From contig CAWEXP010000008.1 of the NCBI GenBank assembly GCA_963813065.1, positions 9,289 to 73,288 of the forward strand: a DNA stretch of 64,000 nt, given 5' to 3'. Both the position numbers and the translations under genes were made by a program. Numbering within the stretch: the stretch's first letter is position 1; the number at the start of each line of letters is the position of its first letter. This document shows positions 1 to 64,000 of the stretch, piece by piece. The stretch comes from Candidatus Kaiserbacteria bacterium. Lineage in GTDB: Bacteria; Patescibacteriota; Minisyncoccia; Phycocordibacterales; Phycocordibacteraceae. Under the pieces are notes generated by a model that did not search any database, was not told where the DNA came from, and was given only the letters and a program-made list of their open reading frames with translations.

Positions 1-684
1 ACTGTTGGTCAAATAATCCTGGAGATACTGGAGTTGATTCTCGGGGAGCGGTTGGTCATACGTGCTGATGATTGCCTCGGCATTGGCCGCGTAGGCTTTG
101 AGTGCCTCGGGTCCACTGCCAGACACTTTTATATCTACTGCGGTCTTAAAGTCGGGCGCGGGGGCAACACTCGATTCGAGTTGCCCAAGCGCTTGATCGG
201 CAATCGCATTAATCTGGTCAGCGGTCAGGGAGCCGCCATTCGCCTGCTCGGCAGAGAGATAGAGCGCGAAGAAATTTTTGGAGAAGGTGTCGGTAAGTGA
301 ACCTTGGGTGGGAGCAGGGACACCGCCCACGGTTGCACTCGAAGTGGGGGTAGTGGGAGCATTAAGTGCGTTCGTATTGGCAACGGGCACAATGAGCCCT
401 TTCGCAACCGCCGCGCCGTCATCCATGCCAAGGTGGAAGTAGTCGGTGGTCGTTGCGTCGAGCGGAATGCCATACAGCACCTTCTGCCAGTCGGGAAGAC
501 CGTCGCCGGTTGAATCCTTGTTCGCAACCTGTTCGAGAAGCGCGGTCTCGGTCGAGGCTTGCGCCACCGGCGGCGTTACGAGACCCTGCGCGAGCACGTA
601 TGCACCTGCGATGAGGAGCACAGAAAAACCGAGTGCCGCGAATATGTATCGGTTTCGCAGAATCTGCCCCATAGTATTAAACAT
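1..684 (-). CDS. hypothetical membrane-anchored/secreted protein, partial (C-terminus lies beyond window start)
   Basis: Own translation of minus strand from ATG (complement of 682..684): MFNTMGQILRNRYIFAALGFSVLLIAGAYVLAQGLVTPPVAQAST... has an N-terminal hydrophobic anchor and stays open to position 1. Absent from the ORF track because it is unterminated. Confidence 0.4.
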   Translation of the reverse strand, partial: MFNTMGQILRNRYIFAALGFSVLLIAGAYVLAQGLVTPPVAQASTETALLEQVANKDSTGDGLPDWQKVLYGIPLDATTTDYFHLGMDDGAAVAKGLIVPVANTNALNAPTTPTSSATVGGVPAPTQGSLTDTFSKNFFALYLSAEQANGGSLTADQINAIADQALGQLESSVAPAPDFKTAVDIKVSGSGPEALKAYAANAEAIISTYDQPLPENQLQYLQDYLTNS

Positions 685-754
685 AAGTATAGCAGTCGGC
701 GACGTTCTCGAGACTCAAGGGAACGCAAGGTGTGCATTAGTCCCCGCGCCGGAC

Positions 755-2356
755 TTACGAAAACGCAAGGATAAGAATCACGCTCGCGAGATAGAGGAAA
801 TAGAGCGAGAAAAGGAAGTTCTCTTTTTCCCCACGCACAATTGATACCCATGCGACCACACCCGTGATGACTGAAGGTACCCACAGAGCCAGCACGGGAA
901 TGAACAGGGGGATTATGAGGGCCGCGAGACAACACATGCCGCCGATAACAAAACGTGCGCGGCGCTCTCCAAGCAGGGTCGGTATCGTCCATATATGTGC
1001 CGCGGCATCGCCTTGGATATCTTTGAGGTCACGCACATTCGCCATGAGGGTCACTGACAAGAAGATGGCGAATGCGAGTGGCGCGGGAAAAGCGATGATC
1101 GTTTGATTCGCCGACACCAGGAAGAATCCGAGTAACACGAGAGACAAAGTCGCAACACCGATGAACGCAGACGCAAGAATCGGGACACGTTTGAGCCGGA
1201 GCGGCGGCGTGGAGTAGATGAATGCACACGCACTGAAGGCAAGTACCCAGAAGGTTGCATAGGAGCCGAGTGCGAGCGCACCCACGAGTGTCATCGCGCC
1301 GGAAACGAACACCACGTCGCGCATTGTGCTCGGCGTGAGCATACCAGTGATGAGTGGACGTTCCTTATTCGAGATAGCATCAATTGGCTCGTCGACGATA
1401 TCGTTGATGGTAATCGCGAACAGCCAGGCGAAGGTGATGGTGAGTGCGGCGACCGCAATCGTTATGATATCGAGAATATTCCACGAGACCCTCGACCCTT
1501 CCGCGAGCGCGATGAGTCCACCGAGAATTGCGGCGATGATGTAGTGTGCGAGGCGCTCGGGGCGCAGGTTCCGCAGTGTCGCAATCACCGCATGTTTTTG
1601 TGCGCGATACAAAAGTACCAGTCCCGTAAACGTGACGAAGAGATACCAGGTCTGCGCCATTGCCGCATCGAACAGGAGCTCGGCAGTTCGATATGCGCTG
1701 TGTATTTCAGATGGGTGTAAGAAATCACGGGCGATGAGTGAGCCCTGTAAGACGAGCACCCATGCGGAGGCTCCACTGCCCGCGCCAACCGGGAAGAAGA
1801 GGCCGATGAGGCTTGGTAAAGAGCCCGCGATAAATATTACAAGATAGCCCGCAACGAGCGCGAGCAGGGCACGTAGAGGTTGCTTAGTTCGGACGTAGAC
1901 ATATCCTCCGAGAATAAGGAGTGCGCACGCAATCTCAACACGCAAGCCGAACGTCGCGCCCGAGCCAGCCAACGGACCGAAATACGTCAAGAAATCGTAA
2001 AGAAGGGCCTGCGGACTTACCGCAAATATATAGCCAATGGAAGCACCACCTCGGCAGAGATCAATGAGCGGTCCGAGCCAGAGGACTGGCAGAACGAACA
2101 GGAGTGCTCGCGCGACGCAGAGTGGTGCGGTTCGTGAAAAGATGCTCACTATGGTCACGAGCATGAGCGCGACAGCGAGATACCAGAGTCCATAACTCAA
2201 GAGTGTCGGCAGATCACTCGCGACATAGCCACTCACATTCGGACTCGAAAATACTTCAAGAAAACAACGAATCCAGACAATGCCCGCAAAACCGGCGAGC
2301 CAGGTCGCAACGCTCATCGGCGTATTTTCGAGCGAAGCGATGAACCGTTCGAGCAT
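755..2356 (-). CDS. UbiA-superfamily prenyltransferase-like polytopic membrane protein (533 aa)
   Basis: Asp-rich motifs NDIVDEPID (NDxxDxxxD) and DLKDIQGD. Many predicted TM helices. Twelve nt upstream of rsmA on the same strand. Confidence 0.6.
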   Translation of the reverse strand: MLERFIASLENTPMSVATWLAGFAGIVWIRCFLEVFSSPNVSGYVASDLPTLLSYGLWYLAVALMLVTIVSIFSRTAPLCVARALLFVLPVLWLGPLIDLCRGGASIGYIFAVSPQALLYDFLTYFGPLAGSGATFGLRVEIACALLILGGYVYVRTKQPLRALLALVAGYLVIFIAGSLPSLIGLFFPVGAGSGASAWVLVLQGSLIARDFLHPSEIHSAYRTAELLFDAAMAQTWYLFVTFTGLVLLYRAQKHAVIATLRNLRPERLAHYIIAAILGGLIALAEGSRVSWNILDIITIAVAALTITFAWLFAITINDIVDEPIDAISNKERPLITGMLTPSTMRDVVFVSGAMTLVGALALGSYATFWVLAFSACAFIYSTPPLRLKRVPILASAFIGVATLSLVLLGFFLVSANQTIIAFPAPLAFAIFLSVTLMANVRDLKDIQGDAAAHIWTIPTLLGERRARFVIGGMCCLAALIIPLFIPVLALWVPSVITGVVAWVSIVRGEKENFLFSLYFLYLASVILILAFS

Positions 2357-2368
2357 GGGGAGAGTATA

Positions 2369-3136
2369 TCAAGCAATGAGTTGTAGCCAATCAGCGAGCG
2401 AGAGATCTTCGGCACGCGCTTTTTCAGGGATAGTGCCCGCATCGAGACCCGCACCTTCGAGATTCTTGCGGACGAACTTGCGCTTGTGCGCGAAGCCCGC
2501 ATGGAGATAGTCAAAAAACTTTTTTTCGACAACGGGTGATGAGAAATGTTTGCGCGAAATATTTTTAATCGAGAGTACCGCCGAATCTACGTTGGGTGCG
2601 GGCACAAAAGCACCACGCGGTACGGTGAACTCATATTTCGGCTCGCCGTATACTTTCACTGAGAGCGCGAGAATGTTTCCTTTTTTCTCTCGCGCAATGC
2701 GCTCTGCAACTTCTTTTTGCACGAGCACCACGATGCGACTCGGTTGGCTCTCTGATGCGAGAAACTTACGGAAGATGTCACCGGTCAGGTAATAGGGAAT
2801 GTTCGCGACGAACGCATAGCCCGCGGGGAGTGTGCTCGGGTCGAAGGTGCGGATGTCGCCCTGCACTAATTTTAATTTCCCACTCGCGATTTCTTCAGCG
2901 AAGGTACCGTGTAACTGCTGGAACAGTTCTGGATCAGCTTCAACCGCAACAACGCGGCCCACCCTTTGCAACAAAGGTCGGGTTAACATGCCGGTCCCTG
3001 GCCCAATCTCGAGCACAGTGTCGGCGGGAGTGAGCTCGGCAGAATCAGCGATGCGTTCCGCAATCCGCGCGTGCATCAAGAAATTTTGTCCCAAACTTTT
3101 TTTCGCGCGTATCATACGATAATCGCATCTTCCCAC
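2369..3136 (-). CDS. rsmA: 16S rRNA (adenine1518/1519-N6)-dimethyltransferase RsmA/KsgA
   Basis: LGQNFLMHARIAERIA...VLEIGPGTGMLT SAM-binding motif. Start may be the internal Met (MIRAKKSLGQNFL). Confidence 0.9.
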   Translation of the reverse strand: MGRCDYRMIRAKKSLGQNFLMHARIAERIADSAELTPADTVLEIGPGTGMLTRPLLQRVGRVVAVEADPELFQQLHGTFAEEIASGKLKLVQGDIRTFDPSTLPAGYAFVANIPYYLTGDIFRKFLASESQPSRIVVLVQKEVAERIAREKKGNILALSVKVYGEPKYEFTVPRGAFVPAPNVDSAVLSIKNISRKHFSSPVVEKKFFDYLHAGFAHKRKFVRKNLEGAGLDAGTIPEKARAEDLSLADWLQLIA

Positions 3137-5091
3137 TCTCCTTCTTCATATTCAATATGGTGGCCACCCATAGAGCGGAGAAATGAAGACGGCTCGGCAA
3201 CGAAGTCACTCCCATAAATTTTCCGAATGCGCGCGAGCGTGAGTACGAGTCGTGTTTTCGCGCGCGTCATCGCGACATAGAAAAGTCTCCGCTCCTCCTC
3301 TTCGTCGCGGTCCGCATCGTTGCCCATGCCTTGGTGCGGGAACAGTCCTTCTTCCATCCCCGCGACGAAGACCGTATCGAATTCCAAACCTTTCGCCGCG
3401 TGTACCGTCATCATGGTGACACCCCTAGACGGCTCTTGCGAGCCGTCGGGCGACCCGCCTTCGGCGGGTTTAGCCTTTTTCTCTGGACGATCCAATTCAT
3501 CCTGGTCGCCCGCGAGCGCAGTCTCGGCGAGAAAGGCCGCGATGCCCTCTTTGCCGGGCAGAGCATCGTGACGCGTCGCGAGCGTCGCCAGTTCCTGTAT
3601 GTTCTCGAATCGTTCGCGATCTTCTTCGCTCCCCTCGCCCATCTTCACCAATCCGCTTTTTTCCAGCACGAGCTTCACGAATGCTGAGGGCACCAACTTC
3701 TCGCTCGCGCGTTCGAGTTCAGCAAGAATTTTTTCAAACGCCTCGACCTTCGCGAGCTCGCCTGCGCGGAGCTCGTCGCGCTTGCCCGTCGCCATCTTTG
3801 CGAGCAAAACTTTCCCGATACCGCGTGGCGGCGAGCCCGCCGCGCGGATTCGATCGCTCGCGCGCGCCGGTTCGAGCGCGAGTCGCATCCACGCGAGCGC
3901 GTCCTTCACTTCTTTCCGTTCAAAAAATCTCGTGCCGAGCAATTTGTACGGCACACCCGCGCGCAAGAGTCCTTCTTCGAGTGCCCGCGATTGGAAGTTG
4001 GTTCGGAATAATATCGCGACGGTCTCCGGCTTCTCGCCCGCGCGCATGAGCGATTTTATTCTCTGCGCGATCCACTGCGCCTCTTGCTCGGCATTCACGG
4101 CAACATGCACGAGAATTTTTTCTCCCGCCGGATTATCTGTCACCGATTTTTTCTCTTTTCTATTTTTATTTTCCTCAATAACCGAATTCGCCGCATCGAC
4201 AATCGTCTTCGACGAACGATAATTGTGTTCGAGGATAATCGTCTCGGCGCCCGGATACCGCTCCTCGAATTCCAAAATATTTTCCATCTTCGCACCGCGC
4301 CACCCGTAGATTGATTGATCACCATCACCAACAACAAAAATATTTTTGTGTTTCTCGGCGAGCATGGCCGCGAGTTTTTCTTGCAGACGATTCGTATCTT
4401 GATATTCGTCGATGTGGATATACTGCCAGCGCGCTTGGGCGAGCGCGCGGACGTCGGCGTGTTCTTCGAGCAGTCGCACCGGGAGCGCGATGAGGTCGTC
4501 GAAGTCGAGCGCTTTTTCTTCTTTCAATACCTGCTCATACTTCCGCCACGCCTCCGCCGCGATCCGACCGCCGAAACTGCTACGGCCAAATTTCTCTGCG
4601 AACTCACTCACGCGCAGACCCTCCCCTTTCGCCTTCGAGATTCTGCCGAGTACCGCGCGCGGCGACAATTCTTTTGCCTCGACATCGAGCGCCTTCAGCG
4701 CTTGCCCAATCGCGCGCTCCGAGTCATCGCGATCGTAGATAGAAAAATAGCGCGGAAGCCCGATGGCATTGCCGTATTTCTCCAAGAGTTCCCGGCCCAG
4801 TCCATGAAAAGTTGCCACAAAAGGCATTCCGTTTGTTATCTGGTGCTTGGAGCTTGGTGCTTCCGCGTCCAACATCTTGTGGACGCGGTCTCGCATCTCG
4901 CGGGCGGCCTTGTTGGTGAAGGTGACGGCAAGAATTTCATGTGCAGGCACGCCCTGCCGGATAAGGTGATAGATCCGCGTCGCGAGGACGCGCGTTTTCC
5001 CGCTCCCGGCACCGGCAAGCACCGCGACCGGGCCCGAGGTTGCGAGGACCGCCCTTTTTTGCGCTTCATTCAATCCTTCGAGGTAATTCAC
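3112..5091 (-). CDS. uvrD: UvrD/PcrA-family ATP-dependent DNA helicase
   Basis: Walker A AGAGSGKT near the N-terminus and UvrD-family helicase motifs throughout its 659 aa. Confidence 0.9.
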   Translation of the reverse strand: MNYLEGLNEAQKRAVLATSGPVAVLAGAGSGKTRVLATRIYHLIRQGVPAHEILAVTFTNKAAREMRDRVHKMLDAEAPSSKHQITNGMPFVATFHGLGRELLEKYGNAIGLPRYFSIYDRDDSERAIGQALKALDVEAKELSPRAVLGRISKAKGEGLRVSEFAEKFGRSSFGGRIAAEAWRKYEQVLKEEKALDFDDLIALPVRLLEEHADVRALAQARWQYIHIDEYQDTNRLQEKLAAMLAEKHKNIFVVGDGDQSIYGWRGAKMENILEFEERYPGAETIILEHNYRSSKTIVDAANSVIEENKNRKEKKSVTDNPAGEKILVHVAVNAEQEAQWIAQRIKSLMRAGEKPETVAILFRTNFQSRALEEGLLRAGVPYKLLGTRFFERKEVKDALAWMRLALEPARASDRIRAAGSPPRGIGKVLLAKMATGKRDELRAGELAKVEAFEKILAELERASEKLVPSAFVKLVLEKSGLVKMGEGSEEDRERFENIQELATLATRHDALPGKEGIAAFLAETALAGDQDELDRPEKKAKPAEGGSPDGSQEPSRGVTMMTVHAAKGLEFDTVFVAGMEEGLFPHQGMGNDADRDEEEERRLFYVAMTRAKTRLVLTLARIRKIYGSDFVAEPSSFLRSMGGHHIEYEEGEWEDAIIV

Positions 5092-5348
5092 CTGCGCACT
5101 CTACCATTTCGACACTGTACACACCCTCCTGCCAAGCCGGTTGACGCGACTGGTGGATAGGCTAGACTTGCCGAGTCTCCCGCCATGGAAGCATTCAAGA
5201 AATGGCTTAGGTAAGCCGTTTTTGTATCTGGAAGCCCGATCGATCGCCCCACATTCACATCCCCCTGATTCCACTCATTGCGCTCCTTTTCTCTTTCCCG
5301 CAGTCGGCCGCGGCTTTTTGGCCGTTCTCTTCGCAGGCGGATGCCGCC

Positions 5349-6299
5349 ATGAGCGCCGTTATGCCCAGCGCATCGACACCCACTCTCTCCGCGCCGACCA
5401 ACACCAACGCCAACGCCTCCCTCCCGCCCGACGTCTCGATGTCGGGCGGTTCTGCACTCCTCGCCTATTCGGGCCCCGCCGGCACCATCGCCGACGTCGC
5501 CAGCTCGACCCAGCCGGATACCATCTCGGTCTACGAGGTTCGCCCCGGCGACACGCTCTCGCAAATCGCCAACCTTTTTGACGTCTCGGTGAACACCATT
5601 GTCTGGGCCAACAATCTCGGGAGCGTGAAGGATGTTCACCCGGGCGATACGCTCATCATCTTGCCGGTATCGGGCATCCAGCGCGTCATCGCGAAGGGCG
5701 ACACCCTTAAATCGCTGGCCAAGAAATATGGCGCCGATGCGACCGAAATCGCCGAATTCAACGGCCTCGACCCTGCGGCACCGCTCGCGGTCGGCGACAC
5801 CCTCATCATCCCCGGCGGCGAGCTCAATGCACCGGCGCCCGCAGGCGCAAAGGCGTCAGCCAAGGCTTCGAGAGAAATCTATGAGCCCTATCTCGGCGGC
5901 TCGGGCGCGGCACTCGCGGGCTATTACACCGACCCGCTCCCCGGCGCGCCGGTCACCCAGGGCATCCACGGTTGGAATGCGGTTGACCTCGGCGCCGCCA
6001 AGGGTACGCCCATCCACGCCGCCGCCGACGGCATCGCCATCATCGCCAAGGACAATGGTTCCTGGAACGGTGGCTACGGCAATTACGTCGTAATCTCGCA
6101 CCCCAATGGCACTCAGACTCTCTATGCACACATGAAAGCCACGGCCGTCGCGGCTGGCTCGCCGGTTTCGCAGGGTCAAGTCATCGGCTATGTCGGCATG
6201 ACGGGCCTCACCACCGGGCCACACCTCCACTTCGAAGTCCGCGGTGCCAAGAATCCTTTTGCCAATTGCCCCGTCGGAAGCGTCTGCAGTCCGCAGTAG
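5349..6299 (+). CDS. LysM-domain M23-family peptidoglycan endopeptidase
   Basis: Two LysM-like repeats (YEVRPGDTLSQIA..., VIAKGDTLKSLAKKYG). M23 signatures: HNGT...YAHM and TGPHLHFEV. Forty-six in-frame codons upstream (5211..5348) encode a signal-peptide-like hydrophobic segment but lack a canonical start codon. Confidence 0.8.
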   Translation: MSAVMPSASTPTLSAPTNTNANASLPPDVSMSGGSALLAYSGPAGTIADVASSTQPDTISVYEVRPGDTLSQIANLFDVSVNTIVWANNLGSVKDVHPGDTLIILPVSGIQRVIAKGDTLKSLAKKYGADATEIAEFNGLDPAAPLAVGDTLIIPGGELNAPAPAGAKASAKASREIYEPYLGGSGAALAGYYTDPLPGAPVTQGIHGWNAVDLGAAKGTPIHAAADGIAIIAKDNGSWNGGYGNYVVISHPNGTQTLYAHMKATAVAAGSPVSQGQVIGYVGMTGLTTGPHLHFEVRGAKNPFANCPVGSVCSPQ

Positions 6300-7130
6300 C
6301 TAGCGTTTTTCAATAAAGAAATTCTTTCCCATTTTCACTTTCAGCGCGCGGGCCTTCCGCGCGTTTCTTGTTATTTTGATCTTGTGCCGTGCTTTTATGA
6401 GGAGCAGTCGATCAAACTCGCTCCGCACCACTTCGTCGAACGTCTCGTGTTCCCGGTACAGCACGTCAACATCCCGAGCCACCACGGGATCAAGGTGCGC
6501 CTCGGTAATGTAGTCACCAATGACCACCACATAACGATTGCGCTCAGGAAAAATCTCCTCCATGTGGTACTGCCGGAGATCGCTGTCAAAATCTTTTTGA
6601 ATCACCTTATCGAGCGGATCCGTGCCGCCCACCGTCATGAGGAACTGTCGCCCGCTCTTCGCAATGTCCGCGACCAGCTTCTTCTCCGTCTCGGCGCGCG
6701 CGAGATAGAAGAAATAATGCGGATCATAGGTGTAAACCGGCTCGGTCACGGGCGTTTGATTAATAATAAGGCTTTGCGAATGGCCCCAGAACGTGTCGAG
6801 ATGTCGCGTATTCGAGAAGATGTACGAGACACTCTCCTTCTCGCCGAGCGCGAGAACGCCTGTTTCCTCCCTTTTCGGCAGATAGACTTCTTGCACCTGT
6901 TCCGCGACCGAGGCCAGTTCCTTCACCCAGGCAACATTCAACGCCACGTTCTTTTTATAAATAGTGATGGACTCCTCGGCCTCGAGTTTCCGCAGTGCCG
7001 CATAGAAACCCTGCTTGGTTACCTTCTTCTCTTCGGCAATCGCGGCCAGGAGCGTAGTGGTTCGCCGCTCGCCGCCCCGCAGGCGGTAGAGAATCCGTTC
7101 TTCTATATCTATAGGCTTGAGCAGGCTCAT
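6300..7130 (-). CDS. winged-HTH regulator-like protein, paralog family A
   Basis: N-terminal wHTH (RILYRLRGGERRTTTLLAAIAEEKKVTKQGFYAALRKLEAEE). Its C-terminal domain shares LDxFW, PHDxF and KAxALKxK...F motifs with 7556..8362 and 22138..22950. Confidence 0.6.
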   Translation of the reverse strand: MSLLKPIDIEERILYRLRGGERRTTTLLAAIAEEKKVTKQGFYAALRKLEAEESITIYKKNVALNVAWVKELASVAEQVQEVYLPKREETGVLALGEKESVSYIFSNTRHLDTFWGHSQSLIINQTPVTEPVYTYDPHYFFYLARAETEKKLVADIAKSGRQFLMTVGGTDPLDKVIQKDFDSDLRQYHMEEIFPERNRYVVVIGDYITEAHLDPVVARDVDVLYREHETFDEVVRSEFDRLLLIKARHKIKITRNARKARALKVKMGKNFFIEKR

Positions 7131-7268
7131 GGGTAGAATAGTATCAGAAAGTAAACTATTTATTTACTATTTGGCCATAATAGGCTATATTTTGTACAAA
7201 GTCAAACATTACGCGTATTCTCGGGGCAGACAAAGGGCGGGATGGTCTCGCCCTGAATGGAGGTAGCC

Positions 7269-7478
7269 ATGAAAAATCCTATGATCTTGGTCTACATTGG
7301 GCTCCTACTGCTTGGTGTTTTCGTCGCTGGCGAACTCATAACGAATCTCCTCGATCTCACCACCTACGGACATTTTGACTTGTGGGTCGAGTATGGATGC
7401 CCGATTGCACTGCTTAGCCTTGCACTGATCCTTGTGGGTGTCCTCTTAGAGAATGCCAAAAGCGGACCACACCCCTGA
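7269..7478 (+). CDS. small two-TM membrane protein (69 aa)
   Basis: GGAGG sits 7 nt before ATG 7269. Hydrophobic sequence MKNPMILVYIGLLLLGVFVAG... Followed by the terminator at 7491..7519. Confidence 0.45.
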   Translation: MKNPMILVYIGLLLLGVFVAGELITNLLDLTTYGHFDLWVEYGCPIALLSLALILVGVLLENAKSGPHP

Positions 7479-7490
7479 CTAGCGAACTCA

Positions 7491-7519
7491 AGAGCCCCGC
7501 AATGCGGGGCTCTTTTCTA
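7491..7519 (+). terminator. Rho-independent terminator
   Basis: agagccccgc-aat-gcggggctct stem followed by TCTTTT. Confidence 0.6.
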
Positions 7520-7538
7520 TACAAAACCGAGCATATCT

Positions 7539-7553
7539 ATTAAACTTTTAGTT
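7539..7553. repeat. left copy of a perfect 15-bp inverted repeat (attaaacttttagtt) bracketing gene 7556..8362
   Basis: Its reverse complement aactaaaagtttaat recurs exactly at 8362..8376. Confidence 0.7.
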
Positions 7554-7555
7554 GT

Positions 7556-8362
7556 ATGCAGAAAGCGCACGAGCAAATGCGGGAGCGAATAATTGAAACG
7601 CTTGCGGAAGGACCGCGGGAGAAGGTGGCCCTGCGCGATGAGGTCGTCGGCACCAAGCTCACGGTGCAGGGATTCTACAAAGCGCTTGCGAGATTGCGCG
7701 CCGAAGAGGTAGTGACGGTTCACAAAGGGTCCGTCAGTCTCGCGGTCGTGTGGATCCAACACCAAATGCGGCGCTTAGAGGAGATGGCGAGCGTGTATGG
7801 CATCCCGGCATATCGGAGCTATTTCGGCTCGCTGAAGAATGGCAAGAGGCTGTCTTTCACCTTTAAAAATTTGCGTGAGCTCGATCTCTTCTGGACCCAG
7901 GCGGCGCTTATCGCGATTGAGGGCGCGCCAAAGGACACGCCCGTTATTTCATTTCTCCCCCACGACTGGTTCGATGTCGTGCGCCCAAGCAGTTCCGAGA
8001 TTTGGTTCAAGATGCTAGGCAAACGGAATCCACACGTGAACGTCATCACGTACGCGACCCGAGAAGAAAAGAAATTGAGCGAGCACCCGGGTGTGACCAA
8101 GATCGAGAACATGTTTGGCGAGAATCCGCTCCAGCAAAAAGAATCGGACTATGTGAATATGATTGGTGATTTAATTTTCGAAGTGAAGCTCGATGAATCG
8201 GTTCTCTCGGGAATCAGAAACGCGATGCGCGGCGAGCCAGTCGACATAAACAAGCTAACCGCGAAGACGGGCGTCTTCAAACTCTCCATCAAGCGCGACC
8301 CCGCAAAAGCATTGGCTCTTAAAAAGAAAATCCAAAAGTATTTCTCCATTCGCCTCTTTTAA
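7556..8362 (+). CDS. winged-HTH regulator-like protein, paralog family A
   Basis: Paralog of 6300..7130 and 22138..22950 (shared LDLFW, PHDWF, KALALKKKIQKYF motifs). Divergently arranged with 6300..7130. Confidence 0.6.
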   Translation: MQKAHEQMRERIIETLAEGPREKVALRDEVVGTKLTVQGFYKALARLRAEEVVTVHKGSVSLAVVWIQHQMRRLEEMASVYGIPAYRSYFGSLKNGKRLSFTFKNLRELDLFWTQAALIAIEGAPKDTPVISFLPHDWFDVVRPSSSEIWFKMLGKRNPHVNVITYATREEKKLSEHPGVTKIENMFGENPLQQKESDYVNMIGDLIFEVKLDESVLSGIRNAMRGEPVDINKLTAKTGVFKLSIKRDPAKALALKKKIQKYFSIRLF

Positions 8363-8376
8363 ACTAAAAGTTTAAT
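8362..8376. repeat. right copy of the 15-bp inverted repeat (aactaaaagtttaat)
   Basis: Begins at the stop codon of 7556..8362. Exact reverse complement of 7539..7553. Confidence 0.7.
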
Positions 8377-8474
8377 TATGGTCGTTTGATGACTGTTTCT
8401 TTTACTTTTATTCACATTCGCATAAATCTGCCCGTAGGAAGTCTGGGTGATCATTTATTACGAAGGAGGATGAC

Positions 8475-9290
8475 GTGCTCAAGGAAGAAGAATTCGATTG
8501 GTGGAGTGAGCGAGTTACGAACGAGATCTACCTCTCGACCCACCGCGCGGACTGGTGGAAGTTTTGCGGAATTGTTGCTGAGTTGCTGGCTCCGCAAGAA
8601 AATATGATTGATGTCGGGACCGGCGATGGGCATACGCTCTGGCAAATCGTTTCCCACGCATCGACTATGGACACATTCCGTATCAAACGAATCGATCTAC
8701 TCGAACCGAGTGGAGCTGGGCTTCATTGTGCTGTACGACGTTGTTGCGAGCTTCCGACGTTCTCCTTCAGCGCATATCAAGCGCGTTTCGATCAGTTTGT
8801 AGACTACCAGAGAAGACACGTCGAGACGGGACAGATTCCCAGACAGTATGACGCACTCTTTGCCAGCCACGTGAACTACTACCTTGGTGCCGCGGACACC
8901 GTACAAGGACGAGGCAGATACTTCGCGGCGCTTGACGCAATGACAGACCTCGCGCGCACGGTCATTCTCGTGACCGCACCGCGTGAGAGCGACTACTACA
9001 AAATGGTATCGAATCCGTTCGGAAATTATGTCTATAGCGCTGTGGTTGCGGCACACTACCGCTCACGCGGATTCCAGGTTGAGGTGACTGGTACGACGAT
9101 GCGTTTCTACGTGGAACATGTAAACCAGAGTCGACATGAAGCAGTGGTGCTCTGGAAGTTCTTCAACAACACTGAGCGTCAGCCTACCAACGCTGAGCTC
9201 TCGGCGTTTATCACGAACGCAAATCGCGTGAAAGATGGAGATGGAAATATAAATTTTCGCGATGACATTCTCGTCGTCACTGCTCAGTGA
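8475..9290 (+). CDS. putative SAM-dependent methyltransferase-like protein
   Basis: GTG start with AGGAGG 5 nt upstream. Motif-I-like IDVGTGDGHTL. Terminator downstream. Confidence 0.45.
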   Translation: MLKEEEFDWWSERVTNEIYLSTHRADWWKFCGIVAELLAPQENMIDVGTGDGHTLWQIVSHASTMDTFRIKRIDLLEPSGAGLHCAVRRCCELPTFSFSAYQARFDQFVDYQRRHVETGQIPRQYDALFASHVNYYLGAADTVQGRGRYFAALDAMTDLARTVILVTAPRESDYYKMVSNPFGNYVYSAVVAAHYRSRGFQVEVTGTTMRFYVEHVNQSRHEAVVLWKFFNNTERQPTNAELSAFITNANRVKDGDGNINFRDDILVVTAQ

Positions 9291-9306
9291 AACACTCTAT
9301 ACCTTG

Positions 9307-9333
9307 CCGCCCGATGAAATCGGGCGGTTTTTT
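9307..9333 (+). terminator. Rho-independent terminator
   Basis: ccgcccgat-gaa-atcgggcgg stem followed by TTTTTT. Confidence 0.6.
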
Positions 9334-9352
9334 ATTCAAAACCAAACAAGCC
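9333..9352. repeat. direct repeat DR-L (tattcaaaaccaaacaagcc), a duplicate of the comM 3' terminus
   Basis: Matches 10406..10425 at 19 of 20 positions. Its reverse complement encodes G-L-F-G-F-E-stop, identical to the comM C-terminus. Confidence 0.7.
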
Positions 9353-9365
9353 TTTGCAGTGAAAT

Positions 9366-10199
9366 TTATAAGTTGAGATGATTTCTTAAATCTGTATGCG
9401 ATATTTTAAGACCTTGATCTGTTGCGTAATTCAAACGCACAGCACCGCCAGGCAGTAGTTTCCCATTTTCTTTTAAAAAAGAAACATTTACCACTCGCTT
9501 CCCAAGGTCTTTTACTGCGTCAACAGCGGGAACATAGTCCTGATCACCAGACAGTATTACTGCCACATCATAAATATCCTTTAATTTCACGAGATCCGTG
9601 GCCAATTTTACGTCGACAGCTTTTTCCTTACCTAATCGTTTTTCAAAAAGATCATAGCGAATCGAGCCAGAACGTCGAAATTCAATTGCTGTAAAATCTC
9701 CTGCGATTTTATTTTGTATATAGGTCCAACCATCAAATCTACCCTTCATGTGTACTTGATTCTTCTCTAGTGCAGAAAGCATTCTGTCCATTCGATCTTT
9801 TTGAGCCGCATCATTTTGGCCCTTCGACAAATCTTCTGCCCATGGCGGATAGCTTGTTAGAATCTGCTTTAACAAAATTCGATCTTTACGAGCTGTATTT
9901 AAGTTGTACGGCGCACAATCCAGATTAGAGACTACATACCAATACGTTCTGACGCGATACGCATCTTTACCCGCTACCTCACAGGCAATCCAGTCGAAAA
10001 ATTTAGTCCAGTCTGCGTTTTTGGGTAAATAATCCCACTCATTAAAAATAGGCGTTGGGAACAGCTCAACTATCGAATGCCGAAGATTTTCTCCGTCAAC
10101 AAAAATACAGACTCGTTTACCGTGGTTGTGATCGGTGGGCATGAGCAAAGGCGGCTCGACGGCCGCCTTTGTTATATCACATTCTTTCCCCGAATCCAC
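9366..10199 (-). CDS. NYN/LabA-like domain protein (predicted RNase), 277 aa
   Basis: VCIFVDGENL ... VILSGDQDYVPAV motifs typical of NYN/LabA (PIN-like). AT-rich codon usage unlike its neighbours. Confidence 0.7.
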   Translation of the reverse strand: MDSGKECDITKAAVEPPLLMPTDHNHGKRVCIFVDGENLRHSIVELFPTPIFNEWDYLPKNADWTKFFDWIACEVAGKDAYRVRTYWYVVSNLDCAPYNLNTARKDRILLKQILTSYPPWAEDLSKGQNDAAQKDRMDRMLSALEKNQVHMKGRFDGWTYIQNKIAGDFTAIEFRRSGSIRYDLFEKRLGKEKAVDVKLATDLVKLKDIYDVAVILSGDQDYVPAVDAVKDLGKRVVNVSFLKENGKLLPGGAVRLNYATDQGLKISHTDLRNHLNL

Positions 10200-10322
10200 G
10201 GGGGTTACCCGTATGTTATGCGCGTGTTGTCTTTAAGTCAAGATGAAATTATCAGGATGTGCATATCGTTAAAATATAGAAATATCTAAGGAACAATTTC
10301 CTGTTGTTCTGTGAGACACCTT

Positions 10323-10358
10323 GAACCACCTCAGAATAAAAATATTCTGAGGTGGTTC
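10323..10358. other. perfect 16-bp stem-loop (gaaccacctcagaata-aaaa-tattctgaggtggttc) between comM and the cassette gene
   Basis: Read directly from the sequence. No flanking U-tract on either strand. Confidence 0.6.
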
Positions 10359-10404
10359 GCATCTGAACCGGTTATCAAGTGATGTGGTTCGTCTAAAATC
10401 CCAA

Positions 10405-11970
10405 CTATTCAAATCCAAACAAGCCACGCGGACGATACTGGAGGGCCTCGTGCACGAACGCGGGGACAACCGAGTCGGCGCCCGCGAGGTCGGCGATGGT
10501 ACGCGCGACGCGCATGGTGCGATGGTACGCGCGCGGCGATAGTTTCATCCGTGCGGCGGCTTGCGTCAACGTCTCTTTGCTCGCGGTGGTGAAGCCGCTC
10601 TTCTCGTCGAGTTCGCGGCTCGTGAGGTGCGCGTTTGTTGCACCCTTCTTCCCTGTTCTCTTTTCTGCGCGAGCGCGCGCGGCAAGAACGCGCGCGCGAA
10701 CTTTTTCTGAGGATTCTCCGGTGGCAAGTTTCGAGAGTGTCTCGTGCGGGACAAGCGGTACTTCGATCCAGAGATCAAGGCGGTCAACAATCGGCCGCGA
10801 GATCTTGCGTGCCTGACGCAACGCGGCGCGCACATTCGTGACGGCGTCTTCAGAGAGCGTCTCGGCCGGATTCATCGCCGCGACAATCATGCAATCCGCC
10901 GGGAAGGTGATGGTCGCGCGAGCGCGCGAGACCGTGACGATTCTGTCTTCGAGCGGTTGGCGCAGAGCCTCGAGCGCCCGCGCCTCGAACTCGGGGAATT
11001 CGTCGAGAAATAAAACGCCCTTGTGTGCGAGCGTCACCTCACCCGCCTTGGGGAATGCGCCGCCGCCCACGATGGCGACGTGCGAGACCGAGTGGTGCGG
11101 CGCACGGAAGGGTGGCCAGTACACCGCTTCGCCTTCTTTTAATAATCCCGCAGTCGAGTGTATCGCGGTTACTTCGAGCACTTCGTCGTTGGTGAGGGGT
11201 GGGAGGATGCCGGACAAAGCGCGGGCGAGCATCGTCTTGCCGGTGCCCGGCGGACCATAGAAAACGATATTGTGCCGACCCGCGGCGGCGATTTCGAGTG
11301 CACGCTTAGCGCTCTCCTGCCCCTTCACATCCGCGAGGTCGATGGCGGGCGGAGGCGGCACCGCGACGCGCTCGCGCACGAGCCGCGGTAATCTTTTTTC
11401 ACCTTTCAAATGTTGTAAAAGATCGGCCAAAGTCTCGGGCGCATAGACCGCGACACCCTCGGCGAGCAAGGCTTCGCGCGCGTTGCCTGGCGGGACATAC
11501 ACTGTTTTCACGCCTTTTCTCTTGGCGGCCAAGACCTGTGGCAAGACGCCGCGCGTCGAGCGGAGCGTGCCGTCGAGTGCAAGTTCTCCTGCAAACAATG
11601 CTTCTTCTTCGAGTGCTTTCAAATCGTCAGCCGCGATCAGATACGCGAGCGCGAGCGGCAAGTCATAATGCGAACCTTCTTTCTTCAAGTCCGCGGGCGA
11701 GAGCGAGAGAATTATTTTTTTATTTTGTTGCTTGGGCGGCTTGTAGCCCGAGTGACGAATCGCGGCGCTGACGCGATCGCGCGCTTCCTCGACTGCCTTG
11801 TCGGCGAGCCCGACGACGGAGAACGCATGGAGTCCGCGCGTGAGATCGGCCTCGACCGATACGAGTTCGGCCGCCGCACCGACCGGTTGTGCGGCAAGCG
11901 TCTTCGCGTAGCCGTGTTTCGGTTGCGCGACTTTTTTCTGCGCGGGTTGTGGAGAGTGCGAGCTCGACAC
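10405..11970 (-). CDS. comM: ComM/YifB-family Mg-chelatase-like AAA+ ATPase
   Basis: N-terminal Lon-like domain, Walker [11 protein letters not shown], Walker [11 protein letters not shown]. 521 aa. Confidence 0.85.
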
Positions 11971-11993
11971 TCATCTAGTATACAAATAAAAAA

Positions 11994-12356
11994 CTATTTC
12001 AAATGCTTTTTGCAGGTGGTCGCGGCGGGGTCCGCGTCGAGGCGATCGGCTTCTATCTTTTCTCCCGAGACGATGCACGTGCCATAGGTTCCCTTCTCGA
12101 TGCGCTCGAGTGCCGAGAGTACCACGTCGTACCGTGCTTCGAGATCGCGCAAGATACCCTCATTATTTTCAAAACTGGCGATGACATCCGCCTGATCGAT
12201 TTCGTCAGCTTCTGCGCCGCGCGTGCTCCCCATCGGCTCATAATCACCCGGCACGTTCGGATTCTTCCGCCCGACGCTCTGCATTTCTTCCTCCAATTTC
12301 TGCTTCTCTTCTTCGAGCTTTTCCTGGTAGTGGGCAGTGTTCATGCGGAACATCAT
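11994..12356 (-). CDS. DksA/TraR-family zinc-finger protein
   Basis: C-terminal C4-type motif (GTYGTCIVSGEKI...ATTCKKH) after a coiled-coil N-terminal region. Likely start is MNTAHYQ. Confidence 0.5.
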   Translation of the reverse strand: MMFRMNTAHYQEKLEEEKQKLEEEMQSVGRKNPNVPGDYEPMGSTRGAEADEIDQADVIASFENNEGILRDLEARYDVVLSALERIEKGTYGTCIVSGEKIEADRLDADPAATTCKKHLK

Positions 12357-12364
12357 ACCAGAAA

Positions 12365-13561
12365 CTATTTCTGCGAGCGCGAGGTCGCGAGGCGCGTCAA
12401 GAGCTCGGTGAGTGCGGCCTCGTTACGTGCGATGACGAGCGTCTGCTGGTCCCAGTAGCTATAGATGACGATACTGCGGCCCTGCGGATCGCGATAGACG
12501 CGTGCATCATGATTCCCGACGACCTCATCGCGGAATCCGGCCACGGCCGTCGAGGTCGCCACAGGGTACGGTGCGAAAAAGGCAGTTAGATCGTGGGGCA
12601 TAGTTGGCTCCCAGGCAAGCATCCCGGCGAAAGTCTCGCTGTAGGAAGTAACCGAGAGGATGAAGAAGGGCGAGGCGGTACCGCTCACGTTCACGATGCC
12701 CGCCATGCTCCCCGAGGCATTGATATTGCGCAAGAGGACGCCTGGCGCAGGCTCTTGGAGCGCAGAGAAGACGCTGTTGTCGGTCGAGGTCGCATTCGCG
12801 GTGTAGAGGAAACGCACTGCGCCCGTGGCGAGCGAGCGCCCCAGTGATTGTTCGATGGCTTGGGTGAGGATCGCACCCGTGCCACTCACTTCCTGCCGCT
12901 CGTCGACGAAAATCGGTGCGGTGATGACCGGCGCGAGGATGAGCGGCGCAGATGGCGCAACATAATGCGCATAAACGTAATAGACGCCGCCGAGCCCGGC
13001 GACGAGGAGCACAACGCCGCCGATACTGTAGAGAATGCCCGAGAGCCGGTGTGTGGGAGCAGAGACGGGCTTCGGGGCGCCTTGGGCGGCATCCTGCTCG
13101 GCGGCGATGATGGTCGCGGTCGAGGCACCGGTCTCCTTCACCCGCTCCGAGAAATCGCCGGAGTAGGTCTCGAGCGGCGAGTTCGCCGGAGTCGGTGGTT
13201 CGACCGCAATTGGTGCGGGCTTGGGTACAGAAATAGGTTCCGACTCTGACATGGGTGCCGGCATCGCGGGGAGGATCGGCGCGGGCTTGGGCGCCGGTTC
13301 TGACGCCACCGTCTCCGATTGCCCCACGCTCGCCGCCGCGAGCACTGAGTCGAGCGAGGGGAATCCGCCGTTGTTAGGCGCGGGGATAGATTTGGGTACG
13401 GAAATAGAAGAAGAAATCGCCGACGCCTCTGCGGACGTGGATTCTTTTTCCTTCAAGAGCGCGAGATCGGGTTTCGTACCGGCTTTGACCGCGGCGATAT
13501 CGCTCTCGAGCGTGCGAATATATTTCTTCGACGGTTCAGATCCTATCAGAACATCGTCCAT
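12365..13561 (-). CDS. hypothetical bitopic membrane protein with Pro/Ala-rich N-terminal region
   Basis: Single TM helix (ILYSIGGVVLLVAGLGGVYYV) and a long open frame. No family recognised. Confidence 0.45.
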   Translation of the reverse strand: MDDVLIGSEPSKKYIRTLESDIAAVKAGTKPDLALLKEKESTSAEASAISSSISVPKSIPAPNNGGFPSLDSVLAAASVGQSETVASEPAPKPAPILPAMPAPMSESEPISVPKPAPIAVEPPTPANSPLETYSGDFSERVKETGASTATIIAAEQDAAQGAPKPVSAPTHRLSGILYSIGGVVLLVAGLGGVYYVYAHYVAPSAPLILAPVITAPIFVDERQEVSGTGAILTQAIEQSLGRSLATGAVRFLYTANATSTDNSVFSALQEPAPGVLLRNINASGSMAGIVNVSGTASPFFILSVTSYSETFAGMLAWEPTMPHDLTAFFAPYPVATSTAVAGFRDEVVGNHDARVYRDPQGRSIVIYSYWDQQTLVIARNEAALTELLTRLATSRSQK

Positions 13562-13622
13562 GGTCTCTATAGTAGCGCACTCAAGCGCGCGATGACGCGG
13601 TTATCCGCCGCACGAGGGCTCG

Positions 13623-14138
13623 CTAGGAGCGACTCGTGATCGTGAACTTCTTTGGGTCCTCGCACATATCGGTGAAGGCGTGCACGACTTCTTTGAGTTT
13701 CGACGAGGTCGACTTGCCGAAGGAGATCGCTTCGACCTGGCATCCCATATTCATGTCGAGATACTCGACGAGCGGAGCGAAGTCGCCATCGCCCGAGGCG
13801 ATGATAATCGTGTCGAGTTTGGGGGCCATTTTCACTGCATCGATGGCGAGCCCTACGTCCCAGTCGGCCTTCTTAGCGCCGTCGGCGAAGATTTGCAGAT
13901 CTTTCACCTTGGTCTCGATGCCAATCTTGGTGAGCGCGTCGAAGAAAGCGCTCTCTTCCCCACTCTCGGTGGAGATAACGTAGGCAATAGCGCGCACGAG
14001 GATGCGGCCGCCGACGGCTTCTTCGAGCACTTTGGCGAAGTTAACGCGCGCTTTGTAGAGATGTTTCGCGCTGTGATAGAGATTTTGCGTATCGATGAAG
14101 ACGCCTACGCGTTGCGCCGGATGTTTGATGACTGCCAT
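13623..14138 (-). CDS. NYN/LabA-like domain protein (171 aa)
   Basis: VGVFIDTQNLYHSAKHL ... IIASGDGDFAPLVEYL motifs. Confidence 0.7.
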   Translation of the reverse strand: MAVIKHPAQRVGVFIDTQNLYHSAKHLYKARVNFAKVLEEAVGGRILVRAIAYVISTESGEESAFFDALTKIGIETKVKDLQIFADGAKKADWDVGLAIDAVKMAPKLDTIIIASGDGDFAPLVEYLDMNMGCQVEAISFGKSTSSKLKEVVHAFTDMCEDPKKFTITSRS

Positions 14139-14202
14139 AAAATAGAATTAGAAAAACGAAATATTAAAAATACATACACACTATACCACCCCGAGCGGGG
14201 AC

Positions 14203-14469
14203 CTATTTCTTCAACCCAAGCTTCTTGACGACCGCGTTGTAGCGGCGCTTGTCGTTCTCCTCGAGATAGCGGAGGTGGGTGCGGCGATCGGCAACCATCT
14301 GCAAGAGGCCGCGGCGGGAGTGGAAATCCTTGGGGTTCTTCTTGAGGTGCTTCGCGAGATCGTCGATCTGGCGCGAGAGGAGCGCAACCTGCACGTCCGG
14401 CGAGCCGGTGTCAGTGTCATGGCGCGCGATTCCCTTGATGAGAGTCGCCTTTTTCTTGGTGGTAAGCAT
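14203..14469 (-). CDS. rpsO: 30S ribosomal protein S15
   Basis: S15 signature GSPDVQVALLSRQIDDLAKHLKKNPKDFHSRRGLLQMVADRRTHLRYL. Confidence 0.9.
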   Translation of the reverse strand: MLTTKKKATLIKGIARHDTDTGSPDVQVALLSRQIDDLAKHLKKNPKDFHSRRGLLQMVADRRTHLRYLEENDKRRYNAVVKKLGLKK

Positions 14470-14532
14470 GTCCCGCTATCCTACCACGCCTTGATTATCT
14501 GCGCAAGTCCTGCCTAGTATCGAATTCTAATA

Positions 14533-15459
14533 ATGTGCGAAGCTTGGTGGTATCCTAAGCAGATGAACGCCGAAGCGGCCAAGCGACAATTTTTGGAATA
14601 TATCGAGATTGAGCGCGGACGCGCGGTGAAGACGATTGAGAACTATGACCACTACCTGACACGATTTTTCCTGCACGCGAATATCAAGAATACGGGCGAC
14701 ATTACCGAAGAGAAAATTCGTGAGTTTCGTTTGTGGTTAAACCGGCAGGAGGGCGTCGAGGGCTCGATGAAGCGCCGCACGCAGAATTATTATCTCATCG
14801 CCCTGCGCGCATTCCTTAAGTTCTTGCGTAAGCGCGACATCGCGGGCATCTCGCCCGAGCGCATCGAGCTCGCCAAGCTCCCCGAGCGCTCACTCGACCT
14901 CATCACGAGCGCCGAACTCGGCCGTCTGCTCGCGGCGACCGACGGCGCCGACGAGAAATCGCTCCGCGACAAAGCAATTCTCGAATTATTTTTCTCCACG
15001 GGCCTGCGCGTCTCCGAGCTCTGCTCGCTCGATTCCGACCTCGACCTTTCGCGCGACGAATTCTCGGTCCGCGGCAAGGGCGAGAAAGTGCGCGTCGTCT
15101 TCCTCTCCCCTTCTGCCAAGGAGGCGGTGCGGCATTATTTGAAAGCGCGCAAGGATATGGGCGAGGCGCTCTTCGTCAATGTCGCCAAGAGCCGTGCGCG
15201 TGGCGAGCGACTCACGCCGCGCGCCATCGAGATGATGATAAAAACGTACGCCGCGAAGGCGGGCATCACCAAGAAAGTGACGCCGCACGTCCTGCGCCAT
15301 TCGTTTGCAACTGACCTCCTGCAAAACGGCGCCGACATCCGCTCGGTCCAGCAACTCCTCGGCCACGCCTCCATCAACACGACGCAAATCTACACGCACC
15401 TCACCGACACGCACCTGCGCGATGTCCATAAAAAGTTCCATTCTCGCGGCAGGAATTAA
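14533..15459 (+). CDS. xerC: tyrosine site-specific recombinase XerC/XerD family
   Basis: C-terminal catalytic motifs RHSFATDLLQNGADIRSVQQLLGHASINTTQIYTHL. Whether this is XerC or XerD is not resolved. Confidence 0.85.
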   Translation: MCEAWWYPKQMNAEAAKRQFLEYIEIERGRAVKTIENYDHYLTRFFLHANIKNTGDITEEKIREFRLWLNRQEGVEGSMKRRTQNYYLIALRAFLKFLRKRDIAGISPERIELAKLPERSLDLITSAELGRLLAATDGADEKSLRDKAILELFFSTGLRVSELCSLDSDLDLSRDEFSVRGKGEKVRVVFLSPSAKEAVRHYLKARKDMGEALFVNVAKSRARGERLTPRAIEMMIKTYAAKAGITKKVTPHVLRHSFATDLLQNGADIRSVQQLLGHASINTTQIYTHLTDTHLRDVHKKFHSRGRN

Positions 15460-15484
15460 AAACCGCCGGCGTAATCGCCGGCGG
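15456..15484 (-). terminator. Rho-independent terminator for the minus-strand NYN gene
   Basis: ccgccggcg-taat-cgccggcgg stem with a U-tract on the minus strand. Confidence 0.55.
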
Positions 15485-15485
15485 A

Positions 15486-15983
15486 CTAAGGTGGTTGTAC
15501 GAGTTCTCGGAAGAGGAGCCTCTGGTTCGCCGCTTGGGCGAGCCGACGGCTCATATTTGGTCCCGACACTATCACGAAATGTCCTTGTGTCCGCAGATAT
15601 TCGACGATTGGGATAAAATCCTTGTCGCCCGTGAGAATGAGCACGGTGTGTGGCAAGATGCGCCACGCATGCTCATTTTCGATGTCCCGGATGAGCGCCG
15701 GGTCCGCCTCGGTCTCTACCCACCGCATCGAACAGCCCGCGTCGAAGAGGACTCCGTTGATACGTTGGCGACGGTGCTTCCCTATCGGCTCCTTGCGACG
15801 TCCCTTGGCAGAGGCAACCGCTCGATACTGCTCGACCCGGAATCCGTGCCGTTTCAGCGCACGAGGCACCGAAGTGAAGATGCGCGCGAGGCGCCTGATG
15901 ACGACGTCAGTGTCCGAATGGTTCGTGCCGATATTTTCGAGGTCGGCGAATACGGCAATCGGCTGGAGCGGCGTGCGTGCCAC
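15486..15983 (-). CDS. NYN/LabA-like domain protein (165 aa)
   Basis: IAVFADLENI ... ILTGDKDFIPIVEYL motifs. Confidence 0.65.
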   Translation of the reverse strand: MARTPLQPIAVFADLENIGTNHSDTDVVIRRLARIFTSVPRALKRHGFRVEQYRAVASAKGRRKEPIGKHRRQRINGVLFDAGCSMRWVETEADPALIRDIENEHAWRILPHTVLILTGDKDFIPIVEYLRTQGHFVIVSGPNMSRRLAQAANQRLLFRELVQPP

Positions 15984-16056
15984 GTTTTTTCTCCTTCTTC
16001 TCGTGAGTTAGTCCGTCGTGGATTAAAGCAGAAACCAAGCAACGAAGCAATGCGTA

Positions 16057-16086
16057 GGAAAAACCGCCGGCGAGTACGCCGGCGGT
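16057..16086 (-). terminator. Rho-independent terminator
   Basis: accgccggcg-agta-cgccggcggt stem with a U-tract on the minus strand. Near-identical to the hairpin at 15456..15484. Confidence 0.55.
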
Positions 16087-16093
16087 TCTGCAG

Positions 16094-16525
16094 TTACGAA
16101 TTGAGATGCTTTTTAAACCACGCGATTTGCTCGCCGCGCCGCAGGTGGGCGAGCGGAGCTGATATTTCCCTGCCATTCAGCATTCCCTCGAGCGGATCGC
16201 GGTATTCCTTACTGCAATAGAAATCGATACTAGCATCCTCAGGAATATTTTTCCGAATCTGCGATGCCACCTTCAGCGCCCATCGCCTCTGCCCGCGCTC
16301 GGTCAGCGTGTCGAGTGCCAGATTATACGATTCTATCGTTTGATCCAAGTTGAGCAGGCCGTGTTTCGCTGAAATAGCGTAGACTCGATCGTATTCTTTC
16401 AGCGCGAATGCGAGATTGAGTTTGAATCGGTTGGAACAGTAGAGGTAACGGACCTTGCGTCGCCCATCCCGCTTCTGCTTCGAGCAACCAATAATGGCAA
16501 CACGCAGAGGCTTCTTGTTTTCCAC
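16094..16525 (-). CDS. hypothetical small protein with N-terminal IGCSKQK motif
   Basis: 143 aa open frame with its own terminator. Adjacent to a NYN gene. Family not recognised with confidence. Confidence 0.5.
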   Translation of the reverse strand: MENKKPLRVAIIGCSKQKRDGRRKVRYLYCSNRFKLNLAFALKEYDRVYAISAKHGLLNLDQTIESYNLALDTLTERGQRRWALKVASQIRKNIPEDASIDFYCSKEYRDPLEGMLNGREISAPLAHLRRGEQIAWFKKHLNS

Positions 16526-16572
16526 GATGAACCCTCCTTTAAGCTTTCTGCCGCTACCCTACACGACAAGGG

Positions 16573-16599
16573 TTGCAGGGGCAAGCAGTACCGTATAAT
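16573..16599 (+). promoter_or_regulatory. sigma70-like promoter (TTGCAG-15 nt-TATAAT) giving a leaderless xthA mRNA
   Basis: Perfect TATAAT at 16594..16599, six nt before ATG 16606. Confidence 0.5.
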
Positions 16600-16605
16600 G
16601 CACCC

Positions 16606-17403
16606 ATGCGCATCGTCTCGTGGAATGTGAATGGCATACGTGCCGTACACAAGAAAGGTTTGTTTGTGCCGTTTATAAAAGAATTAAAACCAGACGTTCT
16701 CTGCCTGCAAGAGACCAAAGCCGAGGAGCACGAATCGCCCGTTGACCTGCCGGACTACGAAGAGTTTTTGAATTCGGCCAAGAAAAAAGGCTACAGCGGC
16801 ACCGCCATTTTCACCAAACACACGCCACTAAATGTCCTGTTCGGCTTGCCCGAGGACTTGGTAAAGAAATATACGCTCGCTGGCGATGACTATGGCGACC
16901 CGAACGAGGAAGGTCGTGTCGTCGCGGCCGATCTCGGCGATTTCTATGTCGTCTCGGTCTATACGCCTAACGCGAAGGGCGACCTCTCCCGCCTGCCCTT
17001 GCGCCATACGCAGTGGGACCCGGCTTTTCTCGAATACATGAAACGACTCGAGGAGGAAAAACCGGTGATTTTCTGCGGCGATTTGAACGTCGCCCACTCC
17101 CCTATCGATCTTGCTCAGCCCAAGCAAAATGAGGGCGGACACGGATATACCAAGGAGGAACGGAGCGGCATCGACAAGATTATTGCGGCTGGATTCGTCG
17201 ACACCTTCCGCCATTTACACGAAAAAGAAACCGAGAAATATACGTGGTGGAGCAATTGGTCTCATGCGCGCGAACGCAATGTCGGCTGGCGCATCGATTA
17301 CATTTTCGTCAGCAAATCTCTCGCGCATCTGGTCAAAAAAGCCGAAATCCATCCGGCAATCATGGGCTCTGACCACTGCCCTGTTTCCATCACCATCGGA
17401 TAA
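16606..17403 (+). CDS. xthA: exodeoxyribonuclease III
   Basis: MRIVSWNVNGIRAV, CLQETK, and the ExoIII/AP endonuclease family fold throughout. Confidence 0.9.
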   Translation: MRIVSWNVNGIRAVHKKGLFVPFIKELKPDVLCLQETKAEEHESPVDLPDYEEFLNSAKKKGYSGTAIFTKHTPLNVLFGLPEDLVKKYTLAGDDYGDPNEEGRVVAADLGDFYVVSVYTPNAKGDLSRLPLRHTQWDPAFLEYMKRLEEEKPVIFCGDLNVAHSPIDLAQPKQNEGGHGYTKEERSGIDKIIAAGFVDTFRHLHEKETEKYTWWSNWSHARERNVGWRIDYIFVSKSLAHLVKKAEIHPAIMGSDHCPVSITIG

Positions 17404-17460
17404 AAAGAAACCGCGATTTTCGTCGGAACGAAAATCGCGGATGCAGTCCCATCATCTCTC

Positions 17461-17562
17461 TCACCTCAAATAAGGCAAGAGCATGATGCCGACTACAAGC
17501 AAAAGTCCTGCGGCAAGTAGGCAGATGACGCTCTTGAGAGCAATATCAATGCCGTCATTCAT
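17461..17562 (-). CDS. candidate 33-aa hydrophobic micropeptide
   Basis: Own translation: MNDGIDIALKSVICLLAAGLLLVVGIMLLPYLR. GGAGG sits 5 nt upstream of the ATG. Below the ORF-track size cutoff. Confidence 0.3.
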   Translation of the reverse strand: MNDGIDIALKSVICLLAAGLLLVVGIMLLPYLR

Positions 17563-17644
17563 AAAGACCTCCATCTCAATCAGCCAAGAATAATTTCCGG
17601 GCTGAACAGAGCGGAGAAGCCTAAGCTTCTCCTAGGGCACGTGG

Positions 17645-17965
17645 TCATTTCCTCCATTTTTTGACCTCGTCCATGTTACGTCTATTGAACTCGACCACCT
17701 CCGGACACCCATATACTTCAATATGGATGCTCAAAGCATGCTCGGTCATAGGTTCCGGCGGCCCATCGACTTGCTCTCGTACGCGCACAATGTGACTTTG
17801 CGCTGCGTCGATGGCGTCTTGTAGCGCCTCGTTGAGAGTGTCTCGTTCAGGTCCGGCCTCGTAGCAACTTTCGGAATCGCACTCTTCCCAAAGGCCGTTA
17901 CGAGTCACAAAGCCTTTAAATTGAAGTGCCATGCGTTTGCCCTCCTCAGGCGGTTTCGGTTGCAA
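17645..17965 (-). CDS. hypothetical protein (106 aa)
   Basis: Open frame in a clean intergenic context. No family recognised. Confidence 0.4.
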   Translation of the reverse strand: MQPKPPEEGKRMALQFKGFVTRNGLWEECDSESCYEAGPERDTLNEALQDAIDAAQSHIVRVREQVDGPPEPMTEHALSIHIEVYGCPEVVEFNRRNMDEVKKWRK

Positions 17966-18112
17966 AGATCATCTCGATGAGGATTCCATTCGCTTACGCG
18001 GATCGTTTCCTCAATGGAGGGGAGAAGTTGCTAACTTCCCCCAAGTGCGCGCCCTATGTTTATCCTGCCCAGCGCGGCAGTCTGATTTTTGGTTCTGTTG
18101 CCAAGCGGGTGT

Positions 18113-18850
18113 TCATCCCGCTCCGTTATCTCCAAGAGCTTCGTGTAGTTCCCGAGCTATGTGAGGCCAAGCTTCTTCCACGATTCCCGTGAGTAGTCCG
18201 ACACGTTCTAAGTCGTGTACCATTGTTTCAACAGGAATGCTGAAGTGAAGACGTCCTGACTTAGCGTAGTACCGAGGATGCGCTTCTGGGTCATGGCGAT
18301 CTAGGATGTTCCATCCCTTAGTGGGACGATAACAATCTAAGATTTCCACCGTGCATTGCGGGAACAGTTCCCCTAGCCATGCACGAAGACTCTCGCATCC
18401 CAATTCGGGATTACCGCGGAAGGGCTCATGATCTCCAAAGTGGGAAGTCCAGAGAGAAACGACCTTAGGCTCGCCGATCTTGTCGGCAACCATCCGAGCC
18501 ATTTTTTGAAAGATGGCCTTCGTTTCTTCCAGCCCGATATCATGGGTCGACTTTTCTCCAAAGAGAGAGGCCGAAATCCCCCGAGCAATCAACTGATCTA
18601 GTCCACCGAAACGAAACTGCTTGGCGGATAGAAACAGATCATTCTCGCAAGTGAGGTCGGGGAGCCAATAGGAAGCATCCACTGCCTCCGCTTCCATCTT
18701 GTCGCGATCATTGAAGATGTCTTGAGATCCACGAGGATAGGATTTCTCCTTTACCTCGTACCCAGCCATCTTCAATGTCTCGAGGATGCGCGGGACATAC
18801 GCCTCGAATACGTCATTGGAGCGATACGTGACGAGTACGGTTTTAGTCAT
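18113..18850 (-). CDS. hypothetical protein (245 aa)
   Basis: Long open frame, lower GC than its neighbours. No family recognised. Confidence 0.45.
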   Translation of the reverse strand: MTKTVLVTYRSNDVFEAYVPRILETLKMAGYEVKEKSYPRGSQDIFNDRDKMEAEAVDASYWLPDLTCENDLFLSAKQFRFGGLDQLIARGISASLFGEKSTHDIGLEETKAIFQKMARMVADKIGEPKVVSLWTSHFGDHEPFRGNPELGCESLRAWLGELFPQCTVEILDCYRPTKGWNILDRHDPEAHPRYYAKSGRLHFSIPVETMVHDLERVGLLTGIVEEAWPHIARELHEALGDNGAG

Positions 18851-18944
18851 ATGGTTGCCCTCCTGAGGCAGGCGCCGAAGCGCGATGGGATGAACTTGAT
18901 TTCTGCGACTAGTGTATCGGAATGTAGTATAAAGTCAAGAGGTA

Positions 18945-18973
18945 TTGACGACTAAACTAATGACCGATAATAT
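18945..18973 (+). promoter_or_regulatory. sigma70-like promoter TTGACG-17 nt-TAATAT upstream of 19000..19773
   Basis: Consensus-like hexamers with 17-nt spacing in an AT-rich intergenic region. Confidence 0.5.
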
Positions 18974-18999
18974 AGGTAGATACTAGCTATTTCTATACT

Positions 19000-19773
19000 A
19001 TGTCAATAATTATTGACCAAACGGATAGTAAGGAATTGATTGGGGGGCTAGAAACGTTAGGACTCAACGCCAAGGAGGCGCAGGTCTATCTGGCTCTCCT
19101 GCCCCGTCGGGACGTGGGGTCCTCGAAGATTGTGCTCGCGACCGGGCTCCATAAGCAGTTCGTCTACAACGCTATCGAGAAGCTGGAGCAGTTAGGACTT
19201 GTCAAGCACGTCATCCAGAACGGGCGCAAGAAATTTAGCGCCAATCCGCCCAGCCGTCTGCTCTCTATAGTTGAGGAAAAGCGCCTTGCGGCGCAGAATA
19301 TGGCCAAGCGCTTACAGGAACGATTCAGTGGTCAGCACGAACAGGACGTTGAGGTATTCCAAGGGGATTCAGCCGTCCTCGCCCACCACTACGACATGTT
19401 GGAGCGTATCGAGCAGGACCAAGAGGCACAGGTTATATGCGGCCCGACCGAGACTTTTCTTAAGATTATCGGCCCGGACGAAAAGGACGTGTTCGAGGAG
19501 ACGCGCGTGGCTAAGGGGCTACACATCCGATATCTAGGGATGGAATCTATGAGGGAACGACTCATCGAGACGAAAAAATGGCGCAAGCTTTTTGATTACC
19601 GCATATTGCCCGGCGGCCAGTCTACCGGCCAACTCGATATTGATATATGGCCTAACAACGTGACCTATAACCTCTTCGGCGACCCCCTTCTCTCCATCAC
19701 AATTACGAACAAAGCAATGACCGACGGATACCGAGAATTCTTCGAATCGCTCTGGGCGCTCTCCAAGCCATAA
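19000..19773 (+). CDS. TrmB-like wHTH transcriptional regulator, paralog family B
   Basis: N-terminal TrmB-type HTH (AKEAQVYLALLPRRDVGSSKIVLATGLHKQFVYNAIEKLEQLGLV). C-terminus shares YREFFESLW with 29853..30590 and 47695..48588. Confidence 0.7.
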   Translation: MSIIIDQTDSKELIGGLETLGLNAKEAQVYLALLPRRDVGSSKIVLATGLHKQFVYNAIEKLEQLGLVKHVIQNGRKKFSANPPSRLLSIVEEKRLAAQNMAKRLQERFSGQHEQDVEVFQGDSAVLAHHYDMLERIEQDQEAQVICGPTETFLKIIGPDEKDVFEETRVAKGLHIRYLGMESMRERLIETKKWRKLFDYRILPGGQSTGQLDIDIWPNNVTYNLFGDPLLSITITNKAMTDGYREFFESLWALSKP

Positions 19774-20036
19774 AGGACATTTTTAAATAGTTATCCCCAC
19801 CTGTGTCCTTTACACTGTCCTTGAAAGAACTATGATCAATCTCAGACGGAGGTTCTTTCTTGAACATTGGTTCTTCATCAGTTTGCGCTTTTGCGGCTTC
19901 TCTCTACGTCCGCGACGATATCGCGATTACCTGAGGAGACGAATCTGCTTCGTAAGCGCTGTTCTGTTCTTTGAGAAAGACCGCCCACACCTATGTGTCA
20001 GGGGCCCCATCATTAAGCCCCTCTCCTTTTGCCTCT

Positions 20037-20062
20037 GACCGCCCTGGGCGGTCTTTTTGTTT
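20037..20062 (+). terminator. Rho-independent terminator
   Basis: gaccgccc-tgg-gcggtc stem followed by TTTTTGTTT. Confidence 0.5.
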
Positions 20063-20071
20063 CCCGTGCAA

Positions 20072-20123
20072 CAAATCGAGGTTAAACCTTGAGAACTTGC
20101 CTTTAAGGTTTAACCTCGATTTG
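20072..20123. repeat. perfect 19-bp inverted repeat (caaatcgaggttaaacctt / aaggtttaacctcgatttg) with a 14-nt spacer, 6 nt past the cca stop
   Basis: Read directly from the sequence. Confidence 0.6.
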
Positions 20124-20128
20124 GCGCG

Positions 20129-21643
20129 CTAGCAGACGTGATGCTTCTCCATTATCTTCTGCACCTCCTCGTCTTCCTTCTCTTCCCTCTTTTGCTTGCC
20201 CGATTCACCAAGCCCCTTAAGCTCATCGTCTGGAAGAGTGAGCAATTCGATCGTTTTTGTATCCAAATAGTCTTCTGTATTGCGCGCAGGGTCTTCGAGC
20301 ACATCCTCGAGGAGCGCATTGAGGGTCCAGCCAATCCTGGGGCCAGGTTCCACGTGGAACTTCTCCATAATCCGCGTACCGTCCGTCTTAAGCATGGCTA
20401 CCGATATCGGGTCCCTCAGGGCTTGGTCAATCATCGCCATATACTTCCGCAAGCGAAACGGCTGTTCCTTGGGCCGGCCGGTGCCTATCCGGTCACAAAT
20501 CCGCAACTTCAAGAGGTCATCAATGTTCTCCCTACCCACGTTTGTAATCAGGCGCCGGACTGCTGAGAGTGTGATTTCATCGGGATCTGAAAAAAACATG
20601 TGCCAACGCACCAAATTGCTCACTTTGTCTATTGTTGCACGTGAAAATTTCAAATCCTCTAAAGCCTTCTTTGTTACACGTGCACCAACGACGTCATGAC
20701 CATGGAATGTCCACTCTTTCTTCTCATCCGACCAACGGCGGGTCTCCGGCTTAGAGACATCGTGGAAGAGGGCCGCGAGGCGAATATCGAAGTCCCAGCC
20801 CTTGTCGGCCGCATGTTGCATGGAGCGCATGAGGTGGCCAAAGACGTCGTAGCTATGGGCCTGATTCTGCTCGACGCCAATGCCGCGAACCAGGTCCGGC
20901 GAGATGTTCTCGAGGATACCGAGCTGTTGGGAGAGCACGAGGCCCATCATCGGCTTGTCCGACTTAAGAATCCGCACCAACTCATCGCGCACGCGCTCAC
21001 GAGAAACATGGCCTAAATGCTTTGCATTCTCGCTAATCGCCGCGGCAGTATCGCCATCGATACCGAAATCGAGTTCGGCAACCAGACGCACCGCGCGGAG
21101 CATGCGCAGAGCGTCCTCGTTGAACCGCTCCGAGGCGTTACCCACCGCACGCACCAATTTGTCCTTTATGTCCTTTTGACCCTCGTAGAGGTCAATAAGA
21201 TGTCCTTTACCCGTCCCTAAGACTGGGCCAGGCAGGGACTCATCAAGCGCGAGGGCGTTGATGGTGAAGTCGCGGCGCGCGAGGTCCTCTTCGAGCGACA
21301 CGCCGAAGTGTACTTCGTCGGGGCGACGCTTGTCGCTGTAGCCACTCTCGGCGCGGTAGGGAGTTACCTCAATAATTTTCAACGTCTCGTCGATCGAATC
21401 GGTTTTGACCCCGACGGTGCCGTACTCATTCTCGTAGAAAGAGTCAGGAAATACGCCCTGAATCTGCTCGGGGGTCGCGTTGGTGGTGATGTCCCAATCC
21501 TTCGGCTTCCGGCCCATGATCAGGTCGCGGACACAACCGCCGACCAGATACGCCTCGTATCCGGTCGCGCGCAGAGCGCCGCTTACCTTGGAGACTTCGT
21601 CCGGAATAGGGAAGTGCACTTGTGGTGAGTCTGGTCGAACCAT
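20129..21643 (-). CDS. cca: CCA-adding enzyme / tRNA nucleotidyltransferase with HD domain
   Basis: GGCVRDLIMGRKPKDWDITT poly(A) polymerase head motif plus an HD domain. Confidence 0.9.
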   Translation of the reverse strand: MVRPDSPQVHFPIPDEVSKVSGALRATGYEAYLVGGCVRDLIMGRKPKDWDITTNATPEQIQGVFPDSFYENEYGTVGVKTDSIDETLKIIEVTPYRAESGYSDKRRPDEVHFGVSLEEDLARRDFTINALALDESLPGPVLGTGKGHLIDLYEGQKDIKDKLVRAVGNASERFNEDALRMLRAVRLVAELDFGIDGDTAAAISENAKHLGHVSRERVRDELVRILKSDKPMMGLVLSQQLGILENISPDLVRGIGVEQNQAHSYDVFGHLMRSMQHAADKGWDFDIRLAALFHDVSKPETRRWSDEKKEWTFHGHDVVGARVTKKALEDLKFSRATIDKVSNLVRWHMFFSDPDEITLSAVRRLITNVGRENIDDLLKLRICDRIGTGRPKEQPFRLRKYMAMIDQALRDPISVAMLKTDGTRIMEKFHVEPGPRIGWTLNALLEDVLEDPARNTEDYLDTKTIELLTLPDDELKGLGESGKQKREEKEDEEVQKIMEKHHVC

Positions 21644-21694
21644 AGCGCGATAGTACCACGTGAACCCGCTATTTCGTGGTATTGTCCCTCTATC

Positions 21695-21766
21695 GCCCCG
21701 ATGGTGAAATGGATATCACAACAGCCTTCGAAGCTGTTGTTCCAGGTTCGAATCCTGGTCGGGGCA
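21695..21766 (+). tRNA. tRNA-Arg (anticodon TCG)
   Basis: Manual cloverleaf: acceptor GCCCCGA/TCGGGGC, D-arm GTGA-AATGGATA-TCAC, anticodon loop CTTCGAA, T-arm CCAGG-TTCGAAT-CCTGG. Confidence 0.8.
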
Positions 21767-21805
21767 CTACTTCGCTCAGAGTACTGAGCTTCGCAGTGCA
21801 AGCAC
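21761..21805. repeat. attL-like repeat overlapping the last 6 nt of tRNA-Arg
   Basis: ggggcactacttcgctc is identical to 27503..27519. The following ~28 nt are about 80% identical. Confidence 0.6.
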
Positions 21806-21828
21806 AAAAAAAGGCGGCCGTAGCCGCC
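21805..21828 (-). terminator. Rho-independent terminator for the minus-strand small membrane protein gene
   Basis: ggcggc-cgta-gccgcc stem with a U-tract on the minus strand. Confidence 0.5.
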
Positions 21829-21837
21829 TAGCTAAAG

Positions 21838-22095
21838 TTAGAAACAAGGTAACCAAGCACCGCAGTGATCCATCATTGTATTGAAGATTGTCGCAAGCAG
21901 TAAGCCCAGCGCTATGGCTCCAAAATTGCATACGATACCGGTGAGCGCGTATTTCTCTCTGTCTGTCACTAGTTTCTCCTTGAATTCATCCAACCAACCC
22001 TCGGGCTCGTTCTTAATCATTTCTATCTCCCTACTGTCTAAGTGACAATTTACTAAAAAATAAATTAGCGCACTACTTTTAATGCATATTTTCAT
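21838..22095 (-). CDS. small membrane protein
   Basis: AT-rich frame with a C-terminal TM helix (GIVCNFGAIALGLLLATIF). Terminator downstream. Start may be the internal Met at 22017. Confidence 0.4.
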   Translation of the reverse strand: MKICIKSSALIYFLVNCHLDSREIEMIKNEPEGWLDEFKEKLVTDREKYALTGIVCNFGAIALGLLLATIFNTMMDHCGAWLPCF

Positions 22096-22137
22096 AACTT
22101 TTGCACTTTTTGTTCATTTTATGCTATTCTGGCCCGA

Positions 22138-22950
22138 GTGATTTTCACCACACAAGAGACACTTGAAGACCGCATCATCCGGCTGGTGCTTGAAGAGAAG
22201 GCAAGCATCAAGGCGCTCCACCAACGCCTCGCGGGAGAGGAGAAGCTCTCCCTCCGCGCGGTCTACAAGGCCGTCGACAAGCTGATTGGCGCCGGCGTGC
22301 TCATTAAAGCGGGTCAGCGGGTGGTGCTGAGCGCAGAGTGGGCGGGAAGAGTCGTCGAGGGGTTACAGACTTCTCCTTTGTCGGTGCTCGGCGAGGGCGA
22401 ACGAGCGGTCTACACCTTCGCGAGCATGGAACATCTCGACGCCTTCTGGAAAACGGTAGTTCTACCGCTCGAGGCGGCGGCCGAGGAGAAAGAAATCTTC
22501 TTCTACAATCCCCACGACTTCTGGGCGTATCTCCCCGAGCGGCGGGAGAGCGAGGATGCCTATTACCGACATTTTGCAGCAACCGGGAGGCATGGTTTCT
22601 TGGTTGTTGGCGGTGAGTCGCTGGCAGATCGAGAGTTTAAGCGCACATACCAGAACGAAAACTTCCAAATTGATACGCGAAATGTGAGTTCTCTCGCACG
22701 CCGAGACCATCTCACCATCCTCGGGCCACTGGTTATAACCGTCCGCCTGCCTAAAAAGCTTGCGGCCCATATCGACGATCTCTACGCATCGGGGAAGGCG
22801 ATGTCGGCGCTCCTGCCGAGCGTGCTCGAGGCTTGCCGGGCACCCGGGACACTACGCTTTGTCCTTGAGAACCATCCGGCGAAAGCGAAGAGAATTAAAC
22901 AGCTATTGGCTAAGAATTTCTATTTCAAACAGCACGAGGGCATGTTATAG
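22138..22950 (+). CDS. winged-HTH regulator-like protein, paralog family A
   Basis: Paralog of 6300..7130 and 7556..8362 (LDAFW, PHDFW, KAKRIKQLLAKNFYF). Confidence 0.6.
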   Translation: MIFTTQETLEDRIIRLVLEEKASIKALHQRLAGEEKLSLRAVYKAVDKLIGAGVLIKAGQRVVLSAEWAGRVVEGLQTSPLSVLGEGERAVYTFASMEHLDAFWKTVVLPLEAAAEEKEIFFYNPHDFWAYLPERRESEDAYYRHFAATGRHGFLVVGGESLADREFKRTYQNENFQIDTRNVSSLARRDHLTILGPLVITVRLPKKLAAHIDDLYASGKAMSALLPSVLEACRAPGTLRFVLENHPAKAKRIKQLLAKNFYFKQHEGML

Positions 22951-22961
22951 TCTCGAACGAA

Positions 22962-23032
22962 GCGGATATGGTTTAGTGGTAGAACGCGTCCTTGCCAAGG
23001 ACGAGACGGGAGTTCGATTCTCCCTATCCGCA
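22962..23032 (+). tRNA. tRNA-Gly (anticodon GCC)
   Basis: Acceptor GCGGATA/TATCCGC, anticodon loop TTGCCAA, T-arm GGGAG-TTCGATT-CTCCC. Confidence 0.8.
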
Positions 23033-23101
23033 CAGCAGTCAGGGCCCCAGTTTTCGTCTGCGAGGCCTCGAAAATAGTTCGCAACCGCGAGGGGTATTTT
23101 G

Positions 23102-23404
23102 CTATGCCCGATGCGTTTTGCGGTGCTCGATTAGCACCTCCGCCGGAGACTTGCCGTCGAGGATGCGGTGCGGGAAGCAGTTCCAGGCATCCGTTGCGGT
23201 TTCCACTGCGTTACTCATGTTGATAGGGTCGCCATTGTCGAACATCATGATGACCTGTTGCATATCGTCGGTCTCTTCCTCCTCATAAATAGCTTCGAGC
23301 ACATCGGCAAGCTCGAAGTCGCTCCCGGTCGACTTCGAGAAATCCGCTATTTCGACCTCAAGCTCGGCGCGACGGGCAAGCAATTCCTCAATGGTTTCGG
23401 GCAT
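23102..23404 (-). CDS. hypothetical acidic protein (100 aa)
   Basis: Open frame inside the island. No family recognised. Confidence 0.4.
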   Translation of the reverse strand: MPETIEELLARRAELEVEIADFSKSTGSDFELADVLEAIYEEEETDDMQQVIMMFDNGDPINMSNAVETATDAWNCFPHRILDGKSPAEVLIEHRKTHRA

Positions 23405-23427
23405 TGGGGATATAATAGCGCACTCGA

Positions 23428-23670
23428 TTAAGACGCGTAAAAGTGCTCGCGCAATTCGTCCTCTGGTATGTAGCGGGAGGCCTGCTTGAATATCGCCACC
23501 ACCGCGCCAGTCTTGAGCTCCTTGTGGTTCGAGATGAGGAGCGTCTGCTTCTGCCCAGCTCGCTCGCGCACGAGGATGATGTGGCTTCCGCGTTGGCGCT
23601 CCACTTCAAATCCAAACTGCGCGAGCATCTTAACGACTTCTGCTCCAGAGAGACGCTTCGGCTTAGGCAT
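23428..23670 (-). CDS. hicA: HicA-family mRNA interferase toxin
   Basis: SGAEVVKMLAQFGFEVERQRGSHIIL pattern typical of HicA (YcfA-like). Confidence 0.7.
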   Translation of the reverse strand: MPKPKRLSGAEVVKMLAQFGFEVERQRGSHIILVRERAGQKQTLLISNHKELKTGAVVAIFKQASRYIPEDELREHFYAS

Positions 23671-23890
23671 GCGCGAGCGCAGGGAGCTCGAAGTTCACGA
23701 GCACCGAAGGGTCTGCGGAAAAACCGAGGTCGGAGAGGGCCTCCCCTTCCATAAAGAGGCTGACTGCTTCTTTAATATTCGCCGTAAGCTCATCAAGTGT
23801 ATCGCCTTGGGTGACGATAGGCACAGAGACGCCCTCAGCGACATAGCCGCCGTCGCTCTCGGAGACCTGGAATTGCAGGATGCCTTTCAT
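23663..23890 (-). CDS. hicB: HicB-family antitoxin (UPF0150-type N-terminal domain)
   Basis: YVAEGVSVPIVTQGDTLDELTANIKEAVSLFME matches the HicB N-terminal fold consensus. Overlaps hicA by 8 nt. Confidence 0.65.
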   Translation of the reverse strand: MKGILQFQVSESDGGYVAEGVSVPIVTQGDTLDELTANIKEAVSLFMEGEALSDLGFSADPSVLVNFELPALAHA

Positions 23891-23923
23891 ATCAGCAGTA
23901 TACCATATTTGCTCATTTTCAGC

Positions 23924-25336
23924 CTAATCCGCGAGCGTGATTTGCCGGTCATTCAATATCAACCGATCTCGCAAGTGCTCCAGCAGCTCCCGCTTCTCCT
24001 CTCGGCTGCCATTCTTCAGCAGATACTTAGCGTATTTGCGTATGTCCATCTCCTTGGCCTCGATGGTGTCCATAGTGCCATCCACCTCCGCTCGCAGCTT
24101 GTTGTACCGGGACACCTCGCGCTCGATGAGGTGCCGCGCCCCGATCTCGTCGAGGGAGATGCGGTCGATAAGAGTGGCGAGCTGCTCAAGCACGCGCTCC
24201 TCCCGCAGATACGGGTTCTTGCACTGGGTATCCTTGGCGCGAGAGCAGGAGTAATAGATGTACGATACCGGCTCTCCGGTACTGAGCAGTTTAGATTTTT
24301 CTTGCGCTGTGATGCCTGAGCCGCAGTACCCGCAGAGGAGGAGCTTGGTGAAGTTCCATTCCTTGAATCTGGTCTTTGGGCGATTCTCCTCTGCGATCTT
24401 TTCTTGTACCGCTTGGAATAATTCCTGAGTGATGAGCGGCGTATGCTTGCCGGTATACCAATTGCTCGAGCCTCGTGGATATTCGAAGACGCCACAGTAG
24501 AAGGGATTCTTGAGCATTTTGTATAGGGTAGATAGGTTCATGCTCTTGCCGATTCGGGAGGCGAAGTGCACATCGCGCTTGAGCCACCCGTGTACCTTGC
24601 GGCCGCTCCAACGCTCGACACCAACTTTCTCAAACACTTGCTTGATGATAGGGGAGCGGACTGGATCAACGAGTACCTCACAGCGATGATCCTTTCGACC
24701 ATCATTCAAGTATCCCGTTGGCGCGATGCCAGGCCAGAGTCCCATTTCGACTCGCGCTCTGAGACCGCGCTTCACGTTGACGCGCTTGTTGTCGTTCTCG
24801 AGCTTGGCCTGCGAGCCGAGAATCATGAGCAAGAACTTCTCATTCGGGTTATTGCCGAACCGCTGGCCGTACGTCCTAATGTCCACCAAGTGCTTGCTGT
24901 CCATCAGGTCCACGATGCGGCCGAGGTCTCCGGCGTTCCTGCTAATGCGGTCTGGTGCCCAGGTTAAGATGCCGTTGAACTTCCCGGCCTTCAGCTCCTC
25001 CACGATCTCGTTGAACACCGGCCGCGCCCCGGCTTCCTTGGCCGAGTGCGATTCGCGCTTCATTTCGACAATCTCCAATTTCTCCTTCTTCGCCAAGGCG
25101 AGCATCTCCTTCACCTGGCTCTCGATGCTCAATACCTGCTGTTCCTCACTCTCTGTGCTCTTGCGAGCGTAGAGGCAATACCGCACCGTCTGCACCTCCA
25201 CCAAGGGAGGAGCCGCCCCGAAACCGCCCTGAATCATTGCTGTTTCCATTGTTATTGCCGTTATTGCTAACGGTCTAAGGGATGACGCAACCCCTCGCGG
25301 GTGTCCAGCGAGGGGTTGTTGGTATCTTTTAATCAA
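23924..25336 (-). CDS. large serine recombinase (resolvase N-terminal domain + recombinase domain + zinc ribbon)
   Basis: [20 protein letters not shown] catalytic-Ser motif, recombinase domain and C-terminal Cys cluster. The true start is probably an internal Met near 25249. Confidence 0.85.
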
Positions 25337-25360
25337 GTTCGGTAGGTAATGCTATGATGT

Positions 25361-26791
25361 ATGCATCAAGTACCGCTCGCCATGGCTTCAGATCACTTCA
25401 GCCAAGTAGTCGATAAAATTTGGCTGGTGCCGCTAGTGCGTGAGATCGTTAACCCGATTATTCTGCTACTCGTCGCAGGCGCATTCGTGATGTTTCTTTG
25501 GGGCGTTTTTAATTTCATCAGGAATGCTGGCGATGCGACGCAACGAGAGCAGGGGCGTAATAGCATCGTCTGGGGCATAGCCGGTCTCGTAGTGATGTTT
25601 GGCGCGTACGGCATCATTAATATTGCACTAACTACTTTCAATCTCCCAACTATTCATAAAATCTCCACCGTTGCGACGAATCAGATTGGAGGTTCAAGTG
25701 GCAGTGCCTGTACTGATGCCGGAGCAACAACTGGTACTGGTGGTACAGCAACCGATATCTCAACGATGGTCGCGGGAAGTGCAAAAGTCGCCGCTAATAC
25801 TGGTGCAAATTCCTGCGCCGCTCTTGCTGCTACTGGGGGCGATACGTACAGAGAGATCTCGCTCAATCAGTGCTCCTGCACTACTACTCAAGGTGTCGTT
25901 TGTTGTGGCGAGTTTCCGGCCAGCCAACCAGACGTCATTACAATAGATCCCACTCTAACTCCCGATACAAGGATTAGCGACCTGATAACACTCACACTCC
26001 CGAACGGGACAACCCAAACTTATAACCCACAGCCTTCCTGTTCAGGCGATGCTGTGCTTGCGGCAAAGACCTTTGCGGACGGCATCACCGCAATCAAACA
26101 GTTGATGACCACTTGCCCCCATGAAGTTGGCGCAAAATTCATCACGCAAACTACCGTACCCGAGCACTGGTTCGACTATCAAGAATTCGGTGCTACGGGC
26201 GGGTACATGAGTACTTCGGTAATTGTGGCTTCCGAAAAAGCCCAGTCGGAAAATAATGCGAACTACAATGCTCCGGATGGTTTGCTGTATCCAGGTATCG
26301 GATTGTTGCATCTCGTGCACACGCACCCCACAGCTATGGCGATTCCTTACCTCCCGCCCTCCGGTACGGATATAGAATCGTGTCTCGCTACAGACTCTGC
26401 AGCAAAAAGTATTTCGATGGACTATGAAGGCACCTTTGAATATGACGTCGTTGCTCCCAATGGATTGTATTCTTTTAATTGTGACGGAACGAATAAGTAC
26501 GTGGAGCCGTTCACGCCAAGCGCGCAGCCTTGGACCACGGACGACGAGAATAAATTTCTGTCTACAGAGAAAAATATCGCCTCGCAGATAGACCAAGATT
26601 TCCCTGTTGATGAGATACTCAAGTTCCAAGATATTTATGCTGGTCCGATCGACACGGCAGGCAACCTTGCTCCCTCATCCGCCACCTTGGCGCAGAAACA
26701 ATCTGCTGTAGACGGACTTCTCGGTCTTTATAGTTCGATTGGCATTTCGGTTACGCTCACGCCGTGGGGCAGCTCGATACCAGAGTTCTAG
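25361..26791 (+). CDS. membrane-anchored, Cys-rich, Thr/Gly-rich secreted protein (476 aa)
   Basis: Two N-terminal TM helices, then low-complexity T/G/A-rich and Cys-containing (CSCTTTQGVVCCGEF) extracellular region. Low GC. Confidence 0.5.
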   Translation: MHQVPLAMASDHFSQVVDKIWLVPLVREIVNPIILLLVAGAFVMFLWGVFNFIRNAGDATQREQGRNSIVWGIAGLVVMFGAYGIINIALTTFNLPTIHKISTVATNQIGGSSGSACTDAGATTGTGGTATDISTMVAGSAKVAANTGANSCAALAATGGDTYREISLNQCSCTTTQGVVCCGEFPASQPDVITIDPTLTPDTRISDLITLTLPNGTTQTYNPQPSCSGDAVLAAKTFADGITAIKQLMTTCPHEVGAKFITQTTVPEHWFDYQEFGATGGYMSTSVIVASEKAQSENNANYNAPDGLLYPGIGLLHLVHTHPTAMAIPYLPPSGTDIESCLATDSAAKSISMDYEGTFEYDVVAPNGLYSFNCDGTNKYVEPFTPSAQPWTTDDENKFLSTEKNIASQIDQDFPVDEILKFQDIYAGPIDTAGNLAPSSATLAQKQSAVDGLLGLYSSIGISVTLTPWGSSIPEF

Positions 26792-26845
26792 TTGACAACT
26801 AGCCATATAGCCTATATAAAGGATTTTGCTCAGATGGAGGTACCA

Positions 26846-27037
26846 ATGCTCTTTACGCGACTGATTTATACGTTCGCATTTTGTCTGCTTTTAGTGGGCT
26901 GCGCAAATCAGGAATTCGGACATTGTCCCGGCCCGAACGAAGTGTATACTCATGGATCTTCGTCCGTGGATTCAAGAGCCCGCTTCGAGTGGCTCAGAAA
27001 GTGCACCACCGAACCCGCCGCTAATCATTCAAGATAG
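26846..27037 (+). CDS. small lipoprotein
   Basis: GGAGG sits 6 nt before ATG 26846. Signal peptide with lipobox LLLVGC. Terminator overlaps the stop codon. Confidence 0.5.
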   Translation: MLFTRLIYTFAFCLLLVGCANQEFGHCPGPNEVYTHGSSSVDSRARFEWLRKCTTEPAANHSR

Positions 27038-27048
27038 CGGCGGGTTTT
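27013..27048 (+). terminator. Rho-independent terminator
   Basis: cccgccgcta...tagcggcggg stem followed by TTTT. Confidence 0.55.
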
Positions 27049-27502
27049 ATGTTCAAAATATCGGCATTTGTAGGCATTTCGGAGCCTGCCACATGAGTGT
27101 CTAATGTGTCTAGCGTTCCAAAATGCGACATGCCCAAAACGCTCTTTTGACGTTGCATTCTATATCACTTTGACCCCCGACCCCCTGTCAGATTTGTAAG
27201 GTTGCAGTCCGCCTTCCGAACACAAACCGAACAGTCAAAATAAGCCTTTTCGTGTTCGGTTTGTTCGCTTTTCCAGTCCGCAACCGCGAGGGATGCACTG
27301 GAAACAGGCGAGACACGCTCTAAACGTTAGAATACCCTTATTCTGCTTGCTGGAATCGCTAAAACGAGACAGTGTCCGATATACCCGACCCGTGTCTCAT
27401 TTGTCTCATTTTGTACCCGACCGCGAGGCCTCGATCCGGGTGAGCGACTACTCGCCAAACGGCCCTTGTGTTGCCTCACCTGGGCCAGTTCAGTACAGTG
27501 AG

Positions 27503-27548
27503 GGGGCACTACTTCGCTCGGATTACCGAGCTACGCAGTGCACGGCAC
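27503..27548. repeat. attR-like repeat
   Basis: See 21761..21805. Preceded by ccagttcagtacagtgaggg, which resembles a degraded tRNA T-arm and acceptor. Confidence 0.6.
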
Positions 27549-27667
27549 CAAGTTTGTCAGCGGGTCAAATAGTTGGGGATATCGCGGGGGATACTGGGGA
27601 TAAAGGACATGTCTTTGTTGAGCTCGGGTATAAAATAACCAGCAAATGAGCCGTTTATCTAAAAGCC

Positions 27668-28063
27668 GTGGACCTCTCCTCTAAGACGCGGAAAGAGGTC
27701 GGTGCTCTGGGAGAAGCCATTGCCGCCGAGTATCTTAAACGGCGCGGATTCTCGATAGAAGACAGAAATATCGCGCGGAAGACGGGCGAGCTCGACCTCA
27801 TCGCGCGCGAAGGAAGCGTTTTACATTTCGTAGAGGTGAAGACGGTGTTGGCGGATGAATTTCCTGATGAGAAATATGCGACCGATGAGTATGATCCTTC
27901 GCTCAACTTGCACGAATCGAAAATACGGAAGGTGGCGCGGACCGCCGAGTGGTACGCGATGGAGAAAGGTTGGGAAGGGGATTGGCAGGTGGATGGGTGC
28001 CTGGTCTGGCTCCGCAGACGCGACGGCCTCGCGCGGGTCCGCTACCTACCGCAGATTGTTTAA
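27668..28063 (+). CDS. yraN: YraN-family (UPF0102) endonuclease
   Basis: GALGEAIAAEYLKRRGFSIEDRNIARKTGELDLIAREGSVLHFVEVKT matches the UPF0102 consensus. Confidence 0.75.
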   Translation: MDLSSKTRKEVGALGEAIAAEYLKRRGFSIEDRNIARKTGELDLIAREGSVLHFVEVKTVLADEFPDEKYATDEYDPSLNLHESKIRKVARTAEWYAMEKGWEGDWQVDGCLVWLRRRDGLARVRYLPQIV

Positions 28064-28112
28064 TGGTACAGTGGCGAAGACCCTTCTTCGCCAAAGGCTA
28101 CGAAGGGCACGG

Positions 28113-28183
28113 CGGGGCGTTGTGTAACGGTAGCACGCGACCTTTGGGAGGTTGTAGTCCGAGTTCGAATCTCGGCGCCCCGA
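28113..28183 (+). tRNA. tRNA-Pro (anticodon TGG)
   Basis: Acceptor CGGGGCG/CGCCCCG, anticodon loop TTTGGGA, T-arm CCGAG-TTCGAAT-CTCGG. Ends 1 nt before the pirin start codon. Confidence 0.75.
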
Positions 28184-28184
28184 C

Positions 28185-28892
28185 ATGAAGACCGTCATCC
28201 ATCGAGCAGACGAGCGCGGGGTAGGGGAGCATGGCTGGCTCTCGACCCGCTATAGCTTCAGCTTCGCAGATTGGTATGAGCCGACCCGGATGGGCTTCGG
28301 CACTCTCCGCGTCATCAACGACGATACAATCGCACCCGCGTCAGGCTTCCCCATGCATGCGCATCAGGATATGGAAATCATCACCATCGTGATGCGCGGG
28401 GCAGTGACGCACAAAGACAGTTTGGAAAATGTGGGCACGGTCCCCGCCGGCGACATCCAGGTGATGAGCGCGGGCACTGGCATTGTACACTCCGAGTACA
28501 ACGCCTCCGCGAGTGCGCCGCTCGCGCTCTTCCAGATCTGGATCGAGCCGAACAAGCATGGTGTCCGCCCACGCTACGCGCAGAAGTCATTTACCGATGC
28601 AAAGAGGAGCGATTTCCAACTACTCGCATCGCCCACGGGAGCGAATGGGAGTTTAGGCATACACCAAGACGCCTACATCTGCCTGGCGCGCGTGGACAGA
28701 GACCATCCGCTCAACTTTGAATTACAGAACAAGCGCCACGGCGTGTATCTGTTTGTCATCAGCGGCTCGATAGAAATAGCGGGGGAGACGCTCGACGCAC
28801 GCGACGCCATCGGCATCACCGAAGCCGACAAAATCCGCATCGAATCGCCACAATCTGCCGAGCTCCTCATCATAGAGGTGCCGATGAGCTAA
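28185..28892 (+). CDS. pirin-family cupin protein
   Basis: GFGTLRVINDDTIAPASGFPMHAHQDMEIITIVMRG matches the pirin N-terminal cupin motif. Confidence 0.85.
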   Translation: MKTVIHRADERGVGEHGWLSTRYSFSFADWYEPTRMGFGTLRVINDDTIAPASGFPMHAHQDMEIITIVMRGAVTHKDSLENVGTVPAGDIQVMSAGTGIVHSEYNASASAPLALFQIWIEPNKHGVRPRYAQKSFTDAKRSDFQLLASPTGANGSLGIHQDAYICLARVDRDHPLNFELQNKRHGVYLFVISGSIEIAGETLDARDAIGITEADKIRIESPQSAELLIIEVPMS

Positions 28893-28929
28893 AGAAAACC
28901 CCGGCCGTAGCCGGGGCAAGAGATGATGT

Positions 28930-29205
28930 CTAGAGTTTTAGCTTGCGCACCAGAAATGCGAGAATTTGTTCGCCGCGCCAGCGCCACATTCCTGCCAGAA
29001 AGCACCCGAGCAAGAACGCGCTACTGCTCCAAAAGACAAATTGACGGACAATCGCTGACCCGTCATAGACCAATACTTCGGCCACTATGAACGCCAACAG
29101 GAACAATTGGAACTCTTGTGGATGTTTGCCGACAAACCAAAATACCAGCATGTATCCATACACGAAAGCCGTGAGGCAAGCCGCAAATAGAATAATCAGA
29201 CCCAT
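28930..29205 (-). CDS. small membrane protein (91 aa)
   Basis: AAGGAG sits 7 nt upstream of the ATG. Two or three TM helices. Minus-strand terminator downstream. Confidence 0.45.
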   Translation of the reverse strand: MGLIILFAACLTAFVYGYMLVFWFVGKHPQEFQLFLLAFIVAEVLVYDGSAIVRQFVFWSSSAFLLGCFLAGMWRWRGEQILAFLVRKLKL

Positions 29206-29224
29206 TTACATCTCCTTTCTTGAC

Positions 29225-29419
29225 TTAGCCGAACCATGCAATCACAAGAGAGAGGAAGACCAGGCACACCGCAACCCAACCGAGTCCGCAGATGCACCGT
29301 ATGACAGCTTTCGCGAACCACGACTTTGGTTCGTCTTCAACAAAAATACAGAGCATGCCGGCCAGAAAGACGAGTCCTTCACCGGACAAGAGTAAACTTT
29401 GTGAGAGCGTGTATTCCAC
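29225..29419 (-). CDS. small membrane protein (64 aa)
   Basis: GTG start with AAGGAG 5 nt upstream. Two TM helices. Confidence 0.4.
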   Translation of the reverse strand: MEYTLSQSLLLSGEGLVFLAGMLCIFVEDEPKSWFAKAVIRCICGLGWVAVCLVFLSLVIAWFG

Positions 29420-29468
29420 ATGGTCTCCTTTTCAGTTTTTAGAGTGGGTCGCGATGCAAGCCGGGATA

Positions 29469-29696
29469 CTAGTCGTCGCGAAAGCGATATTTCTTTTCGC
29501 GTTCCTTTTCACGTTCCCATTTGTAGCCACCGCATTTCCATGCGGACACTGCCAGAAGAAGAAACGCTGGTATCCCAATTAACCACGAGTCCATATACAC
29601 GGCGAGCATCAAGATTAATGAACAGGCCCAAACCAGCGCCCGCCATCGCTTTTCCGTCATGTTTTCCTCCGTCAATGAGCCGGGCACCATGCCCAA
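29469..29696 (-). CDS. small membrane protein (75 aa)
   Basis: Hydrophobic core followed by a basic, Glu/Lys-rich tail. Low-GC tandem with the two previous genes. Confidence 0.35.
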   Translation of the reverse strand: MGMVPGSLTEENMTEKRWRALVWACSLILMLAVYMDSWLIGIPAFLLLAVSAWKCGGYKWEREKEREKKYRFRDD

Positions 29697-29852
29697 CTTC
29701 CGATAAGAAGAATACAGAACAATGTGTGAATTTGTCAGTACTGGCCTGATTCTATAAATTTCTTGGCCGAAATGTGACGTATATGCTTGTTCGTATAGGT
29801 GATAAATGTCAGAAATATTGACAAAATAGCTGGTTTAGAATAAGCTGTTTGC

Positions 29853-30590
29853 GTGAATGCAACGATATTAGAATCGCTCGGGATGGGCGAAAAGGCGGCA
29901 AAAATATATCTCGCGGGGCTCGCGCTCGGGACGACGAGCGTACAAGAGCTCGCGCGGAAGTCGGGCTTGAAGCGCCCGACGGTGTATCTGCACATCGACG
30001 AGCTGGTGAAGCAGGGACTCTTTGAGCTCGCACCAATCAACAAGAAAAATTATTACCGCGCGACCGATCCCACCACGATCGAGGAGCGCATGCAGAAAAA
30101 CTTGGCGGCACTCCAGCGCGAAATGCCCAAGCTCGAAGCAATGCGCGGCGATCTGCACGGGAAGCCCTCGGTGCGCATTCTCGAAGGCGAAGAAGGAGTG
30201 CGGCAGGTCTATCGCGAGATTGCGAAGGCGCACAGTTGGCGCATCTGGTCCAACGTCGGCGACGCGTACGGCCAGTTCTACCAGATCTATATGGAACTCT
30301 GCGAGGCCGTGCGCGAGCAGGGCACCAGCGTGCGCGAAATTATTGCGGACACCAAGGAATGCCGCCACCAGGCGCGGCTCGTTGCGAAAATTGCGGGGCC
30401 TACCTATACCGCGCGCACGGCGACCGTCGAAGGGCTCGAGAACGATACGATTATTTATGGCAACACGGTTGCGCTCTTCCGGCTCTCGGGATTGAATATG
30501 TTTGTGGTTCGCATTGAGGACAAAACTATTGCTGATTCACTCCGAGCTATTTTCGAGATGGCATGGAAGACTGCGCGATCACTCACATAA
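29853..30590 (+). CDS. TrmB-like wHTH transcriptional regulator, paralog family B
   Basis: GEKAAKIYLAGLALGTTSVQELARKSGLKRPTVYLHIDELVKQGL HTH. Shares its C-terminal domain with 19000..19773 and 47695..48588. Confidence 0.7.
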   Translation: MNATILESLGMGEKAAKIYLAGLALGTTSVQELARKSGLKRPTVYLHIDELVKQGLFELAPINKKNYYRATDPTTIEERMQKNLAALQREMPKLEAMRGDLHGKPSVRILEGEEGVRQVYREIAKAHSWRIWSNVGDAYGQFYQIYMELCEAVREQGTSVREIIADTKECRHQARLVAKIAGPTYTARTATVEGLENDTIIYGNTVALFRLSGLNMFVVRIEDKTIADSLRAIFEMAWKTARSLT

Positions 30591-30592
30591 GT

Positions 30593-31102
30593 ATGACCAT
30601 TACTCTGATTGGCATGAGCGGAGCGGGGAAGAGCGCCGTGGCGGAACACCTCGTGCGCCTCTCGGGCGGCACAATGCTCGATATCGATAAGGTTATCGAG
30701 AGCGAAGAAGGTGAGGCGCTCGAACACACCCTCGCGCGCCTGGGCGAAGAAGATTTTCTGCGGAGAGAAGAGCGCGCGGCGCTCGCACTCAACCTCGACG
30801 AGCACGCCATCATTTCGACCGGCGGGAGCATTGTGCTTTTGCCCGAGGCGATGGCATTCCTCAAAGAGAATTCGACAGTGATTTATCTGCAGACAGACTT
30901 CGAGACGATTGCGCAGAGGATCGGCGAAGGTGGTGGCCGCGGTATCGTCGGCTTGGGGCGCAAATCGCTTCGCGAGATTTATGACGAGCGGCTTCCACTC
31001 TACGAGCAATACGCCGACATCATTGTCGATACTAATCGTGCATCAGTCGAAGACATTGCAGGCCGAGCGTACGCGCTCGCGCAATCTACAAATTTTTCGT
31101 AA
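30593..31102 (+). CDS. aroK: shikimate kinase
   Basis: ITLIGMSGAGKSAV Walker A and shikimate-kinase layout. ATG 30593 chosen over the upstream track start, which overlaps the preceding gene. Confidence 0.8.
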   Translation: MTITLIGMSGAGKSAVAEHLVRLSGGTMLDIDKVIESEEGEALEHTLARLGEEDFLRREERAALALNLDEHAIISTGGSIVLLPEAMAFLKENSTVIYLQTDFETIAQRIGEGGGRGIVGLGRKSLREIYDERLPLYEQYADIIVDTNRASVEDIAGRAYALAQSTNFS

Positions 31103-32261
31103 TCTCCGCTTCGAGTGCGCGGATTTGCGGGGCGAATGCGGAGGCGGCTTGCATAGGCGTTTCTGCAAAAAGAGTTTCGAGTGTGGTGCCCGTCTCGCCG
31201 ATGTACGCGCGGCGGATGTAGTCAGCAGTGATGGCGTTCACATTGCGCGTATTGGTCGCACCCTCGACGGTGCTCGTGGTAATCGTGGCTTCGAGATTAC
31301 CCGAGGTGCCCGCGACACCGCCGCCCGAGGAGCCCTCCTGCGCCGCGGCAGAGCCCCCGAGCGCGATGATGTCGGGTGTATCGGTGTCAAAGGTGTACAC
31401 GCCTTTCACGCTCCCGTAGACAATGGTGGGGTAGAGCGAAGATTGTATCTGGGCGGATTGCAGGAATTGCGCACCATACGAGGCGATGACGACCGGCTCA
31501 TTCGTCGTCGGCGCAACACTCGCGAGCGGAATGGCAGGGAAGATGGTTGGGAGCGCCGCACCACCTGTGGTGAGCGAAGTCGAACCAGACGCAGAACCGG
31601 TAATCGCGAGCAGTGCGTAATCGTGTTCGCCATCGCCCGAGGGTGCCGACTCGGAGAGGACCGCGCTGTTGGCAGAAATCCACGCCGGCGAAATGAACAT
31701 GAGCGCGGCGCGATAACTGTCGACGGCGGGACTGCCCACGCGAATGTCGCAGGCGACGCCGCGATCAGCGAGGAGGAAATATTGCGCGACGTGTGCATTG
31801 GTGAGGATGATGCCGCGCGAATCGATGATGATGCCACTCCCCGATATTGAGCGAATGGAGGAACCTGCAGGCGCGTAACAGACGATATTGACGAGTGCCG
31901 AGCGGAGCGCAAGCGCGGTGGCATCGAGCGGCACCGTACTCGCGGGCGCGGGGCTAGCCGGCACCGGAATAACGACAGCCGGAGGAGCGGGCGGTGCAGC
32001 CGAAATCTTTTTTATCGGTGGAGTCGGCGTGGCTGGCGCAGGAGCAACAGGGATAGTCGAAGAAGGAAGCGTTGGCAAAAGACTCTGGATGGTGATCGGC
32101 GCGGATTTCTCGCTTGGTATCACCACAAGCTCGGGCGACGAGCTCGAACTTTCTGACGCAACGACGGCGACCGGCCGGGGCGGCGCACCCGTAGAATAGA
32201 CCACGATGAAGGCCGCGAGGAGACATCCTGCCGCGACACCGAAGTAGGGAAACCAGCGCAT
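31086..32261 (-). CDS. membrane-anchored trypsin-like (S1) serine protease
   Basis: N-terminal TM anchor and Pro-rich linker. GSGIIIDSRGIILTNAHV (His region), DYALLAI (Asp), QEGSSGGGV (GDSGG-like Ser). Confidence 0.65.
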   Translation of the reverse strand: MRWFPYFGVAAGCLLAAFIVVYSTGAPPRPVAVVASESSSSSPELVVIPSEKSAPITIQSLLPTLPSSTIPVAPAPATPTPPIKKISAAPPAPPAVVIPVPASPAPASTVPLDATALALRSALVNIVCYAPAGSSIRSISGSGIIIDSRGIILTNAHVAQYFLLADRGVACDIRVGSPAVDSYRAALMFISPAWISANSAVLSESAPSGDGEHDYALLAITGSASGSTSLTTGGAALPTIFPAIPLASVAPTTNEPVVIASYGAQFLQSAQIQSSLYPTIVYGSVKGVYTFDTDTPDIIALGGSAAAQEGSSGGGVAGTSGNLEATITTSTVEGATNTRNVNAITADYIRRAYIGETGTTLETLFAETPMQAASAFAPQIRALEAEITKNL

Positions 32262-32311
32262 TACGGTAACGCTACCGCAAAAACCGAAAAAACGGTATGC
32301 TCGAAATGTTC

Positions 32312-32385
32312 GCGGAGTTAGTTTAATGGTAGAACTTCAGTTTTCCAAACTGATAGCGGGAGTTCGATTCTCCCACTCCGCACCA
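32312..32385 (+). tRNA. tRNA-Gly (anticodon TCC), CCA encoded
   Basis: Acceptor GCGGAGT/ACTCCGC, anticodon loop TTTCCAA, T-arm GGGAG-TTCGATT-CTCCC, 3' CCA. Confidence 0.8.
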
Positions 32386-32457
32386 TCTAGTGCTAGTTCA
32401 AGTGACCGAGGTGCTCCGTTGGTAATAGTAGCTACCCAACGAGCTATACTCTCAGAT

Positions 32458-32943
32458 ATGGAGCTCTGGCTCAACTTTGTAGTTGTCGGTCTCGTCGCCC
32501 TTTTTCTTTTTATGGTCTGCGTATTCCGTGAACAGAGATATTCTGATGCGCCCCGTCTTCTTTTGCTAGGAATTATTACCGGTGTGCCGCTCGGTTTACT
32601 TTCTGACTTCGCGTTGCGGGGAACATATACATACCCGCTCGGATACGGATTACTCTATTTAATCCTTAACGCCGCGGTCGTGTACGGACTCTTCGTAGCT
32701 ACTGTCTTGGCTTTGCAACGGGTTCGGTTCTTACGTTTTTCTATCTGGATTATCGCAATTATGGCGGTATACGAAATTACTAACCACGTCTTTCCTGTAT
32801 GGGGTTACAAAGTCTCGCCGTTTCTCGGATGGCTCTCGTTCGTTCTGGTGGGTTATTTTGCGACCGCGATTTTTATTGCGCTAATTGGTCATATGATTTT
32901 CGGATACAGATTTCAACTTATTAACGACTTACTCAAGAAATGA
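32458..32943 (+). CDS. polytopic membrane protein (about 161 aa)
   Basis: Four or five TM helices. I moved the start to Met 32458 so that it no longer overlaps tRNA-Gly. Confidence 0.45.
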   Translation: MELWLNFVVVGLVALFLFMVCVFREQRYSDAPRLLLLGIITGVPLGLLSDFALRGTYTYPLGYGLLYLILNAAVVYGLFVATVLALQRVRFLRFSIWIIAIMAVYEITNHVFPVWGYKVSPFLGWLSFVLVGYFATAIFIALIGHMIFGYRFQLINDLLKK

Positions 32944-33089
32944 TCTTTTTACAGAAGATCCGACTCTGTCTCAGATTTTTCTGACCGAAATGCCTCACTT
33001 GCTCGATGGGGAAGCCGCGAAAGCGGCCTTGCAGGAGAGGCAAAGAAAGTGTACGGTGCGAGAAGAATCTCGATCTTGAAGGAGGCAAT

Positions 33090-33344
33090 ATGCGTGCGCT
33101 CTACACTATTGAAGACGCGCTCAAAAAATCGTCTCTGGACCTCAACATCCTGCTGACGCCACCGACACAGGAGGGCGAGATACCTCAGCTCGATATCCGA
33201 CGCGGACGACAGCACGTCGTAATCCAGGCGCTTGCAGAAACGCTCTTCGGCGTCTCCGCAGACGGGCCGGATACGCTCTACGAATCTGAGGAAGATACGC
33301 TTGTCGCCGTTATCGCTCTGCTCGAACAACCGCAATACGACTAA
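33090..33344 (+). CDS. small acidic hypothetical protein (84 aa)
   Basis: AAGGAGG sits 4 nt before ATG 33090. Strong terminator immediately downstream. Confidence 0.5.
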   Translation: MRALYTIEDALKKSSLDLNILLTPPTQEGEIPQLDIRRGRQHVVIQALAETLFGVSADGPDTLYESEEDTLVAVIALLEQPQYD

Positions 33345-33348
33345 TTCT

Positions 33349-33377
33349 GCGGCCCCAGTCGGGGCCGTTTCTTTTTC
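33349..33377 (+). terminator. Rho-independent terminator
   Basis: cggcccc-agtc-ggggccg stem followed by TTTCTTTTTC. Confidence 0.6.
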
Positions 33378-33401
33378 TCTGCGCAGGAGTAGGCTTATTG
33401 C

Positions 33402-34559
33402 ATGGAACCCCTTGCCGCGCGGATACGGCCCACGACTATCGAAGAAGTCGTGGGGCAGGAGCGCCTTGTCGGCGAGGGCAAGCCGCTCCGCGTCGCGGTA
33501 GAGAAGAAGCACCTCTTCTCCTTCATCCTCTGGGGCCCGCCGGGGACGGGGAAGACGACCATCGCGCGAATCTATGCGCGAGCACTCGACGCAGAGCTTT
33601 TCGAGCTCTCGGCGGTCTCTGCGGGGAAGGAGGATATCAAGAAAATTATCGAGAAAGGGAAGGCGCCGGGGAGCCGCAGTATCCAGCTCATCGCGAGCAA
33701 GCCCAAAGTACTCTTTCTCGACGAGATCCATCGCTTCAATAAGTCGCAACAAGATTTTCTCCTGCCCTATGTCGAGAGCGGGGAACTGACGCTCATCGGC
33801 GCGACCACTGAGAACCCGAGCTTCGAAGTCATCGGCGCGCTCCTCTCGCGGTGTCGCGTGTTCGTGCTCGAACCACTCTCTGAAGAGGCACTGAAAGCAA
33901 TTGTAAAAAGAACAAAACTGAAAGTGCCAAAGGATGCGTTCGATTGGCTCCTCGGCTACAGCAACGGCGATGCACGCAAGGCGATCGGCATGCTCGAAGG
34001 GGCGCAAGAGTTATATGGAAAAGTAACTGCCGAGAACTTAGGCCGCGCGCTCGAGTCGCCGAACCTGCGCTATGACAAGAAGGGCGAAGAGCACTACGAC
34101 ACCATCTCGGCGTTTATTAAGAGCATGCGCGCCAGCCAGCCCGACGCGGCTATCTACTATCTCGCGCGGATGGTCGAGGCGGGCGAGGATCCGCTCTTCA
34201 TCGCTCGCCGGATGGTCGTCTTCGCCTCTGAGGATATTGGCCTCGCGCAACCGACCGCGCTCGTGGTCGCCAACGCCGTCTTCCGCGCCTGCGAGACGAT
34301 TGGGTACCCCGAGTGCGCCATCAATCTCGCGCACGGCGTCGCGTACCTCGCAAGCGCCAAGAAGAATCGCTCGGCCTATAACGCACTCCGCGCGGCCCAG
34401 GCCGACATTCACGAGTCAGGCAATCTCCCTATCCCGAAAAAAATTCGTAATCCCGAGACAAAATTGATGAAAGAGCTCGGCTATGGTGCGGGCTATGAGA
34501 AATACGACAAGGAATCCTATCTGCCGGAAAAATTAAAGAAAAAGAAATACCTGAAATAG
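33402..34559 (+). CDS. rarA: replication-associated recombination protein A (MgsA/RarA AAA+ ATPase)
   Basis: [53 protein letters not shown], and the C-terminal MgsA domain. Confidence 0.9.
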
Positions 34560-34587
34560 AAAAGGCCCCGACTATCGGGGCCTTTTA
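34558..34587. terminator. bidirectional Rho-independent terminator
   Basis: A-run, then ggccccg-actat-cggggcc stem, then TTTT. Confidence 0.55.
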
Positions 34588-34597
34588 AGACTTGAGA

Positions 34598-35170
34598 TTA
34601 TGCTGTAGCTACAACGCGATGCTTGCGCTCCTTCAGCCAGTGCGAGATCTTCATCCCGCTCCAGACGATGCCCGTTCCTGCCGCAATCACTGCAGATGGG
34701 ACAAGCATGAGCGAGAGGGCGATGGCGCTCGAATCGGTGAGGCCTGCCGCCATAAGCTGCGACACGACGCCATCAAGGCCGAGCGCCGAGGATGCCGTCG
34801 CGCCCTCTAAGAGAGCGGCACTAAGCCCAGCAACACTAGAGACGATAGCCAGACCGGCGCCGACTTCAATCGTCTTGCCGCGCCGATATGCATCATTCAC
34901 TTTTTCTTGAGAAGCCATGTCAATTCCCTTCTTTTCAGGTCCGCTTTCTACTTTAGCAGATTCTTGCCCGTTGTCAATAGCTTTCTTCTCTTGTGCGGCC
35001 GTGTGCGCGAGACGTTCTTGCACTGCCGCAATCGCCGCCTCGCGTGCCTCGGGAGTTTCTGCGCTCGGTGCTACGGCTACAGCTTCAAGGGGTTCTGGAG
35101 CTGGAATTGGTTCTGTCTCGAGTCCGATATCTGCTGTGGTCATTTCACGAAGCGGCTGATTTTCATTCAT
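34598..35170 (-). CDS. hypothetical membrane protein with C-terminal TM region
   Basis: Open frame lying between the bidirectional terminator and the NUDIX gene. Hydrophobic C-terminus. Confidence 0.4.
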   Translation of the reverse strand: MNENQPLREMTTADIGLETEPIPAPEPLEAVAVAPSAETPEAREAAIAAVQERLAHTAAQEKKAIDNGQESAKVESGPEKKGIDMASQEKVNDAYRRGKTIEVGAGLAIVSSVAGLSAALLEGATASSALGLDGVVSQLMAAGLTDSSAIALSLMLVPSAVIAAGTGIVWSGMKISHWLKERKHRVVATA

Positions 35171-35173
35171 ACG

Positions 35174-35734
35174 TTACGGTTGCGGGCTAATGTCACTAGT
35201 ATAGCGTATAAGCTTCTCGAGAATCGCGGACTCGTCGATATCGTCGCGGCCGAATTTTTCTCTTTGCGCTTTCATTAAAGGAATCAATTCTGCGGCGCTT
35301 TTCCATTCGAGAATACTCTGACCCTCTTCGTCGGCCATATCGCGCTCGCCCGGGAGCTCGCCGGCATAGGTGCAGAGGAAATAGAGTGTCGTCTTCTGAA
35401 AAAGCTCAGCGCCGTCGGTGCCATGCGCGGTGATTGAGCCGAAGTAGTCGTCGATGGTTGCGGTGCAATTGAACTCTTCCTGCAAACCACGGTGCACCGC
35501 CGATTCGAGCGTCTCGTTTGGGTTCAACGTCTCCCGCATAAGGATGTAGAAATCACTCACCCCGACGCCTTTCCAGAATCCGCTCGGGAGATCGGCGGGG
35601 AAGTGGTGGACGCGGATTAGTCCTTCTGCATTTCGCACCACGGCACCAACGGAGATGTGACGCGGATGTTTCGCATTGCCTTGGAAATAGTTCATGTATG
35701 CATCATAGCAAAAGCCCGCGGCGCAAGGCGCCAC
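35174..35734 (-). CDS. NUDIX-hydrolase-like protein
   Basis: Loose NUDIX box around ETLESAVHRGLQEEF. Start is probably MNYFQGN at 35695. Confidence 0.4.
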   Translation of the reverse strand: MAPCAAGFCYDAYMNYFQGNAKHPRHISVGAVVRNAEGLIRVHHFPADLPSGFWKGVGVSDFYILMRETLNPNETLESAVHRGLQEEFNCTATIDDYFGSITAHGTDGAELFQKTTLYFLCTYAGELPGERDMADEEGQSILEWKSAAELIPLMKAQREKFGRDDIDESAILEKLIRYTSDISPQP

Positions 35735-35781
35735 GGGCTTTTGTACCGAAAACCTATTTAACCGCGCTTGTGCCGTGGTTC

Positions 35782-36054
35782 TTACTTTACGGCATCCTTG
35801 AGCGCCTTGGCGGGGCGGAACTTGGCCGTGCGGGTCGCCGCGATGCGAATGGTCTCGCCGGTGCGCGGATTGCGCCCCTCGCGAGCCGGGCGCGCCTTCG
35901 TGACGAAGATGCCGAGCCCCGCGATCGAGACTTCGTCGCCCTTCTTGAGCCCCTCATGGATAGACTCGATGACCGTCTCGACGGCGCGCTCCGCGTCGGC
36001 CTTGGTCGAGCCGAGAACTTCCTGCACCTTGCCTGCGATATCGTTCTTGTTCAT
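35782..36054 (-). CDS. hup: DNA-binding protein HU
   Basis: MNKNDIAGKV...GLGIFVTKARPAREGRNPRTGETIRIAATRTAKFRPAKALKDAV is the canonical HU/IHF fold sequence. Confidence 0.9.
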   Translation of the reverse strand: MNKNDIAGKVQEVLGSTKADAERAVETVIESIHEGLKKGDEVSIAGLGIFVTKARPAREGRNPRTGETIRIAATRTAKFRPAKALKDAVK

Positions 36055-36183
36055 AGTGCGTATAAGTTAGTAACAAAAGAAGTATAGGATGTGCGCTTTT
36101 TTGCGCAATGCCCCTAGACAACTCTCGGGGATAACGCGAAATGAGTAACCTGTTGATAGCACAACGCCACGCACTACCGGGAA

Positions 36184-37185
36184 TTGCACAAATATACGAT
36201 TCCCGGTAAAATAAGCCACATTATGAAGATACACCTGCCTAACAGCGCCTTTCTCGGGAATTTAGACTCCTTCTTGCGAAAGTTTGATCCGAGCAATCCA
36301 AAGGAGCTCCGAATAACCGCAAATCCGAATTGGGTATCGGTGCACCCTGTCGTTCTCACAATGATTGCCGCGCTTGGGCAGATTGTTCCACCTGGAAATA
36401 TCGCCTTCGAGATTATGGAAGCGAAATCGAAGCACTACTTTCAACGGATGGGACTTTTCACTATGCTGGGACTCGATTCCGGCATGTCCATAACTGAACA
36501 CGACTCTACCGGGAGATTCATTCCGCTCACCCAAATAAAAAATTCTACCGAGCAAACGAATTTTATAAAAGAAATGGTGCCTCTTCTCCATCTTTCTCCA
36601 GAACACACTGAGCCCATACGCTATATCCTTGGGGAACTCATACGCAACGTTCTTGAACATGCAGATTCGCCTCATGGAGCCATCGTGGCGGCACAATACT
36701 ATCAAAAAACCAATACCATTCGTATTGGTATTTGTGACGTGGGTGTAGGAATTACCAAGACGATCAGACAATCACACCATGCTCTTGACGACCTACAGGC
36801 ACTACGTCTCGCCTTAACGCCGGGGATAACGGGTACAACGAAAAGAGAGGGTGGTACGCAACAGAATGCCGGTGCAGGACTTTTTTTCGTAAAATCGATT
36901 GCCGCCGTGAATGGAGACTTTTTTGACATTTATAGTGGGGACGCTTTCTATAAGCTACTGCGTCAAGATTCGTCCAAGAAAAACGCTCTCAACGCCGATC
37001 CCATGGATGATCGTCATTCCGCGATGAATGAATATCCGTATTGGCAAGGGGTTGCAATTGGTATCGACATGAAACTTGACGCGCACGAAAAGTTTACCGC
37101 CCTCTTGGGACACATACGAAATGTATATGCGAAAGCAGTGCGCGACCGCAAGAAAGTACATTATAAAAAACCTTTATTCATATGA
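36184..37185 (+). CDS. GHKL-family (histidine-kinase-like) ATPase, SpoIIAB/anti-sigma-kinase-like C-terminal domain
   Basis: N box ELIRNVLEHA, G1 box ICDVGVGI, G2 box GAGLFFV. Low-GC region. 333 aa with an uncharacterised N-terminal half. Confidence 0.65.
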   Translation: MHKYTIPGKISHIMKIHLPNSAFLGNLDSFLRKFDPSNPKELRITANPNWVSVHPVVLTMIAALGQIVPPGNIAFEIMEAKSKHYFQRMGLFTMLGLDSGMSITEHDSTGRFIPLTQIKNSTEQTNFIKEMVPLLHLSPEHTEPIRYILGELIRNVLEHADSPHGAIVAAQYYQKTNTIRIGICDVGVGITKTIRQSHHALDDLQALRLALTPGITGTTKREGGTQQNAGAGLFFVKSIAAVNGDFFDIYSGDAFYKLLRQDSSKKNALNADPMDDRHSAMNEYPYWQGVAIGIDMKLDAHEKFTALLGHIRNVYAKAVRDRKKVHYKKPLFI

Positions 37186-37472
37186 CCTCTATAAAAATAA
37201 AAGAACTTGCGGGAGTTTTTGCCGAAAATAAAGACGTGGCGCAACAAGCGCGCATTACAACACTCCTCCCCGCCCTTAAAAAAGGAGAGGCTGTCATCCT
37301 AGATTTCGAAGGGGTCGATGGTGCAACGCAATCCTTCGTCCATGCTCTCATTAGCGAACCGTTCCGCATCTATAAAGAAAAAACTTTGGATCTAATCCGT
37401 TTCAAAGACTGTAATAGCTCCATCAGGCAAATAATAACTATCGTGACGGAGTATATGCAGGAAGCGGAGTAA
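37182..37472 (+). CDS. STAS-like (DUF4325-like) small protein, translationally coupled to the ATPase
   Basis: ATGA overlap with the upstream gene. Ninety-six aa with an LDFEGV-containing motif reminiscent of anti-sigma-factor-antagonist/STAS-like domains. Confidence 0.5.
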   Translation: MTSIKIKELAGVFAENKDVAQQARITTLLPALKKGEAVILDFEGVDGATQSFVHALISEPFRIYKEKTLDLIRFKDCNSSIRQIITIVTEYMQEAE

Positions 37473-37478
37473 TTTTAA

Positions 37479-39008
37479 CTAGCGGGCGAACTCGACGACG
37501 CGATTCTCACGGATGATATTCACCTTGATTTCGCCCGGATATTTGAGCTCTTGCTGGATGCGCTCGGCGATGGCGCGCGCCATCTTGTGCATCGCGAGGT
37601 CCGAGACCTTGCCCGGGTTCACGAAGACGCGGATTTCGCGCCCTGCGGAGATTGCGTACACCTTTTCCACACCCTCGAAGCCCGCGGCGAGGCGCTCGAG
37701 GTCGCCCAAGCGCTCGAGATACCGCTCGACCGTGTCGCGGCGGGCTCCCGGGCGGCCACCGCTGATAGCGTCGGCGACCTGGACGATGATTGCCTCGGGC
37801 GTTTCGTACGGATATTCGTCATGATGCGACTGCATCGCCTGGATAATGCGTTTATCCATGCCGAATTTCTCGAGAATGCGGCGACCGATCTCGACATGCG
37901 TGCCCTGGACCTCATGGTCGACCGCCTTACCGATGTCGTGGAGGAGCGCACCCGTGCGTGCGATCTGCGGGTCAGCGCCGAGCTCGGTGGCGAGCATGCC
38001 CGCGATATGCGCCATCTCGACCGAGTGCTGGAGCACATTCTGGCCGTAGCTGGTACGGAAGTAGAGCCGACCGAGGAGCGCGATGAGTTTGGGGTCGAGC
38101 CCTACCACACCCGCTTCGTACGCGGCTTCTTCGCCCTTCTGCTTCACCATCCCCTCGACCTCGGCACGCGTTTTCTCCACAGTCTCCTCAATCTTGGCGG
38201 GCTGGATACGCCCATCGGCGATCAACTTTTCGAGTGCGAGCTTCGCGATGTGGCGACGGAGCGGATCGAAGGAGGAGAGCGCGATGCGATCCGGCGCGTC
38301 GTCGATAATGACGTCCACGCCCGTTGCGCGCTCGAACGCTTTAATATTGCGGCCTTCCTTGCCAATGATTTTGCCCTTCACCTCCTCAGAAGGAATCTGC
38401 ACCGCGAGCGACATGGTCTCGGCGTTGACTGCGTTGCCCAGGCGGTGAATGGCCGTGGTGAGGATACTGCGCGCCTTCTCCTCGAGGCGTTCGCGGCCGT
38501 GGGCATCGAGCTTCTGGATGCGGCCGAGAATGGCCTCCTCGTGCGAACGCTCAACCTCGGCAATTAATTCTTCACGTGCCTTCTCGGCCGAGAGGTTGCT
38601 CGCGCGCTCGAGGATTTTGGTACGTTCAGCGATGAGCTCATCGGCGCTCCTCTTGGCACGCGCGGCCTCCTGTTCACGATTCTTCACCTCTGCCTCGTTG
38701 TCGTCGAGGTCACTCTGGCGGCCGTCGAGATACTCCTCGCGCGCGGCGAGGCGTTCTTCGAGCTTATTCAATTTCTCTTCGCGCTCCTCGATGGGCGCGA
38801 GGCGTTCAGTCTCGAGCACCTCGCCGCGATAGGTGGCATCGGCGATAATCTTGTTCGCGGCCTCCTTGGCCTGGAGCATTTTCTGCTTGATCTCGAGCTC
38901 TACCGAGCCGCGAGAGGCGAGGCCGATGAGCACGCGCAGGACATAGCCGAGCAAGATGCCACCCGCTCCCGAGAGCGCGAGCAGTATGAGGATTATTTTT
39001 ATTGACAT
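37479..39008 (-). CDS. rny: ribonuclease Y
   Basis: N-terminal TM helix, coiled coil, KH domain, and HD domain (HSVEMAHIAGMLATELG...LLHDIGKA). Confidence 0.9.
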   Translation of the reverse strand: MSIKIILILLALSGAGGILLGYVLRVLIGLASRGSVELEIKQKMLQAKEAANKIIADATYRGEVLETERLAPIEEREEKLNKLEERLAAREEYLDGRQSDLDDNEAEVKNREQEAARAKRSADELIAERTKILERASNLSAEKAREELIAEVERSHEEAILGRIQKLDAHGRERLEEKARSILTTAIHRLGNAVNAETMSLAVQIPSEEVKGKIIGKEGRNIKAFERATGVDVIIDDAPDRIALSSFDPLRRHIAKLALEKLIADGRIQPAKIEETVEKTRAEVEGMVKQKGEEAAYEAGVVGLDPKLIALLGRLYFRTSYGQNVLQHSVEMAHIAGMLATELGADPQIARTGALLHDIGKAVDHEVQGTHVEIGRRILEKFGMDKRIIQAMQSHHDEYPYETPEAIIVQVADAISGGRPGARRDTVERYLERLGDLERLAAGFEGVEKVYAISAGREIRVFVNPGKVSDLAMHKMARAIAERIQQELKYPGEIKVNIIRENRVVEFAR

Positions 39009-39062
39009 AGCCCTTTGGGTTAATCCCGAGCCCTCGTGGCAGGGGAACGAAGTTCTAAAAGA

Positions 39063-39112
39063 AGGCTAAAACTTCCGTTGCGGAAGTTCGCCCGACGCGC
39101 CGTTGCGGCGCG
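39063..39112. repeat. copy 1 of a ~50-nt twin-hairpin element (ggctaaa-acttccgNNNcggaagt-tcgcccga-second hairpin)
   Basis: Near-identical copy at 40758..40811. Confidence 0.6.
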
Positions 39113-39262
39113 TTTAGGGGAAACAGCCAAGCATCCGTAGCAGTCAGTCAGCGAAGCGGTACGGGCTTAATGTAGCACAAAAAACGATTTCTGCCGAACC
39201 TGAGTTGACAAAACGCCTACGATGGTGTATGCTTGTCCTGAGGTTCAAACGCGGAGTTCACC

Positions 39263-39445
39263 ATGAACATCTTGCACTTTGTGAGAGAATTGCTCGCGGC
39301 CAGCGGCCTCGTGTACGCCGCCGCGATTGGCATCGCTGTTGTCTTGGCAATTCGTGCGGCCCGTCGTCCACAAACGGACGAGGACCACGCACTTGCCGAG
39401 AATCGGGCCATTGTTCTCGGCGTCTATAGCCGATTCCAGCACTGA
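39263..39445 (+). CDS. candidate small membrane protein (60 aa)
   Basis: GGAG sits upstream of the ATG. Hydrophobic helix. A bidirectional terminator follows. Could instead be chance within the rny leader region. Confidence 0.3.
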   Translation: MNILHFVRELLAASGLVYAAAIGIAVVLAIRAARRPQTDEDHALAENRAIVLGVYSRFQH

Positions 39446-39499
39446 AAAACGAAAGGGCGGACGCTTTACGCGCCGCCCTTTTTCTATTTCTATCTCAGA

Positions 39500-40102
39500 T
39501 TATTTATATACCTGATCGACGATACCGTACTTCTTGGCCTCCTCAGCGGTCATGAAGAAGTCGCGCTCCATATCTTTTTCGATTCTCTCGAGCGGTTGCC
39601 CGGTATTTTTCGCCATGATTTTGTTGAGTCGCTCGCGGGTAGCGAGAATGTGTCGCGCGCTAATTTCGATGTCGGTCGCCTGACCCTCGGCACCGCCCGA
39701 GGGCTGATGGATCATTATCTCGGCGTTCGGCAAAGCGAATCGCTTGCCCTTGGCCCCTGCAGAAAGGAGCCATGCGCCACCCGAGGCCGCGACGCCGATA
39801 CAGACAGTAGAGACGTCGGGCTTGATGTGGTTCATGGTGTCAATCATAGCCAAAGTCGCGGTGACGGAGCCACCAGGTGAATTGATATAGAACTGAATAT
39901 CCTTCTTCGGGTCCTCTGATTCGAGGAAAAGAAGCTGAGCAACAACGAGATTCGCCACCTCGCCCTCGATGGGTCCGCCGAGGAAGATGATGCGGTCCTT
40001 GAGGAGGCGAGAATAAATATCGTAGGCACGCTCGCCGAATTGCGACTTTTCGAGCACCATCGGCACCAGCATGTTCGCACGCGGTTCTTGGGAATTCTTC
40101 AT
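39500..40102 (-). CDS. clpP: ATP-dependent Clp protease proteolytic subunit
   Basis: [18 protein letters not shown] ... active-site Ser/His/Asp context; 200 aa. Confidence 0.9.
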
Positions 40103-40121
40103 GAGGGGAGTGTACCAAAAG

Positions 40122-40149
40122 AGGCAGAAATAAAAAAGCGCGGCGCCCT
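40122..40149 (-). terminator. Rho-independent terminator
   Basis: gcgcggcgcc-ctt-ggcgccgcg stem with a U-tract on the minus strand. Confidence 0.55.
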
Positions 40150-40164
40150 TGGCGCCGCGTTGTA

Positions 40165-40506
40165 TTAATCTTGGGAAGAACCGTAGCCTCGCTCGTGGAT
40201 ACGCCCGGTGGTAACCGCCGCATCGACGAGGTTTTGCAGATCAGCGGTCAGAGGTGAATCCTCGCCGATGAGCTTCCGCAATGCCCGCAGACCGCCATTG
40301 ACCAGGACTACGTGTACGCTGAGCAATTCTTCTTCGAGCGTCGCGTGTACTTGGAGGCGCTTGGTTCGGCCATAGAGCCGAATGATTTCGTCGGGAGTTT
40401 TGTACTCCAGGCGATACTGGATGGTGCCTGGTTTCCCAAGGGCATCCCGCTCTTTAACTACAATCACGCTCCACTCGACACTGGGATTGCACGATTTCGA
40501 CATCAA
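40165..40506 (-). CDS. hypothetical protein (113 aa)
   Basis: Open frame with its own terminator. No family recognised. Confidence 0.4.
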
Positions 40507-40565
40507 CTTCTCCTCTGGGTGACTCTGCAGAGGACCCTACGCGCAAAAATGCGTTGTGTCAAATA

Positions 40566-40826
40566 TTAGTACGTATTCGCGGTCGAACTCGCCGTCTCGA
40601 TGAGCGCACGCTCGGCGGCGATGCGCTGGCCCCAGGCGTAGAAGGCACCAATAATAATCATGAGGACGATGATGATGATGGAGATGATGACACCCCACGA
40701 CTGCTGGGCGGGGGAGGGTGGCGGGATGATGGGCGCAGGATTGTTGAGTGACGGTTCGGCTAAAACTTCCGGCTCAACCGGAAGTTCGCCCGAAACTTCG
40801 CCTGGCGAAGTGTGTAGGGGAGGCAT
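40566..40826 (-). CDS. small membrane protein with Pro-rich N-terminal region
   Basis: TM helix IISIIIIVLMIIIGAFY. The N-terminal coding region overlaps repeat copy 2, so the true start is uncertain. Confidence 0.4.
   Translation of the reverse strand: MPPLHTSPGEVSGELPVEPEVLAEPSLNNPAPIIPPPSPAQQSWGVIISIIIIVLMIIIGAFYAWGQRIAAERALIETASSTANTY
40758..40811. repeat. copy 2 of the ~50-nt twin-hairpin element
   Basis: ggctaaaacttccggctcaaccggaagttcgcccga + acttcgcctggcgaagt. Compare 39063..39112. Confidence 0.6.
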
Positions 40827-40839
40827 GGGTGGAGTATAG

Positions 40840-40873
40840 CAAAAACGCGCGCCGCTGTGCGGCGCGCGTTTTG
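40840..40873. terminator. bidirectional Rho-independent terminator
   Basis: AAAAA, then aacgcgcgccgc-tgt-gcggcgcgcgtt stem, then TTTT. Confidence 0.6.
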
Positions 40874-40882
40874 CATCTCTCG

Positions 40883-41401
40883 TTATTTTTTCTCTTCGTA
40901 GAGTTTCACCGAGCGCTCAAATGCCGCTTCGGCCGAGGCCTTGCCCTCGAACTCTTTTACAATCACTTCTGTCTTTTGGATTTGCTTGTAAGTCGCGAAG
41001 AAGTGCGCAATCTCTTTAAGCGTATGCGGATTGATGTCCTCGAGGTCCTTGATGTGGTCCCAGCGCGGATCGTGGGTGGGTACCGCGAGAATCTTTTCAT
41101 CCGGTGCGCCGCCGTCATGCATATTCAAGAAACCAACCGGTCGCGCTTTGACCAGGATACCGGGGAGAAGCGGATACGTGGCGAAGAGAATCACATCGAT
41201 CGCATCGCCATCGTCCCAGAGCGTCTGCGGCACGAAGCCGTAGTCGAAGGGGTAGTGCTGGGCGCTGTAGAGCACCCGATCGAGCGCGATGACGCCGGTG
41301 GCCTTATCAATCTCGTATTTATTGTGTGAGCCCTTGGGGATCTCGATGATGACGTTCATCTCGGTCGCTTTCCCGGGCGCAATATCCTTCAGGAGATTCA
41401 T
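40883..41401 (-). CDS. ppa: inorganic pyrophosphatase (family I)
   Basis: Family I PPase motifs (DGDAIDVILF..., HDGGAPDEKILAV); 172 aa. Confidence 0.9.
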   Translation of the reverse strand: MNLLKDIAPGKATEMNVIIEIPKGSHNKYEIDKATGVIALDRVLYSAQHYPFDYGFVPQTLWDDGDAIDVILFATYPLLPGILVKARPVGFLNMHDGGAPDEKILAVPTHDPRWDHIKDLEDINPHTLKEIAHFFATYKQIQKTEVIVKEFEGKASAEAAFERSVKLYEEKK

Positions 41402-41412
41402 GGTCGGAGAGA

Positions 41413-42891
41413 TTATTCGTCGGACGCGCTCTTGTCGCGCGACTCTTCGGTATCGACAATAGAATTGTCTTCGGTCTGCATCAGCTCCTCCTCAGCAGGG
41501 AGCTCGTCCTTCTCCGGCGCGACGACTACTTCGATAAGCTCGTCGCTCTCGGTCGGCAGAACGCCAGCCTCTTTCGCGAGCAGGTCGGGGTCGGTCGGTT
41601 CAACCGTAGGAATCTCATCGGCTAAAGCCTGCTCTGCAGGCTCGCCCGACGCGCCAGCTGGCGCGTCTAGGGGAACGGTCACGACTTCGCCGTCGCTCTC
41701 GGCGACCTCGGTGCCGCCGGTGGAGACGATGTCGATGTTCCAGCCGGTCAGCTTGGCGGCGAGGCGAACGTTCTGGCCGCCACGACCAATCGCAAGCGAC
41801 TGCTCATCCTCAGAGACGGTCACGGTCGCGCGGTGGCCAGCCTCGTCGAGCTCCACCGTAAGTGGTGTCGCGGGGGAGAGCGCTTCCTTAATAAATTCGC
41901 GTGAGTCGTCGTTCCACTCGATGATGTCGATGCGCTCGCCACCGAGCTCGCTCATCACCGTCGAGACGCGCACGCCGCGCTGGCCGACAAGCGAACCGAC
42001 GGGGTCGACATGTGGATCGAGTGAGGCAATCGCAATCTTGGTGCGACTGCCGGGCTCGCGCGCGATGCCCTTCACTTCGAGCGAACCGGCCGCCAGCTCG
42101 GGCGCCTCCTGCTCAAAGAGCTTCACGACAAACTTGGGGTGTGCACGCGAGAGGCGCAGGTACACGCCGCGGAATCCTTCTTCCACATTGTAGAGATACG
42201 CGCGGATGCGCTCGCCCGGGCGATAGCGCTCGCCGGGAATCTGTTCCTCGTAGGGGATAAGGCCGGTAGCGCGGCCAAGGTCGACGAAAATCGCCCCACG
42301 CTCCATGCGCTGGACGATGCCACCGACAATCTCGCCCTTCTTCTCGCCAAATTCCTCGAGCATCGAGAGCTTCTCGGCCTCGCGCACCTTCTGGATGACC
42401 GTCTGCTTGGCAGTCTGGGCGGCAATGCGGCCGAAGTCCTCCTGTGGTTCGAGCGGGAAGACGATTTCATCGCCCAAAACGGCGCCACGCTTGATCAGCT
42501 TGGCATCGGCGAGGAGGATGTGCTTCTCGGGGTCGAAGCGCGGGAGCTCGCCCTCGGCAAGCTGTTCCTCTTCGTCACGATGGAAATGCGGACGCTCTTC
42601 GACTACCTCCTCCGACTCGTCGGGGAAGCGAACGGTGCTCTCGTCGACGACGGTTTTCACCTGCTCGAAAGAGACGGTGCCGGTCGAGAGGTCAATCCGC
42701 GACCGGATGACCTGCCCGCGCTTGCCGTACTCACGCTTGTACGCGGTAGCCATGGCGCTCTCGATGGCGTCGATCATCGTCGCGCGACTGATGCCGCGAT
42801 CCTCGAATTCTCCCAGAACTGCGTTGATTGTTTTGAGGTCTAACATATGGATTGTGTATGTCTCACCTTGTAAAAAGAAAGTCCGGCGCAC
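41413..42891 (-). CDS. nusA: transcription termination/antitermination factor NusA with acidic C-terminal extension
   Basis: N-terminal domain, S1 domain (IVGGIVQRMERGAIFVDLG), two KH domains. The start is probably the Met at 42846. Confidence 0.9.
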   Translation of the reverse strand: MRRTFFLQGETYTIHMLDLKTINAVLGEFEDRGISRATMIDAIESAMATAYKREYGKRGQVIRSRIDLSTGTVSFEQVKTVVDESTVRFPDESEEVVEERPHFHRDEEEQLAEGELPRFDPEKHILLADAKLIKRGAVLGDEIVFPLEPQEDFGRIAAQTAKQTVIQKVREAEKLSMLEEFGEKKGEIVGGIVQRMERGAIFVDLGRATGLIPYEEQIPGERYRPGERIRAYLYNVEEGFRGVYLRLSRAHPKFVVKLFEQEAPELAAGSLEVKGIAREPGSRTKIAIASLDPHVDPVGSLVGQRGVRVSTVMSELGGERIDIIEWNDDSREFIKEALSPATPLTVELDEAGHRATVTVSEDEQSLAIGRGGQNVRLAAKLTGWNIDIVSTGGTEVAESDGEVVTVPLDAPAGASGEPAEQALADEIPTVEPTDPDLLAKEAGVLPTESDELIEVVVAPEKDELPAEEELMQTEDNSIVDTEESRDKSASDE

Positions 42892-43270
42892 CGGACAGTC
42901 AGTAGGAATAGGATAGCAGAAAGGAAAGGTTGCGTCAATAACGCCGAGAGGGTAGGGTGAGCACAGAAAGGAAGGTGTTGGATGGACGGGAAGAAAATAA
43001 TTTCGGTCATCGAGATGTACCAGCGCAAGCTTTCAGGGTGCGGCGTTATTCAAGAACGAATGGATCCTGGGAGGACCTTTCAAAGCTTATCTCAGGACGA
43101 ATTACTATCGCATGCTTTCTTTTTGTGTTCGTTTGCGAAGGAATACGCCGCCGATCCGGAAAAATTCGGCAAGGCAAATCGGCACCTTACCGCAATACAG
43201 ATGTGTCTCAGCTTCGCCGGTTGGTACACTCTTGAAGACTTGATGAATCATAATCGCCCTTGAGCATTGC
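42870..43270 (+). ncRNA. speculative RNase P RNA-like structured RNA. Alternative reading: an AT-rich CDS at 42982..43263.
   Basis: Motifs in the expected order: GAAAGTCCGG (42877..42886, P4 5' strand), TAACGCC (42939..42945), AGGGTGAGCACAGAAAGG and AGGGTGCGG (42952 and 43035). A downstream CGCCGGTT (43215) could pair with the P4 5' strand leaving a bulged U. Followed by the terminator at 43277. Not verified. Confidence 0.2.
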
Positions 43271-43276
43271 TCACAC

Positions 43277-43308
43277 CGGGCGGCCGATTACGGCCGTCCG
43301 TTTTATTT
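43277..43308 (+). terminator. Rho-independent terminator
   Basis: cgggcggccg-atta-cggccgtccg stem followed by TTTTATTTT. Confidence 0.5.
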
Positions 43309-43309
43309 T

Positions 43310-45073
43310 GTGAGCTATACTGGTGTGATGCATGTCTCGGAAGGGGAGCTGAAGGAGTTCATCATCGACTCCGGCCTCGTCGCGAAATCGGAGATCGACG
43401 ATGCTGATGCCGAAGCGAAACAGCGCGGTCAATCACTCGGCGATATTCTCGTCTCGCGCGGCACGCTGACCGAGGACGCCCTGCGGCGCATCCAGGCGTA
43501 CGTGATCGGCGTACCCTTCGTTAATTTGAAAGACCAGCGCATCCTGCCCGAGATTCTCTCGCTGATTCCTGAGCCCATCGCGCGCACGCACAACATTATC
43601 GCCTTCAAGCGGAGCGCCGACTCACTCGAAGTCGCGATGCTCGATGCCGAGGACCTCGCCTCGATTGATTCGGTGCGCAAGAAGACCGGACTGAAGATTT
43701 TGGTTCGACTCACCGACACCGAAAGCGTCAAGAATGCGCTCCTGCAGTATCAGAAGTCGCTCAAGGATGAGTTCGGTGACATCGTCTCGACCGAGACCGC
43801 GAAACTGAAGAACGTGGCGGGCGATGCTGACCTCTCGGCGAGTGAGTTGAAGAAGATGGCCGAAGATTTGCCGATTGTGCGCATCGTCGACACGCTCCTG
43901 CGCCACGCGATTGTGCAGAGCGCTTCCGATATCCATATCGAACCGATGGAAGATGAGGTGCTGGTGCGCTATCGCATCGACGGCATTCTCCATGACGCAA
44001 TGACGCTCCCGCGCGCGGCGGCGGCGGGCATTGTCGCGCGCATCAAGGTGCTCGCCAACTTGAAATTGGACGAAAAAAGATTGCCGCAGGATGGTCGCTT
44101 CAAGATGGAAACTGAGGCGGACAAAGTATCTTTCCGCGTCTCGACGCTCCCCACCTTCTACGGCGAGAAGGCCGTGATGCGTATCTTGCGCGAGAATGGC
44201 GAAGGATTCACGCTCGATGTACTCGGTTTCCACGGCGAGGATCTCGAGCGATTGCATCGCGCGCTCCGACAGACCACCGGCATTGTGCTTGTCTCGGGCC
44301 CAACCGGTTCTGGCAAGACGACGACGCTCTACACCATGCTCGATATTTTGAATACGCCGCGCGTCAACATTTCAACCATCGAAGATCCTATCGAATATCA
44401 GATGAAGCGCGTGAATCAGACGCAGGTGAACCCGCAGATCGGTCTCACCTTCGCCAATGGTCTGCGCTCGCTCGTGCGCCAGGACCCTGACATCATCATG
44501 GTCGGCGAAATCCGCGATGCCGAGACCGCCTCACTCGCCATAAATGCCGCACTCACCGGTCACCTCGTCCTCTCGACCATTCACACCAACTCGGCCAGCG
44601 GCGCCATCCCGCGCCTCATCGACATGGGCATCGAGCCCTTCCTCCTCGTCTCGACCATTCGCGCCATCGTCGGCCAGCGACTCGTGCGTCGGCTCTGCGA
44701 CAGCAAAGAGGCGGCCGAACTTTCGTCCGCACTCCGTGCCACTATTTGCCCTGAAGAACATTTCGATTCTGCACTGCAGACATTGAAGGACGAAAATCTC
44801 GTGCCTGCGGAGACCGCGCTTGATGCTTTGCCTTTTTATCGTGCGGTCCCCTCGGTCGAGTGCGAGGATGGCTACAAAGGTCGCATCAATATTTCAGAAG
44901 TGATGACCATCACACCCTCGCTCCGCGAGAGCATCCTCGCATCTGCATCGAGCGATGTGCTTGAAGAGCAGGCGCGCAAGGAGGGCATGCGCACGATGCT
45001 TGAGGACGGTATCTACAAAGCCGCGCGTGGCATCACCTCACTCGAGGAAGTGCTTCGCGCCGTCTCTGAGTGA
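43310..45073 (+). CDS. pilB: type IV pilus assembly ATPase PilB (GspE family)
   Basis: GspII_E N-terminal domain, Walker A VSGPTGSGKTTTLYTML, Asp and His boxes, C-terminal tetracysteine. ATG 43328 is the likely start (TATACT sits 6 nt upstream, implying a leaderless mRNA). Confidence 0.9.
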   Translation: MSYTGVMHVSEGELKEFIIDSGLVAKSEIDDADAEAKQRGQSLGDILVSRGTLTEDALRRIQAYVIGVPFVNLKDQRILPEILSLIPEPIARTHNIIAFKRSADSLEVAMLDAEDLASIDSVRKKTGLKILVRLTDTESVKNALLQYQKSLKDEFGDIVSTETAKLKNVAGDADLSASELKKMAEDLPIVRIVDTLLRHAIVQSASDIHIEPMEDEVLVRYRIDGILHDAMTLPRAAAAGIVARIKVLANLKLDEKRLPQDGRFKMETEADKVSFRVSTLPTFYGEKAVMRILRENGEGFTLDVLGFHGEDLERLHRALRQTTGIVLVSGPTGSGKTTTLYTMLDILNTPRVNISTIEDPIEYQMKRVNQTQVNPQIGLTFANGLRSLVRQDPDIIMVGEIRDAETASLAINAALTGHLVLSTIHTNSASGAIPRLIDMGIEPFLLVSTIRAIVGQRLVRRLCDSKEAAELSSALRATICPEEHFDSALQTLKDENLVPAETALDALPFYRAVPSVECEDGYKGRINISEVMTITPSLRESILASASSDVLEEQARKEGMRTMLEDGIYKAARGITSLEEVLRAVSE

Positions 45074-45074
45074 T

Positions 45075-46286
45075 ATGAAATTCACCGTCGTCATCGAACG
45101 CGAGGGTGGCCAACGCGAAGAGCGCGTGATCGAGGCGGAGTCGCGCTTCGCGGTCTATGCCAACGTGCAACGCGAAGGCGGCACGGTCATCTCATTTAAA
45201 GAGAAAAGTAATTTCAACCCGCTCGCCTGGCTCACTCGGCCGATTGGCCTCGGCGTGAGTCGCCGCGAACTCGTCATCATGACGAAAAATCTCTCCGCGA
45301 TGCTCGCCGCCGGTCTCCCGCTCTCACGCGCCCTCGAGGTAATCGAGAAACAATCGCCCGGCACCAGCATGCGCACCGTCGCCGCGAGCGTTGGCGCCTC
45401 GGTGCGGAAAGGCTCTTCATTCCACGACGCTCTGGCCGAGCATCCGCACGTCTTCTCCGGACTCATGATCGCGATGACCAAGGCCGGCGAGGAATCGGGG
45501 TCGCTCGCGAAATCGCTCGCGGTGACCAGTCTCCAGATGGAACGCTCGCTCGAGCTCTCGCGCAAGATTACGGGAGCACTCATCTACCCGGCCATCGTGC
45601 TCGCGACGGTCATCGTTGGCACCATCTTGATGCTCACCTATGTCGTGCCGACTCTGACCAGCACCTTCGCCGAGATGCGCATCCAACTCCCACTCGTGAC
45701 GCAGATTATTGTCGCAACCTCGAGCTTTTTTGTCGCCAACATGGTCGCGGTAATTTGCACACTCATTATTATTATTCTACTGGCCGTCCTCTTCTTCCGT
45801 TCGCGCGCCGGCGGCACGACCGGATTGTGGGTTGCGCTCCGCATTCCGATTATCGGTGAGCTCGTGCGCGAGAGCTATGCGGCGCGCACCGCACGCACCC
45901 TCTCCTCGCTCCTCGCCTCAGGCGTGCCAGTACTGAGTGCGCTCGCGATTACCCGCGAGGTGGTTCGCGCGGGAAGCTTCACGCGGGTCGTTGCCGAGGC
46001 TGAAGCGCGTGTGAAAAAAGGTGAACCTATGTCGAGCGCTTTCTCCGCACACAAGGATATCTATCCCGCCATGATGAGCGAAATGCTCGCGGTGGGGGAG
46101 GAGACCGGCACGGTCGCCGAGATGCTCCAACAAGTCGCCGATTTCTACGAGAGCGAAGTCGCGGACAAGACCAAAGACCTCTCCGCGCTCATTGAACCGC
46201 TCTTGATGCTCCTCATCGGCACCATGGTTGGCATCTTCGCTATTGCGATGATCGCCCCGATTTATTCGCTTTCATCGGCTATCTAA
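45075..46286 (+). CDS. pilC: type IV pilus inner-membrane platform protein PilC (GspF family)
   Basis: Two GspF repeats and TM helices. ATG 45075 lies 1 nt after the pilB stop. Confidence 0.85.
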   Translation: MKFTVVIEREGGQREERVIEAESRFAVYANVQREGGTVISFKEKSNFNPLAWLTRPIGLGVSRRELVIMTKNLSAMLAAGLPLSRALEVIEKQSPGTSMRTVAASVGASVRKGSSFHDALAEHPHVFSGLMIAMTKAGEESGSLAKSLAVTSLQMERSLELSRKITGALIYPAIVLATVIVGTILMLTYVVPTLTSTFAEMRIQLPLVTQIIVATSSFFVANMVAVICTLIIIILLAVLFFRSRAGGTTGLWVALRIPIIGELVRESYAARTARTLSSLLASGVPVLSALAITREVVRAGSFTRVVAEAEARVKKGEPMSSAFSAHKDIYPAMMSEMLAVGEETGTVAEMLQQVADFYESEVADKTKDLSALIEPLLMLLIGTMVGIFAIAMIAPIYSLSSAI

Positions 46287-46708
46287 TGCGCGCTATTTTT
46301 AGAGGATCCGCCTCGGCTCAGACGCCTCGTCGAGACGGGTTCAGCCTCATCGACACTCTGGTCGGCATCGCGCTGGTGCTGATTCTCTTCCTCGCGCTCT
46401 TCGGCGTCCTCCGCGCCTCGCTCGCGCTCTCGAATCTCGCGCGTATCAAGTCCGCCGAGGTCGGGCTCCTCGAGACTCAGATGGAATATCTGCGTGGTAT
46501 TAGCTATGACTCACTCGGCATCACGGATGGCGACCCTGTGGGCGTGATCGCGGCCGAGACAGAGGCAACGGTTGATGGCGCGCACTACACCATCCGCACC
46601 GCCATCGTGATGGCCACGAGCACGGACCCGGCCAAGACTGCCGAGGTGACCGTCTCGACCAATGACGGAGCACACGCGCTCTCGCTCGTCTCCAACTTTG
46701 CACCATGA
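46286..46708 (+). CDS. prepilin-type (type IV pilin/pseudopilin) protein
   Basis: Class III signal motif GFSLIDTLVGIALVLILF (G/FxLxE-like N-methylation site). ATGA overlap with pilC. Confidence 0.7.
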   Translation: MRAIFRGSASAQTPRRDGFSLIDTLVGIALVLILFLALFGVLRASLALSNLARIKSAEVGLLETQMEYLRGISYDSLGITDGDPVGVIAAETEATVDGAHYTIRTAIVMATSTDPAKTAEVTVSTNDGAHALSLVSNFAP

Positions 46709-47193
46709 AGCTAAAACAATTGCGGAGCAATTGTTCGCCCGAACGCGCAGAAGCGCGTTTTAGGGGCTTCACTCTTATTGAAACACTCGTCGCCATCGCA
46801 CTCTCGGTGATTGTGGTGACGGCGCTCGCGAGCATGATTAACTATTTCTACGCGACGAATGCCACGACACTCGCCGCGTGGCAATCGGTCTCGAGTGACC
46901 GGGCGAATCTCGAATGGTCGATGACCAAGCTCCGCGAGGCATCGTCCATCACCAGCGCCGGAGACTCTTCACTTTCGTACGAAACGATGCTCGGCGGCGC
47001 GACCACCTCGGCTTCCTACACACTCAGCGACGCGACATTCACGTACTATGACGCCAGTGGCACGCCGCTCACCAATCCCGTTGATCCGGCGCAGGTGCGC
47101 GCGGTGCTCGTGCGCGAAGTGGTGAACGCCGGCCAGGCGGTCGAGACGACGCTCTTCGCCGGCGCCGCACTCCGCAATTCTCCAAGACCATGA
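46705..47193 (+). CDS. prepilin-type protein
   Basis: RGFTLIETLVAIALSVIVV class III signal motif. Overlaps the neighbouring gene by 4 nt. Confidence 0.7.
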   Translation: MKLKQLRSNCSPERAEARFRGFTLIETLVAIALSVIVVTALASMINYFYATNATTLAAWQSVSSDRANLEWSMTKLREASSITSAGDSSLSYETMLGGATTSASYTLSDATFTYYDASGTPLTNPVDPAQVRAVLVREVVNAGQAVETTLFAGAALRNSPRP

Positions 47194-47669
47194 AAAACTT
47201 TTCACGCGGTTCAGTCCTTATCCTCGCACTTGTCTTCGGCGGAATCTTCTTCGCGGTCTTCACCGCGCTCGCGGGCTACCTCCTTTCGATTGATCGCGCA
47301 CAAGATTTCGTCTATCAAAAAGCCGAGGCGCTTTCGACTGCGGAGGCGGGTCTCGCGCTCGAACGTTCGCATCTCGAGAACAATCCGCTCGATACCAGTA
47401 CCCCAAACCCGAGCACGGTGTCTTATCAAAATATTGAGGGTACTACCGTCGGTACCTATACCATCGCGGTCGTGCCGCACACCGAATGCGGTGAGAGCAC
47501 CGCGTTCGATCTTAGCTCGACCGGCATACCGAGCGATGCGCCCTCGATCAGCACGACCATTTCTCTACGCTATGTCGAACCATCGGGCACCTATTCGCTC
47601 GCGCCAGACTGCGTGCCCCTGTCCGCCTCCTCGACCGCGCCGCAATTCTTAGACTGGCAGGAACGATAA
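47190..47669 (+). CDS. pilus minor component-like protein with N-terminal hydrophobic anchor
   Basis: MKNFSRGSVLILALVFGGIFFAVFTALAGYLL. Lies in the same operon with 4-nt overlaps. Confidence 0.5.
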   Translation: MKNFSRGSVLILALVFGGIFFAVFTALAGYLLSIDRAQDFVYQKAEALSTAEAGLALERSHLENNPLDTSTPNPSTVSYQNIEGTTVGTYTIAVVPHTECGESTAFDLSSTGIPSDAPSISTTISLRYVEPSGTYSLAPDCVPLSASSTAPQFLDWQER

Positions 47670-47694
47670 TTGCTTTCCTGGAGGGAAACGGTTT

Positions 47695-48588
47695 TTACTT
47701 CTTACTTTTACTCCACAGGAAGTCGAAATAATTTTGATAATTTGTGGCGAGTTCCTTATTCACAATCTCGACAACGAAATACGGCTCGACGAACGACTGG
47801 ATGCAGATTCGGTCGCCCAGAATCTCGATATTGTTCGTATCGCTCGAGACCAGCGTATTGGTGCGTATCTCGGTAAGACCTTTTGTCCGCTTCGCATAAC
47901 TTTGTATGGCAGGGAAGTGCTCTTTGGCAATACCGCGCGCTTTAACTTTCTTCGCTTTTTGTATAGCGATAACCTCGTTCTCGACCGAGGGGCCCGCGAT
48001 GGTATGCCAGTGTGGGGAAGTCCCGAGGTAGCGGAGCGTGTCACCTGGTTTCGCAAGACTATAGGAACGCGCGACATGCCTGCGGAACTCGTCGATACCC
48101 TCGTAAACGATAATCTCTTGGTCATTCGTGTGCCGCGAAAGCAAACGAAGCTCATCAATAGCGAGTTTCGCGGCGCGCTCCCGCTCTTGTGCATCGGCGA
48201 GGAGTCGCGCAGGCGGAAGCATCTTGTAGAGCGCGACTCCCTTCACACGCGAGAGCGCGACGAGCCCTTTCTCTCGCAATTCCTCGAGTGCGGTATACAC
48301 AATGTTGCGATGCAAACCCGTTTTCTTGATCAGCTCGCCCGCCTTTGCTTCGCCCATCTTCGCCAGAGCTAGATAAGTCGTCGACTGATTCTCGGTGAGC
48401 CCGACATTCTTCAAGTGGTCGAAAATAGCTGTCATAGCGAGGGTGATGGGGAAGTAAATCGGCTCGTAATTACTCACACATTCTGTCATCTCCCAGTATA
48501 TATCATCATAAAAGTGTTGACAATCATCTCTGTGGCGCGCAAGGTAGGTACAGACACTCTTTGAAAGGAGATAGGAATGCCTGAACAA
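47695..48588 (-). CDS. TrmB-like wHTH transcriptional regulator, paralog family B
   Basis: TTYLALAKMGEAKAGELIKKTGLHRNIVYTALEELREKGLV HTH. C-terminal YQNYFDFLW matches the other family B members. Confidence 0.7.
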   Translation of the reverse strand: MFRHSYLLSKSVCTYLARHRDDCQHFYDDIYWEMTECVSNYEPIYFPITLAMTAIFDHLKNVGLTENQSTTYLALAKMGEAKAGELIKKTGLHRNIVYTALEELREKGLVALSRVKGVALYKMLPPARLLADAQERERAAKLAIDELRLLSRHTNDQEIIVYEGIDEFRRHVARSYSLAKPGDTLRYLGTSPHWHTIAGPSVENEVIAIQKAKKVKARGIAKEHFPAIQSYAKRTKGLTEIRTNTLVSSDTNNIEILGDRICIQSFVEPYFVVEIVNKELATNYQNYFDFLWSKSKK

Positions 48589-48996
48589 ACGAAAAATCCT
48601 GCTACCTGGAAGGATTGGGGTATCGGTATCACCATACTGATGGTTCTATGGCTTGCCGGCATTGGTGGTATTGCCAGTGACGATGGACCCGGTGCGTTCG
48701 GCGGGGGAGTATTCCTTACTGCCGCTGTCGTAGGTACATTCGGCTACTGGATTGCTGATCCGTTTATAAAATGGACGTTCAAACACTTGGTTCTTGCGGC
48801 TATTCTTAGTGCTCTTGCCTTCGTCTCGGCAGTCATCGCTCTTGCACTCTGGCTGACTAGCCCAATTGCAAACGCAATTGCCGGTACTCTGATCATACTC
48901 GCAATTGCGTCAGCATCGATCGTTGGTCTCTGTCGCACCGTTCTCTATTTCAAACGTCTGGACGAACAAACCAGTGACAAGAACACTGAAACATAG
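48577..48996 (+). CDS. hypothetical polytopic membrane protein (139 aa)
   Basis: Three or four TM helices. Terminator downstream. Confidence 0.45.
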   Translation: MPEQTKNPATWKDWGIGITILMVLWLAGIGGIASDDGPGAFGGGVFLTAAVVGTFGYWIADPFIKWTFKHLVLAAILSALAFVSAVIALALWLTSPIANAIAGTLIILAIASASIVGLCRTVLYFKRLDEQTSDKNTET

Positions 48997-49001
48997 TCTC
49001 C

Positions 49002-49031
49002 CGCGCGCCTTCCGAGGCGCGCGATTTCTTT
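49002..49031 (+). terminator. Rho-independent terminator
   Basis: cgcgcgcc-ttccga-ggcgcgcg stem followed by ATTTCTTT. Confidence 0.55.
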
Positions 49032-49032
49032 G

Positions 49033-49071
49033 CCCGGTACCAAATACATTTGGTACCGGGTTTGGTAGAAT
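49033..49071 (+). promoter_or_regulatory. 28-bp palindromic operator-like site overlapping the leaderless tpiA promoter (-10 TAGAAT at 49066..49071)
   Basis: cccggtaccaaat-ac-atttggtaccggg has perfect 13-bp arms. The -10 hexamer sits 6 nt before the tpiA ATG. Confidence 0.5.
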
Positions 49072-49077
49072 AGAGAC

Positions 49078-49836
49078 ATGTTGATTGTTGCCAACTGGAA
49101 GGCGTATGTCGAAGATCTCGCGCGGGCGAAGAAGCTCGCGGTACTCGCAAAGCGCCTCGCCGGAACAACCAAGCACGATCTTGTGCTCGCGCCGACGGCG
49201 CCTTTTCTCGCACTTCTTGCCGCACGCAATCGTTCGAGTGTTGCCTTCGCGGCACAAGATATTTCAGCAACGGTCGGAGGTGCCGCGACTGGCGAGATAT
49301 CGGCGCGGGCCTGCGCGGGGGCAGGTGCGACCTACGTCCTCATCGGCCACTCTGAACGCCGTGCCGCAGGCCTGCCCGGCCAGGGCGACACCGACGCCAT
49401 CGTCGCCGAGAAACTGCGCCGCGCGCTCGCGCAGGGGCTCGTGCCTATCCTCTGCGTCGGAGAGCGAGAACGCGACACCGAGGGCCACTATCTCGCCTTC
49501 GTCCGCGCGCAGATGACCTCGGCGCTCGACGCCGTGGAGCCCAACGAGCGCGCGAACGTTATTCTCGCCTACGAGCCGATCTGGGCAATCGGGAAGTCCG
49601 CGGCCGACGCGCTCCCACCGAATGATCTCGCTGAAATGGTGCTCTATTTGCGTAAAGTGCTCGCCGAACTTTTGCCCGGCAAGTCTTCGTCGCGTTCGAA
49701 GGTGTTGTATGGCGGCTCGGTCGAACCCGAAGGGATTCGTGCACTCGCCGGCGGCACCGGCGTTGACGGGTTCCTCGTCGGCCACGCCTCGGTCGAACCG
49801 AAAATGTTCGCGGGGCTCATTCGCGCGTTGGCCTGA
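49078..49836 (+). CDS. tpiA: triosephosphate isomerase
   Basis: IVANWKAY, LIGHSERR, and YEPIWAIGKS active-site motifs. Confidence 0.9.
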   Translation: MLIVANWKAYVEDLARAKKLAVLAKRLAGTTKHDLVLAPTAPFLALLAARNRSSVAFAAQDISATVGGAATGEISARACAGAGATYVLIGHSERRAAGLPGQGDTDAIVAEKLRRALAQGLVPILCVGERERDTEGHYLAFVRAQMTSALDAVEPNERANVILAYEPIWAIGKSAADALPPNDLAEMVLYLRKVLAELLPGKSSSRSKVLYGGSVEPEGIRALAGGTGVDGFLVGHASVEPKMFAGLIRALA

Positions 49837-49955
49837 AGAGAATCAGTATTCGTTTTTGAGGGCTCCGGAGGCGGGCAGCCGAGGCCGAGCAAATTCGCCA
49901 GCAGGCGAATTATGCGTACCTCAAAAATGAATGGTGATTCTCGTAATCCGCTATA

Positions 49956-51080
49956 ATGATTCAAATGAAAAGCGTCCGCGAGATTCCTGTTTTTAAAAAC
50001 ATTCCCATCCTGGTGCGCGCGGCGCTCAATGCGCCGGTGGCGAACGGGGTCGTCGTCGGCGAGAGTTTCCGCCTCCAGCGAGCGGTGCCGACACTGCGAT
50101 TTTTACAAGAGCGCGGTGCGCGCATCATCGCGATAAGCCATATTGATCCGCCCGGCACGACCGAGGTCGGCATGACGGCCGCAACACTCGAGCCAGTCGC
50201 GAAGAAGCTGGGCGAACTCTTGCCGCAGGTTTCTTTTTTCCCCGAAACCATCGGCCCTACCGTGCGCGAACGAATCCGCCAGATGGCGCCGGGCGACATT
50301 CTCGTCCTCGAAAATTTGCGCCGCAATCGCGGCGAGGTGATGAACGATCCCGCCTTCGCGCGCGAGCTCGCGGCGCTCGCGGATGTGTTTGTCGAGGATT
50401 CTTTTGACACCTGCCACCGCGTGCACGCATCCATTGTCGGCGTGCCGCCGCTCCTGCCGAGTTATGCCGGTCTCACCCTGCTCGAAGAAGTTGCGGCGCT
50501 CACCGCGGCGCTCAAACCGAAATCTCCCTCGCTCGCAGTTATTGGTGGCGCGAAGTTCTCGACCAAGGAGGCAGTCATTGAGACCCTGCTCGAGCATTAC
50601 ACGCACGTCTTCATCGGTGGCGCACTCGCGAATGACTTCTTGAAAGCGTCGGGTCACCCGGTGGGGAAGTCGCTCGTCTCCCTGGCCGGGCAGGCGGGTG
50701 CTGATCCAGAAGAGATTAAAAAATTGCTTGGTAACCCCAAGCTCATTCTGCCTATCGACTGGGTGACGAAAGATGATTCGATTCTCGACGGCGGCGCGGG
50801 TACCAGCGCAATCCTCGCCGACCTCGCGCAGAAATCGAAATCAATTCTCTGGAATGGTCCACTGGGAAATTATGAAAACGGTTTCACCGCCGCCACCGAC
50901 TCCTTCGCGCGCGCGGTTGCGAGCTCAAGGGCGCACTCGGTCGTCGGTGGCGGCGACACCATCGCTTCAATTCAAAGTTTGAATCTACTCTCGCAATTCT
51001 CCTTCGTCTCCACGGGCGGTGGCGCGATGCTCGAATTTTTGGCAAAGGGGAATCTGCCGGGCATCAAGGTGCTCAGCTAA
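49956..51080 (+). CDS. pgk: phosphoglycerate kinase
   Basis: N-terminal RADLNAP-type motif region, VIGGAKFSTK, and VVGGGDTIASI. Confidence 0.9.
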   Translation: MIQMKSVREIPVFKNIPILVRAALNAPVANGVVVGESFRLQRAVPTLRFLQERGARIIAISHIDPPGTTEVGMTAATLEPVAKKLGELLPQVSFFPETIGPTVRERIRQMAPGDILVLENLRRNRGEVMNDPAFARELAALADVFVEDSFDTCHRVHASIVGVPPLLPSYAGLTLLEEVAALTAALKPKSPSLAVIGGAKFSTKEAVIETLLEHYTHVFIGGALANDFLKASGHPVGKSLVSLAGQAGADPEEIKKLLGNPKLILPIDWVTKDDSILDGGAGTSAILADLAQKSKSILWNGPLGNYENGFTAATDSFARAVASSRAHSVVGGGDTIASIQSLNLLSQFSFVSTGGGAMLEFLAKGNLPGIKVLS

Positions 51081-51340
51081 GTTCCGTACAAATTGTGGTG
51101 CGTATCAATATCCGTCAACAGGATAGTGTTCTCGCCGAATCTTTCGTAAATCAAACGCCAATCGCCGGTGATATTTATACTGCGCTCATTCTGTCGGCTT
51201 CCTGAAAGCGCGTGGTCGTTCAGAAGAGGGTGCCGCGAATTCTTCAAGAAAAGCTCGAGACGGTCAGCCATCGCATTGCGAATATGCGGAGAAAGTTTGG
51301 CGAACTTTTTCGAAAAATGCGGGCGGCGAGCAACGCGCAT
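51077..51340 (-). CDS. RelE/YafQ-family type II toxin
   Basis: GDWRLIYE...DTHHNLY resembles the YafQ/RelE C-terminal catalytic region. Overlaps the pgk stop by 4 nt, convergent orientation. Confidence 0.65.
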   Translation of the reverse strand: MRVARRPHFSKKFAKLSPHIRNAMADRLELFLKNSRHPLLNDHALSGSRQNERSINITGDWRLIYERFGENTILLTDIDTHHNLYGT

Positions 51341-51342
51341 AG

Positions 51343-51606
51343 TTATGTCCGCAGTTCAGCGATAAAGTCTTCCATGCTTGATACGACGAACCGCTCCGGG
51401 TGTTCTCGGTACTCGCGGCTGGTGCGTTCCCATTCGCGCAATTTCTCGGGACGGGGAGTGAGCGAAACCTCAAAACGACCGTCGGTGACGAACTGCGCGA
51501 GCTGGGCATTGATAACCGTGGTGAGCGGAATGCCGAGCTTTTTCGCCGTATTTTTTGCCGCATCGCGGAGCTTCTTATTGGTCTTAAAGGTCAGGGTTGT
51601 TTCCAT
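51343..51606 (-). CDS. RelB/DinJ-family antitoxin
   Basis: 87-aa protein encoded 2 nt upstream of the toxin gene. Ribbon-helix-helix-like N-terminus (TFKTNKKLRDAAKNTAKKLGIPLTTVINAQLAQF). Confidence 0.6.
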   Translation of the reverse strand: METTLTFKTNKKLRDAAKNTAKKLGIPLTTVINAQLAQFVTDGRFEVSLTPRPEKLREWERTSREYREHPERFVVSSMEDFIAELRT

Positions 51607-51627
51607 ACCAATATACTACTTTTAGTA

Positions 51628-52044
51628 TTACTTGCCGTCAAGTGCTTTTTTAATATTCTCGAGAATCTTTTCTTTTTCGCCTTCGGCATATGCCACCTTG
51701 GGCCAGAGTTCGAAAGTGCTCCCGTCGCGTCGCGGGATGAGGTGAAAGTGGAGATGGAAAACGTCCTGTCCGGCAGTTGACTCGTGATTCGACTGGATGT
51801 GCATCCCGCTCGCGCCTGCCGCGTCGCGCACGGCAGGCGCAATCTTGCGAACCGTATGCATAGTCTGCATGAGTGTTTCTTCATCAACATCAAAAATGTT
51901 TACGGCATGTTTTTTAGGGATGACGAGCGTATGACCTAACGTGACCGGCGCACGATCCAAGAACGCGAGGGTATGTTCATCCTCGTACACCTTGGCTGCA
52001 GGTACCTCACCTGCGACGATTTTGCAAAAAATGCAGTTCTCCAT
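51628..52044 (-). CDS. HIT-family hydrolase
   Basis: MENCIFCKIVAGEVPAAKVYED... and the histidine triad HLHFHLIP. Start set at Met 52044 (139 aa) rather than the long upstream extension. Confidence 0.8.
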   Translation of the reverse strand: MENCIFCKIVAGEVPAAKVYEDEHTLAFLDRAPVTLGHTLVIPKKHAVNIFDVDEETLMQTMHTVRKIAPAVRDAAGASGMHIQSNHESTAGQDVFHLHFHLIPRRDGSTFELWPKVAYAEGEKEKILENIKKALDGK

Positions 52045-52069
52045 TGCGGATAGTATACAATGCGCGGAC

Positions 52070-53787
52070 ATGTTCCCCCTCCACGATCCGCTCTCTACCA
52101 CGCTCCGCGATGAACTCGCCGGATATGACGACCTCCTCTCGGCACTGCTCGCGCGACGCGGCGTTACTACGAAAGCCGAGGCGGAACTTTTTCTCAATCC
52201 GTCATATGACAACCATTTGCACGATCCGCTCCTGATGACGGATATGCGGAAGGCGGCGGAGCGACTCGCGGCGGCGATTCAGTCGGGCGAACATATCGCC
52301 GCGTGGACCGATTATGACTGCGATGGCATTCCCTCGGCAGTTATCTTGCATGATTTTCTAATCAAGGTCGGAGCGAATTTCGAAATTTACATTCCGCATC
52401 GACACGACGAGGGCTATGGCCTGAACACGAGCGGCATCGAGGCGCTTGCTGGGCGCGAGACGAAATTGATCGTGACCGCCGACTCCGGCATCACCGATGT
52501 CGCGGCAGTTACACGCGCCAACGAGCTCGGGATAGAAGTGATTGTTACCGACCACCATCTTCCGGCCGAGCAGTTGCCGCCCGCGTTCGCGGTGGTGAAT
52601 CCGAATGCACGCGCCGACGAACCGTATCCCTTCAAGGGCCTCTGCGGTGCCGGCGTCGCGTGGAAACTCTGTTGCGCGACACTCGCCGTCTCGCCTGAAT
52701 TGCGTGAAAAAGTTTCGCCGGGGTGGGAGAAATGGCTCCTCGATATGGTCGGCCTCGCCACCATCGCCGATATGGTTCCGCTTACCGGCGAGAATCGCGT
52801 CCTCGCGACCTATGGTCTGCGCGTCCTGCGCAAGTCGCCGCGCATCGGATTGCAGAAACTCTGCCGTGTCATGCGCGTGGAGCAATCGCGATTTACCGAA
52901 GATGATGTCGGTTTCATGCTTGCGCCGCGTGTGAATGCCGCGAGCCGTATGGGCGATGCGCTCGAAGCGTTCAAACTTTTTGTTACTGCTAACGAGGACG
53001 AGGCCGAAGCGCTCGCAAAGAAACTCGACAAAGCCAATCGCGAACGCAAAGCGCAAGCGGGCGCAATCACGCGCGCGGTGCATGCGCGATTGAAAGACCG
53101 CGAGCTCCGTTCCGTCATCGCGCTCGGCGACCCCGAGTGGCGACCAGCGCTCCTCGGCCTCGTCGCCAACACCATTGCTGAAGAATACGAGCGGCCTGTG
53201 TTCCTCTGGGGAAGGGAAGGCTCCGGTGCAATCAAAGGCTCGGTGCGGAGCGGGAGAGTTCACGCACTCGAACTCATGAACGCGACCGTCGACACCTTCT
53301 CACAATTCGGTGGGCATGCGGCGTCGGGCGGATTCACCGTTCGCGACGACGCCGTCTTTTTTCTCGAGGACAAATTGGTTGAAGCCTTCGCGCGCATTGA
53401 GCAAAACCCGGAAGAAAGTCGCTCGCGTCGCACGCCGATGCCGTCATCAATCCTGCAGAGGCAACCTTGGATTTGTTGAAAAAAATAGAACAGCTCGCCC
53501 CCTTCGGTCGTGAGAATCCGAAACCGCTCTTCCTCTTGCGCGATACGACCGTTCATTCGCTCGCCCGTTTCGGCAAAGCGCAGGAACATTTGAAATTGAA
53601 AATCGCGAGTGATGATTCGCGGGGCACCATCGACGCGGTCACTTTTTTTGTGAAAGGAAACATCGCGAAAGTCGCCGCGACGCTCGCGCCGGGCAGTCGC
53701 GCGAATCTCCTCGTGCATCTCGAGCGCGACACATTTTCGAGAGGCTCGCCGGTACGCCTGCGCTTAGTTGACATTAGAATGGCGTGA
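52070..53787 (+). pseudogene. recJ: single-stranded-DNA exonuclease RecJ, reading frame interrupted near 53400..53410 (frameshift at an A/C homopolymer; either a pseudogene or a sequencing indel)
   Basis: DHH domain (DYDCDGIPSAVILHDFL, VTDHH) in frame A ends at TGA 53479. The C-terminal OB domain (LDLLKKIEQLAPFGRENPKPLF) continues in another frame that is open from 53401 to 53787. Confidence 0.55.
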
Positions 53788-53788
53788 C

Positions 53789-53865
53789 CCCGCGAATGGG
53801 CACAGCGTTCAAAGGCAGCGCTGGGCCAAGTCTTACTGCCTTTTCGCACTACGCCCATTCGCGGG
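53789..53865. repeat. nested inverted repeats (outer 13-bp cccgcgaatgggc / gcccattcgcggg; inner aaaggcag / ctgccttt), immediately followed by TATACT -10 and the leaderless rnhA start
   Basis: Read directly from the sequence. Confidence 0.55.
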
Positions 53866-53871
53866 TATACT

Positions 53872-54297
53872 GTGCCGATGCAATTCACGATCCATGCCGA
53901 CGGGGGAGCGCGGGGGAACCCGGGGCCGTCGGGCGCGGGAGCGACGGTGCGTGACGAAAAGGGAAAGCTCGTCGCAACCGTTTCAAAATTTCTCGGGCAT
54001 CAGACCAATAATTTTGCTGAGTACGAAGCGGTGATTCTCGCCTTCGAACAACTTTTAAAAGTGGTGCCAGAGAAAAAGCGCGCCGAGACCGGCGTCTCGG
54101 TGAAGATGGACAGCATGCTCGTCGTGCGCCAGATGGCGGGGGAATGGAAGATAAAGCATCCGTCGATGAAGATCCAGCAAGCGCGACTCGCGCCTCTGGT
54201 CGCGCGTTTCAAATCGGTTTCATTTCAACACGTGTATCGCGAAAACAACGCCGATGCCGACGCCCTCGCCAACGAGGCAATGGATAGGACTGCCTGA
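53872..54297 (+). CDS. rnhA: ribonuclease HI
   Basis: IHADGGARGNPGPSG (DEDD Asp1), TNNFAEYEAV (Glu), MDSMLVVRQM (Asp), HVYRENNADADALAN (His/Asp). ATG 53878 is the likely start. Confidence 0.85.
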   Translation: MPMQFTIHADGGARGNPGPSGAGATVRDEKGKLVATVSKFLGHQTNNFAEYEAVILAFEQLLKVVPEKKRAETGVSVKMDSMLVVRQMAGEWKIKHPSMKIQQARLAPLVARFKSVSFQHVYRENNADADALANEAMDRTA

Positions 54298-54309
54298 TAA
54301 AATAATCGA

Positions 54310-55899
54310 GTGAAATTCCTGCTCGCCATCGTGGGCGGCTTCGCGGCCGGCGTTTTGATGCGTTCGCTGTTCGTGTTCGGCTGGCCGGTGTATGTGTTTG
54401 TGGGCATCCTCTTTGTGTTGTGCGCCGTAGCCACTTTTTTGAAACCCCGCCGAGCGTCTGCGCTCGGCGGGGTGTTCTTTGTATTTCTCACGCTCGGCAT
54501 GTGTCGCGCCGCGCTTGCCGACACACCCTTGCCGAAAAGTTTTGTGCAAGATTTGAAACATCGCGTTTCGTATGAAGGAGTCGTCACGAACGATCCGGAT
54601 CTGCGTGATGCGAATCAGCGCATTGAAATTGCTGTTTCCTATGGTGGCGCGTCAACAAAAGTACTCGCGGTCGTGCCGCGTTCGCCCGAGGTCAGGGTGG
54701 GGGAGCAGGTTGCGGTGTCTGGCACGCTCCTCGTGCCCGAAACATTCTCCGACGACAATGGCCGCACGTTTCGGTACGACAAATATCTCGAGCGCGATGG
54801 TGTCCGTTTCATGCTCGACTTTGGCTCCGTACGGGTGCTCGCGCCAGCACCATGGTATTCGATTCCCGCGCTGTTCGCCCGCATCAAACACCTCTTTCTC
54901 GATGGCCTCGCTCGCGCACTGCCCGAGCCGTATGCCTCCTTGGCTGGTGGCATCGTTATCGGCGGGAAGTCCGGACTGGGAACTGAGTTGCAAAATGCAT
55001 TTGTGAAAAGCGGTCTCGTGCAAATCATCGTGCTCTCGGGCTACAACGTGATGATTGTGGCTGAGTGGGTGATGGCGGGACTCGCGTACGCGCGACTGAA
55101 AAGGAAGTGGTCTGCGCTCGCGGGTACTCTCGCGGTGCTGGTCTTCGTCGGCATCGCGGGCGCCTCGGCGACGGCACTCCGCGCGATGTTGATGGCCTTC
55201 ATCGCGCTCTATGCGCGCGCAACGGGCCGAAGCTACGCCGCCGGTCGCGCGCTCCTCGCTGTCGTGTTCCTGATGCTCCTCTACAATCCGCTCTACCTCG
55301 CCTTCGACCCGGGCTTTGGCCTCTCGGTCGCGGCGACGGCGGGTCTCATCTGGCTCGCGCCACCAATGGAGCGATGGTGGGTGCATTTTTTGAGAGTAGG
55401 CCAAGTGCAGCGACATCCCACCACACCTTTAGGTGCGGCGGGTTTGAGCGAAACGCTCTCAAAAAATGTACCCATCAGCGCGAAAGGTTCGTTCTGGACG
55501 AATGCGGTAGCGACCACCTGTGCCGCGCAAATCGCGGTGCTCCCACTTCTCTTGTATGACACCGGCAACCTCTCGCTCGTAGCGCTCCCCGCTAACCTCC
55601 TCGCGATGCCCTTTGTCCCTGCCGCAATGGCACTCTCGGCCCTGGCGGGCATCGCGGGCATTCTTTTTTCATGCGCACCAATCATCAGCATCGTACTTGG
55701 GATGCCCGCATATCTCGCGACGCTGTATCTCATCGAGCTTGCACAGTGGAGCACCGCGCTTCCATTCGCGGCGTTCACCCTGCCCCCATTTCCTTTTTGG
55801 CTCGTGGTCGCGAGTTATGCGGCACTCATTTGGCTCGCCTCGTCAAAACGTTTCTCGATGACGCTCCAATTAAGATTGGCGAAGAACGCGTCGATATAA
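54310..55899 (+). CDS. comEC: ComEC/Rec2-like DNA uptake channel protein (N-terminal and competence domains only; lacks the MBL domain)
   Basis: Polytopic membrane protein. Competence-domain-like region LVQIIVLSGYNVMIVAEWVM. Its 3' end overlaps sodA convergently by about 85 nt. Confidence 0.55.
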   Translation: MKFLLAIVGGFAAGVLMRSLFVFGWPVYVFVGILFVLCAVATFLKPRRASALGGVFFVFLTLGMCRAALADTPLPKSFVQDLKHRVSYEGVVTNDPDLRDANQRIEIAVSYGGASTKVLAVVPRSPEVRVGEQVAVSGTLLVPETFSDDNGRTFRYDKYLERDGVRFMLDFGSVRVLAPAPWYSIPALFARIKHLFLDGLARALPEPYASLAGGIVIGGKSGLGTELQNAFVKSGLVQIIVLSGYNVMIVAEWVMAGLAYARLKRKWSALAGTLAVLVFVGIAGASATALRAMLMAFIALYARATGRSYAAGRALLAVVFLMLLYNPLYLAFDPGFGLSVAATAGLIWLAPPMERWWVHFLRVGQVQRHPTTPLGAAGLSETLSKNVPISAKGSFWTNAVATTCAAQIAVLPLLLYDTGNLSLVALPANLLAMPFVPAAMALSALAGIAGILFSCAPIISIVLGMPAYLATLYLIELAQWSTALPFAAFTLPPFPFWLVVASYAALIWLASSKRFSMTLQLRLAKNASI

Positions 55900-56426
55900 C
55901 TTTTCTTCTCGGCGGGGACATAGTCCACCATGTACGCATGCTCCCAGAGATCGAGCGCGAGGATAATCGGCAAGCCCGCGAGTTGCCCCAGCTCATGATC
56001 GGCGACGAACGTCGTGTGGAGCATCTTCGCGACCGCGTCGTAATAGACCACCACCCAGCCGATGCCGCGCGTGCTCGCAACTTCTCGGATATGCGCGAGG
56101 AATTTCTCGCCGCTTCCATATTTCTCGGCCGCTGCTTTGGCGAGCGTTGATTCGGGGCTCCCACCCTTCTCTCCCTCGAACTGTGAAAAATAGTGTTCGT
56201 GCATGCGCATACCATCGAATTCGAAGGCGAATCGCCGACGCATCTCGGCAATCGCGTACTTGTCGCCCTCGCTCGCGGCATCGCCGTAGGACGCATAGCC
56301 CTTGAGCGTTTCGGTAATAAGATTCACATTTTTAACGTAGCCCTCGTAGAGCGCCAGATGCACTTTGATCTGTTTCTCCGACAACCCCGAGAGTGCTGGC
56401 AGGTTAAATGTTTTTGGTGTGTACAT
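55815..56426 (-). CDS. sodA: Fe/Mn superoxide dismutase
   Basis: LPALSGLSEKQIKVHL...HH, DLWEHAYMVDY, and the Fe/Mn SOD C-terminal domain. Start at MYTPKTF. Confidence 0.9.
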   Translation of the reverse strand: MYTPKTFNLPALSGLSEKQIKVHLALYEGYVKNVNLITETLKGYASYGDAASEGDKYAIAEMRRRFAFEFDGMRMHEHYFSQFEGEKGGSPESTLAKAAAEKYGSGEKFLAHIREVASTRGIGWVVVYYDAVAKMLHTTFVADHELGQLAGLPIILALDLWEHAYMVDYVPAEKKSYIDAFFANLNWSVIEKRFDEASQMSAA

Positions 56427-56533
56427 ATACCCAAACGATAGCACGAACACGAATTGACAAGAACCCCGCACACGACCATGATGTCCGACGGGCGCCCCCT
56501 TTGAGGAGCGCGGTACAAACGAGAGAGGAACGT

Positions 56534-56716
56534 ATGGGGCTGAAACCGGAAACGTATAGGGAAAAAATTAAACGCTTGGCCGCCGAGGCAGCAGAACGCA
56601 ATAGTGAGCTGGTGCCCGATCCGGAAGGATGTGTCTTGCGTCCCCGTTCTATCACGGAGATGCAAACCGCTATCCACGAAGGAAAGATCGAGGTCAGTAT
56701 GAGCTCATCAGAATAA
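56534..56716 (+). CDS. candidate small protein (60 aa)
   Basis: GAGAGGA sits upstream of ATG 56534. A strong terminator follows. Confidence 0.35.
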   Translation: MGLKPETYREKIKRLAAEAAERNSELVPDPEGCVLRPRSITEMQTAIHEGKIEVSMSSSE

Positions 56717-56720
56717 ACAT

Positions 56721-56756
56721 GGGCGGGCGCTCTAGCGCCCGCTTTTTATATTTTTA
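56721..56756 (+). terminator. Rho-independent terminator
   Basis: gcgggcgc-tcta-gcgcccgc stem followed by TTTTTATATTTTT. Confidence 0.6.
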
Positions 56757-56833
56757 CAGAACCTGAAGACATTGACAGTTTTGTTGCATAGTGCTAGTCT
56801 ATTTTTAGGCCGCCAACCCCGCTCGACGGGCTC

Positions 56834-57855
56834 AATCCGAACACTCGAATTTCATGCGCCTCGGCGCTTTTTTCGTTTCCGTACCGCAGCTAATGCTTCC
56901 GCCGGAGTTTTGTATTGGAGGCATTTCAGTATCCTCCGGTTCAGCTTGTCCTCGAGCTTTTGTATAAATGCCTTTGAATAGCGAGAAATGTTTGCGCCTT
57001 TCGGTATGTCTTTGCGTATGACGCCGTTTGTATTCTCAACCGTTCCTTTCTCCCAGGAGTGATACGGCCGACAGAAATAGATGCGCACCCCCAGAAGAGT
57101 GGCGAGTGCCTGATGATCTCGGAACAAAATATCGTTGTCAGTGGTGATGGTGCGGAGCTCGGGGAATCTCTGTTGAATGCGGAGGAATGCCCGGTGCACG
57201 TTCGCCACTGACACATCGAGAATGCGTTCGATGAACGTGACGCGGAGCTTCCGGTCGACCACCACGAGCAGGATGCCTCTGCCAGTCTTGCCCGAGACAA
57301 TGAAGTCAGCCTCGACATCTCCGCTCCTCGAACGAGCGTTGATATGCCTGGGCCGTTTGTCGATGAAGGTTCGCTCTGAAAGAGCCGCGACTCTCGGGTG
57401 ATACTTTCTTCGTTTCTGCTTTCGCGCGTTCCGATGCGACTCAATTCTCCGGCCATACACGCTTTTGATGAATCGGTACACGCCGTCTTTCGAGATGGTC
57501 GGCAGACGCTTGGCATACTTCCGGACTCTTCCGGCGATGTTCTCGGGCGATTGGTCGTCATACAACAGCTCTTCCACGAGTGAACGCAGACCCGCATGCC
57601 CGACGATCTTCATGCCTTGATACTTCGCGTACTTTCTTCGTGCATACGCCTTGTGTGCAGCCTTCTGTACATCATACAAACCTCGCACTCGATTCCTCTT
57701 CAACTCTTCCGAGATGCTGGAAACACTGCGGCCAAGAGCTCGAGCAATCGCACGGAGCGAATACTTCTTGCGCTTCAGTATTGAAATCTCAGACCGCTCG
57801 CTCGTGCTCAGCTGCTTCCAACGTTTCTTTTTTCATGCACGCACAATACCGCGAG
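56834..57855. mobile_element. IS30-family insertion sequence (~1.02 kb)
   Basis: 14-bp terminal inverted repeats aatccgaacactcg (56834..56847) and cgagtgttcggatt (57842..57855) bracket an IS30-type transposase gene. Confidence 0.7.
56852..57826 (-). CDS. IS30-family transposase, N-terminal HTH region out of frame at an A6 tract
   Basis: DDE core with HSWEKGTVENTNGVIRKDIPKG. ATG at 57826 gives MKKETLEAAEHERAV-stop, whereas removing one A at 57818..57823 yields MKKKRWKQLSTSERSEISILKRKKYSLRAIARALGRSVSSISEELKRNRV..., a full IS30 N-terminus. Confidence 0.7.
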   Translation of the reverse strand, partial: KRWKQLSTSERSEISILKRKKYSLRAIARALGRSVSSISEELKRNRVRGLYDVQKAAHKAYARRKYAKYQGMKIVGHAGLRSLVEELLYDDQSPENIAGRVRKYAKRLPTISKDGVYRFIKSVYGRRIESHRNARKQKRRKYHPRVAALSERTFIDKRPRHINARSRSGDVEADFIVSGKTGRGILLVVVDRKLRVTFIERILDVSVANVHRAFLRIQQRFPELRTITTDNDILFRDHQALATLLGVRIYFCRPYHSWEKGTVENTNGVIRKDIPKGANISRYSKAFIQKLEDKLNRRILKCLQYKTPAEALAAVRKRKKRRGA

Positions 57856-57933
57856 TGTTCGGATTCATATGAGAATGCGCGAACCGACATCACTCCTTTG
57901 GGGTGTCGCTTGCCGGAAAAACAGGAGGTGTCT

Positions 57934-58284
57934 ATGCGTACCAATGTCGCTGTAGCCCATCGCTACAAGCTCGTTCCAACCGACCCCAATGTGACGATCC
58001 CCGCGCTTCGCAATTTGAAACCTGGCGAACGGATCGTGTATCACACCGGATGCCTCGACTCCGACCGGAGCGACCACGACGTCAACCTGGTCGCCAACAC
58101 TGCCTTCGCGCTCGCCCACAGTGGGGAAATCCACATTGTGCAGCGCCGGGTGGCTCCGCCTGATGGCGGCCGCGAAGAACGGACGTACCGACCGCGCGGC
58201 AGGGCATACGGACGGGGATTCCGCTACGCTGCCGTCACGGGCAACGGCAGCGGCTTCCAGTACATCGCTATCGGAGCAAAATAA
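57934..58284 (+). CDS. hypothetical protein (116 aa)
   Basis: AGGAGG sits 6 nt before ATG 57934. A terminator follows. Confidence 0.5.
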   Translation: MRTNVAVAHRYKLVPTDPNVTIPALRNLKPGERIVYHTGCLDSDRSDHDVNLVANTAFALAHSGEIHIVQRRVAPPDGGREERTYRPRGRAYGRGFRYAAVTGNGSGFQYIAIGAK

Positions 58285-58291
58285 CTACGTA

Positions 58292-58320
58292 CCCCGCGCT
58301 TCGGCGCGGGGATTTTTTAT
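58292..58320 (+). terminator. Rho-independent terminator
   Basis: ccccgcgc-ttcg-gcgcgggg stem followed by ATTTTTTATT. Confidence 0.6.
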
Positions 58321-58343
58321 TCATATTTGCTACACTAGCCTCC

Positions 58344-59243
58344 ATGAACAATGGCGAAAGAATAATGCGTATCGCAGAAGAGCCACTCGATCCGGTCTTG
58401 GAACGAGCACACAACAAGGCACTAGCCTTCATGCACGACAAGGCGATACCGTCGGACAAAGAAGACGCGGAGCGAGCGGAGCAGATCAAGACGCATTTTG
58501 GTGTTGAAGATAAGGGGCGACAGATGGCGCGCATCTTCGAGGCAATGGTGTGCGATTTGTCCTCGTCCTACACCCTACCGAATGACAAATATAAAATGCC
58601 GCAGCCAGGCTGGTTCGGGTATCGCGGCGTCGCCATAAAAACTTCTGATTATGATGACTTCCTCAACCACACCGACTTGGTGCTTGAGTTCGACGGTGGG
58701 GCCAAGGATCCGCGGCGCGTCCAGATTGCAGTCGATCTCACCTTTGGTGGACACGACGAAACGATACAGAAAAAATTAGCAACAACTCAAAATGAAATCA
58801 CCTCCGGCGGCGGCCGACAGTTACGCTATTTTGAATCTGAAAAGTCGGGGAAGAAACGTAATCTGCATCATTTGCCGAGCGCAGTACTGGGTATTGGATA
58901 TCCAACTATATCCGGATTGGCAAAACTGTGGGTCAGTGAGGACCCGAAGGACGAACAGAAACTCCGCACCAGTGCGGTACGCAAGATTATTGCCCAAGAG
59001 CTGCTCGAACAAGTCGGTGCTCATCGCGTGGAATTAGAGAAAGAATTGCGGGCACATCCCGAGCGATCGGCAGAACTCCACGACCTACTCGAACAATATA
59101 CGCTCGCTCACCATTTCGCTAAAGACTTTTTCAATCGTGTCGCTGATGCGAAGTATAAAGACGGGGAAGACGAGGATCCGGTATTCCGCAAGCTCATGGC
59201 CGGGAGGAAGACCGAGGCACGGGAGCTGGAGGCCGCAGAGTGA
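58344..59243 (+). CDS. hypothetical protein (299 aa)
   Basis: Long open frame. No family recognised. Confidence 0.45.
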   Translation: MNNGERIMRIAEEPLDPVLERAHNKALAFMHDKAIPSDKEDAERAEQIKTHFGVEDKGRQMARIFEAMVCDLSSSYTLPNDKYKMPQPGWFGYRGVAIKTSDYDDFLNHTDLVLEFDGGAKDPRRVQIAVDLTFGGHDETIQKKLATTQNEITSGGGRQLRYFESEKSGKKRNLHHLPSAVLGIGYPTISGLAKLWVSEDPKDEQKLRTSAVRKIIAQELLEQVGAHRVELEKELRAHPERSAELHDLLEQYTLAHHFAKDFFNRVADAKYKDGEDEDPVFRKLMAGRKTEARELEAAE

Positions 59244-59247
59244 CGCT

Positions 59248-59808
59248 GTGACCCGAACGACACTGCTCGTCTGTACCACCATCTGCATCGCGACGAATAT
59301 CGTCATCTGGCGAGACATTTTTATGCCTCACCTCGAGGTCCGCGTGCTCGGTGTGGGGAATGGTGATGCCATCTTGCTGACCACACCGAGCAGGAAAACG
59401 ATTTTGATAGATACCGGCCCCGACGCATCAATCCTGCGCGCGCTCGGCCAGGCTTTGCCGGAGTGGCAGAGGCATCTTGATGCAGTTATTTTGACGAGCT
59501 CGGTCGCAGACGCGACCGGTGGTTTACCAGAAGTAGAAAAAAAGTATACCGTCGGCGCCATATTGCAGGCGCCCCAATTGCGAGAGGGAACCCGACTCTC
59601 GCTCGGCGGAGGCATTTTCATCGAGGTGCTCTGGCCGAGCCTTGCGGCAGAAAACATGAAGCCTGCCGACAGCGCGCTCGCAGTGCGTATCAGTGGCGGC
59701 ACGAAATCGTATCTGATTGAAGAAAATCTCTCGACGCGAGTACAAAAATGGCTCGATGTCCGAGCCGATGTGACTATTTCGACTAGCACCCCCGCAGGGG
59801 AATATTAG
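59248..59808 (+). CDS. metallo-beta-lactamase-fold protein resembling the ComEC C-terminal domain, with N-terminal signal anchor
   Basis: VRVLGVGNGDAILLTTPSRKTILIDTGPD...LDAVILTSS (MBL motif region). GTG 59248 gives the hydrophobic N-terminus TTLLVCTTICIATNIVIW; the alternative ATG is 59323. Confidence 0.55.
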   Translation: MTRTTLLVCTTICIATNIVIWRDIFMPHLEVRVLGVGNGDAILLTTPSRKTILIDTGPDASILRALGQALPEWQRHLDAVILTSSVADATGGLPEVEKKYTVGAILQAPQLREGTRLSLGGGIFIEVLWPSLAAENMKPADSALAVRISGGTKSYLIEENLSTRVQKWLDVRADVTISTSTPAGEY

Positions 59809-60047
59809 ATAACGCCGGCTTTCTTGAGGGTGGCGTACGCGCCGTTCTTTTTGACGTGCTTCATGCCTTTGACCGAGAGGTCAACGATGAGCGTCTTGCC
59901 GAGCTCCGCGACATAGATGCGGCGGCGCTGGAGATTCGCCTTGCGGCGGACCTTGCCGGTCGGATTGAATTGCGTCGCGCGGGTACGATTGGAGTACCGC
60001 CCGCCTACTTGCGTGCTCTTGCCGGTGACTGCGCAGGTGCGTGCCAT
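59805..60047 (-). CDS. rpmB: 50S ribosomal protein L28
   Basis: MARTCAVTGKSTQVGGRYS...TRATQFNPTGKVRRKANLQRRRIY matches the L28 consensus (CxVTGK ... PNLQ). Confidence 0.85.
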   Translation of the reverse strand: MARTCAVTGKSTQVGGRYSNRTRATQFNPTGKVRRKANLQRRRIYVAELGKTLIVDLSVKGMKHVKKNGAYATLKKAGVI

Positions 60048-60084
60048 AGTTGCTCGATACTAGCATAGGTTCTATGCTCTGCAA

Positions 60085-60714
60085 ATGGTCCTCGCTTTAA
60101 CCGTCGTCATCCTCATCCTCTCGATTATCGCGCACGAGGTCGCGCACGGCTACGCCGCCGACGCACTTGGCGATCCCACCGCGCGGCTCGCCGGTCGCCT
60201 GACGCTCAATCCGCTCCCACACATCGACCTCGTGGGCTCTATCCTCGTCCCTGCGCTCCTCATTTTTTCGGGCTCACCCATCCTCTTCGGCTGGGCGAAA
60301 CCGGTACCCTACAATCCGTACAATCTGCGCAATCACCGTTGGGGCGAATTTGTTGTCGCCATCGCGGGCATCGCGACCAATGTTGCACTCGCACTCATCT
60401 TCGGTTTTATTGCTCGGTGGGGTGGGGGATTCGGCCTCTCCGCGGCGGCGGTCTCACTCGCGGGCACCATCGCCTTCGTGAACCTCTTCTTGGGCATGTT
60501 CAATCTCATCCCCTTCCCGCCGCTCGACGGCTTTACTGCGCTCCGCTCTGCACTGCCCTGGAATCTCGCGCGCGGCCTCAACACCTTCGAGCACCAGATT
60601 CGCTCGACCGGCCCCGTGGCGCTCCTCCTCTTCCTCCTCGTCTTCTCCTATATCCTCGCCAATCCCTTCTTCAATCTTGTTTCTTGGATTTTCAAACTTA
60701 TTGTGGGCGGGTAG
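60085..60714 (+). CDS. site-2 protease family (peptidase M50) membrane metalloprotease
   Basis: HEVAHGYAA HExxH motif within a TM helix. Polytopic membrane protein. Confidence 0.7.
   Translation: MVLALTVVILILSIIAHEVAHGYAADALGDPTARLAGRLTLNPLPHIDLVGSILVPALLIFSGSPILFGWAKPVPYNPYNLRNHRWGEFVVAIAGIATNVALALIFGFIARWGGGFGLSAAAVSLAGTIAFVNLFLGMFNLIPFPPLDGFTALRSALPWNLARGLNTFEHQIRSTGPVALLLFLLVFSYILANPFFNLVSWIFKLIVGG
60643..60714. repeat. copy A of a 72-bp direct repeat (the current 3' end of the M50 gene)
   Basis: About 85% identical to 62608..62679. Both encode FSYILANPFF(N/D)LVSWIF(K/R)LI(V/T)GG-stop. Confidence 0.65.
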
Positions 60715-62607
60715 TTCCAACAGCGACCTAAATTCTCTGGCCACCAAGAAGGTAGTATCATGCCTGCAATGCTTCTTAGTGCAAAATCTTCGTTCGGTGG
60801 ATTCTGGACGGCGACTATCTTTGTCGTTACAGACGCGTGGAAGAATAACCGTCGGCTATTTATCCTGACAACACTGGCTTCGGTGCTGGTTGCGGTACTC
60901 CCGTATGCAGTTAACGGCACCCAAGCTTTGTTGCTGAATGAACTCGCCGCTTCTGTAACGCACGGTTTTGTGCCACAGAAGATAGTGTTGCTTATCGCTG
61001 TCATCGGAGTTTTATTTCTTATGCGTGATGCGGTATCGCTTGTGTATGCGTATCTCGATCGAATTCTCTACCATCGAGGAGCAAAACTTCGTCAGATGGA
61101 GTTTTCTGCGAAAATGCTCGAGCTCGACCAGGCGACTCATGAAGATCCAAAGTTTCAGGACGAGCTGCAAGTCTTAAACGAGCATAGCTCGACCTATGTA
61201 ATACCGAACTTCCTGGACTCGCTTACCAGTAATGCGCAGAACGTTTTTGGTTTCGCAACCGCCGCCTTAATTGTCCTTGCGATTGACTGGAGACTCTTTT
61301 TCCTCATCGTCATATTCAGCATTCCCCGCTTATACGTGGAACTGAAGTACGGGCGGCAGTTGTGGGGATTCTTCCACTCGCAGTCAGAAGACCGACGCCG
61401 TTTCAGAGAATTCAGTCGGCAAATTGATTCAGAGAGCATCGCCGAGCTTCAAACGTTCCAGTCCGAGCCCTTCTTTCTTGGCCGGATGGACTCGATGCTT
61501 GAACGATGGTTTAACGGCCAGATTGCCGAGGATCGAAAGAAGTTCTGGCTTTCATCGCTCGCACAGATTTTTGCTACTACTGCAATCGTTGTTGCTTTGG
61601 CCCTCCTGGTCTACCAGAGCCTCAACGGCAGGATGCACGTGGGAACACTGGTGTTCGCTATTTCCTCGATAGTCGGACTCCAGGGTTCGGTTTCAGGATT
61701 TTTCTTAGGTCTCGGCAGTATTTCGCGTTTTGCGCGACCCACGAATGCCTACCAAGCAATTATGAAGCGAACACGCTTGGTGCAGCTTCCGGTTCATGGT
61801 GTGCGGCGAACGTTCATCAAAGCGCCGCGCATCGAGTTTCGGAATGTTACGTTTGCGTATCCGAGTAGGCCTGACCGCCCCATCTTAAAAAACTTCAATT
61901 TAACCATCGAACCTGGTGAACGTCTCGCGATTATCGGTATCAACGGCGCGGGCAAATCCACACTCATAAAACTTCTATGCCGGTTCTATGATCCGACAGA
62001 AGGGCAGGTGCTGATAGATGGTATTGACCTTCGAGAGATGGATCTTGCCGATTGGTATCGCATCCTGTCGTTGCTTTCGCAGGACTTCAATAGGTACCGA
62101 TTTCGGGTTGATGAGAACATCGGTCTTGGTCGCAGTGACTCGTCTCCAGATCGAGCGCGAGTGGAGGACTCCTCTATACGCGCGGAAGCGGATGAATTTA
62201 TATCGAAATGGGAAGGTTCCTACGAACAGCAGATTGGCACACAGTTCGGTGGGGTAGACCCCTCAGGAGGTCAGTGGCAAAAGCTGGCGCTTGCCCGAAC
62301 GCTCTATCGAGGTGCGCTGGTGACCATACTTGATGAACCAACGGCACACGTGGATGCTTCTGCCGAGCAACACATATTCGAGCGATTGTATGGGCAAGTG
62401 AGCCGTGACCAGACGCTCATCATCATTTCGCACCGTTTCTCGACGATACGTAATGCGGATCGGGTCTGTGTTATCGAAGATGGTCACGAAGTTGAGGTCG
62501 GCTCCCATGACGAGCTCATGAAGCTCGACGGAACCTACGCCCGTCTCTTCACGACTCAAGCAGAACAGTACCAATAGGCACTTTGAGGCAACAACTTGCT
62601 CATCATG
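60715..62607. mobile_element. single-gene cassette (ABC exporter) inserted at the 3' end of the M50 protease gene; no integrase inside
   Basis: Flanked by the duplicated gene terminus. A 24-codon orphan mini-ORF (62605..62679) reproduces the M50 C-terminus. Confidence 0.45.
60760..62577 (+). CDS. ABC transporter, fused permease/ATP-binding protein (exporter type)
   Basis: Six-TM N-terminal domain. Walker A GINGAGKST, signature PSGGQWQKLALART, Walker B ILDEPTAHVD. Confidence 0.9.
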   Translation: MPAMLLSAKSSFGGFWTATIFVVTDAWKNNRRLFILTTLASVLVAVLPYAVNGTQALLLNELAASVTHGFVPQKIVLLIAVIGVLFLMRDAVSLVYAYLDRILYHRGAKLRQMEFSAKMLELDQATHEDPKFQDELQVLNEHSSTYVIPNFLDSLTSNAQNVFGFATAALIVLAIDWRLFFLIVIFSIPRLYVELKYGRQLWGFFHSQSEDRRRFREFSRQIDSESIAELQTFQSEPFFLGRMDSMLERWFNGQIAEDRKKFWLSSLAQIFATTAIVVALALLVYQSLNGRMHVGTLVFAISSIVGLQGSVSGFFLGLGSISRFARPTNAYQAIMKRTRLVQLPVHGVRRTFIKAPRIEFRNVTFAYPSRPDRPILKNFNLTIEPGERLAIIGINGAGKSTLIKLLCRFYDPTEGQVLIDGIDLREMDLADWYRILSLLSQDFNRYRFRVDENIGLGRSDSSPDRARVEDSSIRAEADEFISKWEGSYEQQIGTQFGGVDPSGGQWQKLALARTLYRGALVTILDEPTAHVDASAEQHIFERLYGQVSRDQTLIIISHRFSTIRNADRVCVIEDGHEVEVGSHDELMKLDGTYARLFTTQAEQYQ

Positions 62608-62679
62608 TTCTCCTACATCCTCGCCAACCCCTTCTTCGACCTCGTGTCTTGGATTTTCCGGCTCATAACGGGAGGGTAG
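62608..62679. repeat. copy B of the 72-bp direct repeat (displaced duplicate of the M50 3' end)
   Basis: See 60643..60714. Preceded by ATG 62605, in frame. Confidence 0.65.
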
Positions 62680-62687
62680 GAGGGTAC

Positions 62688-62715
62688 TTGACACAAGTCG
62701 AGTTTCGTGTATACT
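62688..62715 (+). promoter_or_regulatory. sigma70 consensus promoter TTGACA-16 nt-TATACT
   Basis: Hexamers at 62688..62693 and 62710..62715, upstream of 62773..63267. Confidence 0.55.
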
Positions 62716-62772
62716 GTGCGCAGGCCCTAACGCGTTCGCGTTGTGGGCACCACCCATTCGGAGGAGTTCTTC

Positions 62773-63267
62773 ATGCTCTCAATATCCAAGTTCGCGATTC
62801 TCGCGTCCGTCCTGTTCGCGCTCTCGGGCTCTGCCCAGGCGGGGAATTGGTTCCAACAAATGTCGACGCCACCAGCGTCGGAGTGGATCACCCGCGGCGA
62901 CATGGACATGGCCATGTTCGTCTTTAAGGGCCACTTGACCCCGTCCACGCCGTGGCACACGGACTTCATCCAGGGCCCGACGTTCTCGAACAAATACAGC
63001 GACGTCGCCCGGTTCTCAGTGAGCGGCGCCTCGGCAACGGTTCGCGTGCAATTCGAACGCGAGGAGCATGGCGATCGCTGGGTCAAGATCCAAGTGCTCC
63101 ACACCAGCCCCCACATGGTGAGTGGCCACGCCTACTACATCAAGAATGGCGCCTGCGATCACACCGTTGGAATGTTCGCAGACTGCGACGCCATGGAAGC
63201 GCGGGACTGGAAGGAAGTCTTCGACGCTGGCGCCGACTTCGCCAAAAAGCACGGGGCCACCTTCTAA
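62773..63267 (+). CDS. secreted hypothetical protein with signal peptide (164 aa)
   Basis: GGAGG sits before ATG 62773. Signal peptide MLSISKFAILASVLFALSGSAQA. A terminator follows. Confidence 0.55.
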   Translation: MLSISKFAILASVLFALSGSAQAGNWFQQMSTPPASEWITRGDMDMAMFVFKGHLTPSTPWHTDFIQGPTFSNKYSDVARFSVSGASATVRVQFEREEHGDRWVKIQVLHTSPHMVSGHAYYIKNGACDHTVGMFADCDAMEARDWKEVFDAGADFAKKHGATF

Positions 63268-63301
63268 CGAAGGCCACGAACAACGCAAATAGTTAATACC
63301 T

Positions 63302-63333
63302 GGCGCGGGACCCCTCCCGCGCCATTTTTATTT
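63302..63333 (+). terminator. Rho-independent terminator
   Basis: ggcgcggga-cccc-tcccgcgcc stem followed by ATTTTTATTT. Confidence 0.6.
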
Positions 63334-63789
63334 GGTGTGAGATGCGAAACGCCGCTGTTTTAGTTCTTGCCAGACGATAACGGCGAGGCTGAAAATGAAG
63401 AACAGTTTTCCGACAAACTGGGCGATATCGTCAGGACTGAAGGTGAACATGTCGAAATATGACCCAGGACTACCGCCAATCGGTAATTGGGTCAGGGCGA
63501 GGGAGATTAACAAAGCCCATAGGGAAAATTTGAGCCAAGTACGGAATACATTTCGACTGACAAAAATGGCGGCGAAAGCGGGAATAAGTGCAAATGATGC
63601 GAGTAAATAAATCGGGTCCAGAATATTGAACGTTATATTCCAAATTGGAGTGCGCAACACGCAGGCGGTAGCATCGGCACATCTATAGAGAAGCTCGACG
63701 ACAATCATGACGCCGAGAAGCGTGGCAAACGGCCAGACTTGTTTCATTTTATTTGAACGGGGCGTTGTTTCTAAATTTAGGGATTTCAT
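63328..63789 (-). CDS. hypothetical polytopic membrane protein
   Basis: Low-GC frame with 4 predicted TM helices. Start is probably MKQVWPF. Confidence 0.4.
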   Translation of the reverse strand: MKSLNLETTPRSNKMKQVWPFATLLGVMIVVELLYRCADATACVLRTPIWNITFNILDPIYLLASFALIPAFAAIFVSRNVFRTWLKFSLWALLISLALTQLPIGGSPGSYFDMFTFSPDDIAQFVGKLFFIFSLAVIVWQELKQRRFASHTK

Positions 63790-64000
63790 AGAAATTGGTG
63801 GATTGCTTTAAACAAAGTTCGAGTAAAGCTCTTGAACATACTATACACGGATTGGGCCGGCTGAACTGCGCCATAAACTGCCGCCGTTTGCGAGAAATCA
63901 GGAACGGTCACGGATGGCGTGATGAGCGGCTTTTTCTTTTTCACAAGAGCAATCTTCGCCGCGACGCGCACACGAGCTACAGAAAGTGTGGTCGTGGCGG

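Follow-up and report, generated by a model that had tools for sequence, protein, structure and literature searches.

Between hup and rny, the 64-kb window (the whole stretch of DNA analysed here) carries two overlapping plus-strand genes, K and S, predicted to encode a kinase-like ATPase and a bare STAS protein. The question raised by this locus is what role a kinase-STAS pair has without an effector. The closest described systems, CapKS and VapKSC, date from 2026; they were presented as bacterial switches that sense DNA damage and depend on an output component, namely a wHTH or the toxin VapC (Chambers et al., EMBO J 2026, PMC13373217). We postulate that segment 36145–37478 was acquired horizontally and forms a self-contained cassette of two genes belonging to the CapK/CapS–VapK/VapS class. 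The probability that its layout, autoregulation and activation, taken together, are as proposed below is roughly 0.5.

A low-GC insert between hup and rny

The locus comprises the following elements.

35782–36054, minus strand: hup (HU), flanking gene, directly downstream of rny in relatives.
36145–37478, no strand: low-GC insert (own leader, K and S), bordered by the rny stop codon on one side and by the conserved spacer upstream of hup on the other, delimited by empty-site alignment.
36223–37185, plus strand: gene K, 320-aa STAS-like and GHKL kinase-like ATPase, CapK/VapK homolog by profile alignment and AF2.
37182–37472, plus strand: gene S, 96-aa single-domain DUF4325 STAS protein, VapS homolog by Pfam, profile alignment and AF2.
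37479–39008, minus strand: rny (RNase Y), flanking gene, convergent with S, the two stop codons 6 bp apart.

The insert measures ~1.33 kb. In 56 of the 57 informative rny relatives, rny and hup occur without the pair, hup following about 100–950 bp past rny, and these empty sites directly show the horizontal acquisition that the initial annotation had suspected from base composition. On the left, homology to the relatives' rny-hup spacer restarts at about 36142–36145 in the empty-site alignment; on the right, rny ends at 37479. The compositional difference itself was correctly noted: the pair has a GC content of 45.8% against 55.3% for the window, within the lowest 1.1% of 1250-bp segments, and a GC3 of 47%, where rny has 78% and hup 86%. 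Its GC content also lies below that of the flanks in 20 of 22 loci.

Neither a target-site duplication nor flanking direct repeats were found at the insert ends, and scans for terminator and promoter consensus sequences gave no excess over the shuffled expectation. A right-end structure has no room, because only 6 bp separate the S stop codon from rny. An IS200/IS605-like or Xer-site reading is unsupported: the palindromes described below are confined to the promoter and lie some 30 bp in from the left junction.

The same insertion site is kept in Kaiserbacteria-like genomes down to about 71% K identity, and the pair is therefore not highly mobile on short time scales. In relatives, the cassette region is variable and contains ParE, Fic and HicA. 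One phage contig carries the K-S pair between head and tail genes. IMG/VR contains only four contigs with a relative, and phage and plasmid collections returned only distant K-like matches at 22–32% identity.

Domain organization of K

The upstream frame had been annotated as a 333-aa protein, and it can indeed be read from TTG 36184. Three lines of evidence nevertheless place the start at ATG 36223, giving 320 aa: K homologs are 317–322 aa long with the N-terminus MKIHLPNS, the exact database protein (P0001) has 320 aa, and TTG 36184 falls within the promoter, as part of a -35-like hexamer, TTGCAC, inside the conserved operator. The predicted protein is divided as follows.

36223–36597, plus strand: residues 1–125, STAS-like N-terminal domain (alternating beta/alpha secondary structure in AF2; alignment to the VapK and CapK STAS regions).
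36598–37083, plus strand: residues 126–287, GHKL domain (invariant columns; Pfam HATPase_c on residues 143–245).
37084–37182, plus strand: residues 288–320, basic C-terminal helix and tail (…AVRDRKKVHYKKPLFI; AF2 helix 290–314; the VapK alignment ends at residue 287).

An N-terminal domain had been recognised before as uncharacterised and about 150 aa long. It is present, but spans ~125 aa and is homologous to the CapK/VapK STAS domain, aligning with the STAS regions of VapK (39–~140) and CapK (88–~190). It contains an invariant P42 and the motifs LPNSAFLGN and YFxRMGLF. Residues F/W/Y10 and W37 are conserved and, by inspection, may be counterparts of CapK W68 or VapK F54. The profile of this domain found no match in the PDB, nor did Pfam match the isolated N- and C-terminal parts of K. 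Its interpretation as a DUF4325 paralog was rejected (hhalign probability 1.6%).

The GHKL boxes reported earlier are intact, namely the N box E138/N142, G1 D172xGxG176, the lid PGITGTT and G2 G217xG219, with the N, G1 and G2 boxes invariant across 32–37 homologs. In 37 sequences, with identities as low as 27%, N142 never varies; it is aligned with the catalytic Asn of CapK, N218 (SELIGN(218)VRDH motif). K furthermore matches phrog_3364 (E 4e-26), and a sequence search against PDB chains returned nothing. The AF2 model has a pLDDT of 83.5 and a pTM of 0.87. Its best Foldseek matches in the PDB are Topo VI-B and SpoIIAB at equal rank, all with weak E-values near 1e-4, and UsfX and RsbW are also among the fold matches. 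The C-terminal helix and tail have a net charge of +7 and a pI of 10.5; they are family-specific and lacking in VapK. We infer only that this helix is a candidate DNA-binding element. Neither K nor S has a DNA-binding domain that Pfam recognises.

The STAS protein S and its candidate phospho-site

The stop codon of K and the start codon of S overlap by ATGA; the 96-aa frame (37182–37472) and its translational coupling are confirmed. The HMM searches proposed in the initial annotation turned out differently for the two proteins: on K, HATPase_c (E 2.4e-5) and HATPase_c_2 (E 4.9e-5; 23.8 bits, cut-off 27.4) both stay just under gathering, whereas on S, Pfam PF14213 DUF4325 (E 2.8e-11, 43.4 bits against a cut-off of 23) lies above it. 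The DUF4325/STAS assignment of S is thereby upheld. It is also backed by the AF2 model (pLDDT 96.4), for which Foldseek ranks the STAS domains of SLC26 transporters, RsbS and SpoIIAA highest among PDB folds (prob 0.77–0.97, E 0.02–0.25). Among PDB chains, VapS is found only by the S profile (A2 against 9z7o, E 0.0039) and not by a single-sequence search. In the literature, DUF4325 receives only three mentions in passing, which concern the coupling of its genes to those of PIN.4 VapC and a Francisella prophage ORF.

37326–37334, plus strand: codons T49-Q50-S51, candidate phospho-acceptor site at the N-terminus of S helix alpha2 (invariance; AF2).

Residues T49, Q50, S51 and F52 are invariant (T49 and S51 in 32 sequences), and AF2 places helix alpha2 at residues 50–71. 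The candidate site resembles that of SpoIIAA, in which S58 is a phospho-site at a helix N-terminus. VapS S48 aligns with Q50, between T49 and S51, and not with a Ser/Thr; CapS S54-F55 aligns locally with S51-F52, in an alignment that is not significant. By analogy, S may be phosphorylated at T49 or S51.

Relationship to VapKSC and CapKS

VapKSC consists of the kinase VapK, the STAS antitoxin VapS and the PIN toxin VapC, and CapK/CapS regulate CBASS, Bub, Thoeris and other immune operons; of 443 CapKS cases, 348 stand ahead of an immune operon (PMC13373217). It was demonstrated experimentally that CapK, activated by single-stranded DNA, phosphorylates CapS at S54; single-stranded DNA is the cue of both CapK and VapK. 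Phosphorylation of VapS at S48 is proposed to release VapC, whose inhibition needs VapS residues 94–116. CapKS is autoregulated via palindromes with 'narrow' and 'wide' spacings, which are bound by the wHTH of CapS (PMC13373217).

The K family profile (A3) aligns with VapK at an hhalign probability of 98.3% (E 1.8e-14, 241 columns, residues 23–287 against 39–292) and with CapK at 97.8% (E 8e-13). S aligns with VapS, itself a DUF4325 protein (E 2.7e-17), at 88.5% (E 2.7e-6, 88 columns); between S and CapS, comparing the profiles gave no significant match. From these alignments it is quite probable that K-S is a kinase-substrate pair homologous to CapKS/VapKSC.

Several likenesses connect K-S with VapKSC. 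Both VapK and K combine STAS and GHKL domains, VapS and S are DUF4325 STAS proteins aligned across the whole domain, with a hydroxyl residue conserved at the N-terminal end of alpha2, the kinase gene comes first with the STAS gene immediately downstream, and both systems are found on mobile or accessory DNA. In contrast to VapKSC, the K-S cassette lacks VapC or any other conserved third gene, S (96 aa) has no counterpart of VapS residues 94–116, K has an extra basic C-terminal helix, and K-S occurs in archaea as well as bacteria with a promoter palindrome that is undescribed for vapKSC. CapKS shares with K-S the STAS-GHKL kinase, including the corresponding CapK/K motifs YLNRLGFF/YFxRMGLF and SELIGNVRDH/GELIRNVLEH, and the kinase-then-STAS gene order, and its narrow and wide palindromes parallel the narrow and split operators of K-S. 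It differs in the wHTH of CapS and the N-terminal HTH of CapK, neither of which has an equivalent in S or K, and in its downstream operon, no conserved example of which accompanies K-S. The pair displays what identifies the CapK/VapK class (a STAS+GHKL kinase, a downstream STAS gene, an alpha2 Ser/Thr and the N-box Asn) and lacks the output element, which is either the CapS wHTH or the VapS C-terminal inhibitory region with a VapC gene. New here is the cassette-specific palindrome at the K promoter.

A further likeness involves a DISARM DrmA variant (PADLOC PDLC02567), in which model positions 75–257 match K residues 83–267 (E 2.8e-20); CapK and VapK weakly match the same region. Unlike DrmA, K has no helicase, and the match covers only the first ~260 of 1750 model positions. 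The neighbourhood contains no DISARM genes, that is, no DrmA helicase core with DrmB, DrmC and a methylase.

A cassette-specific operator at the K promoter

36175–36184, plus strand: operator left arm TACCGGGAAT, a perfect inverted repeat with 36199–36208; half-site kept upstream of K in 81/85 loci.
36184–36189, plus strand: -35-like hexamer TTGCAC, between the operator arms; includes the TTG formerly taken as the start.
36199–36208, plus strand: operator right arm ATTCCCGGTA, overlapping the -10-like TAAAAT (36207–36212).

A cassette-specific palindrome, either TACCGGGAWTCCCGGTA (the narrow form) or a split form, is found at the K promoter in 81 of 85 loci, with the split form present in the window. 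Its association with K is close: of 87 matches in 1.06 Mb, 84 fall in the 200 bp preceding K and three away from a K promoter, none occurs in 616 kb of loci without the K-S pair, and the 64-kb window has no second full palindrome. Extra operator copies in two loci, L059 and L040, precede unannotated ORFs. Diverged lineages have other palindromes in the same layout. A reading as an RNA hairpin was rejected for the upstream palindrome copy, because this copy precedes the -35 or TATA box.

The promoter consensus scan yielded TGCACA and TAAAAT separated by 16 nt, a match that by itself is not above chance. At the corresponding position, TTGAC/TTGCA (-35-like) is found in 53 of 58 bacterial loci; all 22 archaeal loci have a TATA box. 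The operator is retained across domains while the core promoter type tracks the host domain (sigma-70-type versus TATA). The -10 element ends 10 nt before the ATG of K, so that the K mRNA is predicted to be effectively leaderless; a Shine-Dalgarno-like 4-mer precedes K in only 8 of 80 loci.

K positions 10, 12, 13, 34, 132 and 299 differ in the clade with an ACCGGA-type operator, and four of the six also differ in the phage lineage (hypergeometric P = 0.07; each variant is represented by a single clade). We regard this possible co-variation of operator and K residues only as a lead. S shows no change at conserved positions where the operator changes.

Distribution and gene neighbourhood

The K family comprises 2,956 clusters at 90% identity and 2,516 representatives at 50% identity. 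It spans CPR bacteria and DPANN archaea, the latter contributing 22 of 80 loci, with repeated transfer between bacteria and archaea at up to 78% identity. By the breadth of the family and by their substitutions, K and S are real genes under purifying selection: dN against relatives is 0.14–0.34, and with saturated dS, dN/dS is read qualitatively only.

S directly follows K in 79 of 80 GTDB loci, the 80th stopping at a contig end, and in all eight distant representatives looked up (30–49% identity). Natural K-S fusions also occur (P0252, P0376, P0379, P0385; phrog_5816). ORF calling and all-vs-all BLASTP clustering revealed no conserved third gene in the 80 loci, where the top non-K/S cluster is a generic ABC ATPase (9/80 loci). 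In two distant K-S loci, L182 and L183, a third gene overlaps S. Pfam and PADLOC identified no dominant family among 145 immediate neighbours (PIN, 2/145). A co-occurrence with defence genes had been suggested as a check, and among the immediate neighbours the enrichment of defence and mobile genes is mild and non-systematic, concerning a minority. The cautious proposal of a signalling or defence module agrees with the characterised relatives and may apply to this family.

The initial annotation had also considered that homologs might always be embedded in a canonical sporulation or sigma-B operon. No sigma factor or PP2C phosphatase is a recurrent neighbour in the 80 genomes, and 22 of these loci come from archaea, which lack sigma factors. 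Its description of a kinase/antagonist pair in non-canonical order holds for the order, kinase first as in capK-capS and vapK-vapS, but not for a SpoIIAB/SpoIIAA-type anti-sigma switch. K-S shares the GHKL Ser-kinase fold and the STAS substrate fold with SpoIIAB/SpoIIAA and RsbW/RsbV. It differs from them in lacking a sigma factor or phosphatase, in its opposite gene order, in the additional N-terminal STAS-like domain of K and in its presence in archaea. Neither the neighbouring sigma factor or PP2C gene nor the HATPase_c_2 or TIGR01925 (spIIAB) membership typical of the SpoIIAB type was found, the NCBIfam spIIAB model giving K an E of 0.094 and 12.6 bits against a cut-off of 135.

Proposed mechanism and alternative explanations

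By analogy with the described systems, K would be a Ser/Thr protein kinase in which a STAS-like domain acts as sensor and a GHKL domain as catalytic part, and S its dedicated single-domain STAS substrate. In the layout as shown here, K is expressed from a cassette-borne promoter bracketed by the palindromic operator, on a near-leaderless mRNA, and S follows via ATGA coupling. We consider it rather likely that the operator serves autoregulation by a cassette-encoded protein. K is the better candidate, because S does not change at conserved positions where the operator changes; the basic C-terminal helix of K, its N-terminal LPNSAFLGN motif or both may contact the operator. Activation, modelled on the homologs, would involve a nucleic-acid cue that turns K on, whereupon K would transfer phosphate to S51 or T49 of S, where helix alpha2 begins.

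The output is the least certain step. Since S has no output domain and there is no conserved third gene, phosphorylation most likely breaks the K-S complex, with S acting as an antitoxin-like brake or pseudo-substrate. Breaking the complex would de-repress the cassette and free K for cellular targets or ATP burning, which may lead to growth arrest or defence. That K is the effector and S the antidote is a tentative proposal, with the odds somewhat against it. We hold more loosely still, as a speculation, that the pair is a minimal immune or addiction cassette for bacteria and archaea, in which K would be nucleic-acid sensor, sequence-specific autorepressor and effector at once, S a phosphorylatable antidote, and which would circulate among CPR/DPANN organisms without a host-specific partner. 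On that reading, its cross-domain portability would follow from the lack of such a partner: K is leaderless, S is coupled and only the core promoter is swapped.

The pair might alternatively act in trans, as a sensor/substrate switch with an unlinked output protein or regulon, the cassette itself being non-toxic; S could then sequester a distant effector, or the operator-binding protein could control other promoters. CapKS, a pure regulator of another operon, offers a precedent, and the additional operator copies before unannotated ORFs (L059, L040) and the third gene overlapping S in L182 and L183 point the same way. We nevertheless regard a trans-acting pair as unlikely, given the single full palindrome in the window, the mere 3 of 87 matches off K promoters in 1.06 Mb and the absence of a partner gene that travels with the cassette; a host-specific unlinked partner is also hard to square with repeated transfer between bacteria and archaea.

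It appears improbable that K, rather than being a protein kinase, belongs to the DNA-binding GHKL ATPases of the Topo VI-B/MORC type and either attaches to the palindrome or clamps it, S serving as its STAS-type regulatory subunit. The top Foldseek match to Topo VI-B, the long ATP lid (PGITGTT…NAGAGLFF), the conserved palindrome, the basic C-terminal helix and the fusion of a K-like domain to the DISARM helicase model would suit such a protein. Against it stand the profile homology over both domains to CapK, an experimentally shown kinase, the invariant Thr/Ser of S at the canonical STAS phospho-site, low TM-scores to Topo VI-B (0.25–0.33, compared with a TMt of 0.66 to SpoIIAB) and the missing transducer domain.

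The bicistronic layout and conserved promoter palindrome are features of type II toxin-antitoxin systems, and a purely selfish addiction cassette with no sensing or defence role would account for a compact, predictedly autoregulated bicistron of low GC in intergenic DNA, within a region that in relatives is variable and holds ParE, Fic and HicA. This explanation is very doubtful, as signal dependence is favoured both by the conservation of the STAS-like sensor domain and by homology to kinases that ssDNA activates, and the cassette keeps its synteny stably within a clade; in practice it overlaps with the preferred CapK/VapK-class cassette.

Classical anti-sigma switching, with K in the role of SpoIIAB/RsbW, S in that of SpoIIAA/RsbV and an alternative sigma factor under their control, is suggested by the fold matches (SpoIIAB, UsfX and RsbW for K; SpoIIAA and RsbS for S) and by the JGI name of the homologs, 'anti-sigma regulatory factor', but is practically excluded because the family occurs in CPR bacteria and DPANN archaea, the 22 archaeal loci having TATA-box promoters, and is further contradicted by the reversed gene order relative to spoIIAA-AB and rsbV-W, the extra STAS-like domain, the spIIAB score and the lack of a recurrent sigma factor/PP2C gene near the 80 loci.

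Biological implications

As a CapK/VapK-class cassette, the K-S family strips the CapKS/VapKSC switch down to a kinase and a bare STAS domain. The stripped pair is nonetheless under strong purifying selection, its family runs to thousands of sequence clusters, and it has moved between bacteria and archaea on several occasions. With about 1.3 kb, two proteins and one operator, it constitutes a compact study system. The conservation of the operator over the domain boundary, with exchange of the core promoter, is a rare natural example of a cassette being re-fitted after inter-domain transfer, and the family is relevant to the means of defence and conflict in CPR and DPANN organisms, a repertoire about which little is known.

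Gene calls and composition

The cassette carries two plus-strand genes, K for the STAS-like and GHKL protein and S for the 96-aa DUF4325 protein, as the initial annotation had it; S (37182–37472) is coupled to the stop codon of K through a shared ATGA. The upstream protein had been given 333 aa and can be read from TTG 36184, yet the real start is ATG 36223 (320 aa), since homologs measure 317–322 aa with the N-terminus MKIHLPNS, an identical database protein has 320 aa, and TTG 36184 falls in the −35-like TTGCAC within a conserved operator. Family size (2,956 clusters at 90% identity; 2,516 representatives at 50% identity) and a dN/dS comparison (dN 0.14–0.34 against relatives, with dS saturated) mark K and S as more than chance ORFs. 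The AT-richness noted earlier holds, with 45.8% GC in the pair against 55.3% in the window, the lowest 1.1% of its 1250-bp windows; GC3 is 47% in the pair, 78% in rny and 86% in hup.

A second low-GC island (8150–10850, minimum 41.8% GC in 1250-bp windows) may be another acquired segment. Further short dips to 43–47% GC lie at 32400–33000 and 42800–43200.

Genes in or adjoining the second low-GC island
7556–8362, +, ORF without Pfam match
8475–9290, +, ORF without Pfam match
9366–10199, −, NYN-domain protein
10405–11970, −, ComM/YifB-like Mg-chelatase ATPase (adjoining)

Domain structure and relation to known kinase–STAS systems

The AlphaFold2 model of K (pLDDT 83.5, pTM 0.87) consists of three parts.

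Domains of K
Residues 1–125, N-terminal domain of alternating β/α elements
Residues 126–287, GHKL domain
Residues 288–320, family-specific basic C-terminal helix, net charge +7

The best PDB fold matches of the GHKL domain are Topo VI-B and SpoIIAB, with weak E-values near 1e-4 and a TM-score normalised to SpoIIAB of 0.66. The predicted N, G1 and G2 boxes are invariant throughout the family, and alignment shows intact ATP-binding and catalytic residues. HMM searches place S in Pfam DUF4325 (43.4 bits, cut-off 23), and two HATPase models fall just under gathering on K. S, modelled at pLDDT 96.4, forms a minimal β–α STAS-like unit. In agreement with the STAS-like fold proposed for it, a PDB fold comparison ranks STAS domains highest (SLC26 transporters, RsbS, the stressosome, SpoIIAA), with probabilities of 0.77–0.97 but E-values of only 0.02–0.25 and macrodomains interspersed in the list. 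The invariant block G-A-T49-Q50-S51-F52-V-H54-A-L-I-S58 coincides exactly with the start of helix α2 and is a candidate phospho-site; where STAS proteins have their phospho-site, S carries two invariant hydroxyl residues.

In the published systems, phosphorylation of CapS breaks up its dimer and lifts the repression of a neighbouring immune operon, and VapK (STAS–GHKL) is proposed to phosphorylate S48 of VapS (STAS plus C-terminal helix), freeing the PIN toxin VapC; vapKSC protected E. coli from one phage (Chambers et al., EMBO J 2026, PMC13373217). Using sequences from the supplementary files of that paper, we found that VapK matches the K profile over both domains (probability 98.3%, E 1.8e-14), as does CapK (97.8%, 8e-13). 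VapS matches the S profile over its entire STAS domain (88.5%, 2.7e-6), and CapS gives no significant match to it. VapS, like S, matches Pfam DUF4325 (E 2.7e-17), and the S profile retrieves 'Escherichia VapS' 9z7o among PDB sequences (E 0.0039). VapS S48 aligns to Q50 of S, which has the invariant residues T49 and S51 on either side; CapS S54-F55 falls on S51-F52 in a local alignment that is not significant. The initial domain calls, a GHKL ATPase with a STAS/DUF4325-like partner, are right and the finding is real. The K–S module is assigned to the CapKS/VapKSC class. It is set off as a variant because it carries the output part of neither published architecture. The family has no counterpart of the CapK HTH, the CapS wHTH, VapC or the inhibitory region at the C-terminus of VapS; the basic C-terminal helix of K is an addition.

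The N-terminal ~260 positions (~75–257) of the PADLOC DrmA (DISARM) model PDLC02567 are matched by K (E 2.8e-20), the fused K–S protein P0252 (7.6e-20), CapK (8.5e-5) and VapK (3.4e-4). A K-like domain therefore also exists fused to a defence helicase, and a standalone K could receive a wrong DrmA label from PADLOC.

Linkage and gene neighbourhood

K and S are strictly linked and constitute one unit. Among 80 loci taken from GTDB species representatives, S lies directly 3′ of K in 79, mostly with a 4-nt overlap; the remaining locus is cut off by a contig end. The same order recurs in all eight distant representatives looked up (30–49% identity), and natural fusions into a single polypeptide occur (P0252, P0376, P0379, P0385, phrog_5816). 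No third family is conserved besides K and S in more than 9 of the 80 loci. As to the suspected association with defence or restriction genes, mobile or defence genes make up a minority of 145 immediate neighbours (Fic, integrase, PIN, AbiEii-like and AriA-like ATPases, type I and IIG restriction enzymes, SspH), the remainder being a housekeeping mixture.

Some distant lineages (30–49% identity) have a third gene after S, without annotation or Pfam match, overlapping S in L182 and L183; these genes are candidate effectors that might be comparable to VapC. More distant K-like proteins, 334–343 aa long with 22–27% identity and HATPase_c scores below the gathering cut-off, are encoded by small plasmids and one phage, with no detectable downstream DUF4325 gene; one adjoins BrnT/BrnA and another a recombinase and N6 methylase.

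Third genes and distant K-like genes (locus, coordinates)
L182 2767–3555, third gene
L183 1371–2565, third gene
L179 2824–3699, third gene
L011 3878–4909, K-like, A. baumannii plasmid p2OC074
L012 4782–5801, K-like, Phaeobacter plasmid pP129_f
L013 3791–4795, K-like, Coprococcus phage

Insertion between rny and hup

Metagenomes queried with the window RNase Y yielded 57 informative relatives (55–82% RNase Y identity). In 56 of them hup lies ~100–950 bp downstream of rny, without K or S; the pair is present in one. When the empty sites are aligned to the window, rny–hup spacer homology picks up again at ~36142–36145, which delimits the inserted segment.

Inserted segment
~36145–37478, 78-bp leader, K, S and 6 bp

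No target-site duplication is seen at the cassette ends. These empty sites and the low GC bear out the proposed horizontal acquisition; judged from its sequence, the cassette is shown to be an inserted, compositionally foreign bicistron. Of 22 loci examined for GC, 20 have a pair poorer in GC than the flanking DNA, and a 45%-identical pair lies between head and tail genes on one bona fide phage contig. In Kaiserbacteria-like genomes the pair is always convergent to rny.

Between K–S and hup, Kaiserbacteria-like relatives have a variable hot spot with Fic, ParE, TrmB-family regulators and a radical SAM protein; a Y1 transposase and HicA/PhD genes lie nearby. The window and all relatives with an empty site also share a conserved element in the rny–hup spacer, TGATTTCGCGCTATCC…ATTGCGCAAAAxGGCGCAxxTCCTATACTT (window ~36075–36142, minus strand, upstream of hup), which is presumably the promoter or a regulatory region of hup.

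Hot-spot counterparts of window 36055–36222
L002 6643–9791
L004 5654–7789
L006 1620–7822

A cassette-specific operator

Alignment of the DNA upstream of K reveals a conserved palindrome, which adds to the initial annotation: 81 of 85 loci have TACCGGGAWTCCCGGTA, or a form of it with split arms, no more than 200 bp from the K start. The 1.06 Mb of K–S loci contain 87 matches (≤1 mismatch), of which 84 fall in the 200 bp preceding K, and there is none in 616 kb of related loci that lack the pair; this distribution shows the promoter palindrome to be cassette-specific.

Window operator arms, flanking TTGCAC and abutting TAAAAT
36175–36184, TACCGGGAAT
36199–36208, ATTCCCGGTA

The usual bacterial order is palindrome, TTGACA, palindrome over the −10, ~11 nt and ATG. 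All 22 archaeal loci have a TATA box (TTTATAAAT-like) after the palindrome and then a half-site at the start codon. A −35-like box is present in 53 of 58 bacterial loci and a TATA element in none; a Shine-Dalgarno-like 4-mer precedes K in only 8 of 80 loci. The ATG lies only a short way past the −10 or TATA element, which points to almost leaderless K mRNAs; these would suit expression in bacteria or archaea. The layout is kept with other half-sites on phage contigs (ATACCCGTAG/CTACGGGTAT around TTGACA) and in the distant locus L179 (GTTACGTA/TACGTAAC); no comparable palindrome was found in high-GC relatives at ≤40% identity.

The operator accompanies the cassette from one domain to the other even as the core promoter is replaced, which implies that a cassette-encoded protein reads it. 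Neither K nor S has a recognisable DNA-binding domain. Weak hints favour K as the candidate reader: it carries the basic tail, and in three loci with an ACCGGA-type operator K is altered at G12 and N13, invariant in every other K examined, and at F10, N34, I132 and R299, with no conserved position of S altered. The phage lineage differs at four of these six positions (P = 0.07, each variant being one clade).

Extra operator copies accompany the pair in L059 (2558–2575, before ORF 2623–3330) and L040 (6949–6963), in a promoter-like setting (TTGACT, palindrome, TAAAAAAT) ahead of unannotated ORFs. These ORFs have no Pfam matches and are possibly co-regulated cargo.

Proposed mechanism

From homology to the published systems, we postulate that K is a Ser/Thr kinase that would phosphorylate S once its STAS-like and GHKL domains have bound a nucleic-acid cue between them. 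The module has neither an output domain nor a third gene that is conserved; by elimination, phosphorylation would most likely control the K–S complex itself. S would then restrain K in the manner of an antitoxin, K would be the effector, and the operator would serve autoregulation. Alternatively, the pair could be a trans-acting regulator of an unlinked partner or a regulon elsewhere, as the extra operator before another ORF in two loci and the S-overlapping third gene of some distant lineages would suggest. K could also be a DNA-binding GHKL ATPase instead of a kinase, or the pair a purely selfish addiction module.

Distribution

The 80 loci of highest similarity (K identity 58–80%) belong to uncultured organisms, which fall into three groups: CPR/Patescibacteria (Kaiser-, Zambryski-, Saccharibacteria, Peregrini-, Gracili-, Moran-, Falkowbacteria and others); other bacteria (Elusimicrobia, Omnitrophota, Margulis-/Saganbacteria and assorted MAGs, several labelled Gamma- or Deltaproteobacteria); and archaea (DPANN and other MAGs: Nano-, Woese-, Aenigm-, Micr-, Iainarchaeota). 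This distribution contradicts a classical anti-sigma switch, since the presence of the family in archaea excludes any role that depends on bacterial sigma factors. The closest archaeal–bacterial K pair is 78% identical, and in a crude neighbour-joining tree the 22 archaeal K sequences require at least ~6 domain switches. As a whole, the greatest interest of the module lies in its putative operator-binding activity, its absent effector and its repeated transfer between bacteria and archaea among ultra-small organisms.

Follow-up and report, generated by a model that had tools for sequence, protein, structure and literature searches.

The region described here lies in the 64-kb window, by which we mean the whole stretch of DNA analysed, and begins with a gene for a site-2 protease (Peptidase_M50, 209 aa, 60085..60714, + strand). 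Its translation shows the HEVAH and PPLDG motifs and scores above the Pfam gathering cut-off (PF02163, 52 bits vs cut-off 27). M50 is the last gene of a conserved block comprising SOD, ComEC-MBL, L28 and M50. The upstream synteny is kept in most of 80 loci, and the DNA downstream is not conserved. The 3' end of M50 is thus the edge of a deeply conserved block, where just one-sided homology is available.

M50 is followed by a spacer of 45 nt (60715..60759, + strand), which from about 60725 consists of the 5' leader and ribosome-binding region of the next gene. That gene encodes a fused ABC exporter (605 aa, 60760..62577, + strand), an ABCB/MsbA-like half-transporter with the Pfam domains ABC_membrane and ABC_tran. 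The three motifs tested for are present in the translation (Walker A, GINGAGKST; signature, SGGQWQ; Walker B, ILDEPT) and the PDB matches are ABCB1, MsbA, and Sav1866, while the score falls below every NCBIfam equivalog cut-off. Directly downstream are the left arm and loop of a terminator (62578..62600, + strand), a remnant recognized by alignment with the terminators of L081, L085, L086, and L173.

The native downstream gene, taken from the ORF list, encodes a secreted hypothetical protein of 164 aa (62773..63267, + strand) that has a host-like GC3 (0.82) and no match in Pfam or NCBIfam. It has its own promoter (TTGACA-16-TATACT, 62688..62715, + strand, 11/12 promoter match), a structured leader extending to about 62750 (-34.7 kcal/mol, z -2.3), and a predicted terminator (63301-63324). 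Rfam and tRNA scans of the region returned nothing.

As originally predicted, the 3' end of M50 (60643..60714, + strand, copy A) recurs beyond the ABC gene (62608..62679, + strand, copy B); the coordinates proved exact, and in a self-blastn of the window no direct repeat scores higher than this pair (E 3.2e-13). The copies are less alike than the ~85% nucleotide identity (~15% divergence) first estimated: 58 of 72 nt are identical (80.6%), as are 20 of 23 residues, and the stop codon has the same position. The ungapped match runs 13 nt further upstream, giving 85 nt at 79% (60630-60714 and 62595-62679). The search for a conserved crossover core by formal alignment yielded a longest identical run of just 12 nt. 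Copy B forms the orphan mini-ORF that had been described in frame with ATG 62605, and an alternative start exists at TTG 62596, with GAGG 7 nt upstream. Pfam likewise confirmed that the copies enclose only one gene, the fused ABC exporter, and no recombinase. We also ran tblastn with the last 32 aa of every ORF in the window that measures 120 aa or more (180 ORFs). The M50 tail gave the only match with E<1e-5 downstream of the gene copied (E 2.8e-12); the other such match (E 2.6e-5) connects two TrmB-like paralogues, separated by 28 kb, at their C-termini.

Insertion of the ABC gene at the M50 end

The closest relative, L089 (89% M50 identity), represents the empty site. There the M50 end passes straight into the TTGACA/TATACT promoter and leader that in the window come after copy B, and copy B with the next 68 nt can be aligned to the end of the L089 M50 gene and the DNA beyond it. 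Copy B is thus the displaced native end of M50. In the 80 species-level M50 loci we found neither a second M50 tail nor, within 7 kb, an ABC gene, in line with the predicted insertion after M50. These comparisons show that the ABC gene was inserted at the M50 end, copy A being the incoming version of the gene end, now the last 24-28 codons of M50, and copy B the native one.

The composition of the two copies differs. The GC3 of copy A, calculated over 23 codons, is 0.57 and that of the ABC gene 0.55 (host core, 0.71 +/- 0.06), whereas copy B (0.83) is like the M50 body (0.78). Between the copies dS is 1.15 and dN 0.09 (dN/dS 0.08), with synonymous and non-synonymous changes clearly unequal (Fisher P 3.6e-5); orthologous M50 genes of the window and L089 give a dS of 0.98 and a dN/dS of 0.07. 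Judged from these sequence comparisons, the divergence of A and B appears to be that of working orthologues of two species. The original prediction had left a choice between an old event decaying in place and a cassette-borne arm that supplies its own gene end. The latter fits better, since copy A has a cargo-like GC3, copy B is host-like and the differences are mostly synonymous.

An origin in situ would mean that the tail was duplicated, or arose as a long target-site duplication, and then diverged, or that copy B is the remnant of a decayed M50 paralogue. Such an origin agrees with the finding that A and B are each other's nearest among all M50 tails examined (80.6% vs at most 72.5% to any other). 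We nevertheless consider it highly improbable, because a dN/dS of 0.08 with a dS of 1.15 is incompatible with neutral drift of one copy (the model of one neutrally decaying copy is rejected at P 6e-4), copy B, the one not under selection, is richer in GC and resembles the host, and a second M50 tail or match is found at the locus in 0 of 80 relatives. The decayed paralogue, named at the outset as a possible refutation, fails on the collinearity of copy B with the L089 empty site.

The contig is from a MAG, and an assembly chimera of two co-existing strains was therefore weighed. A second assembly, the Logan assembly of ERR11630400, breaks off at 62357-62364, inside the ABC gene, where it also shows a deletion of 2 nt, which indicates that strain heterogeneity exists. 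However, the two copies have no common k-mer longer than 12 nt, so that a de Bruijn mis-join between them is impossible, and the junction of half-terminator and mid-M50 sequence must physically exist. Moreover, both junctions are reproduced by this different assembler with 99.9-100% identity (L174, window 57852-62364; L175, window 62357-64000). We regard a chimera as scarcely credible.

The nearest homologues of the ABC protein are 85-86% identical and occur in other genomic contexts. In six other contexts ABC homologues have their own promoter, leader, and strong terminator, of which the ABC unit of the window keeps just the leader and half of the terminator, the left one. The TTTACA-N17-TATAAT promoter of the six homologue loci is absent from the spacer at 60715..60759, where neither a promoter nor a terminator is predicted and the fold is no better than that of shuffled sequences (z 0.08). 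The terminator hairpin of L081 has a folding energy of -15.7 kcal/mol (z -4.1), compared with a z of -0.27 for the corresponding region of the window. The right junction, at about 62594-62600, falls inside the ABC terminator, and the ~7-nt CTTGCTC found there resembles the terminator loop at 5/7 positions and M50 at 6/7. The cargo has lost its promoter and half of its terminator, and the insert contains no recombinase. Elsewhere, the ABC homologues never adjoin M50 and no flanking repeats were found around them in other genomes, so the status of the unit as a self-contained mobile cassette stays putative.

Several classes of element were considered and rejected. A transposon or insertion sequence is contradicted by the lack of a transposase in the insert and by a repeat of 72-85 nt that is 20% diverged; comparison of the window with itself on both strands (E limit 1e-3) detected no inverted repeat at the insert ends. 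For an integron cassette, a structured element at the cassette 3' end is missing (fold z -0.27), and no IntI-type tyrosine recombinase was found among the 31 window ORFs put to Pfam, whose only recombination genes are a serine recombinase and an rve-family transposase. A diversity-generating retroelement was dismissed given the lack of a reverse transcriptase and the fact that, whichever copy is taken, an A is involved in just 3-4 of the 14 mismatches. A dif/Xer-type reading was also rejected.

A proposed route of entry

We propose that a donor segment was recombined into the M50 tail, with a homologous exchange on the left and an illegitimate join on the right, and we consider this account probable. 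A segment of ~1.95 kb from a related, putatively Kaiserbacteria-like donor would have entered the last ~28 codons of the host M50 gene, carrying a version of the M50 tail, the promoter-less ABC gene, and the left half of the ABC terminator. The left junction would be a homologous exchange inside M50; a homologous junction leaves M50 intact, with three conservative residue changes in the last helix. The 13 nt upstream of copies A and B differ at 4 positions, so that the left crossover is not placeable and part or all of M50 could be donor DNA. The right junction would be an illegitimate, microhomology-type join of the ABC terminator loop to M50 codon ~181, and the host tail would persist as a pseudo-end of 24-27 codons directly before the native promoter of the next gene. 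Without its own promoter, and with no terminator on either side, the ABC gene should be co-transcribed from the M50 promoter; based on consensus scans, the transcript would read through ABC into the old tail.

The most likely pathway would be homology-facilitated illegitimate recombination (HFIR) after DNA uptake, or a Campbell-type single crossover of a circle in which the M50 tail would be the only homology. The competence genes ComEC, ComM, PilB, and PilC are encoded in the window, and natural transformation has been demonstrated in Patescibacteria (PMC10633639). HFIR has been put forward to explain how 3' ends come to be displaced at T6SS and Rhs loci (PMC5361080), and its joints typically show 3-10 bp of microhomology (PMC3240628). 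It usually deletes recipient DNA and leaves no duplication (PMC3240628), whereas here the recipient tail and the downstream promoter are both retained, a duplication without the recipient deletion. Single crossover of a circle duplicates the homologous segment experimentally, as in lacZ duplications of 109-950 bp (PMC3240628). Against the proposed account, RecA-type exchange within 85 nt at 80%, with a longest run of 12 nt, would be very inefficient.

Also against this account, the donor arrangement, M50 followed by this ABC gene, was found neither among the 80 GTDB loci nor around the five closest ABC homologues (P0121-P0126). It is also absent from the context of P0026, whose tail has the last 9 residues of copy A, and a metagenome scan gave only matches of at most 48% identity. 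A protein search with the C-terminal 54 aa alone had no result, since too few 5-residue words were shared with any candidate. Searches of viral contigs and PLSDB gave no match and no phage or plasmid link. One contig of 1,999 nt (L173) holds an ABC homologue that is 74% identical and has a 29-nt terminal overlap, suggestive of an ABC unit that is circular or flanked by repeats. The contig occurs in four samples, among them SRR28401867, and its ABC unit measures 1,970 bp.

Similar footprints at other gene ends

The window contains a second insert of this type at the end of comM (10405-11970, Pfam Mg_chelatase). It is AT-rich, measures ~1.05 kb (9333..10425, - strand, found by local alignment), and has a GC of about 0.40, compared with 0.61 in comM. 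Its sole gene encodes an NYN-domain protein (9366-10199, Pfam NYN), and its 20-nt flanking repeats (10406-10425 and 9333-9352, 19/20 identical) hold the last 6 comM codons and the stop. The original prediction had likened the M50 locus to this comM/NYN cassette; the parallel is real, although the comM repeat, at 20 nt, is far shorter.

In related genomes, the same footprint occurs at the ends of L28 (L022, L023, and L176), EF-G (L043), and an MFS gene (L074). The distal copies in L176 and L023 are collinear with cassette-free relatives. The small cassette at the end of L28, a ribosomal-protein gene, is patchily distributed, being found in three genomes; its repeats measure 54, 41, and 77 nt, and the distance from the stop codon of the cargo to the right junction is 7, about 90, and about 32 nt. 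No boundary motif is common to the M50, comM, L28, EF-G, and MFS cases.

We tested about 1 Mb of related genomes for enrichment of such repeats. Under a strict criterion, with the repeat boundary at most 4 nt from the stop codon, 6 of the 26 significant direct repeats qualify, a significant excess over the 0.65 expected. A loose test, in which the repeat merely covers the stop codon, was not significant (7 observed vs 4.5 expected, P 0.13); long ORFs often arise spuriously in DNA as GC-rich as this. L064, one of the six, is no cassette but a gene duplicated in tandem, which leaves five cassette-type cases. An apparent repeat of the M50 tail in L060 was discarded as AT-rich, low-complexity noise.

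The recurrence of the footprint counts in favour of the proposed route of entry, and some of these cases also bear on the alternative of site-specific integration. Copies A and B would then represent attL and attR, on either side of a small integrative cassette with an attP that resembles the end of M50. Either an enzyme encoded elsewhere would have moved the cassette, such as the large serine recombinase at 23924-25336 or an Xer-type enzyme of the host, or the cassette would once have had an integrase that has since been lost. In favour of this view, e14 in icd, with the icdC C-terminal pseudogene, has the same architecture (PMC13626634). Two such cassettes occur within one 64-kb window that also has a recombinase gene, the L28 end carries one and the same two-gene cassette in three genomes, none of them the closest relative of another, and L173 may represent a circular or repeat-flanked ABC unit. 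Nonetheless, neither Pfam domains nor the antisense ORFs, which are also without Pfam match, reveal a recombinase in the insert, and there is no space for attP arm sites, as the truncated ABC terminator passes directly into the M50 homology. The longest identical A/B run is just 12 nt, the three L28 cassettes vary in repeat length and right-junction position, the cassettes lack a common boundary motif, and the right junction of the M50 insert looks illegitimate. Serine integrases are not known to rely on long homologies. We therefore judge site-specific integration to be improbable.

A broader reading of the footprint is that Patescibacteria carry a new class of recombinase-less cassettes with gene-tail homing arms (the last 6-45 codons), which we offer as a speculative suggestion. 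Host genes of such cassettes might include M50, comM, L28, and EF-G, with entry and exit via host recombination functions, an extension that we think rather doubtful. Their cargo, on an equally tentative view, could comprise the ABC exporter, the NYN protein, a toxin-antitoxin-like pair, and secreted proteins. It is conceivable, though unlikely, that the gene tail is always replaced with the old tail left behind, and that L173 is a free or repeat-flanked form.

The M50 locus shows base by base how an ultrasmall, packed genome gains an accessory gene while a conserved gene and the signals of its neighbour stay undamaged: the incoming DNA brings a replacement gene end, and the old end acts as a buffer before the next promoter. 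Classical mobile-element signatures are scarce in Patescibacteria, in which natural transformation is the one experimentally shown transfer route, and repeats that end at a stop codon could offer an easy marker of recent gene gain that needs no annotation. If a dedicated mechanism underlies the footprint, it would define a new kind of mobile cassette; if not, the locus is a clean natural case of one-ended recombination, mostly known from laboratory crosses and toxin loci.

Comparison with known systems

A close parallel is the insertion of e14 or phage 21 in icd of E. coli, where the incoming DNA likewise supplies a mostly synonymously diverged 3' end that leaves the gene intact (PMC13626634). 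The native end likewise remains as a C-terminal pseudogene beyond the insert (icdC), and recombination between the two copies would restore a chimeric gene (PMC13626634). Flanking direct repeats and an empty target site in relatives also match this type. However, e14 measures 15 kb and encodes its own site-specific recombination, whereas the M50 insert is a single cargo gene with neither a recombinase nor space for att arms. The far junction also differs, being at M50 a probable illegitimate join within the cargo terminator.

HFIR products and the orphaned 3' ends of T6SS effector, Rhs, and CDI loci combine a conserved upstream anchor and a non-homologous tail with 3-10 bp of microhomology (PMC5361080, PMC3240628). 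New modules push the old 3' end downstream in such loci, as at M50, and the host here has competence genes. Classic HFIR products delete recipient DNA, while the M50 locus duplicates it, and the displaced piece is a polymorphic toxin tip with its immunity gene in those systems but the tail of a housekeeping protease here. A Campbell-type single crossover does give a direct duplication flanking the insert, as at M50 (PMC3240628), although the M50 homology, unlike that in such cases, is just 85 nt at about 80%, and a circular form is hinted at only for the 74%-identical ABC homologue of L173. Integron cassettes are likewise promoter-less single ORFs oriented with an upstream promoter and without an internal recombinase; the attC-like structure, GTTRRRY core, IntI, and attI are all absent here, and the flanks are copies of host coding sequence.

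In the hybrid atp6 gene of Allomyces mitochondria, a foreign C-terminal segment and one ORF were inserted and the original C-terminus was left downstream; the cargo there is the endonuclease that drives the event, unlike at the M50 locus. The minimal mobile elements of Neisseria are small cassettes exchanged via flanking conserved genes after transformation, but they have two homologous flanks and leave no duplication. The M50/ABC locus is an integrase-less variant of the known displaced gene ends of the icd/e14 kind.

The M50 tail repeat and the ABC gene between its copies

The M50 protease gene (209 aa, 60085-60714, + strand, PF02163), whose best named relatives in a protein search come from Kaiserbacteria and Paceibacteria MAGs, is followed after a 45-nt spacer (60715-60759) by a gene for a fused ABC exporter of 605 aa (60760-62577, + strand; Pfam ABC_membrane and ABC_tran). 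The exporter is ABCB/MsbA-like and falls below the cut-off of every curated family. A second M50 tail starts 18-30 nt past its stop codon. The predicted duplication of the M50 tail around the ABC gene is borne out: in a self-comparison of the window, the gene-proximal tail (copy A, 60643-60714) and the downstream tail (copy B, 62608-62679) form the strongest direct repeat of the entire window (E 3e-13). Their identity, first put at about 85%, is 80.6% (58/72 nt; 20/23 residues), with the stop codons in register, and with another 13 nt on the upstream side the match spans 85 nt at 79%. When the last 32 residues encoded by every long ORF were compared, the M50 tail was the only duplication with E <1e-5 downstream of its own gene; the other such match involves two TrmB-like paralogues 28 kb apart (E 2.6e-5). 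The displaced tail (62586-62679) is translatable in principle, with GAGG 7 nt upstream of a TTG at 62596; the putative peptide would be 27 aa, hydrophobic, and equivalent to the last M50 helix.

Both junctions were recovered in an independent Logan assembly of run ERR11630400, on contigs L174 (window 57852-62364) and L175 (62357-64000). L174 has a 2-nt deletion at 3583-3584 (window 61436-61437; GAGAGCATC becomes GAGGATC) that frameshifts the ABC gene into pieces of 246 aa and at least 290 aa, so that either the assembly is wrong here or part of the population already has an inactive cargo gene. Because the 246-aa fragment represents its cluster, the ABC protein of the window is absent from the protein-search list.

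As the original prediction held, the ABC exporter is the single gene between the copies: no recombinase, transposase, terminal inverted repeat or attC-like structure was found in or at the insert, and no likeness of the insert to phage or plasmid records was detected. Homologues of the exporter (58-86% identity) occur in at least four other genomic contexts, never adjoining M50 (one after another ABC gene, one after a tRNA and two between unrelated genes), and no flanking repeats were found around them. Elsewhere they form a full transcription unit comprising a TTTACA-N17-TATAAT promoter, a conserved leader, the coding sequence and a strong hairpin terminator (-15.7 kcal/mol, z -4.1 in locus L081). 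In the window the leader is kept from about 60725 and this promoter is missing, and the terminator is reduced to its left arm and loop (62580-62600; fold z -0.27). No promoter or terminator is predicted between M50 and ABC, so the M50 promoter should drive the ABC gene, with transcription continuing into copy B.

Two of the homologous loci have features of their own. In L087 (about 5850-5920) a homologue (68% identity) comes right after a tRNA-like sequence, where islands typically sit. Contig L173 (logan:SRR28401867_40821, 1-1999), seen in four samples, has as its sole gene a homologue with 74% nucleotide identity to the window gene, complete with promoter and terminator. The contig starts and finishes with the same 29 nt; the unit is a circle, a tandem array, or bordered by perfect repeats 29 nt or longer.

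Empty site and origin of copy A

Across 80 species-level loci with M50 orthologues, the upstream block SOD / ComEC-MBL / L28 / M50 is kept and the DNA downstream of M50 is not. None of the 80 has an ABC gene within 7 kb of M50, and none has a second M50 tail (best off-target score 27 bits, compared with 50 bits in the window). In the closest relative found, L089 (M50 89% identical in protein and 81% in nucleotides), the M50 end is followed at once by a TTGACA-N16-TATACT promoter and then a GC-rich leader. Window positions 62608-62747, copy B and what follows, align with L089 615-753, which makes L089 an empty site. Copy B, with all the DNA to its right, is thus how M50 natively continues.

Composition sets copy A apart. 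GC3 is 0.71 +/- 0.06 in fifteen confident host genes, 0.78 in the M50 body and 0.83 in copy B, and it is 0.55 in the ABC gene and 0.57 in copy A. Of the 14 mismatches, 10 (8 of 10 differing codons, judged by third position) set A/T in copy A against G/C in copy B, and 7 of these 10 codons differ by synonymous changes alone. The two tails differ by dS 1.15 and dN 0.09 (dN/dS 0.08, Nei-Gojobori), matching orthologous M50 genes of the window and L089 (dS 0.98, dN/dS 0.07). Neutral drift of one copy after a local duplication would be expected to leave about 15 non-synonymous changes; about 4.5 are observed (P 6e-4), too few for a local duplication with one unselected copy. The ortholog-like pattern indicates instead that the tails diverged inside working genes of two different organisms. 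Copy A thus arrived together with the ABC cargo, from a donor whose distance from the host was about that of L089. Among the databases searched, no protein tail is nearer to A than B is, so the donor itself is unsampled. The empty site, GC3 and dN/dS all support the earlier proposal that an insertion brought in its own attachment arm and left the native end displaced.

Recurrence of the footprint

Around 1 Mb of related loci was surveyed for significant direct repeats 0.3-8 kb apart (n=26), and a footprint was scored when the repeat ended at most 4 nt from the stop of an ORF (100 aa or longer) and its other copy lay downstream. Six of the 26 repeats end at a stop codon, compared with 0.65 expected, and none of 5,000 random placements reached six. 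One of the six, in L064, is a tandem gene duplication and was rejected as a cassette. The other five are the window's M50 case (85 nt, 79%, insert of about 1.9 kb with the ABC exporter) and four in relatives. L043 (12177-13299) has the last 44 codons of EF-G (fusA) duplicated almost perfectly (139 nt, 98.6%) around a lower-GC insert of 845 nt, which encodes a 258-aa secreted protein whose N-terminus forms a membrane or signal segment. In L074 the host gene encodes an MFS transporter (repeat 54 nt, 93%; insert 472 nt). The L28 genes of L022 (6155-6772; 54 nt, 78%) and L023 (2318-2990; 41 nt, 83%) are directly followed by homologous two-gene cassettes, and L176 (603-1270; 77 nt, 92%), outside the six, has the cassette too. 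Its ORFs, of 79 aa and 81 aa, have no Pfam match; in our reading, their arrangement recalls an antitoxin paired with a RelE/ParE-like toxin. By M50 and L28 identity these three genomes are not each other's nearest relatives, and closer relatives are without the cassette. The distal L28 fragment in L176 and L023 is collinear with the DNA after L28 in cassette-free relatives. The repeat halts at the stop codon in every case, and no sequence motif common to the cassette borders was seen among the cases compared.

The parallel drawn earlier with the window's comM/NYN cassette also stands. The comM gene (10405-11970, - strand) is followed by an AT-rich insert of about 1.05 kb (9333-10425, - strand; GC about 0.40) with one NYN-domain gene. 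Each end of the insert has a 20-nt repeat (19/20) with the final six codons of comM plus its stop, and beyond the distal copy comes a terminator, apparently the native one of comM.

The window holds other elements as well. Direct repeats of 40 nt (90%; 21761-21800 and 27503-27542) begin in the 3' end of a tRNA-Arg gene (21695-21767) and enclose 5.7 kb that is probably an integrated element in its own right; this stretch has genes for a large serine recombinase (23924-25336, - strand), a T4SS-pilin-like protein and a tRNA-Gly. Between SOD and ComEC-MBL (56500-59250) lie an rve-family (integrase-core) transposase (56852-57703, - strand) and a 299-aa hypothetical gene; most relatives have SOD and ComEC-MBL next to, or almost next to, each other, which marks this segment as another insertion in the same conserved block.

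Proposed one-ended recombination and known systems

One junction is a homologous exchange within the M50 tail, and the other is probably an illegitimate join. This could arise by homology-facilitated illegitimate recombination (HFIR) of linear donor DNA, with the illegitimate join upstream of the anchor's end, or from a circular molecule entering by a single crossover, with the M50 tail as its only homology and the join as its closure point. HFIR joints have 3-10 bp of microhomology and are usually accompanied by deletions, and a circle integrating by one crossover leaves the homologous segment duplicated (PMC3240628). For T6SS and Rhs loci, HFIR has been put forward as the source of displaced 3' ends (PMC5361080). 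Patescibacteria are known to undergo natural transformation (PMC10633639), and the host encodes ComEC, ComM, PilB and PilC. M50 is the last gene of the conserved block, so a relative's DNA is homologous on one side only; with one-sided homology, such one-ended events are the only route.

At the right junction, the M50-like sequence begins within the ABC terminator loop, and 7 nt there (CTTGCTC) resemble both the loop (CTAGTTC / CTCGTTC) and M50 (CTTCCTC), as would be expected of a microhomology join. On the left, the 13 nt upstream of copies A and B differ at 4 positions, which fits either a crossover at about 60643 or donor DNA that reaches deeper into M50. A classical integrase-type reaction at M50 is less likely, given that there is no arm sequence between the cargo terminator and copy B, that the longest identical run of the two copies is just 12 nt, and that junction positions vary among the analogous L28 cassettes. 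The M50/ABC unit is either a dedicated mobile cassette or the mere product of one-ended recombination with a relative.

The e14 insertion in icd, with icdC as the pseudogene (PMC13626634), has this architecture, as do the orphaned 3' ends at toxin loci. Unlike these systems, the M50/ABC locus has no recombinase, carries a single housekeeping-neutral cargo gene, and has a far junction that looks illegitimate.
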